A DNA stretch of 64,000 nucleotides from Macrostomum lignano (Eukaryota), in the NCBI GenBank assembly GCA_002269645.1, contig NIVC01000889.1, positions 62,001-126,000 on the forward strand, in the 5' to 3' direction. The translations under genes and the position numbers were made by a program. This document shows, in pieces, positions 1 to 64,000 of this stretch; position 1 is the stretch's first letter; each line of letters starts with the position of its first letter. The notes under the pieces were generated by a model. That model was not told where the DNA came from. It did not search any database and worked only from the letters and a program-made list of their open reading frames with translations.

Positions 1-52
1 ATGGGATATGGAATGGGATATGGGATGAAATATGGGATGGGATATGGGATGC
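1..52. repeat. End of a degenerate ATGGGAT-type tandem repeat running off the window edge
   Basis: atgggatatg gaatgggata tgggatgaaa tatgggatgg gatatgggat. Confidence 0.7.
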
Positions 53-469
53 GATATAGAATTCTTAGTTAGAACAGATCCAGTTACATGTAAGCTGGTG
101 GTGTCGGTGCCAATTCGGCAGCTCGAGCCGCATGTATTTGCCATTGGGTCAGAGACTTCCCCCTTGCAGTTAATTATTATTTCAGAATCAAAGTTCAGCA
201 GCTGTCGCACCTAAGTCCCTCGAGACTAATTCTAGGACTATTGTAACAAGTTAATGGACAAGCTGAGCAGAGTCAAAGTAAAAACCACGTCCTCAATGAC
301 TGACAACTGACTTACTTCACCTCACGGCAGGATTTCATGACTTTAAGATCGCATTGGGAGGTGGCCATTGTGCTGTGATCCGAAATTGACTCCCAGTAAG
401 CACCCAAGCTGCAGGGTTTATAGAAACACTGGGTTGCCACTGCATTTGCAGACCTATTTTTAACCAAAC

Positions 470-491
470 GAGAGAGAGAGAGAGAGAGAGG
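470..491. repeat. (GA)n microsatellite
   Basis: About 11 perfect GA units. Confidence 0.9.
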
Positions 492-1184
492 CTAAACGCT
501 CAAGTTATGATTTATGAGTCTGTCTCCAGACACCATTAATATCAGTGATTTGCACCAGTGCTATTCTATATTATATAATGCAGTAATCCAGCACCAAGCA
601 CAATAAAAATTCTTAGTTTTACTGCTCATCCCAACTTTGCACCAGCGATGCTTTTATTGTTTATAGTTTGGATACCGGCTGGCCGGGTTATACAGGAACT
701 GTGGCCATTGGGCTGGCGATATCAGGAATCAGTGGCGCAATGTTGACATTGCAATCTGGGCAGCAGACAGCAGTACCAAAATCTCGTATTTGGCCTGTTT
801 AAGTTTAGCCTGATAGTCCTTATCAGAGTCTGCTTTTACAACCCGCCCCGAGCTTTGCATTGAATGGCATTTTTAAACATTTCCAGCTGCTTTGTGTAAA
901 AGCGAGTTTCTGGATTCGATAACAGAACACAAGCCCCATCTGGATTGCATGGCGGTGCCAGCTAGAAGACACAAGCCCCATCTGGTCTCCATGATGATGC
1001 CAGCTAGAAGACACAAGGCTACTCTGTTCAGAATTAACTAAACAACTCAATCAAAAGTGATTCCAGAGTGAGAGGTTGCATGTATAAAGAAATATTCAAG
1101 CGGCATTAAATAAAAACTCAAGCAGATAGCAAACTGGCTGATAAACTCGTAAAAAAACAATCCACCAGCGAGTTGCCAAGCCAG

Positions 1185-2536
1185 TCAGGTGTCAATGTTC
1201 ACCGTTGGCAGGCTGATTTCTGCATCGCTCGGCTCGGCAGCCTTTGACGCCGCCAGAATCCGACGAGATTCGGCCTGCAGTTCGGCGATGATTTGAAGTC
1301 GCTTTGGCAGCAGCCGCGGCTCTGCGGATGCCTGCGGCGACTTGGTCGCGAGATCGTCGTCTCGGTGCATCGGAGCGTCGTCTGGATGGGCGTGAGGCCA
1401 CGGCATCCGCATGGTGTGCAGCACGGACAGCAGCTCGGGATCCCGGATCAGATCCGACTGGGCGTACAGCGGCGTCGGACTGACCCGACTCAGCCTGCTG
1501 AGGGACTCCAGCGGCACGGTTGACTCCACGAGCGTCACTTCGTCCTGGTCCTCGTCCGAGCCGCTGTCCGAGCCAACGATTGTTGGCGGAGTTGCCCAGG
1601 CGTTGTCCGACCTCGGCGAGGTGGAACACACATCAGCGCTGACAACAACGGCAGTTGTTGACAGAGTGGACTCACTGTGCGGCTCCTGGCGCTCTTGAAG
1701 CTCCTGATGAGCAGCAGGAGGCGGCGACTGGGAATCCTGTGGGGACAGGCGAGGTCTCAGACGAGTTGGTGGATGGCGACCAACTGGCAGAATGCTGCAG
1801 TCTGGCTGCCACTGCCGCACGGACGCCGGCCGTTTGCCAGCAACGGCGGTGCTCGCTACAGGCCGAGGTGGAGCTCGATTGGTTCTCGTCTTAGGAGACT
1901 CGGGAGGCGATATGGAGTCTTCCGGACAGGAGGTGGCCGCACTGACGGCATCAATTTCGGTGGAGTCTGGAGAGCGTTTCGCTGGAGGATTGCACTCGGA
2001 CGATAGGAAGGTGTCCTCCGGAGCTGGCAGCAGGGACAGCACGGCGAACACGGGGTCGAGGCTTTCGCAGCCGATGGCTGTCAAGTCCACCTTCGGGCGC
2101 TCTGCCGTGGCCTCGGCCGATCGAGGTTGAGTCAGACTGCTCTTCGGCACTTTGCCGTCTTTTGGTGTCGCATTTCTTGCGGCTTCGACATCTTGGCCAG
2201 CTGCCTTATTTTGAATGCTTGCACCCTGATTTTCTGACTGGCTCCCCTTGCTCAGTGCTGTCTGCTGCTTCTCTGGCTTGCTTTCGAAGTTCCACAGAGT
2301 GTCTGACTCTGACGGGCCGCCACGAGGCCGCTGCTGCTTGGCGTTGATCGGACAGATAACCGGAGGTGACGACGATATCGACGGAGATGGTCTCGGATAC
2401 AGCAGCAGCATCGAGCTGTCATCGTCTGAAGCGGCTGGCCGCGAACGCGCCTGACTCGTCAAGCAGCTGTCACCATGCACCGCAGCCGCTGCCGCCGCCA
2501 CCACCGCCGCCTCAGTCGCCAGCTTGCATTCGGAAG

Positions 2537-2570
<34 letters not shown>

Positions 2571-2729
2571 CTGTTGAGGCAGCGAGCCGCTGAAACTGGA
2601 CGAAATGAAGTCGGAGTCGGTCTCAGCCGAGGTGCGGCGGCGTCGAGCGCCATCTTCAGTGAGACTCGACACGTTGGCCGTCCGCAATGACGAGTCCGTC
2701 ACCGTAGCTGCCTGGGCCGCTGGCTTCAT
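1185..2729 (-). CDS. Intronless 514-aa Ser/Pro/Ala/Gln-rich, probably disordered protein of unknown function
   Basis: ATG-to-TGA ORF with an in-frame stop just upstream of the ATG, exon-like GC content and a poly-Q tract; no recognisable domain. Confidence 0.6.
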
Positions 2730-3202
2730 TGCTCACCATCTGCCCAACGTGCGGTTGTTTTGATCATTCCATGCGCAGGGGCTTCAGTAGGTGGATCCAA
2801 ATTCAATGTTCTACGAGATGCATCTGTCTGAGCTCGACTCATGTTTACCATAGACTTAAAGATTTCAGAAAACCTTAGATTAGCTCTCGTTGGCACCAAC
2901 AGAACGAGCAGAGCAATCCAGGGTAAAAGAGCATGCTTTGTTTCAGATTGCACTTTAAAAGGCAGACAGCAGACTACTAAAATGATAATTCAAAGACAAA
3001 CACCGTCAAAGAAAATTTTGACACAAAAAATAGCAAAAACCAAGAGTCATAAGCCACTTTATTGTACAGAAAGCAGCATTCGCCGAATGCGCTCGCATTT
3101 TTGGTCTATTGATTGAACTTAATTTCAGATTCACTGTCAACTCGAAACAAATTCTGCTTCTTAGCAACTGAACAGAAAAAGGAAAAGCAGCCGGGATCGT
3201 TT

Positions 3203-5626
3203 TCAGGCGGCTTCCTGCGCTGTTTCCGCTGCATCATCCTCTTCTTCTTCTTCTTCTTCCGTTGCTTCTTCAAACTCGACCTCCTGGATGACGGCCTCGG
3301 AAAGAGTCGCCGATGCGGCGCTTCGGCTGGCGTCGTCATCTTCCAGGCCGTCGCTGTCGACGTGTCGACGCCCCCGGCGACGATGACTTTGCTGGCGTCG
3401 CTCATCGCCGTGCAGGCTGCATTCAGCCGACGCAGTCGCTGCCGACGAGTTTGCCGAGTTCTTTAACGAAGTCGCAGTTGAGCCCTGCTGCTGTCGCCGA
3501 TGCCGCTGTTGCTGCTGGCGCAGTTTCTTTCTCTGGTTGAAGGCCGTCTCCAGCAGCTCGAATAGTTCGAGAGCTTTCTCCGATATTTGCACGTGCATCG
3601 GACAGGACGACTCCAGGGAAGCTTGCTGCTTTTGCTGAACACGAGTCTGCTGCACGCTTTGCTCGGTTGCTGTCTTTGAATTCTCCGCAACTGCGGCAGT
3701 CGCTGCTGTTTCCCTCTTCTTGGCAAAGAATTTGCACACAGCAGCCACTGCTTCCGCTTTGATGCGCGCCAGTCTCTGTCTTTCCTCGCCTCGCTGCTGC
3801 TCCTGATCCTGCGACTCCACCGACTGACAGAAAGCGTCTTCCAGCATCTCCGAGGTGACGCTCTCGACTGTTGACTGCTGGCTTGTTGGCTCATCGTCCG
3901 CGACATCCACTGTCTGGCTGGCTGAATCGGCTGACAGGGTCTCTTCCTCTTCGACTTCCTCTTCGACTATTTCCTCGATCACTTCGACCTCCTCCGACGC
4001 TTGCTGCGATGGATTCTCTGTGTCGGATGAGGACCCGGCGGCCTGCAGCTGCTCGCTCTGTTCGGCAACTGTGCTGCTGGGGTCATCCGTCTCTCTGACT
4101 GGCTCTTTGACGTCACCAGGCTGCTGATGCTGTGAACTCCCGGACGGCGGCGAATCCTTGATTGCAACCAACGGTGGCGCCAGCTTCTCTCCCAAGCCGT
4201 CAACCGGAGCCGCGGCGGCTGTGTTGGCAAAGTGCTCAAAGTCCGTGCACTCGCCTTTCGCCTGACGCGCCGCCAGTCGACGAGCCGCGGCCACCATCGG
4301 CTCCGCCGAATCGCTCGATGCCGCATCGAATGTCTCAGTCTCTGATGAGTTGATCAAGGCCACGTGAGCGTTCGATGTTGTTATCGCAGGCTCCGGAGCC
4401 TCGGGCGCTTTGTTGGGGACCTGGGGAAGCTTAGCCTTGGTGGCCTGGCCTTTAGCTTCATTCTTGACCGGAACGGCAGACTGGTTTTTAGCCACATTTT
4501 TTGCTCCACTTTTAGCCGCTTTTTTGTCCGCATTTTTCACCGTGGGGGCCGCTTTTGCGTTTTGGGCATTCTTTCCGCCATTCAAATTCTTTGCTGGCGT
4601 TGCCGCTTTCGCTTTGGAATCTTTTGCTGATTTCTTTGCGTCCTTCGCCGCCGCTGCAGACTTCTCAGGATCGGTGGCTTTTTCTGCACTTTTGGCTCCA
4701 GAATCCTGAGTCGGAGCTGCATCCTCCTCGCTGACAGGTTTTGCAGCAGCTTCAGCCTCCTTTAATTCTTCATCTGTATTGTCAGGCTTGGGATCGGTAG
4801 GCTCTGTAGCAGCGTCTTTCGGTGCGCCGGCTGTGTCGTCTTTTTGCTCCGGCTCTGACGGTTTCGGCTCTGCAGCCTCTGCAGCGTCTGCCGGAGCGCT
4901 AGGGGCTGCTTTCGCATCGGTGGCCGCCTCCTTCACCGCTTTTGCTTGCTTCTTTCCGTCTTTGTTACCAGCAGGTGCTGCAGCACTCTTTTTTGCATTT
5001 TTTTGGTTTTTTCCAGCATCCTTTATTGCCTTTTTGCCTTGTAAATTGCTTTTAGAAGGATTCTCTCCGGCTTTCTTGTCAGACTTGGTTGCTTTGGCGT
5101 CCTTTTGAGCTGCTGCTGGCTCCTTGCTGGCTGCGCAGGCCTCTGCATCGGCAGCCTCTTCTACGACCTTCTTCAGCCCGGCATCAGGAACTGACTGCTC
5201 AACAGTGGCAGCCTTGGCGTCTTCAAGTTTGGTGCCAGGCTCTGCCGTTTCCGCAGCGACCGTTGCTACGCCCATTCCCTTAGCTGCTGGCGGAGGCTGC
5301 GGCGGTGACGCTAAAGCCTCTTTAGCATCATTAGTGTCTGAAGTCTTGACCAAGCTATCCTTGGAGTCAGCGCCTTTTTCGGGAGGAATCGCAGCCGTTT
5401 TCTTTGCCGCGGTCGCCTTCACCGGCACCTTCTTGGCGGGCGCCTGTTTCTTCCCGGCGGCCGCATTGTTGCTGACAGGCACCTCCGACACGAAGCTGCT
5501 GTTGTTGCCGTGCGACCCGGGCTCCGGCGACAAGAAGCGCATGCAGGCCGGCACGCCGCTCTCCTCGATGACAGTCAGCAGAGGCGACTGGCTGAGGATC
5601 TCCGTGTACACCAGCTTTGGTCGCAT
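3203..5626 (-). CDS. Intronless 807-aa Ala/Lys/Glu-rich low-complexity protein of unknown function
   Basis: Long ATG-to-TGA ORF; acceptor-like ctaatcag about 30 nt upstream of the ATG; minus-strand AATAAA at 3058-3063; AAK/KKA-rich middle and acidic C-terminus. Confidence 0.7.
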   Translation of the reverse strand: MRPKLVYTEILSQSPLLTVIEESGVPACMRFLSPEPGSHGNNSSFVSEVPVSNNAAAGKKQAPAKKVPVKATAAKKTAAIPPEKGADSKDSLVKTSDTNDAKEALASPPQPPPAAKGMGVATVAAETAEPGTKLEDAKAATVEQSVPDAGLKKVVEEAADAEACAASKEPAAAQKDAKATKSDKKAGENPSKSNLQGKKAIKDAGKNQKNAKKSAAAPAGNKDGKKQAKAVKEAATDAKAAPSAPADAAEAAEPKPSEPEQKDDTAGAPKDAATEPTDPKPDNTDEELKEAEAAAKPVSEEDAAPTQDSGAKSAEKATDPEKSAAAAKDAKKSAKDSKAKAATPAKNLNGGKNAQNAKAAPTVKNADKKAAKSGAKNVAKNQSAVPVKNEAKGQATKAKLPQVPNKAPEAPEPAITTSNAHVALINSSETETFDAASSDSAEPMVAAARRLAARQAKGECTDFEHFANTAAAAPVDGLGEKLAPPLVAIKDSPPSGSSQHQQPGDVKEPVRETDDPSSTVAEQSEQLQAAGSSSDTENPSQQASEEVEVIEEIVEEEVEEEETLSADSASQTVDVADDEPTSQQSTVESVTSEMLEDAFCQSVESQDQEQQRGEERQRLARIKAEAVAAVCKFFAKKRETAATAAVAENSKTATEQSVQQTRVQQKQQASLESSCPMHVQISEKALELFELLETAFNQRKKLRQQQQRHRRQQQGSTATSLKNSANSSAATASAECSLHGDERRQQSHRRRGRRHVDSDGLEDDDASRSAASATLSEAVIQEVEFEEATEEEEEEEDDAAETAQEAA

Positions 5627-6015
5627 GGCCTCTTTTTTAGGTGCTCAGGTTTTGCTCTGATTAGTAGGTGATGGGTCCAGCTGAGACAAAATCGAATGCA
5701 TAAAGAACTTTCAAGGTGTCCCGCAGTTCACTCTTGGCCATAGAGTTCTATGCAACTCTGGCGGCAGTAAATGGTTTTCATGAGATCACCATACCTTATT
5801 CTCTTCCTGCGCTTCAAATCTAGACTGGACTCTATTTCAAGATATCGTACCACTGTCGACATGATACGGTCTTTGCAATTTAGATTAATATAATTGAAAA
5901 AAACAAGCAAGACGGATATTGATTGAATTAAAATGAAACTTTTGATAGTTTTTTGTCATCATTGTTTTAGGAAATGATAAAGAGAAACTAGATTAAGATT
6001 TCTGATATTTTCAGT

Positions 6016-6720
6016 CTACTTGTCCATCGGCTTGAACAGTTTTATCGGCTCCTCGTAGACGCCCTCGTCGTCGGAAATTCCTTGCGGCTGCGGCGGCGGA
6101 AGCGGCTGCGTCGGCTGATTCGAAGGAGGCGGAGGAGGCGGCGGCGACTGCGGAGGCGGAGGAGGCGGCGTCACCGGAGGCGGCGGCTGTGACGGTCTCT
6201 GCACTGATGATCTCTGCTGCTGCTGCTTCCCAGACTTTGACTGCTGAGCTCCGGTCGTAGGTTTGTTCAGGCCGAAAAGCTCGGCTTCCATTTCGGCCAC
6301 CGAACGGGCGGGAGCTTTCGGCTTGTCAAAAAATTTTTGCGTCGGCTGCGGCTGCTTTGACTGCTTTTTGCCGGCAGCCGCGGCCGCTTTCTTGCTGGTC
6401 GGCAGCGGCAGGTGGTTGTCGGCTTCGAAGCGCAGGATGTCCGCGTGCAACAGGCGCGATTTCAGCTGCAGATGATGAAGCACCTTCTGGCCAGGCAGCA
6501 TCTCTGCATTGTGAGTTTTGGAATTTGCATAGGTCTGCGAGTATTCGTCAGAGGGCAGCGCGGGCAGCGGGCGCTGCGGCGTCGGCGGCTTTTGCTGCTG
6601 CTGCGCACTGATGCGGCCAGTCGGTCGGGCCAGATTGACCGGGGAATTGTTGTTAGCGGACTTCTTTCCATTGGCGTCGGTGGCCGACTGTGAAGTGGCC
6701 GACTGCCTTGTCTTCTGCGT

Positions 6721-6755
<35 letters not shown>

Positions 6756-7959
6756 GTTGCTGTTGCTCTTGCTTCTGCTGCTGTTGCTGTTGTTGTTGTT
6801 GTTGCGGTGGCTGCTGCGGCGTCTTCTGCGCCGACTGCTGCTTATCAGGGGCTACAAGTGGCACGTTAAACCTGCCACCCTTCTTGGCCGTATCTTTCTT
6901 GAGCGCTGAAGTTGGCAGCGACGTCGCTCCTCGTCTGAACGGAGGCGCGTTCTGATTGACTGGCTCGCTGCCACTTGCGCCGCTCGACTTCTGCTGCTGC
7001 AAGGTTGAACTCGGCATGGTCTGCTCCTGCTGCTGCTGCTCCGGCTGCGGCTCCAGCAGCTGAGCTGGCGCGCTTTCCATGAGCCGGCCGCTCTTCTTGG
7101 GCCGCTGCTGGTTGTGCGGCGGCTCCTTACCTGGCGGTAGAAGATTGGAAGTGGCCAGCATGCGAAACGGGGTCGCATTGTAGCTGGTTGGAGTCTGACT
7201 GCCGGTGGCAACGGAGCTGCTGCCGCTGCTGCCAATCACTCTCGGAGGAGACTCCATCGTGTTTGAGTTGTCCTCCTTTTGTTTTTTTAACTTTTTGCTT
7301 TCCTGACGCTGAGTGGAAGTTTCTGCACTGCTTCGCTTGTCTCTTGGTGGCTGCTGCGTATTGTTTGCAGAGTCCAGCTGCTTCATTTGGCCGAGATCGG
7401 GAACAGCAGGAGCAGCAGTTTCGCCAGAATCCCGATTGTCAGTTGTAGTTTTTCTGCTGCTTCTGCTCTCCTGACGCTGGGTCGAAGTCCCCGCACTCTT
7501 TGCTGACGGGGCATTGGTGTCGGGGTCGGACTTGCCTGCCCGCTGCTGGGTGTTGTTTGCGGAGCTCGGTCTGTCAGGGTCGGACTTGCCTGTCCGCTGC
7601 TGGGTGTCGTTTGCGGAGCTCGGTCTGTCAGGGTCGGACTTGCCTGTCCGCTGCTGGGTGTTGTTTGCGGAGCTCGGTCTGTCAGGGTCAGACTTGCCTG
7701 TCCGCTGCTGGGTGTTGTTTGCGGAGCTCGGTCTGTCAGGGTCGGACTTGCCTGTCCGCTGCTGGGTGTTGTTTGCGGAGCTCGGCTGTCGGCCATGATG
7801 ACCGGGCTTGGGCACTGCAGCAACTACTGTCTGGACAGAATCCGTTCTGCTGCTGCTTTGCACGGCAGTTTCGCCTCCCTTTGTTTTTCTCATCGTTGAT
7901 GCTTCGGTGCTCTCCAGTTTCGAGCTCTCATTGCCGTTGTTGGCAGGTTTTGGTGACAT
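6016..7959 (-). CDS. Intronless 647-aa Gln/Pro/Ser-rich protein with five 18-aa repeats, poly-Q and a C-terminal poly-Pro
   Basis: Long ATG-to-stop ORF; acceptor-like cattag 22 nt upstream of the ATG; in-frame 54-bp repeats. Confidence 0.7.
7523..7791 (-). repeat. 54-bp in-frame coding minisatellite, 5 copies (SSANNTQQRTGKSDPDRP)
   Basis: Near-identical 54-bp units inside ORF 6016-7959. Confidence 0.9.
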
Positions 7960-8531
7960 TGCTGCTTGCTTTGGTCAAAGTCTAATGTGCTTTATCTACA
8001 TGCAACAAAGCAGTGTCTATTTGTTTTAGAATTTCTGACAGCTATGCCTGCCTGTCTGTCTGCCAGCCGCACAAGTGAAAATCGCTCCCTGCATGCTGCT
8101 TGCCCCCCACCCTGCCAACCAAGTCCGCAAATTCTGAACGCGACGATTTTCAAAGTCTATGGCTTTCGTTTTGCACTTTTAAAAATCCTTTAAGGCAGAA
8201 TCTTGTCTAGTCGGAAAGCAACGCAGGAATTTATTTAAAAAAGTACATCATGATATACGAGACGCTGGAATTGATTTAAAAATGACGTAAAATATGCACC
8301 AAGGTTGAGTAATCTGATGAGGTACGTCAAATTACAGCGACTGTTCGTCAAGAGTTCACTTAGAAAAATAGTTTTTGGGCTTAATTTCTGAACTTCACTG
8401 ACAACAGTTCAAGTACTGAGTAAGTAGTGTTAAAGGACGTACTTCGAACCTGAAAAATTCAAGATCAACAATCACCATGATTTTGGGCGTTCTGGAGGGG
8501 GGTCATTGACAGTTCAAACAGCTGGACAGCG

Positions 8532-34298
<25,767 letters not shown>

Positions 34299-34309
34299 CT
34301 GGGAAGCGA

Positions 34310-34450
34310 TGAAATGATTCTTATGAGGTGCAGGGCGATTCTCATGAGATGATGTGCGATTCTCCTCAAGTGATGTGAGATTCTCATGAGGTGCAGTACG
34401 ATTCTCATGAGGTGATATGAGACGCTCGTGAGTTCATGTGTGATTCTCAT
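34310..34450. repeat. Degenerate attctcatgag-type repeat just upstream of the otoferlin start exon
   Basis: About 6 imperfect units. Confidence 0.6.
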
Positions 34451-34944
34451 GGTGAAGGAGCAATTCACGTGAAATGATACAGGTAGTAATAACCACAGAC
34501 TAATTTAGAATTTTAAAAATCAAAAACACATCTTTCTGCAGAGCAATATTTTAAGAATCAAGAGTCCCTCAGTCAAGCGCCTTTTTGATTTCTTTTTTGA
34601 AGTAACTTTTTGTTTCACGCTTTTGAATTTCGACTGTGGGCGTTAAACTCCTGCTTTTCGCTGCACAGCTACATCTAGGAGCTACTGATTCCTAAGTTTT
34701 GAATGTCCTTCACCTTCTCTCTAATTGCTCTTCTGTCTCTTCCCTTTCGCTTGTGCACTATAGTATTCTCTCTGTGATCTTTAGCCTCTCTGCCTCTCCC
34801 TCTTCCTCGCTCTCCCTCTCCCCATCTCTCTCTGTCTCTCTCACTCATCTCTTACACCTCTCACTCCCTCTCACTCCCTCTCACTCATCTCTCACTCCCT
34901 CCCGATCGACAGCCGCAAATATACAAAAACTATAGTAATCTTAA

Positions 34945-35153
34945 GCATGTAATGGTGGACTCAGCACGCCTGTGTAGCATGAGACAGACCAGCCTACGAG
35001 TCAAGGTCTCAATCCAACACACCTGCATCCCCTCAATTCTGGTGCAGGAATGGCAGGAGAACTCTCCAAGTTGACTCACAAGCCGACCCAGGGGTTCACG
35101 TCCCGCATGTGTTCAAGGCAGCTCTAGGGCTGCTGGACTGACTGGGCTCCGGC
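34945..35153 (+). ncRNA. Predicted HDV-like self-cleaving ribozyme (copy B)
   Basis: P1 GCATGT 34945-50 / GCATGT 35105-10 (G.U at position 1); P2 CCCAG 35087-91 / CTGGG 35142-46; P3 GGG/CCC around L3 TTCACGT; GT; P4 hairpin; J4/2 CTGA 35138-41; manual fold only. Confidence 0.75.
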
Positions 35154-36668
35154 GGTGCAACCCATCCGTGGCTTTGGCTTCTGTCTTTGTGCCGCTTTGG
35201 GTACGGGCTTCACCCGGAAGTGAACCTGTGAAGTGAATCAGGTACCTCTGGCCACGGCTCGAAGGAACAGGTATCACCCTCTGACCTTAACAGGGTATGC
35301 GGCCAGTCCGCATGCTCCGGGGACAGCCTTTTGTCCCCTTAAGGGCCCAGCGTAGTACCGAGCTGATGGCCCTTTGGCTCTTAGCCGGTGAGTTTCTCGG
35401 TTGCTAGCGGTCGGGCCGGTAAAGGCCTAAGCCACCCCGGTCGCCATCTTTTGGCTGGCTGTTGGCTGTTACGGCCCAGCAGCTTCTCACCTCCAGTCCC
35501 CAATCGACTTTCAGCGACTCATTGAGTATTCATTTACCTCCGACGCGTCCGAGGCCAACCGAGATTGGTACCGCGGCCCAGCCGGACATTCGCAACACCG
35601 GAACCAGTGACTCTCGTCAGCCCCTGCCGCCGCTCAGAACACTGCCGAAGTGGCTGGACAAAAGGTCGGCGGACCTCAGACCTCTACGGCGAAAGGACGG
35701 CGGACAACTGGAAACCCCGTGAAATCCACTGCTTCACTGACGAGTCCCAAATCAACTCCGCCTCTGGCTACGGCTACTGCATCGTGTCTGGAGGGAGAAC
35801 CGTGGTGACCTTCAGCACACCGGCACCTGCTCCACCGTCTTCTAGAACGAAGTTCTCGCCATCAGCTCCTGCGCCATGGAGCTGTACAATCAGCGCGTCT
35901 GGGGGAAGGAGATTACCCTCCATTCGGACAGTCAAGCGGCGATCCGCGCCCTTGAGCGCACCACCACCTGCTCGCGTACAGTTCTCGACTGCCTCGGGCA
36001 GCTCAACCGCTTAGGCGCCTCTAACAAGGATCCCCGGGCATTCGGGCCACCCCAGCAACGAGCTGGCCAAGGCTGGCTCGACCGGTTTTTTTACTGATCC
36101 CCTGCCCGTGGCCCCCAACCCCACCGCCGTTGTCACCACTCGAACCAACCAGTGGGTGGCTTCAAAGGGAGAGGTGGGCTAAAGCCCCGACTGCCGGCAA
36201 TCCCGCGACGCTGTCTCCTGTCCTTCCTCTGCTTGGACTCAACCGCAGGGACATCAGGGCTGTGACCATCGCCCTCTCAGGTCACGGCTGTTTTGCCAGG
36301 CATCGTCACCTCCAAGGAAAAATCCGTAGTTAGGAATGCTCTTCTGCCTCTCCGGTGTCGAGAATCCAGAGCACTTCATCTGTGAATGCCCCGCCTTTAC
36401 TCAGGACAGGCTCACATACCTCGGCCCAAACCCGGACCTATCCGACGTTTTCAGGCCCGAGAGTCTTTGCCAGCACGTCCGCTTCCTAAGGGCTACTGGG
36501 CGAGCGACCATCCACCTCCAGGACTCTCCGGAGGGGGGCCGCGCTGCGGACACCGCAGCACCGGCTGCCCGTGGTCGCCAGGGGTTAGTGAAATGGGAGG
36601 CAACGCCTCCTCGCTGCATCCAGATGCACGGAGCCCCTGCAGCTAAGTCAAGTCAAGTAAGTCATTGC
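34945..36668 (+). mobile_element. Internally deleted, decayed non-LTR retrotransposon (5' UTR + RNase H + Zn finger + 3' end) related to the element at 54940-60696
   Basis: 5' UTR aligns with 60420-60696; frameshifted remnants [34 protein letters not shown]; 3' end cctgcagctaagtcaagtcaagtaagtca; imperfect TSD aatcttaa / aatctttaa. Confidence 0.88.
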
Positions 36669-39600
36669 AATCTTTAAGCCACTTACATGAATTAATTGCT
36701 GTCAGTTGTCTACAGGTAATAAAAACCTGATTGAGAATCAAAGTTGGCGGCAAGTGACCGGAAAGTCACAAATGCACTGACAGCACTGGTCTGGTCAACA
36801 GTTGTTTCACAAAAAATATTTAGGGCTTATTAGAAATAAAAACACTCATTTTCTCTCACTGGTCTTGCTTTTTCTGAAAAAAATAGAAATGGCGACAGAA
36901 TTTCTGCTCTTATCTATTTTGTCAGAGAAATCTTCTCCAATGACAGTTGGAGGAATGGCTGAGCGTGACATTCCAGCCAGGCTGGTAGATTACAGTCAGC
37001 TCTTGCATTGGTTGAGCTGATTTCGAATAGCATGCACATTAATGCAAGACCAATGCACCCCGAAGTTATGAAGCGTCGAGTCTTTTTACCAGATTAAAGA
37101 AAGACTTCTCGAATTAATGGCTCAGTGTACTGGGCTATCTTGTCTTGCCATTGGATCAGTAAAATATGCATTTAGTCATCGACAATGGCGAGCTTGACGG
37201 GCCGTTTGAACTCCTGTCTAGCAATTGAAATGATTTGTGTGGAATGGAATTTATATGGTCGAGTTTAGCTGGATGTTGCGGTAGATGGGATCACAGTTAT
37301 ATTTGACTAAAACACCTGTTTAAGTATAGACATGCGACCTGGATGCATGACCACCAGTAAGCCAATGGGTGATGCAATTAATGACAAAGGATGAAGTACA
37401 TTTATTACTTGATACTTTAGCGCGGTCTACCTAAACTATAGGTAAATACTGAGGGTTTGTTTTTTACTTTTTTCATTGGAAATCAATTGTTTTTTCGAAT
37501 TAATATTATGTTTACAGTTAGCTATAACTAAAACTTTTGGTATACAGACATAAGAGAGAAGAATCCGGTATAAGTACTTGCACCCATTCTCCCACAGCGA
37601 AATTCTAGGGCAGAGGCAAAGTCAAAGAACGACGGGATCGCGAATTTACACAGTTCAATTTTTTAAAATCAAGTATCTGTTTTTTACTTGATTTCATCTG
37701 TTTAATCTAGCATTAAAATGTGAAGCATAAATATTATTACTATAATTTAAATACAATTGGTCTTTTTCACCTCTATGAAAGACAATAAAAAATGTATATT
37801 TGTTTTTTCCTCAGCGAAAATTCAACTACTGTTCAGGTGTGCACGTGCAAATAAATCTGCGTAAATTTACAAAGTAAAGCAACTTAATTAGAGTAAAAAT
37901 ACATGTGAATATTGGACAAGTTGAGCTATTTTGCATTAAAAGCACTATGACTATGAGTAAGGATTTTGTTGTATAAACCCTTACTTCTTGGACATTTGAA
38001 TATCATTCGTTTGCGTAGAAAACATTGATTACGAATCATGACATCCCACCCTATGCTTATATGGGAATAGGAAACACTTATATAAATTGAAATACTCAAT
38101 CACATTATTCATTTTTTATTACATAGCATTGTTCAACCTCGAGGGCTTTTGATTCAAATCAAATAAATACAGGCCTAGCGGGTAAATCTCAAATTGAAAT
38201 ATACGTAAGTTATAAACAAATTTTTTCTTTCAGCATGAATTTAATTGTTAAACCAGAAGTATTTGTACATAAATTTAACTTTTATTTATAAAAAACTGAT
38301 TGAAAAATGTGTCTTTAAACTTTTAGCCAGAGCTTATGCTTTTATCGTGGCGATAGCGACCGAAAACGTATTTTTCTGACTTGTACTTTAAGTACGTTTT
38401 TTTGTTTCATAACGCTCTTTTGTGTACGTGTACTATTTTTGTCTATGGGACAATGACTGAAAATATAGGGGAAAACCTTTATCTGTGAGCTTGTGGATAT
38501 TTTACGGCTGTGTTTTCAATATTTATGAACTTATTTAGCCCTGTCTTAATTGCATGACACTTGTCTACTGTTGAAAAATTCCTGTAAGGTGTAGGTTTTC
38601 TGATAAACAACGCCAAACATTTTGATCTTTAGTGATTCATTCTTTCAGAGACATTTTAAATATTGTTATTTTGTTTTATCTGCGACTGTCAATGCATTGT
38701 TACTTACTTATGCCTATTGATGTTACATTTTGACTTTTTTCATGAGCACAAAATTTCCTGTAAGGTGTAAGTTTACTCAGCTCATAAGCATGTAAATGTT
38801 CCCAAAACTTGTTATTATGTAGAAAAATACTAAACAAAGAGTAGTTTTTTATTGCATGTTCTTGTGATTTTACTAAAGAAGTATAGACCTTATTAAGTTC
38901 ATTATATGGGTTTTTACCATTTATAGCCAACTAACATACTTAAGTAAGCAGTTTGTTTATTTTTGTATGAAAATCTTTGATGAATTCGCTTGTAATGATA
39001 TTCAATTTTGATCTTATGTGTATATTTTGAGCTCTAATGTTTGGTAATCCATATAAATATTCTAATTTGTTTTTGCCAATGTATTTAATATATTCCTCCA
39101 ATGTTATCATATTTGAATGCCTATTTGGGCTAGCAAAAGACAATAGGTATGGCAGGAACAGGAACCCTTAGAAACAGTTTGCATGGTTAGGAGAAAGCAA
39201 AAAGAATCCTGGTATTGCATACTTTTATTGTATTTAATGACACCTTAGAAAGCCTTTTTACTCATAATTAGGAAGCACAATCTATCTACTTCTATTTGTA
39301 TTTATATCTCAATATCTGTGTGTAGCAGTATATGTTTACCTTGCAATTTGAATGCCATATCTATTATTTCTATTTAGTCATTTTCAATTGTACTCTGCTA
39401 TCTTGGTATTCATTTACAAAAATACAAAGTGAGAGTCTATCTGTCTATTTGTAAATTTTGGCAATTTTCAATGTAGACATTCCTAAAATTACTACAGTTA
39501 TTTTCTTTAAATTGATACCAGATAACATTAAGATGATAATACCTCATTCTTATATGGTTTCTATTTTCTACAATACACAAATTTACTTCAAAATTCATTT

Positions 39601-42600
39601 CTTGTCTGGAATAAAAGTGGATATTGCATGATAATAGAATATATTTATATGTATCTCTATAGTACAGTGCAAGAAGGGAGTGTTGGCCATGATGGCATAG
39701 CAGTCATAAGGGTAGAAAGAATTGCTGGGCTGGGCCAATGCCAAATGCCACACATGCACATTGTTTCACATGTGCACTGTGTAGTTACAGTGTTGGGCAT
39801 AAAAACTAACACATCTATGTAAGAGTTTGAAATCCTATATACTGTATTTGTACTGTCAGTTGCATCTTATCCTGGCCTGTACATCTGTTGCTTTCTCTTA
39901 GCATACTGTATTACCTTTCTCTCAGCATATATATATGTTTTAGTTTCCAGTTTAACATTTGCCATTTGCCATTTACATTTTTCTTAGTTTTCAGTGCCAT
40001 ATCTGCTTTATATAGTATTTTTCAGTCTGTAAGTTTTCTGTTTTTTTTCTTTTTGCCAGTATCTTTTTGGCTTTTATTTACTGTTGTACATTTTCCCAGT
40101 GCGAGTAACTGTACGCTTTTAATTTCATTGCATTTTTATGGTCTGCACTTCTTTATATAAGTCCAGTGCAGTTCAAGTATCTGTTTCAGTCTGTTTTTTC
40201 TTGCACATTTTAAAGTAGAAATGGGAAATATACATGCAATTTTTTGTTTTGCTTTAATTTACAAACAAACATCTACATTCTACAGACGATATATTTGATC
40301 AGTGATGGAAACCTTAGTCAAAACTTCAAAAGTAAAATGTATAAGTATATTTTTTAACTTCTAGCTTTTTAGCAGTATGAGAGAACAGCAGCTTCGAGTT
40401 CTTTGTCAAGAAATTAAGGGAAAGTATTGGTGTTATTTTTGTGGTATGGCTTGCAATTTGATAGTTGCAAAACTTGATTCAGTTGAATTAAAGAGACAAA
40501 CGTGTAATTTAAAGAAAATTCAATACATTTGCTTAATTAAAATATGTTCAAGTTGAATACTAGATCCATGATCCATCGGTGTCAGTCTGAATATTACAGA
40601 ATTTGTAGGTTTCGCCATATTAAATTTTAGTAAAGATAAATAACCCAATTGGCATCGTTTCATTGCCATCAATAATAAACTCCGTTCGTTATCAGTCCGT
40701 CAACGGGATATGTTGTCGATATATATATAAAAAATGGTTTAGGTACCGTATATTCCGTTTATATTAAATCAGGCAGATTCTTAGCACGTTAAATTAAGTA
40801 ACTATAAACAGCCTCCATTTATAACAAAATGTTTCTTAAAAACAAAGAATATTTTGTGTATACTACAAACCAATAGAAATTTAACTCTAAAAAAACAAAA
40901 ACTACAATTTTGTATGTTAAATAAACAAACAGTTTATCTTCGGTATTAATCGTTGTCAGAATACCCTTCGAAAAAACAAACAGCATTCTTTCTTGAAATT
41001 CAGGCCTACTTGTGGTTTTAAGTAGAAAAATTATTATATTATTGTTTAATCTTCAGAGGTAAAGCATTATTTTGCATGCCACAGAACTTTTATTTTTTTG
41101 TCAATTTTTTTACTTCTGTGTTTGAGATTTACCCTAGCTCGAACTCGTGATGATCCTATTCAAATTCGTGCCAAAATGCAGCATTTTAAAATAGCATTTA
41201 AAGTATCTGCAAAATCACAATCTTTTATAAAGCGTCTGTTAAGCCTCTTAAAATAGGCTTTTACTCATGCTAAAGGTATTTTCATAGATTTTAATGTTGT
41301 TTAAAATTTGTAGTGTCGAGCGAATTTAAGTTGCATTTATTTATGGCCTTAATATTTTTTTAAGGTTAAGGTTTTAACGCTCTACTAGGCTCTTCTTAAT
41401 CTTGATTTTCGTTGTTCTTGTTAACATGTTGAATGATTGATAACAAACATTTTGGGCCAAAGCTGGGTGGGTTTATGAACACGCATTCAGTAATCAGCTT
41501 CCTCTCTGACATTTTATAAACTATTTCTTTAACATTTGCTGGGTCTGGGTGGCACATGATAGGTGGCCTTACTTATGCCTTTCTTATTCATTATTGTTGT
41601 TTTGTCTATCATAGGCCTATATAGACTGTCGATAAAAATTCAATCTTTTTAGGCCTTGGTGTTGACCTACATTTGATACTGATACTGATACATTGTGAAA
41701 TACAGATATAATATATACTTGATTTGATCTAGATGCAAGCCAATTATGGCCCAAGCACTGCACTAGTAGCCTAATAAAATAAGCTATGCCTATCTTTGAC
41801 TCTGTTGCCAAACTAGGTTAAAGTTTTATAACAATTTTATAGTTAAAAATTGAGCTAAAAGTTTATAGGCCTAATATCTACAATTCTATATATATCAAGT
41901 TGAAGGCAAATATATATATTAATATAATGGTACACAAAATTCCATTTAAAAAGTCTTCTTGAGTCTCTTAAAAGCTATTAAGGAATATTCATACTATAAT
42001 ATAAATGTAATAAATGAGACCAGAATACATGGTAGGCCTAGTACATTGCTTTTTAGACTATTCATTTAAGCATCATACAAATTTGTATAAAAATTCATTT
42101 GAATAATAATATAAATGAGCTTTAAAAGCAAGCTTCAATAGAAATTGTTTGAAAATGATTTACAATTAATGGTCATTGCTCTCAAAGGCAAAGCCAATAA
42201 ATAGACAGCGAGAAGTTGCTTGCTTTTGCTTGTCAATGACTTTGCTAATGTTATAATTGTTTATATAAGTTAACTATAAAGGACACCTTTTTATAACAGA
42301 TAGAGTTACTAACAAAGTATTTCTTATAGTGGCATCAAAATATTACTCACATGTAAGGGGTAAGGCTACATCTAGCAGAGCTTGGCTCATTGCCATAGTT
42401 TTTTGTTAATAAATGGAATAAATAAAAGCTTTCTATTATGGACTTTGAGCAAAACAAAGGGAAAAAGATTTTGAGTTTTTTATACATTGGTATATTATTT
42501 TGAAACTATTATAAAGGTATTGCAATTTTAGCAAGTGAACATATGGCTTATTAGTGCCTTTGCAATAGAGAGTAAAATCTAAAAGTGAGCATGCTTACTT

Positions 42601-43082
42601 TCTTGCATGTTCATAGACTTGTGTTTGTGAGTCTGCATAAAATGAGTAGTAAATAGCAGATCATCAAGTATAGCAATAAAGTTGATGCCTAAATATATCA
42701 TCATACCACTCAAGCACAGACTAGGTTTTTTGCTGACACTGATATGAAATTATATCCAAGGTCCATTTTAAAGATGCAATTCGGAAATTTAAGATATTAT
42801 ATAGCATCCCTATTGCATAAAAAACCTAGCAACCTAAGGTTTTTTTTCTAGTGACTAGTGCTTGGGTGCAAAATTGTACTATCTTGCCTTCAACTATAAG
42901 ATATAGCTAGTTTTTAGAACAACCATTACTTGTTAGAAGCACTTGAAGATAGGTTATTAAGGTGATATTTAACTTTGTTGTTGGTGTATGAGAAAATATT
43001 GGTCCTCATGATTAAATATGTAAATATAAATATAAATTTTTGAAATTGATAGCCAGGTATTAATTATCTTATTTATTGCACT

Positions 43083-43181
43083 ACCTAGTGGTTAGTGTCA
43101 TACTCAGGACTCAAAAGGTTTGATTCCAAATCCCAACTGGAACAATTTGTGTCCTTGAGCAAGACACCTAACTCTGCATTG
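43083..43181 (+). mobile_element. Decayed, 3'-truncated copy of the CORE-like tRNA SINE
   Basis: ctagtggttag...ggaacaatttgtgtccttgagcaagacacctaactctgcattg matches the reverse complement of 27930-28040. Confidence 0.7.
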
Positions 43182-43235
43182 GTATAATCAATTAAATTAT
43201 GAATATTAAAAAGCTAAAATGCTGACTGATTGCAG

Positions 43236-45645
43236 TTGCAAAGTGGCGCAGAGAAGCTGCAGTTGCAGCCAACGCCGCCATTGCCTTCCCCTTCGCCATT
43301 GGAGCTGTCTGGCAAGCGAGTGTTCTTCTTTTATGAGCCTGCAGGGACTCGGCGCGATCGGCAGTGCGAAGCTGGCGTGCAGCTTTGCGGCGGCATTGTG
43401 GAACCCTTCTTTTCCAAACAGGTTGGTGTTGTTCCAGATTTATGGTATGAGGAATTGCTGACTGTTTGAGCATCATGAGATGGGTGCTGACTGTTTGAGC
43501 ATCATGGGGTGAGTGCTGACTGTTTGAGCATCATGAGGTGAGTGCTGACTGTTTGAGCATCATGAGGTGAGTGCTGACTGTTTGAGCATCATGAGATGGG
43601 TGCTGACTGTTTGAGCATCATGGGGTGAGTGCTGACTGTTTGAGCATCATGAGGTGAGTGCTGACTGTTTGAGCATCATGAGGTGAGTGCTGACTGTTTG
43701 AGCATCATGAGGTGAGTGCTGACTGTTTGAGCATCATGAGGTGAATGCTGACTGTTTGAGCATCATGAGGTGAATGCTGACTGTTTGAGCATCATGAGGT
43801 GAGTGCTGACTGTTTGAGCATCATGAGGTGAGTGCTGACTGTTTGAGCATCATGAGGTGAATGCTGACTGTTTGAGCATCATGAGATGGGTGCTGACTGT
43901 TTGAGCATCATGAGGTGAATGCTGACTGTTTGAGCATCATGAGGTGAGTGCTGACTGTTTGAGCATCATGAGGTGAGTGCTGACTGAGCATGACGCCATG
44001 ATGAACCTAACACAAACCTGTCCCCCAGGTGGACTGTCTCATCACTAATGCGGACCTGTCCAACAAGCCTGTCGCAGAGGTGTTAGGATTCGGTGCCGTT
44101 GCTGCCTCCACCCCGCCGCCCAGGGTCCATGGCGCCTCATCACGCGGCCTCCTGCTGCAGCGCCTGGCCGCGGCTGCCAAAGGCGTTGCTGACCCAGCAG
44201 CTGCCATCGTTCATCAAGCTTCCACAGCCGCTGCCGCCGGAGACGACACCCTGGCTAAGGCGCGGTCTCTCGGGCTAAGAATCTTCAAGCTGACCGATGT
44301 CCGGGACTGCCTCCGGGCCAGCGGCCATCTGCCGCCAGAGCCCGCCGATGCGGCCGGTGCAGCAACCGGGGCAGCAGCAGCAGCCTCCTCAGCGTCGGTC
44401 ACACCGCAGTTCTATTCTGGCGACCGAGTGCTCAGCCTGCCAGCCCTGGTGATTGCGGATCCCAGGCGTCAGCGAGGTCCAATTGTCAGCGAGAAACTCG
44501 ACGTTGTCGACTGTTTCAACGCCGCTGCCGGCTCCGTCAAGGAGAACCGCCGGCCGCCGAAAATTGTCTCGCCCTGTCGGGGTCGGCAGCGACGTCGGAA
44601 TCCGGAGCCGCCGCCGCCGACCCAGCCGCCGCCTCAGAAGCGACGATGCGAGAACTGCCACGGCGCTTATTTAGACTTCAACAGTCACGTGACTGGGCCG
44701 CGGCATCGCCAATTCGTTGCCACGCCGGCTAATTTTGTGGAGATTGACAAAGTGCTGTCGGACTTGACTCCGCTAGCTGAAGCTCTCGCCGTTGCGGTGC
44801 CCGCGCCAGCAGCGCCCGCAGTCGCTGATGCCGCCGACACCGCAGCTGCCGAGGCCGCTGTCGCTGTGCCCGACGAAGCAACCTCGGCGAAACTGGTCGC
44901 TGACTTGAACTGGCTGGCCGCCAGCCCTCGAGCCGCCGGCAAGCAGCGGTCGAACTCGGCTGCGGCAGTCGCCAGCCAATGCCGGGGGCGCAGTCATTCG
45001 CAGGACATTCGATTCCTAACCGGCCGTCGGGTTAGCGCCGGCGCCGCTACGGCCGCGGCTCCGCTGTCTTCTCGCCGCCAGCTGATTCCCAAGCAGCACC
45101 GGAAATCGGCTCCGCAGGTGTTGCTGCCGACGGTGGTGCAGAAGAAGACCGGCGGTGATGCCGCTGTTGCTATGGTTGACAATGCCTCAGCAGCTGATCC
45201 TCAACAGCCGCGGGCTAAGCGACCCAGGCTGGATGCTGAGGCAGGTCAACAGCTGAAGTCCTCTGGAGCGGCAGTTAGCGAAGCCACCGAGCACATGGCC
45301 ATGTCCAACTGCGACTTGCCGGCATTCAAATATCCCAGCACCGCCAGTTTTGGCCGGCTTAGTCGGCAAAGCGACGAAGCGGCTGCGCCTGTTGGACAAC
45401 GCGTCGAGGCTGCCGCGTCGAGTAATTTGGACAATGACGTCACCGTGCCGATGTCGGATCCTGCCTGGTCGGATCCGACCGATCCATTGCAGCAGCAGCA
45501 GCTATCCGCATCTCGGTCTGCATCGTCGCAGGCTGGCCGCTCCAATGCTGCGACCGCCGCTTCGGGTGTCAATTCGTCAAACGATAATTGCGGCTTGTCG
45601 TCTCCTTCGGCTTGTCATCGGCGGCATAAGCGACAATTGAGTTAA
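43236..45645 (+). CDS. DBF4: DBF4/ASK/chiffon-like activator of CDC7 kinase; exons ~43236-43421 and 44029-45645; start codon unresolved
   Basis: Motif N/BRCT-like LSGKRVFFFY...LCGGIVEPFFSKQ|VDCLITN across a phase-0 GT-AG intron; motif-M-like PALVIADPRRQRGPI; zf-DBF RRCENCHGAYLDFNSHVTGPRHRQFVATPANFVEIDKVL. Confidence 0.85.
43453..43990 (+). repeat. 29-bp minisatellite filling the DBF4 intron, about 18 copies
   Basis: Unit gtgagtgctgactgtttgagcatcatgag. Confidence 0.95.
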
Positions 45646-45679
45646 CAGCGAGTTGATCGAGTCTAATAGGCTCAGTGTG

Positions 45680-46125
45680 ATTTCTCGTTGCTATGCGGTT
45701 GCTGTGGTACCGGATAGTACAATTTCCCGTTGCTACGCGGTTGTTAGGGTATTAGATAGCAGAACTCCCCGTTGCTATGCGGTCGTTAGGGTATTAGATA
45801 GCAGAACTCCCCGTTGCTATGCGGTCGTTAGGGTATTAGATAGCAGAACTCCCCGTTGCTATGCGGTCGTTAGGGTATTAGATAGCAGAACTCCCCGTTG
45901 CTATGCGGTCGTTAGGGTATTAGATAGCAGAACTCCCCGTTGCTATGATGTTGTTAGGGTATTGGATAGCAGAACTCCCCGTTTCTATGCGGTCGTTAGG
46001 GTATTAGATAGCAGAACTCCCCGTTGCTATGCGGTTGTTAGGGTATTGGATAGCAGAATTCCCCGTTGCTATGCGGTCGTTAGGGTATTGGATAGCAGAA
46101 TTCCCCGTTGCTATGCGGTTGTCGG
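45680..46125. repeat. 42-bp minisatellite just downstream of the DBF4 stop, about 10 copies
   Basis: Unit gttgctatgcggtcgttagggtattagatagcagaactcccc. Confidence 0.93.
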
Positions 46126-46529
46126 GGTATCAGAATAATCTAATTCCCTCCTAACATGAGTCAGTATGTATCCAAGATAAGTGAGGCTTTCTACGAGCAG
46201 CATTTTTCCGGTGCACGCGAATTTCTCTTGTCCAAGTCTGTGACGATATTTTGCGCACTTTTATTTCACTTGTCAATCATTTTTCTTATTATATTATGAG
46301 GTGCGCCTGTTGCTGTGCCATGCGAGCCGAAGTGTTTATATCTAAAATTGTACTTGAGGTTAGCTGCTCAATCAAGTCATGAATTTGCATTCAATATTGG
46401 CTTTTGTTAAATATATATACACGCTTTACTCACCAAATTTATTATTGAATATTGCTTACTGTTCGTATGTTATGCTTTTCATTTCTGTTAATTAAGCAAC
46501 TGATAGGGTAAGTGGGGATACATGAACTT

Positions 46530-47238
46530 CGATAGGGTAGTGCAGATCCCTGAGGAACTTTGAGAGGGTAGTGCAGATCCCTGAGCAACTTTGAGAGGGT
46601 AGTGCAGATTCCTGAGCAACTTTGAGAGGGTAGTGCAGATCCCTGAGCAACTTTGAGAGGGTAGCTCAGATCCCTGAGCAACTTTGAGAGGGTAGCTCAG
46701 ATCCCTGAGCAACTTTGAGAGGGTAGTGCAGATCCCTGAGCAACTTTGAGAGGGTAGCTCAGATCCCTGAGCAACTTTGAGAAGGTAGTGCAGATCCCTG
46801 AGCAACTTTGAGAGGGTAGTGCAGATCCCTGAGCAACTTTGAGAGGGTAGTGCAGATCCCTGAGCAACTTTGAGAGGGTAGCTCAGATCCCTGAGCAACT
46901 TTGAGAGGGTAGTGCAGATCCCTGAGCAACTTTGAGAGGGTAGCTCAGATCCCTGAACAACTTTGAGAGGGTAGCTCAGATCCCTGAGCAACTTTGAGAG
47001 GGTAGCTCAGATCCCTGAGCAACTTTGAGAGGGTAGCTCAGATCCCTGAGCAACTTTGAGAGGGTAGTGCAGATCCCTGAGCAACTTTGAGAGGGTAGCT
47101 CAGATCCCTGAGCAACTTTGAGAGGGTAGCTCAGATCCCTGAGCAACTTTGAGAGGGTAGCTCAGATCCCTGAGCAACTTTGAGAGGGTAGTGCAGATTC
47201 CTGAGCAACTTTGAGAGGGTAGCTCAGATCCTTGAAGA
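46530..47238. repeat. 31-bp intergenic minisatellite, about 22 copies
   Basis: Unit gagggtagtgcagatccctgagcaactttga and the gctcag variant. Confidence 0.95.
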
Positions 47239-47400
47239 TTTTACTTCCCTGTAACTCAATACTAAATTTGACCCTTTGAGCTTCTTATCGTCTGATTAAT
47301 CTATTTGCATGCTCTCAGCCGTGTGCTTGGCCAATAAGAATAGGACAGAATTACCATTAGATTAATCTATATATAAATAACAATAGAATAGACGGTAAAT

Positions 47401-50041
47401 ATGCTATCGTCTATGGCCAGACCTGGCGGCAGCGGTCGTCGCAGGCGGAACAGCCAGGGGGAGCCATCGGCGGGAGATCAACAGCAGCCGCAGCAGCAGC
47501 GGACGGTTCTCAGCGCCAAGCAGAGCAGGCTGTCCCCGGTGGTGCAGGCTAGCAACTGCAACAGCAAAGCCATGGTGCTGCAGAAGACGCCTGTCCAGCA
47601 GCAGCAGCATCCGGCGGCTCAGCTGCATCACCTGGGCCATCAGATTCGAACTGATACTGGGCGAAACGATTACTACACAGTCCTAACCCCGGAGGACCTC
47701 TGGGACTCCATGCAGCGAGTCATTGACAGTGCCGCTGAGGTGCTGCACTTGCCCAGACAGTACATCCGGCTTCTGCTGAGGGCCTTTCGCTGGGACAAGG
47801 ACCGACTGCTGGACAGGTGAGTGGGCCGCTGCAACTCTCAGGGTCCTTTAGAGGGCCGCTGCAACTCTCAGGGTCCTTTGGAGGGCCGCTGCAACTCTCA
47901 GGGTCCTGTGGGGGCCGCTGCAACTCTCAGGGTCCTTTGGAGGGCCGCTGCAATTCTCAGGATCCTTTGGAGGGCCGCTGCAACTCTCAGGGTCCTTTGG
48001 AGGGCCGCTGCAATTCTTAGGATCCTTTAGAGGGCCGCTGCAACTCTCAGGGTCCTTTGGAGGGCCGCTGCGACTCTCGGGGTCCTTTGGAAGGCCGCTG
48101 CGACTCTCGGGGTCCTTTGGAGGGCCGCTGCAATTCTTAGGATCCTTTGGAGGGCCGCTGCAACTCTCAAGGTCCTTTGGAGGGCCGCTGCATCTCCCAA
48201 TTAGAGTCTCAGGTTATCCAACCGATCTGTGCTTTGCCAACCCGCAGCTATTATGAAGCAGACCCAGACGAGTTCCTAGCCAAGTACCACATACCGCAGC
48301 AGCAGCAGCAGCAGCAACAAGAAAAGCAGCCGCACAGCTCAGCAGAAATGTGCGAAATCTGCCTGGCCGAATCTCCGAGTTTAAGCGGAGCCGGCTGCGG
48401 GCACAGGTTCTGCTCGGACTGCTGGACCGCCTACCTGGAAGAGAAGATGGCATCCAATGGCCAGTTCGATGCGTTCCAATGCCCGGCGCACAGGTGCCCA
48501 GCCCAGGCGGACGACTTCTTGGTGGATCAGCACCTGATTAATGGCCGGCTGCGCTCCCAGTACCGCCGATCCATTCTCCAGACCTACGTGTCAAACACTC
48601 GCCGTCTGGCCCCGTGCCCCGGCCTCGACTGCGACATGGCCGTCAGCTTGACCGACGACACTGGCGGCCTGGTCTGCCGCGTCACCTGCCGCTGCGGCAA
48701 GTCGTTCTGTTTTGCCTGCGGCAACGACTGGCACGAGCCGATTGGCTGCGAGATGCTGCGCAGATGGTTACAGAAGAATGAAGGAGAGTCCATGAATACT
48801 CAGTGGTTTCTGGTGCACACTAAGGTAAGTGCGACCGGTGCACAGGTGTGGGCTTCTACTCTTGTTCTGAGGATAATTCCCTTTTTTGTATGCAATAAAC
48901 TGTGAACTGTCAATGGGATAATTCTCCCCGTTTAGTATGGGATTAACTGTCAATAGGATAATTCTCCCCCTTTTAGTATGGGATAATTCTCCCCCTTTTA
49001 GTATGTGATATAAACTGTCAATGGGATAATTCTCCCCCTTTTAGTGTGGGATAAACTGTTAATGGGACAATTCTCCCCCTTTTGTATGGAATGAACTACC
49101 AATGGGATAATTCTCCCCCTTTTGTATGGAATGAACTACCAATGGCATAATTCTCCCCTTTTCTATTGGATAAACTGTCAATGGGATAATTCTCCCCTAT
49201 AAAAGAAGTGACTTGTTCCATTGACAGCTTATCCCCTGTAAAAGAGGAGAATTATCCCATTGACCGTTTATCCCATACAAAAGGGGATACATGTAAACTG
49301 TAATTAGGATAATTATATGGGATGAACTATAATTAATCTCCTGTTTACCGGCCGCCACCAGCCCTGCCCCAAGTGCCACGCCACCATCGAGAAGGACGGC
49401 GGCTGCAACCACATGGTGTGCCGCAACGTGAGCTGTCGCTACGAGTTCTGCTGGGTGTGCATGGGCGAGTGGCAGCCCCATGGCAACCAGTGGTACAATT
49501 GCAACAGATTTGACAAGGACCGAGCTGACAAGCTCAAGCAGGCGCAGGCGGTCTCTAGGGACTACCTGGTTCGCTACCTGCACTATTACGATTTTACATG
49601 AATCATCGCCGCTCCATGGAGCTGGAGTCGCGCCTCATTGGCATCATCAGCGCCAAGATGACGGAGATTCAGCAGGCTGGCCTGTCCTGGGTGGAGTGCC
49701 GGTTCCTACGCGACGCGGTGGACGCGCTGTGCAAATGCCGCCGGGTGCTCATGTACACCTACGTGTTCGCCTATTACCTGAAGCCCAGCAATCAGCAGAG
49801 AATATTTGAGGACAATCAACGCAATCTGCAGCTGACTACCGAGGCACTCAGCGAGGTGCTGGAACGCGAGCTGGACCTCGCTAATCTTCAGCGCCTGAAG
49901 CAGAATGTGCAGGATCGCTACCGTTATTGCACTAGCCGGGCGGCTGCACTCCTGCAGCACGTCTACGAGGGCTATCAGGGCGACTGGTGGACCTTCGATA
50001 TGAATGGCGGCCAGCCTTCGCCTGGAAATCCGAGCGGTTGA
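47401..50041 (+). CDS. ARIH1: Ariadne-1-like RBR E3 ubiquitin ligase; exons 47401-47816, 48248-48824, 49362-50041; one apparent 1-bp deletion at 49592-49595
   Basis: RING1 CEIC...CGHRFC..CW, IBR CPGLDC...[22 protein letters not shown]2 [19 protein letters not shown]...EFCWVC...WYNCNR, Ariadne domain [15 protein letters not shown]; canonical splice sites in phase. Confidence 0.92.
47821..48192. repeat. 30-bp minisatellite in ARIH1 intron 1, about 12 copies
   Basis: Unit gagggccgctgcaactctcagggtcctttg. Confidence 0.93.
48905..49290. repeat. Degenerate gggataattctcccc repeat in ARIH1 intron 2
   Basis: About 8 imperfect units. Confidence 0.8.
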
Positions 50042-50139
50042 CCGACTATCTCACTTGGTCGAGCTTAACTATATGACTGTTAATGTGATCGCTCTTGAAG
50101 TATTCCATTGCAGAATCCACTCTCAAAAGTAGCTCTCCT

Positions 50140-50570
50140 TGAAAGCGCCGCTTTAAACTTGCCGCACTTTAAAGTAGTCACTTTGAAGTTGCCGCTTTTT
50201 GAAGTTGCCTCTTATTTGAAAAAGCCGCTCTTTGAACTGCCGCTCCTTTGAAGTTGCCGCTCCTTTGAAGTTGCCGCTCTTTGAAGTTGCCGCTCTTTGA
50301 AGTTGCCGCTCCTTTGAAGTTGCCGCTCCTTTGAAGTTGCCGCTCCTTTGAAGTTGCCGCTCTTTGAAGTTGCCACTCCTTTGAAGTTGCCGCTCCTTTG
50401 AAGTTGCCGCTCTTTGAAGTTGCCACTCCTTTGAAGTTGCCGCTCTTTGAAGTTGCCACTCCTTTGAAGTTGCCGCTCTTTGAAGTTGCCACTCCTTTGA
50501 AGTTGCCGCTCCTTTGAAGTTGCCACTCTTTTGAATTTTCCGCTCATTTGAAACAGCCGCTCTTTTGAAT
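50140..50570. repeat. 16/17-bp minisatellite downstream of the ARIH1 stop
   Basis: Unit ctttgaagttgccgct(c). Confidence 0.9.
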
Positions 50571-51274
50571 ATACCGCTGCTCTCTGCGTCTCTCCCTCCT
50601 ATTTCAACATTTATTAATATTGTCCCGTCTTTTCGGCCAGTGCTCCCCCAATACAGTTGGCCTTTGGTCAGGCCTTACCCCCTCTCACTTTGTCTTCATT
50701 CGAGTCTTCAGCTCATTTATTTATTTATTTATTTATTTATTTTACCTGCGTCGGATTTTGGTAAATCATCACTAACACGGTGGGTTCTTCATGAGAGATT
50801 TTAGCTGGTCTCGCGCTCGCTCTGTCTGCAGTTTGTTGTTTTAAATAACTGCAAATTATCCTTTGCGCTCGCACCTGTGCGGCTTTATAAAACCAAACAA
50901 GTGAGTTATTATTTTCGTCATTTGCCCAACGAAGCAAAGTCTTAAGCATCAGTTATGGATTTGAAATGAGACATTTTTAGTTTAAAACAAGACAAAAGGA
51001 ATTTTATTTGAAACGAAAATAGCACTGGGCATTTTGGCGCATATTAAGTTTCGCTTGTTATAAATGGCGCTTACTTTTTTTACTTGCTTGGTCGAACTAG
51101 TTCATTGCGGCACAGTCTGATTTGAGGCTGTATAAAAATGGTCGTTTAAAAACTTTCATTTTCATATGAAAATATACTTATGCAGAGTCTGATTTAGTCT
51201 TGCGAATTTGCCAATTCTTTCAAAAACTTATACAATCTATTTTCTTATGTTTTTGTCCGTTCTGGTGCCAGCCA

Positions 51275-51625
51275 ATCAGCGATGAGCGTCACAGTTTGCT
51301 GTTCACTGGAAAATTGTACTCGGCATTGGCTACTTCCTTAGCCAGTTATCGACGAGCGCTACACACAGTTGGCTGTTCACTGTACAATTGGCTACTTCCT
51401 TAGCGAATCAGCGATGAGCGCCACACACAGTTGGCTGTTCACTGTACAATTGGCTACTTCCTTAGCGAATCAGCGATGAGCGCCACACACAGTTGGCTGT
51501 TCACTGTACAATTGACTACTTCCTTAGCCAATCAGCGATGAGCGCCACACACAGTTGGCTGTTCACTCTACACTGTTCACTGTACAATTGTACTCGGCAT
51601 TGGCTACTTCCAATCCTTAGCCAAT
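51275..51625. repeat. ~60-bp tandem repeat, 4-5 copies
   Basis: cacacagttggctgttcactgtacaattggctacttccttagcgaatcagcgatgagcgc. Confidence 0.85.
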
Positions 51626-52676
51626 TAGTAATGTCAGTCAAGGTAATATTTGAAAAAAATGTTTAATATAGCCGGGCCATCAATGCGATCAAATAGCAAA
51701 AGAATGGTGCCACGTTGTATTTATTATTATATAGACATTTTGGCAAATCAAACGCAGACAGTCGCTAAGAGACAAAAAAGCACAAGCTATTCTGTGTAAA
51801 ATAGTATGCTCTTATATAATTAGCTAAAATGAAGTTCAAATGACTCATCATGACGTTATAAGCAGTTCAAATGCAGCGTGAAAGCAAAGCGGAAATTTTT
51901 TTCGCAAAAATCAGGTAAGTTTGTTCATTGATCAGGTTGCTGACAGTAGTATATGGGTATAAAAAGCAAAATATATATATTCGCTGAAATCTAAAGTTTT
52001 AAAACTGATGTAGGAGGCATTTTTGGAGTGACGGTATCGCCTCATCCCTGCCAGTCAAATAGCGTGTGAGAAGGGGTTTGATAAGAAGATAAGTACCCCC
52101 TGTGTGCAAGTAGAACGCTGCACTCTCTTTTAATATGCATTTTAGAGAAAATAATTTTCCAGTCTTTGAGCGCTTGTAAGTTCGAGTAATTCTGTAGGCC
52201 TTTTTGTGCTTGATGCTGCAAAAACGTTTCACGATTCACGGCTCGTTGAATTGTGAAGTAAACGAAAGCAAATTCAAATTCGCGCCAGAAGGAAGGCGTT
52301 GTTAAATAAAACTTCAATGCCAATAAAATATCTTGTGAAACACACTAAAGAGAAAAATTCTGAAAAGTCACCGTTAAGCTGAAATTCTGAGTTTATGGTG
52401 AGTTTTTTTAAACTGTGTTTCATTTTTATTAACTAATGCCCGTGTCTTTGTTGAAAATTCGAACTCACGGAACGAAATTGTAAAGGGAATTTATCCAAGG
52501 GCACAGGTTGATGCAAATAGAACAGCCAAGCAAGCAGAGATAATATCGGAAACTGACTTACTGAATGCTATAAAAAATGCAAAAAAAATATTTTGAAGAT
52601 AAATTTTCCCAGATGAAATACTATAAAGATGTTCTTTATTCGGCCTTCAAAAAGCCCTTTTCTTTGCTTCCTAGCC

Positions 52677-55600
52677 TCAGAAGGTCACAAGCAATAAAAG
52701 TGCAAGAATAACGGCAGCAGCTGTCAACATGAAGGCAATGTGCCGCCTGCGACGGTAACTCGCTGCGCTGTTTAGATGCTGGACTACAGAATCTGGTCGC
52801 TCGTCAGCTGTTGCACCTTCACCACTGGCCGTTGTCGGCTGTTTCGAATGTTGCCTGGTCACCATCGGCATCGCCTGGCCAGCCGGGAGGTCGCCGGTGC
52901 CGTGAATCAGCAGCGACCAGCTGTGCAGGGTGGCTGCGGGACGGGATGAACCAAATTCATGCAATGTACCGAGGACTTTTTTTGAGGCAGGGGGGTTGTG
53001 TGCACCCTGGCGCACTTTAAGCGACATAGGCACACAACCGGCGAGAGGCATTACTGCCCATTCCGCCGACTCCCCTGAGCTGGCACACAAGCGCGCGGAT
53101 ACGTACGCAGGCACACACTCACACAGTAGTGTACAGCGGCCCTAACTTTATATTATCGTTAGGCATGTACACTTCACTGCGCCTTGGGGGGTTGGCTCTC
53201 AAGGCCGTTAATTGCACGAGCAGAGCCAAGCCGAGATTCCAATTCAGCCCCAAATTAATGTGACTGCACTTGGAATCGAGCCTGGGTCGCTGGCACACCA
53301 GAGCAGCTGAAAATCATCTCGCTTGGAGGGTGGAACTTTTGACTGAGTAAATAAGAAAGGCACAGCATATCAAAAGATCAACATTGGGTTTGTCTCCATC
53401 AAAAGCAATGACAAATTTTGTATTGACCTAAATGTATCTCCCTCATGTCTTTTTTAGGTCAAATCCACCTCAAATTTTACAAGAAACGTAGTATCCCGTC
53501 CTTCTTCCGTACTTCAGTAGTCCTTGCAATGTTCATGTAATTAGACCACGCTTTGAGCTCCTGCTGCAAAATTAATACCCACTCTAAATCATAAACACAG
53601 GTGAGACAACGTTTGACTAATGCATTACAAAACAACCTGACCGTGAAGAACCACTTCTGTACGTGTGAACTAATAATAACAATAATATACATGAGCTGCC
53701 TCAAAAGTATCTCACTCACCTAAGCACCCGTCGCAGCGAATGACGAGCTGCCACGTGCCTCTGGAAGGCTCGCCCCAATTATGCACGGTCATAAATGGCC
53801 ATTGGTGAAAGCCGCCTGGGTTCTGGAGCGGCAACGTTTGGGCGCGGCGGCTTTGTTAGATTTTTATCTAAAGTGTGTCTTTCATCAACCCCATGCTCAT
53901 GCGGGGCAGAGCAACTCAGCGCCACGGACCCCCGGTTCGATCCCGTGCGCGGCCCACATTCATTCTTGGGGAGTTGGTTGTCGCCAACCAACCCCCCAAG
54001 GCACGGAGAGTGTACATGCCTGACTGATTAGAAAGCCAAGGCTGCTGTACACCCTGTGTGAGCGAGTGTATGAGTGCGTGCCTGCGTACACTATCCACAC
54101 GCTTGAATGTGCTCAAGAGTCCGCGGAACAGGCAGAACCGTCACAGAGCTATCGACGAAGACGCTGTGCCAGGGTGTTCACATTCCCGCTTTTCATCCAT
54201 CCTCACCCCAGGCATCCCCAAACTCGCCTTGTCCTTCGGCCTCCGGCTGAGCAGCTGGCTGACCGTGCCCAGCGGCGAGTGCAGCCACATCTGCACACCG
54301 CCCCGTCGCGTGGCCGTTAGCGCCACCCTGACCTGCACGTGCTCAACGAAGGCCACCTCCCTACTGGGGCTCAGACTGGCGCATCCGTCGGTTGCGAGTC
54401 GAAATGTCCGCTCGAAGCCGTCCTCAACGCTAACCGAGAGGCCCTCCTGGCCGCCCGCGTCGCAGCTGCGCAGCCGCGGCACCGAGCGCCAGGTCCGGGC
54501 CAGCCGGACCATCGCCAGCGCGTCCATCAGGCCGTAGCCGAACTCGTGCGACACCTTTTTACCGACGCCGTTGATTCTCCAGGTGGTGCGCAGGTAATCT
54601 GACGGATTTGACGAGCGCACGGTCAGGTGTTGAACGTCGCGCCAGCCGAGGCCCGGGTTGGCTGACAGGGCGAGCGACACGATGCCGGCAGCGATTGGGG
54701 CGCTGGCGCTGGTGCCGGTGTGGTTCTCCGTGCACCGGCCGTGCAGGTCGGTGGTCACCATGGCTCGCTCCTGGAGGCCGCTGTCGCCGCTGGGTTGGCA
54801 AGAAACGGACGGGAACAGGGGCTGAGTTTTAAACAAAGTGCGAAAGTGCTCAAACGTCAGCACACTGTATGAATGGTTGAGAGCTGCTCAAACGTCAAGA
54901 CACTGTATGAATGGTTGAGAGCTGCTCAAACGTCAGCACTTGACTTACTTGACTTAGCTGCAGGGTGGTCCGTAGACACAGCGGGGAGGCGAGGGTCGCC
55001 CATTCCGCTAGCCCCTGAAGGCCCGCAGACAGGCAGAGGCGTGGGGCCGGTCAGGGTGGTCCGCCGGTCCGTCCTGCAGCGTGATCTTCCGTTGGGAAGA
55101 AACTGGCTCGTCTAGTCGCCCGAAGGAACTGGATGAGCCGTGGGATGCTGTCGGGCTGGCAAACCTCGTCAATGGACGGGTTCGGCCCGAGGTAGCGTAG
55201 CCGGTCTCTGTTAAAGAAAGGGCAGTGACAGACAAAGTGCTGAGCATCTTCATTGTCGCACTCGCAAAAGGGGCAAATTTCGCTCTCGAGGTCGCCTCGG
55301 AGGAAGCAGTGCCTGGCGAGGTAGCCATGGCCGGTAAGGGTCATGACAAGGGCTCGAATATCCTTCCGATTCTGGTTCAGAAGGATGTTTCTGAGCCTGT
55401 GAGACGGGCAAGGAACCGCGGCACGAGATTGCCGGCAGTTTTGGGTGCCCGCCCATCTGTCCCTGTGGAGGGAGTCAGCCCAGTCGTCGATCTGACGATT
55501 GATGACTGTCAAGGGCATAGGGACCAGGGGGGCAGGGCCGAAAAAAGAGCCAGAGCCGCCCCTCTTGGCGAGGGTGTCTGCCAGCTCGTTCCCCGGAAAC

Positions 55601-58600
55601 CCTGCGTGCCCTGGGATCCACTTCAGCCTGACAGTATTGCTTCTGGCCAGGAGGTTGAGCTGCCGGGCGCAGTCGGCGACTGTCCGGGAGTTCGTTGTGG
55701 TGTGGCAAAGGGCCTGTAAGGCCGCTTGGCTGTCGGAGTGGATGACAATAGTCTTTCCTCTCGTAACCTTGGCGTTTAGCTCTGCAGCGCAAGAGCTGAT
55801 GGCAAGGACTTCGTTCTGGAAGACTGTGGAGAGTCTACCAGTGTGCTGGGCATGCGTGGCAATTACGCGGCCGTTGATGATGATGCAGACCCCAAAGCCG
55901 GCGCGACCGTCTTTGATGGATCCGTCCGTGTAGCAATGGACCTCCTGGAAATTCCAGTGGTCATTGGCAGCATCCCTAGAGGGGATGGTGACCTTGTAGC
56001 GCTGAAAGAGGTTGAGAGTGCGGGGTTCGCCGTCAGATAGGACGTGGAGCCCGCCGCTGTCTCTCAAGTCCTTGAGGCAGAGGTCAGCGTGGGGCAGAAG
56101 CTTGCGCTTAGCCATGGCCCTATGGGGCTGGATTCGAATGCCAGCGTCAGCTAGACGGCGGGCAGTCTTAGCCGCTTCCCTGCGGACAAAGATGTCCAGC
56201 GGAGGAATGTTGAGGAAGGCGTTGAGGCCATCGTAAGGAGCAGACGGAGGGGCGCTCATGATCGTGCGACAAGCGCGCCCTTGCGCTCTCCTGAGAGCCT
56301 CTAGACAGGTCTTTATCTGCAGGGCGCTAGCCCAGATCAGGCCGCCATACGAGATAGCGGGCCTAACCATTGCAGTGTAGATCCACCAGAGGCGCTTGGG
56401 GTGAGCCCCCAGGTGGTGCCGACGGCCCTGCGCAATTGCGCGAGGACTGCGAAGGCCTTTTTGGCTTTTGTTTGAACGTGGGGAGACCAGTTCAGCCTGT
56501 GGTCCAGGGTAATACCCAGACATTTAGTCTGCTTGCAGAAGGGGATTTCCCTTCCGTAAAGCGTGAGCGGCCGAATCTGCCACTTGGTCCTGCTGGTGAA
56601 CATGATCGCTGCGGTCTTAGTCTCAGAGAGCCTTAAACCACAGCGGTCCGCCCATTGCTCAGCAGCGTAGATGAAGTTCTGAAGAAGGTCCCTGAGGGTA
56701 TCAGGGGACGGACCAGATGCCACCGCGGTGACATCGTCCGCATATCCAACTTTCAGAATGGGGTCAGGCCGAACATCCCGGAGGAGCTCATCATGACCAT
56801 ATTCCAGAGAACTGGAGACAGCACCCCACCTTGCGGGCTACCTTTGCAGACGGGGACCGTCCTCTGGTAGCCCAGCAGACTGGCGGTGGCCGTGCGATGG
56901 CTGATCATGTACATGATCCATCTGGTGAGATGTGAGTGCGTTAGCCTCTCACAAAGAGCTCTTCGGAACGCCTCAAAGAGGACGTTATCGAAGGCGCCAA
57001 TGATGTCCAGGAAGATCCCCAGAGCAAAGCCACTACCAAGCACGGCCTTCTCGAGTTTATCGACCAGGACGTGCAGCGCGCTTTCAGTGGAGCGACCCGC
57101 CCGAAAAGCGTGCTGGTTCTCGCTGAGAGGTTTGTTCTTCAGCTCAACAGAGAGAAGGCGCCAAAGCACCAGTCTCTCCATCAGCTTGACCAGGGAGGAG
57201 GTCAAGCTGATCGGTCTGAAGGATTTGATAGAATGGTAGTCCGGGCGGCCTGGCTTAGGGATAAAGATCACCTTTGCCTCGGTCCATGCCTGCGGGACAT
57301 AACCAAGCGTGATGCATGCCCGAAGAAGGCTGCAAAGTTTGCGCAGGAAGCCTGGGCATTTAACCGCCTCTCTTAGAAGGGCCGGTACAATGCCGTCGGG
57401 TCCTGGGGCTTTGAAAGGCTTGAAGGAATTTGCCGCTCTCACAATGCGGTCCTCCGTGATGATAGATGCAGCCAGCGCGTGACCTCCCTCCGAGTGATCC
57501 GGAGTGGTCTGGTTAGCTGGCTCGTTAGGGAAAAACGCAGTGAGCATTACATCAAGCGTTTCCCCTGGGTTGTCCGTGGACGTACCGTCGGTGCGTTTGA
57601 CCGAGGAGAGCTTAGACATTTTGTCCAGCGTGAGCGCTTTCACAACTCTGGAGGTGGGGCGTGAGCCCTCTAGCTCCTCACAGTATTGTCGCCATTTTTG
57701 AGCCTTTGCATTCCTAACCTGCCTTTTAAACTCATGAATTGCTTCATGATAGGCGGTTTGGTCTGCAGGGCTCTTAGTTTTAGTTGCTCTGCGGTGGAGT
57801 CTCTTAGCCCTGCGACGGAGGTTGCCGAGCTCGGGATTCCACCACGGCGCCGATTTTTTCCCTTTATAGGCTTTTAAAGGGCAGGACGCCTCAAAGGCGG
57901 CGGTTAGCGTCTCTGTCAAAACAGTCGCGCACTCATCCGCCTCTCGGCACGACGTGATCGTGGATGGTTGGCCAGGAGACCGATGGAATTCCTTCAGGGC
58001 GAGCCCGAAGGTTTCCCAATCCGTATTTCTGGCGTTCCGTCTCCACATAACACGAGTTGCGCTACGCGCGGCCATTAGGTTGAAGGAGATGAACTTGTGA
58101 TCCGATAGTGAGGACACTGGAAGCACCCGCCACGCCCCAATACTCTGGTAGAGTCTGGGCGTTGCGAGCGTAGCGTCGATCACCTCCGACCACCGTCCGT
58201 TGTCAAAGGTAGGGGTGGACCCAGAGTTGCAGAACTCGAGGGTCGTAGAGGCAACGTAGGCTAGGAGGTCTTCGCCTCTCTGATTAATGCCAGTGCTGCC
58301 CCAGTGAGTGTGGTGGGCGTTGATGTCGCCGGCAACCATGAGCTCGTAGTTTTTGGCAGAGCAGAGCTCTACCAGCGTAGCGAGGGCTCTGGGGACGACC
58401 GCAGCATCGCCTGGTAGGTAAACCGAGGCAATGAGGGTGGTCTTCCCAGGAAGAAGGTCCTCGGATTGGATGACGCAGATGTCCCTGTTGGACAGGTCCG
58501 ATCTGAGCCACGCACTGAGCGTTTTGCTCGCAAAGATGCAAGCTCTGGGAGGCTGGTTGGCCTCGCGAGGGTAAGTATAAAAACAATTGTAGCCAGCAGG

Positions 58601-61600
58601 GGCGTTTTGAGGCTTACCTCTGAGAGTCCAGGGTTCCTGGACGAGGATGAGCCCCGGCTTGTCGAGCTCGGCGTAACGCATAAGGTTGACCGAGGCTGCG
58701 ACGCAGTGCTGCAGATTAATCTGCAGGCAATGGATTCCCTGGTTGCTGATCATTATCACGCAGTTGGGGAATCGTTGAGCAGGTCATCCTCCTCCTTTTC
58801 AGTGGTGGGTGACCCGCAGACCTCCATGGGAGTTTCAGCGTCCTCAGCAGTTAGGGTGGCTGTGGAGTCCTCCGCGGACGTGAGCCCAGCGTGGACGTTA
58901 CCGTCGCCTCTCCTGCGTGCTTCGGTGCTGTCACTGCCCGTCCCCTCTGCCTCGTCGGTCAGGTCGATGCGGGTGGCGCCAGCCTCCTGGTGAGTCACAG
59001 ACTCGAACCAGTCGGTCGGAGCCTCCCCGCTTAGAGTCTGGCCTTCTGGCTGTTGGGGTGGAGCGCGAGAAGCGCGGGCCCGCTCACGATGCGCACGAAG
59101 GTTCTTGGCCTGGTCCAGCGCGCGCTGGATCAGGCCGGACCTCCGGGTGCTCCTGGCGGGTCTGCGATTGCGATTTCCGGTTTCAGCAGCGCGAACTGCC
59201 TTACCGGGCATAGGATCGGCCGTTTGCCTCGGCTTCTTTGCCGGAGGAGCCTGGGCCCCAGTTCCGGTTTCGGAAGCTTTGGCATTCTTGGCTTCATCAG
59301 CTTTCCGCTCCTCGCAACGGAGGATGGTCAGCTGAGTCAGACCAATATGAATTGTGGACTTAGGCGGCAAGCGCTTAGCCCAGTCATCAGAGAGCCCTAG
59401 GATCACCGTAGCCCCCTTCTCCTTGCGGGAAGTGGCGTGGTGTAGGAGCCCGTTGACCTTAAGGTCGGGGTGCAGCTTTAGCAATATTTGCCTAAGCTGA
59501 TCTCCGGACTTAATGGCACTGCCGGCCGGGATCCAGACGCGAAAGCGCTGGGTCTTCTGTCGTTCGCCCTCGCTGGCGAAGACGAGCTTGCCGAGCTTCT
59601 TGGGCCAGTTCAGCTTTGGCAGAAGCTCGCGTAGATTGCGGCTGCTCTCCTCCGAGCTGCACCAGATGAAGATGCAGCCGTCGGTCTTGGCAGACTTGAC
59701 CACGCTCACAGGGCGGCCCGCCAGGAGCTGGTCGATGAGCGCAGCATCGATGGTGCGCCAGGCACTGTCGAGCTCGTCGGCCGTGAGGTCCTGCTCTTCC
59801 CCGAAGACGATGACCGCCGGTTGGAGCTTGACCTTTGAGGCGTAGTTGGTGGCGGCGGTTCCCGAAGGCCCGGCCGCGCTTGTAGCAGGTATACTGGGTG
59901 GCTCACCAGCGGGGGTTGTATCCTGGGGGGCAGGGGTTGCTGTGGTTCCTTTCGGCCCAACAGCAGCCTCGCCCTCCCTAGGTTCCCCTTCCGCCGGTGG
60001 CCGGCCCGCAGTACCCCGTAGTCGCCGTCGCCGCTCGTTGCGGCGTTGGTTGCGGGTGCGTCGGGCTTCAGCGGAGGGCCCGGTTGCGCGTGCGGGCATG
60101 TCACCAGCCGAGCCGGCGGCAAGCCCATCTGCCCCCGGTGGGGCGGCGCTGGTGCCAGAGTCACCGGCCGGAGTTGCCGGGGCCCCGGCTTCAGCGGGGG
60201 TTAAAGAGGCGGATGACGCCATAGCTGAAAGCGGGAAGGAGTGAGCTGAGTCACAAAAGAAAGAGGAAAGAAGAAAAAGAAAAGGACCGCTAGCGACCGG
60301 ACAACCCCCCGGCCTTCCAGCCCATCGGCACGGTCAAACACCTTAGGCATTAGGGGGTACGTTAAGCAGTACCACGGCCTGCAGGCTGGCAAGCCAGACC
60401 CGCATACCCAAATTCGGCCGAAGCCACTGGATGGGTCGCCAGCGTCGGAGCCCAGTCTGTCCAGCAGCCCTAGGGTCTGCCTTGAACACACGCGGGGACG
60501 AGTACCCTGGGTCGACTTGTGAAACAGCGTGAGGGGGGGGGGGTCTGCGGCTGCCAGTGGCAAATAGCGGGTGCAGACCTCCCTCTCCAGCCTTGACCTG
60601 CTGAATATAGGGGCAGGCGTGAAGCATCGCAGACCGTAGCCCTTAGGCCTGGTCTGTCTCATACTTCACTGGCGTGCTGAATACACCTTCGCGTGCAAAC
60701 GTCAGCACACTGTATGAATGGATGGTTGAGAGCTGCTCAAAAGTCAGCACACTGTATGAATGGATGGTTGAGAGCTGCTCAAACGTCAGCACACTGTATG
60801 AATGGATGGTTGAGAGCTGCTCAAAAGTCAGCACACTGTATGAATGGATGGTTGAGAGCTGCTCAAACGTCAGCACACTGTATGAATGGATAGTTGAGAG
60901 CTGCTCAAAAGTCAGCACACTGTATGAATGGATGGTTGAGAGCTGCTCAAACGTCAGCACACTGTATGAATGGATGGTTGAGAGCTGCTCAAACGTCAGC
61001 ACACTGTATGAATGGATGGTTGAGAGCTGCTCAAAAGTCAGCACACTGTATGAATGGATGGTTGAGAGCTGCTCAAAAGTCAGCACACTGTATGAATGGA
61101 TGGTTGAGAGCTGCTCAAAAGTCAGCACACTGTATGAATGGATAGTTGAGAGCTGCTCAAAGGTCAGCACACTGTATGAATGGATGGTTGAGAGCTGCTC
61201 AAAGGTCAGCACACTGTATGGATGGTGAGAGCTGCTCAGCAGCCAAAGCACTGCTCGGTAGTCGTTAATAGTAGCCTAAAACAGCAACAGACTCAAAACT
61301 GACAAGTCCCAACCTGGAGTACGTAGCCGCTAGCGTGGAAGAGCAGGACTCGCTGTACCAGGGCACGGTCCCGGACTCGGACACAGCGCCAACGGACAGG
61401 GTGTAGATGCTGTTCGTGTAGCCGTCCGTGTTACAGTTGTCCTCTCGGCCGCCGTTGCCGCTGGCCCAGACGAACACGGAGCCAAGGCCCTGTCTGCCAC
61501 GGGCGACGCCAAGCGAGAACGCCTTCTGGGTCAAGCGGCCGGGGCCTTCGAGTGTTGCGCCGTCGTCGCTGGGTCCCCAGCTGGACGAGTACACGTGGAT

Positions 61601-63111
61601 GTGCTGGGGCTGGTGGCCTACCGACAGGGTCTCCACTGTATCCGTGATTTCGCCATCAAGCATTCGGATGGCTGCGGAGACGGGGCAAGCATTAAACTTG
61701 ATAGCTAGCTGTCAAGCTGTCAAGCTGCCAACAAGTTAAATTAATTCGACAATGTGAAATTTCGACCTTCTGGAAGGGAACCCTAATCCATTGAAAGCCC
61801 CTAGCTTCAAATGGCTTTGATTACTAAAGGGGAAATGCTAAACAAAAAGGAATTTCCTGTCTAAAACTAGTCAGGAATCCTAGCCAAGGGAATTCCCTGT
61901 TTTTGATTATTCAGGGGAATCCTAAGCACTGGGAATTCCCTGTCTTTGATTATTCAGAGGAATCCTAAGCAAAGAAAATTCCCTGTCTTCGATTAGCTCG
62001 TATTGAGGGGAATCCTAACAAATGGGAATTCCCTGTCTTCGATTATTCAAGGGAATCCTAAGCAATGGGAATTCCCTGTCTTCAATTATTCAGGGAAATC
62101 CTAAGCAAAGAAAATTCCCTGTCTTCGATTATTGAGGGGAATCCTAACAAATGGGAATTCCCTGTCTTCGATTATTCAAGGGAATCCTAAGCAATGGGAA
62201 TTCCCTGTCTTCAATTATTCAGGGAAATCCTAAGCAAAGAAAATTCCCTGTCTTCGATTATTGAGGGGAATCCTAACAAATGGGAATTCCCTGTCTTCGA
62301 TTATCCAAGGGAATCCTAAGCAATGGGAATTCCCTGTCTTCAATTATTCAGGGAAATCCTAAGCAAAGAAAATTCCCTGTCTTCGATTATTAAGGGGAAT
62401 CCTTAAAATTGGGAATTCCCTGTCTACGATCAGTCAGGGGAATCCTAAGCAATCGGAAATCCCTGTTTTCAATTATTCAGGGAAATCCTAAGCAAAGAAA
62501 ATTCCCTGTCTTCGATTATTGAGGGGAATCCTAACAAATGGGAATTCCCTGTCTTCGATTATTCAAGGGAATCCTAAGCAATGGGAATTCCCTGTCTTCA
62601 ATTATTCAGGGAAATCCTAAGCAAAGAAAATTCCCTGTCTTCGATTATTCAAGGGAATCCTAAGCAATGGGAATTCCCTAATCAATTGCTAATAATTGGT
62701 CTGTGGGAATCCACTGGAGATTCCTCCGCCTCTAGTCAGTCAGAAAGGAAATCCACCAGGAGGAGATCCGCTACCTCCAATCCTGGACCGAAAAGCCACG
62801 CCCGGGATGCAGATGGAGTTATTGGCCTGTGCAGCGATCTGACCGGCGCAGCGAGTTCCGTGTCTGGAAATTTTTTTCGTTGATTATAATTATTATGTTA
62901 TGATTATTATGTTTAAAAAATGGTGTACTTCGCTCAATAAAACAAGCTAGAAAATATAAGTCAGATTTTCCTCATCTTTCTACTATTAGTATAAGAAATG
63001 GATTTTTTCAAACAAAAAAAAGAAATCGACCAACTTGTTTTCGTCTTTGGCTGTTGGCCGATAAGTGGGATCCGGGTCGTTGCCGTTCACGTCGAATGAA
63101 GCTCTGGAGTC
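52677..63111 (-). CDS. Furin/kexin-type proprotein convertase (S8B), 3' part; exons 63035-63111, 62775-62863, 61314-61671, 54228-54789 (GC donor), 53720-53822, 52677-52933; 5' exons lie beyond the window
   Basis: [12 protein letters not shown], catalytic His [21 protein letters not shown], oxyanion WASGNGG, catalytic Ser [20 protein letters not shown]-domain EHVQVRV...RRG...[16 protein letters not shown]; C-terminal hydrophobic stretch. Confidence 0.93.
53108..53310 (-). mobile_element. SINE-like dispersed repeat, family B
   Basis: B-box-like ggctcgattcc head plus the shared body ccaaggcgcagtgaagtgtacatgcctaacgat...gggccgctgtacact. Confidence 0.65.
53895..54082 (+). mobile_element. tRNA-headed SINE-like repeat, family B
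   Basis: B box ggttcgatccc followed by a body matching 8870-8990 and 53108-53310. Confidence 0.7.
54848..54939. repeat. Left stump of an intronic minisatellite (38-bp variant) interrupted by the retrotransposon
   Basis: gtcagcacactgtatgaatggttgagagctgctcaaac, about 2.5 copies. Confidence 0.9.
55051..58753 (-). CDS. Retrotransposon ORF2: AP endonuclease, reverse transcriptase, RNase H, CCHC-type finger; two 1-bp deletions (~56791 and 56398-56401)
   Basis: QINLQH, LVQEPW, GDINAHH, IDATL, LSDH (APE); [38 protein letters not shown] (RT); [28 protein letters not shown] (RNase H); CPFC...HFVCHC. Confidence 0.93.
58756..60222 (-). CDS. Retrotransposon ORF1 (488 aa): disordered ends and a central folded domain resembling DUF4780 of LOA-type ORF1; no zinc knuckle seen
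   Basis: Intact ATG-to-TGA ORF directly upstream of ORF2; the domain assignment is by eye only. Confidence 0.8.
   Translation of the reverse strand: MASSASLTPAEAGAPATPAGDSGTSAAPPGADGLAAGSAGDMPARATGPSAEARRTRNQRRNERRRRLRGTAGRPPAEGEPREGEAAVGPKGTTATPAPQDTTPAGEPPSIPATSAAGPSGTAATNYASKVKLQPAVIVFGEEQDLTADELDSAWRTIDAALIDQLLAGRPVSVVKSAKTDGCIFIWCSSEESSRNLRELLPKLNWPKKLGKLVFASEGERQKTQRFRVWIPAGSAIKSGDQLRQILLKLHPDLKVNGLLHHATSRKEKGATVILGLSDDWAKRLPPKSTIHIGLTQLTILRCEERKADEAKNAKASETGTGAQAPPAKKPRQTADPMPGKAVRAAETGNRNRRPARSTRRSGLIQRALDQAKNLRAHRERARASRAPPQQPEGQTLSGEAPTDWFESVTHQEAGATRIDLTDEAEGTGSDSTEARRRGDGNVHAGLTSAEDSTATLTAEDAETPMEVCGSPTTEKEEDDLLNDSPTA
60444..60696 (-). ncRNA. Predicted HDV-like self-cleaving ribozyme at the element 5' end (copy A)
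   Basis: P1 GCACGCG (60696-60690) / CGCGTGT (60494-60488); P2 CCCAG (60511-60507) / CTGGG (60455-60451); L3 TACTCGT; J4/2 CAGA with candidate catalytic C at 60459; manual fold only. Confidence 0.78.
60697..61238. repeat. 42-bp intronic minisatellite, about 13 copies (right side of the insertion)
   Basis: Unit gtcagcacactgtatgaatggatggttgagagctgctcaaa(c/a). Confidence 0.95.
61860..62685. repeat. ~41-43-bp intronic minisatellite with a three-variant higher-order period
   Basis: gggaatcctaagcaatgggaattccctgtcttc.attatt units cycling through caatgg / caaagaa / caaatgg variants. Confidence 0.9.
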
Positions 63112-63454
63112 CTGCGGGAGTGAATGTGCTTGAAGAGTGTTTAACTATAGCGGTTTCGGTGTACACGCACTGCTGAGCAGGGTAGCTCACGAGTAGCTCA
63201 GGCAGATTCCGTAAGCTATCACAAACATTTGGAGTGCACCCGGGGAGGCTTTTGAGATGGAAAAAGTCAGGTTCTTTGTACATCCTGTGTGCGTTGTGCG
63301 TAATTATCTGTGTGCGTGCTCAGGGGCAGCGGGACGGGCCTGACTGCTTGCCTCCATGCTGGCTGCTGGTCCGCGGTTGCCTTGAGTTTTGGCAGCGTCT
63401 GAGGCCCCAGGTGAATCTTCATCAGTTCCCCTGGTCCTCCAGTGACTCTTTAAT

Positions 63455-63805
63455 ACTTCAGGGTCCTCCGATACTTCAGGTGTCTATCCTGACTCTTCAG
63501 GTGTCTATCATGATCCTTCAGGTGTGTATCCTGACTCTTCAGGTGTCTATCGTAATCCTTCAGGTGTGTATCCTGACTCTTCAGGTGTCTATCGTAATCC
63601 TTCAGGTGTTTATCGTAATCCTTCAGGTGTCTATCGTAATCCTTCAGGTGTCAATCCTGGCTCCTGAAGGTGTCTATCGTGATCCTTCAGGTGTCTATCG
63701 TAATCCTTCAGGTGTGTATCCTGACTCTTCAGGTGTCTATCGTAATCCTTCAGGTGTCTATCGTAATCCTTCAGGTGTCTTCAGGTGTCAGGTGTCAGGT
63801 GTCAG
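63455..63805. repeat. 21-bp intronic minisatellite
   Basis: cttcaggtgtctatcgtaatc / cttcaggtgtgtatcctgact units. Confidence 0.9.
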
Positions 63806-64000
63806 GTGTTTTTGCAGTCAGGGACAACTTAAACTACCGGGACGCGAAACAAGCCATGATGAAAAAAGTTGAGGGCTCGTTTGAAAGCAGTGTTCTATGG
63901 CCGTTCCAACTGCAACTCTTCAGTCTAAAGAGGTGTGAGGGCAAATAAAAAGCCCTCAACTCTTGTGCGACTGTGAAAAGTGTCGAGAAAGTGCAGCGTC

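Follow-up and report, generated by a model that had tools for sequence, protein, structure and literature searches.

The window analysed here, a stretch of 64,000 nt of Macrostomum lignano DNA, contains a full-length non-LTR retrotransposon (copy A), recognised by its ORFs, Pfam domains and ends, and an internally deleted, decayed relative (copy B), which retains a 5′ UTR with a ribozyme candidate and the same 3′ terminal motif as copy A. The features of the two elements are as follows:

60697..60707, minus strand: 5′ target-site duplication of copy A, TGCTGACGTTT, adjoining the first element nucleotide, G1
54939..60696, minus strand: copy A, full-length non-LTR retrotransposon, 5,758 nt, with a 5′ UTR of 474 nt
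60222-58756, minus strand: copy A ORF1
54956-54939, minus strand: 3′ end of copy A, (TAAGTCAAG)x2
54928..54938, minus strand: 3′ target-site duplication of copy A, TGCTGACGTTT, directly after the last TAAGTCAAG
34945..36664, plus strand: copy B, about 1.7 kb
35703-36542, plus strand: copy B RNase H remnant, 31% amino acid identity to copy A
34937-34944 and 36669-36677: degenerate target-site duplication of copy B, AATCTTAA and AATCTTTAA, respectively

According to Pfam, ORF1 of copy A is weakly DUF4780-like, and ORF2 encodes APE and RT domains together with RNase H in a frame broken by two frameshifts, so that the element is an APE/RT/RNase H LINE. The nearest named relatives of the element proteins are Macrostomum lignano proteins with 51-63% identity, which makes a flatworm origin plausible and agrees with the probable flatworm LINE of the preliminary description. 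Copy A is inserted in a minisatellite within an intron, in sense orientation and between two Peptidase_S8 exons of a proprotein-convertase gene, a placement compatible with co-transcription. Whether the 42-bp repeats upstream of copy A belong to the element, either as 5′ monomers or as the tail of a further copy, was considered and rejected: they lie outside it, because copy B has no such repeats and the array resumes 3′ of the 11-bp duplication. Copy B is inserted at an AT-rich site.

Judged by the target-site duplications, two independent insertions both begin at G1. The proposal of an exactly defined 5′ end thus stands insofar as the duplications adjoin G1 in both copies, but its precision is 1-2 nt, because a G (copy A) and a GC (copy B) are common to element and target; in copy A this one shared G, which follows the duplication, makes the boundary ambiguous by 1 nt. 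In both copies G1 is the 5′ terminus of a non-LTR retrotransposon, as is the case for ribozymes that process retrotransposon 5′ ends.

The pieces of an HDV-like ribozyme, previously proposed in their HDV order, were all recovered in copy A (60696-60444, minus strand) and copy B (34945-35153, plus strand), and the strands of P1, P2, P3, P3′, P1′, P4 and P2′ are all present and complementary in both. In copy A the candidate and the stem that follows it comprise:

60690..60696, minus strand: P1 5′ strand GCACGCG, G1 = 60696, predicted cleavage 5′ of G1
60517..60689, minus strand: J1/2, 173 nt, predicted closed multi-branch domain
60686-60684 and 60521-60519, minus strand: first part of the predicted J1/2 closing helix, GUG/CAC
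60679-60676 and 60528-60525, minus strand: second part of the predicted J1/2 closing helix, CAGC/GCUG
60507..60516, minus strand: P2 5′ strand, with distal GTCG (60516-60513), a bulged A and proximal CCCAG (60511-60507)
60495..60506, minus strand: P3 GG (60506-60505), L3 TACTCGT (60504-60498) and P3′ CC(C)
60486..60494, minus strand: P1′ CGCGTGT (60494-60488), then GT
60460..60485, minus strand: P4 hairpin region, GGCAG...CUGCU with inner CC/GG
60456..60459, minus strand: J4/2 CAGA, proposed catalytic C 60459
60444..60455, minus strand: P2 3′ strand, with CTGGG (60455-60451), a CTC bulge and distal CGAC (60447-60444)
60406..60436, minus strand: stem ACCCA...UGGGU enclosing a GGC-UUCG-GCC hairpin, just 3′ of the candidate

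The corresponding parts of copy B are:

34945..35153, plus strand: ribozyme candidate
34945-34950, plus strand: P1 GCATGT
34951-35081, plus strand: J1/2
35082-35085 and 35150-35153, plus strand: distal P2 GCCG and distal P2′ CGGC
35087-35091 and 35142-35146, plus strand: P2 and P2′
35092-35094 and 35102-35104, plus strand: P3 GGG and P3′ CCC
35095-35101, plus strand: L3 TTCACGT
35105-35110, plus strand: P1′ GCATGT, followed by GT at 35111-35112
35113-35137, plus strand: P4
35138-35141, plus strand: J4/2 CTGA, proposed catalytic C 35138

P1 comprises 7 bp in copy A and 6 bp in copy B, two of the latter being G.U pairs, and is closed by G1.U in each. J4/2 (CAGA in A, CUGA in B) fits the C-N-R-A pattern directly 5′ of P2′, as had been suggested for copy B. 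The earlier caveat on P3 of copy A was seen again: it has two Gs only and forms 2 bp, or 3 bp (GGG) by taking the last G of P2, which leaves P2 with 4 bp. The assembled form of copy A may be impaired for this reason. Copy B, although dead, has the cleanest core of the ribozyme candidate.

A third sequence, the metagenomic relative L001 from JGI sample 3300038379, was reached via P0001, the single ORF1 homologue found. Its contig begins inside J1/2, so that the P1 5′ strand lies off the contig, and it carries P2, P3 (GGG/CCC, as in copy B) and P4 with the L3 sequence UUCUCGU. P1′ ends in C, which predicts a G-C closing pair in P1. J4/2 of L001 is ambiguous: after the aligned C comes GUG(U), which supplies no A and does not fit C-N-R-A, and a CGAA lies 4 nt upstream of this C. 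Other routes to homologues gave less. Protein searches with ORF2 and RNase H led only to distant relatives or to UniProt entries of M. lignano that come without DNA, there was no encoded-gene record for the ORF1 of the window or for the M. lignano protein P0008, and a metagenome DNA-pattern scan for copies returned five matches, all of them spurious high-GC bacterial coding sequence. Scans of viral contigs found no further copies, and four loci with 30-36% ORF2 identity (L007-L010) had no HDV-like core upstream of ORF1 under strict or relaxed descriptors.

Comparison of the three sequences identified compensatory double changes in P1, proximal P2 and distal P2. P1 pair 4 changes from C-G in copy A to U-A in copy B, a distal P2 pair is U-A in copy A vs C-G in copy B and L001, and a proximal P2 pair is G-C in copies A and B vs A-U in L001. 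In addition, P1 pair 6 changes from C-G (A) to U.G (B), and the terminal pair 7 of P1 is lost in copy B, the only pair lost. By a rough, informal estimate, three double changes with one lost terminal pair among three sequences correspond to p about 0.002; pairs were tabulated by hand, with MAFFT misplacing 1-nt indels around P2/P3/L3 in copy B, and three sequences are too few for usable pair statistics. The covariation originally reported between copies A and B is real but thin, amounting to two double changes between two copies. Both changes in P1 pair 4 are CpG transitions. General CpG decay in copy B was rejected as their source, since this copy retains most other aligned CpGs of the 5′ UTR.

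Loop sequences agree as well. L3 reads U-N-C-N-C-G-U in all three sequences, and the L3 of copy B equals that of the CPEB3 ribozyme (TTCACGT), a resemblance noted earlier and now confirmed by a mouse Cpeb3 primer sequence (GTTCACGTCGCGGCC, 18 nt from the cleavage site; PMC10919898). A P1.1 C-G pair is possible in copies A and B and in L001, with an additional A-U in copy A, where the GT after P1′ would pair with nucleotides A-C of L3. Copies A and B share 86% identity in the core despite the 31% amino acid identity of their RNase H regions, and against L001 the core shows few indels, whereas the flanks are indel-rich. Conservation extends to several blocks of the 5′ UTR besides the candidate, including the downstream stem with the UUCG hairpin, which all three sequences keep. 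Within the 5′ end, conservation is lowest over the first 7 nt, where A and B differ at 3/7 positions, and the complementarity of these 7 nt to P1′ is kept.

Unconstrained minimum-energy folds of copies A and B nest distal P2, P2, P3 and P4 in both cases, and forcing P1 costs only about 2 kcal/mol. Folded alone, J1/2 of both copies is predicted to close 3-4 nt after P1 and 2 nt before P2, an arrangement that would bring P1 and P2 together. The folding energy of the whole region is unremarkable (z = -1.5 for A and +0.4 for B).

How much of this arrangement might be expected by chance depends on which part is considered. A descriptor allowing a J1/2 of up to 400 nt matches the window hundreds of times, and a core descriptor without the L3 constraint has 132 matches vs about 115 in shuffles; HDV topology and helix order by themselves occur at chance frequency and are not significant. 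With the L3 pattern TNCNCGY, about 0.25 matches are expected per shuffled window, and this strict descriptor is passed by copy B only, copy A failing it because its P3 has 2 G. The pairing of the terminus behaves differently. The terminal 7-mer of copy A pairs at 7/7 positions with the 7 nt directly 3′ of P3′, and full pairing to this P1′ (CGCGTGT) is offered by 7 of the 127,987 7-mers of the window (5.5e-5), the terminal one beside the target-site duplication included. The terminal 6-mer of copy B is the sole mismatch-free partner of its altered P1′, and a conserved internal GCACGCC at +20 does not track that change. P1 pairing at an independently defined terminus is therefore significant.

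The explanation that best accounts for these observations, to which we assign a probability of roughly 0.7, is that this LINE family carries in its 5′ UTR a large HDV-like self-cleaving ribozyme, a nested double pseudoknot whose P1 starts from the first nucleotide of the element. The case is credible and rests on the exact 5′ end, the active-site-like loops, the compensatory changes and the structured J1/2; cleavage, the catalytic residue and co-transcription are inferred. The element would be transcribed within a longer host transcript, as the sense placement of copy A in the proprotein-convertase intron would allow. The structured J1/2 of 130-170 nt would then close on itself and draw P1 and P2 together, and the core would fold with P1, P1.1 and P4 in one stack and P2 and P3 in another. 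The J4/2 cytosine (60459 in A, 35138 in B) may catalyse scission 5′ of G1, releasing an element RNA with a 5′-OH that starts exactly at G1, and target-primed reverse transcription of such an RNA would give insertions with G1 at the 5′ junction, as in both copies.

A less probable explanation, though one to be taken seriously, is that the conserved 5′ UTR acts as an internal promoter, as a structure for translation or packaging, or as both, and that transcription starts at +1, in the manner of jockey/I-type LINEs. The HDV resemblance would then be incidental or the ribozyme vestigial, or promoter and ribozyme would be combined as in Pr77 of L1Tc, where one 5′ segment serves both functions (PMC3185411). 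An internal promoter predicts the precise 5′ ends of two insertions equally well, and the additional conserved blocks of the 5′ UTR, with the UUCG stem among them, fit it too. So does the outcome of the Rfam searches: at gathering score there was no match to HDV-like families in the window and the loci, and at E<=10 there was no HDV-like match for the 401-nt region, the isolated cores or the compact arrangement of L001, the low-score matches being weak miRNA or nuoG noise from the G/C-run hairpin. The candidate, matching no covariance model of the curated Rfam HDV-like families (HDV_ribozyme, CPEB3_ribozyme, drz-Agam and similar), is thus not a member of any of these subfamilies, although the models are narrow and a 170-nt J1/2 is beyond their span. 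However, a start-site motif should be conserved in sequence, whereas the first 7 nt vary most and still match P1′, and a promoter leaves the compensatory changes in P2 and distal P2 and the L3 identical to that of Cpeb3 unexplained.

Very improbable, in our view, are two further explanations. One is that a GC-rich sequence with many short complementary stretches was assembled into an HDV-like order by the reader, as the shuffle-like frequency of loose matches and the ordinary folding z-scores would suggest; the joint occurrence of an L3-type core and terminal P1 pairing is nevertheless far below expectation, and chance would also have to account for three compensatory changes and for conservation in elements whose proteins differ widely. 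The other places a ribozyme in a different register, with a compact P1 just upstream of P2 and cleavage about 170 nt inside the 5′ UTR, or with an alternative, inhibitory P1. In L001, GCUCGC (nt 76-81), 2 nt upstream of P2, indeed pairs 6/6 with P1′ GCGAGC, and in the minimum-energy fold of copy A the partner of the 5′ terminus is CGCUGU, within the 3′ part of J1/2, rather than P1′. But at the equivalent positions copies A and B form no more than 4 bp (CACA/UGUG), and these in a different register, internal cleavage would leave insertions starting at G1 unexplained, and the compact L001 form, as noted above, drew no Rfam match.

Going beyond a ribozyme with P1 at the element terminus, one may speculate that it is the founding example of a lineage specific to a group of RNase H-bearing macrostomid LINEs, that the J1/2 domain and the UUCG stem make the 5′ UTR multifunctional (processing plus promoter activity or cap-independent translation), and that the active-site identity with CPEB3 reflects shared descent from retrotransposon ribozymes and not convergence. 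We regard this extended scenario as a long shot. If the ribozyme is confirmed, HDV-like 5′-end processing would reach an APE/RT/RNase H LINE family of free-living flatworms and account for the defined 5′ end of LINEs transcribed through host introns, and a further natural example of a large, structured J1/2 would become available for the study of how peripheral domains activate the HDV fold. The conserved core can also serve as an annotation marker for full-length 5′ ends of this LINE family. The general picture of ribozyme-processed LINEs is unchanged.

HDV-like ribozymes at LINE 5′ ends, some of them with a long J1/2, are already known, and structured J1/2 domains have been published too (PMC4908430). 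The LINE ribozymes occur in R2, R4, Dong, Baggins, RTE and L1Tc, with J1/2 of up to hundreds of nt (PMC3774820, PMC3185411). Among the close systems, R2 of Drosophila, silkmoths and many other animals, including planarian R2, shares with the present candidate the position at the 5′ end of a non-LTR retrotransposon and the long J1/2, which measures 216-498 nt in silkmoths, while P1 and P1′ are separated by >700 nt in honeybee (PMC3774820). R2 ribozymes also have a P1 of 6-7 bp, a variable P4 and few conserved nucleotides beyond the catalytic C and L3 residues (PMC3774820). In the searched literature on HDV-like ribozymes, flatworms appear with planarian R2 only. R2 ribozymes process the element out of a co-transcript, which for the present element is proposed only. 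R2 encodes a restriction-like endonuclease in a single ORF, inserts specifically into the 28S rDNA and is often cleaved upstream within the 28S gene; the present element has two ORFs with APE, RT and RNase H, lies in a minisatellite (A) and at an AT-rich site (B), and its P1 is wholly inside the element. Baggins1 (LOA clade) and L1Tc/ingi are likewise close systems with 5′ HDV-like ribozymes, but the L1Tc ribozyme, at 77 nt, is compact and also serves as a promoter. The CPEB3 ribozyme, whose mouse L3 recurs in copy B (UUCACGU), is compact (about 68 nt) and intronic without a retrotransposon, and the Rfam CPEB3 model has no match to the present cores. It has a "GU" after P1′ and a C-N-R-A J4/2, as does the present candidate. 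In large HDV-like ribozymes of the Anopheles drz-Agam-2 type, a J1/2 closed by a helix (P1.2) brings P1 and P2 close and is activating (PMC4908430). The predicted closure of J1/2 within 2-4 nt of P1 and P2 in both copies resembles this P1.2 "pinch", whereas the domain that it would close here differs in being a predicted multi-branch structure of 130-170 nt.

We consider a 5′-processing HDV-like ribozyme the best explanation (probability of about 0.7) for the start of copy A, a full-length non-LTR retrotransposon, and of copy B, its internally deleted, decayed relative. The 5′ end of copy A is set independently of any RNA model by the 11-bp duplications flanking the element, which lies with a minisatellite in an intron of a host gene:

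60696-54939, minus strand: copy A, non-LTR retrotransposon, 5,758 nt, with a 5′ UTR of 474 nt
60222-58756, minus strand: ORF1 of copy A, weak match to Pfam DUF4780
Minus strand: ORF2 of copy A, APE endonuclease and reverse transcriptase, then RNase H
3′ end of copy A: (TAAGTCAAG)x2
60707-60697: 5′ target-site duplication TGCTGACGTTT, 11 bp, directly upstream of GCACGCG
54938-54928: 3′ target-site duplication TGCTGACGTTT, directly after the last TAAGTCAAG
60697-61238: minisatellite upstream of copy A, 42-bp unit, 12.6 copies
54847-54939: minisatellite downstream of copy A, 38-bp variant without CCAT, 2.4 copies
61265-61663, minus strand: proprotein-convertase (furin/kexin-like) exon
54141-54863, minus strand: proprotein-convertase (furin/kexin-like) exon
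34945-36664, plus strand: copy B

Two frameshifts, at ~56792 and ~56400-56460 (minus strand), break the ORF2 reading frame of copy A, so that this copy is either slightly decayed or bears small assembly indel errors; comparison with L001, a JGI metagenome contig, attributes the first to one T absent from GTCATTGA. The closest named protein relatives of the element are Macrostomum lignano entries (51-63% identity), which supports the earlier guess of a flatworm LINE.

Copy A was inserted within the 42/38-bp minisatellite, and the 38-bp variant occupies the downstream side, which means that the array has diverged or expanded on its two sides after insertion. The convertase exons cover positions 97-194 and 219-288 of the Peptidase_S8 profile as well as the P domain. 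Since the LINE is in sense orientation between these same-strand exons, transcription of the host gene would carry it along in the pre-mRNA. Minisatellites are unusually abundant across the window, which has ~30 distinct tandem arrays of periods from 3 to ~130 bp, several exceeding 1 kb (e.g., 20954-22971, 24388-25686, 32467-33867 and 61874-62679); a C-rich 30-bp array causes the strong GC skew at 32467-33867.

Copy B is 81% identical to copy A over the first ~57 nt and 86% over the 107 nt of the ribozyme core, and its 3′ terminal motif is the same. ORF1, endonuclease and reverse transcriptase are lost, and an RNase H remnant has just 31% amino-acid identity to that of copy A. Short internally deleted elements (SIDEs) have been described for R2, and copy B resembles them. 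Its retention of the ribozyme-bearing 5′ UTR and the 3′ motif despite these losses suggests a requirement in cis for the two ends. A degenerate target-site duplication around copy B (AATCTTAA / AATCTTTAA) ends at its first nucleotide, G1; bounded by their duplications, the two copies are thus independent insertions starting at the same nucleotide. The preliminary description had a ribozyme defining this 5′ end exactly. The duplications do place G1 at both starts, that of copy A being exact to within one nucleotide (G 60696 may equally extend the repeat unit).

All ribozyme pieces listed in the preliminary description were found in both copies at the coordinates it gave, together with the following features:

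60459 (copy A) and 35138 (copy B): putative catalytic C in J4/2
60677-60671, minus strand (copy A), and 34964-34970, plus strand (copy B): second GCACGCC motif, 20 nt inside the element
60436-60406, minus strand (copy A), 35160-35202, plus strand (copy B), and ~168-195 (L001): downstream UUCG stem

The helix arrangement by itself is no evidence, since a core descriptor without sequence constraints gave 132 matches in the window vs ~115 in shuffles, and one permitting a long J1/2 gave hundreds in the window; this agrees with published caution about over-calling by loose HDV descriptors (PMC4870747). Two further features raise the case above chance. A core bearing an HDV/CPEB3-type L3 (TNCNCGY) is expected ~0.25 times per shuffled window, and only 7 of 127,987 window 7-mers (5.5e-5) pair fully with P1′ of copy A (CGCGTGT), among them the terminal 7-mer, which adjoins the target-site duplication. 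In copy B, P1′ has changed to GCATGT, and its sole mismatch-free upstream partner is the terminal 6-mer. The conserved internal GCACGCC at +20 remained unchanged while P1/P1′ of copy B changed. This motif nearly duplicates the P1 strand of copy A and may be a competitor or decoy for P1.

L001 carries the one database homologue of ORF1 (62% identical to copy A; ORF2, 83%) and starts within J1/2, so that the P1 5′ strand is absent. It has P3 GGG/CCC, L3 UUCUCGU, P1′ CGCGAGC followed by GU, and a perfect 8-bp P4. The covariation claimed between two copies now extends to three compensatory double changes: P1 pair 4 (C-G in A, U-A in B), P2 (CCCAG/CUGGG vs CCCAA(A)/(U)UUGGG in L001, G-C to A-U) and distal P2 (GUCG/CGAC in A, GCCG/CGGC in B and L001). 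Several one-sided changes are wobble-compatible, and the single lost pair is the terminal P1 pair of copy B. Three of the four pairs with one side changed to a non-pairing nucleotide were compensated (p roughly 0.002 at 15-25% divergence, an inferred estimate rather than a formal test; three sequences are too few for R-scape-type statistics). In L001, GCUCGC (76-81), 2 nt upstream of P2, is perfectly complementary to P1′ (110-116) and could either replace P1 in a compact arrangement or compete with it; this pairing is not conserved in copies A or B.

Unconstrained minimum-energy folds of both copies include the nest of distal P2, P2, P3 and P4, and enforcing P1 costs just ~2 kcal/mol. Folded separately, J1/2 is predicted to form a closed multi-branch domain in both, its closing helix separated by 3-4 nt from P1 on one side and by 2 nt from P2 on the other, the same geometry as the "pinching" together of P1 and P2 that activates large HDV-like ribozymes (PMC4908430). 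L3 follows U-N-C-N-C-G-U in all three sequences; that of copy B (TTCACGT) is indeed identical to the L3 of the mouse Cpeb3 ribozyme, as given in a published primer that lies 18 nt from the cleavage site of that ribozyme (PMC10919898). With the GU that follows P1′, a C-G pair can form as P1.1, joined by A-U in copy A. J1/2 of copy A also holds a long G/C-run hairpin (60589-60533, minus strand; GGAGAGGGAGGUCUGC...GCAGAC, then an 11-C run), which copy B lacks and where Rfam gives only weak miRNA-like noise. Just downstream of the ribozyme, a stem ACCCA...UGGGU around a GGC-UUCG-GCC hairpin is conserved in A, B and L001, with an insertion in B; roles in translation or protein binding are possibilities.

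Several observations weaken the case for a ribozyme. P3 of copy A has only two G, and its minimum-energy fold reaches a 3-bp P3 by cutting P2 to 4 bp. The homopolymer deletion proposed earlier, whether a single-base loss or an assembly error, is unproven but plausible, since ORF2 of this copy has at least one deletion of 1 nt. L001 reads GUG(U), not N-R-A, after the C that aligns with the putative catalytic C, and has CGAA four nucleotides upstream. Overall folding energies of A and B are unremarkable. No Rfam family matched at any setting tried, so the candidate RNA lies outside every curated HDV-like subfamily, and descriptor and Rfam searches upstream of more distant relatives found no comparable core.

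In the main rival explanation, which we regard as unlikely, an internal promoter or another 5′ UTR function sets the 5′ end; such a function might also be combined with a ribozyme, as in L1Tc (PMC3185411). A pure promoter fits poorly with the first 7 nt being the most variable stretch of the 5′ end yet still complementary to P1′. The HDV-like ribozyme would free the element RNA at G1, and target-primed reverse transcription would then recreate G1 as the 5′ junction. This interpretation is plausible, with support beyond that available to the preliminary description, but unproven.

Our literature search returned no paper tying HDV-like ribozymes to Macrostomum or to non-R2 flatworm LINEs. The system is not of a new kind, HDV-like 5′ ribozymes of LINEs being already known: the R2 ribozyme set includes a planarian element, and J1/2 loops of 216-498 nt and, in the honeybee, a P1-P1′ separation of >700 nt have been described (PMC3774820, PMC4035085).
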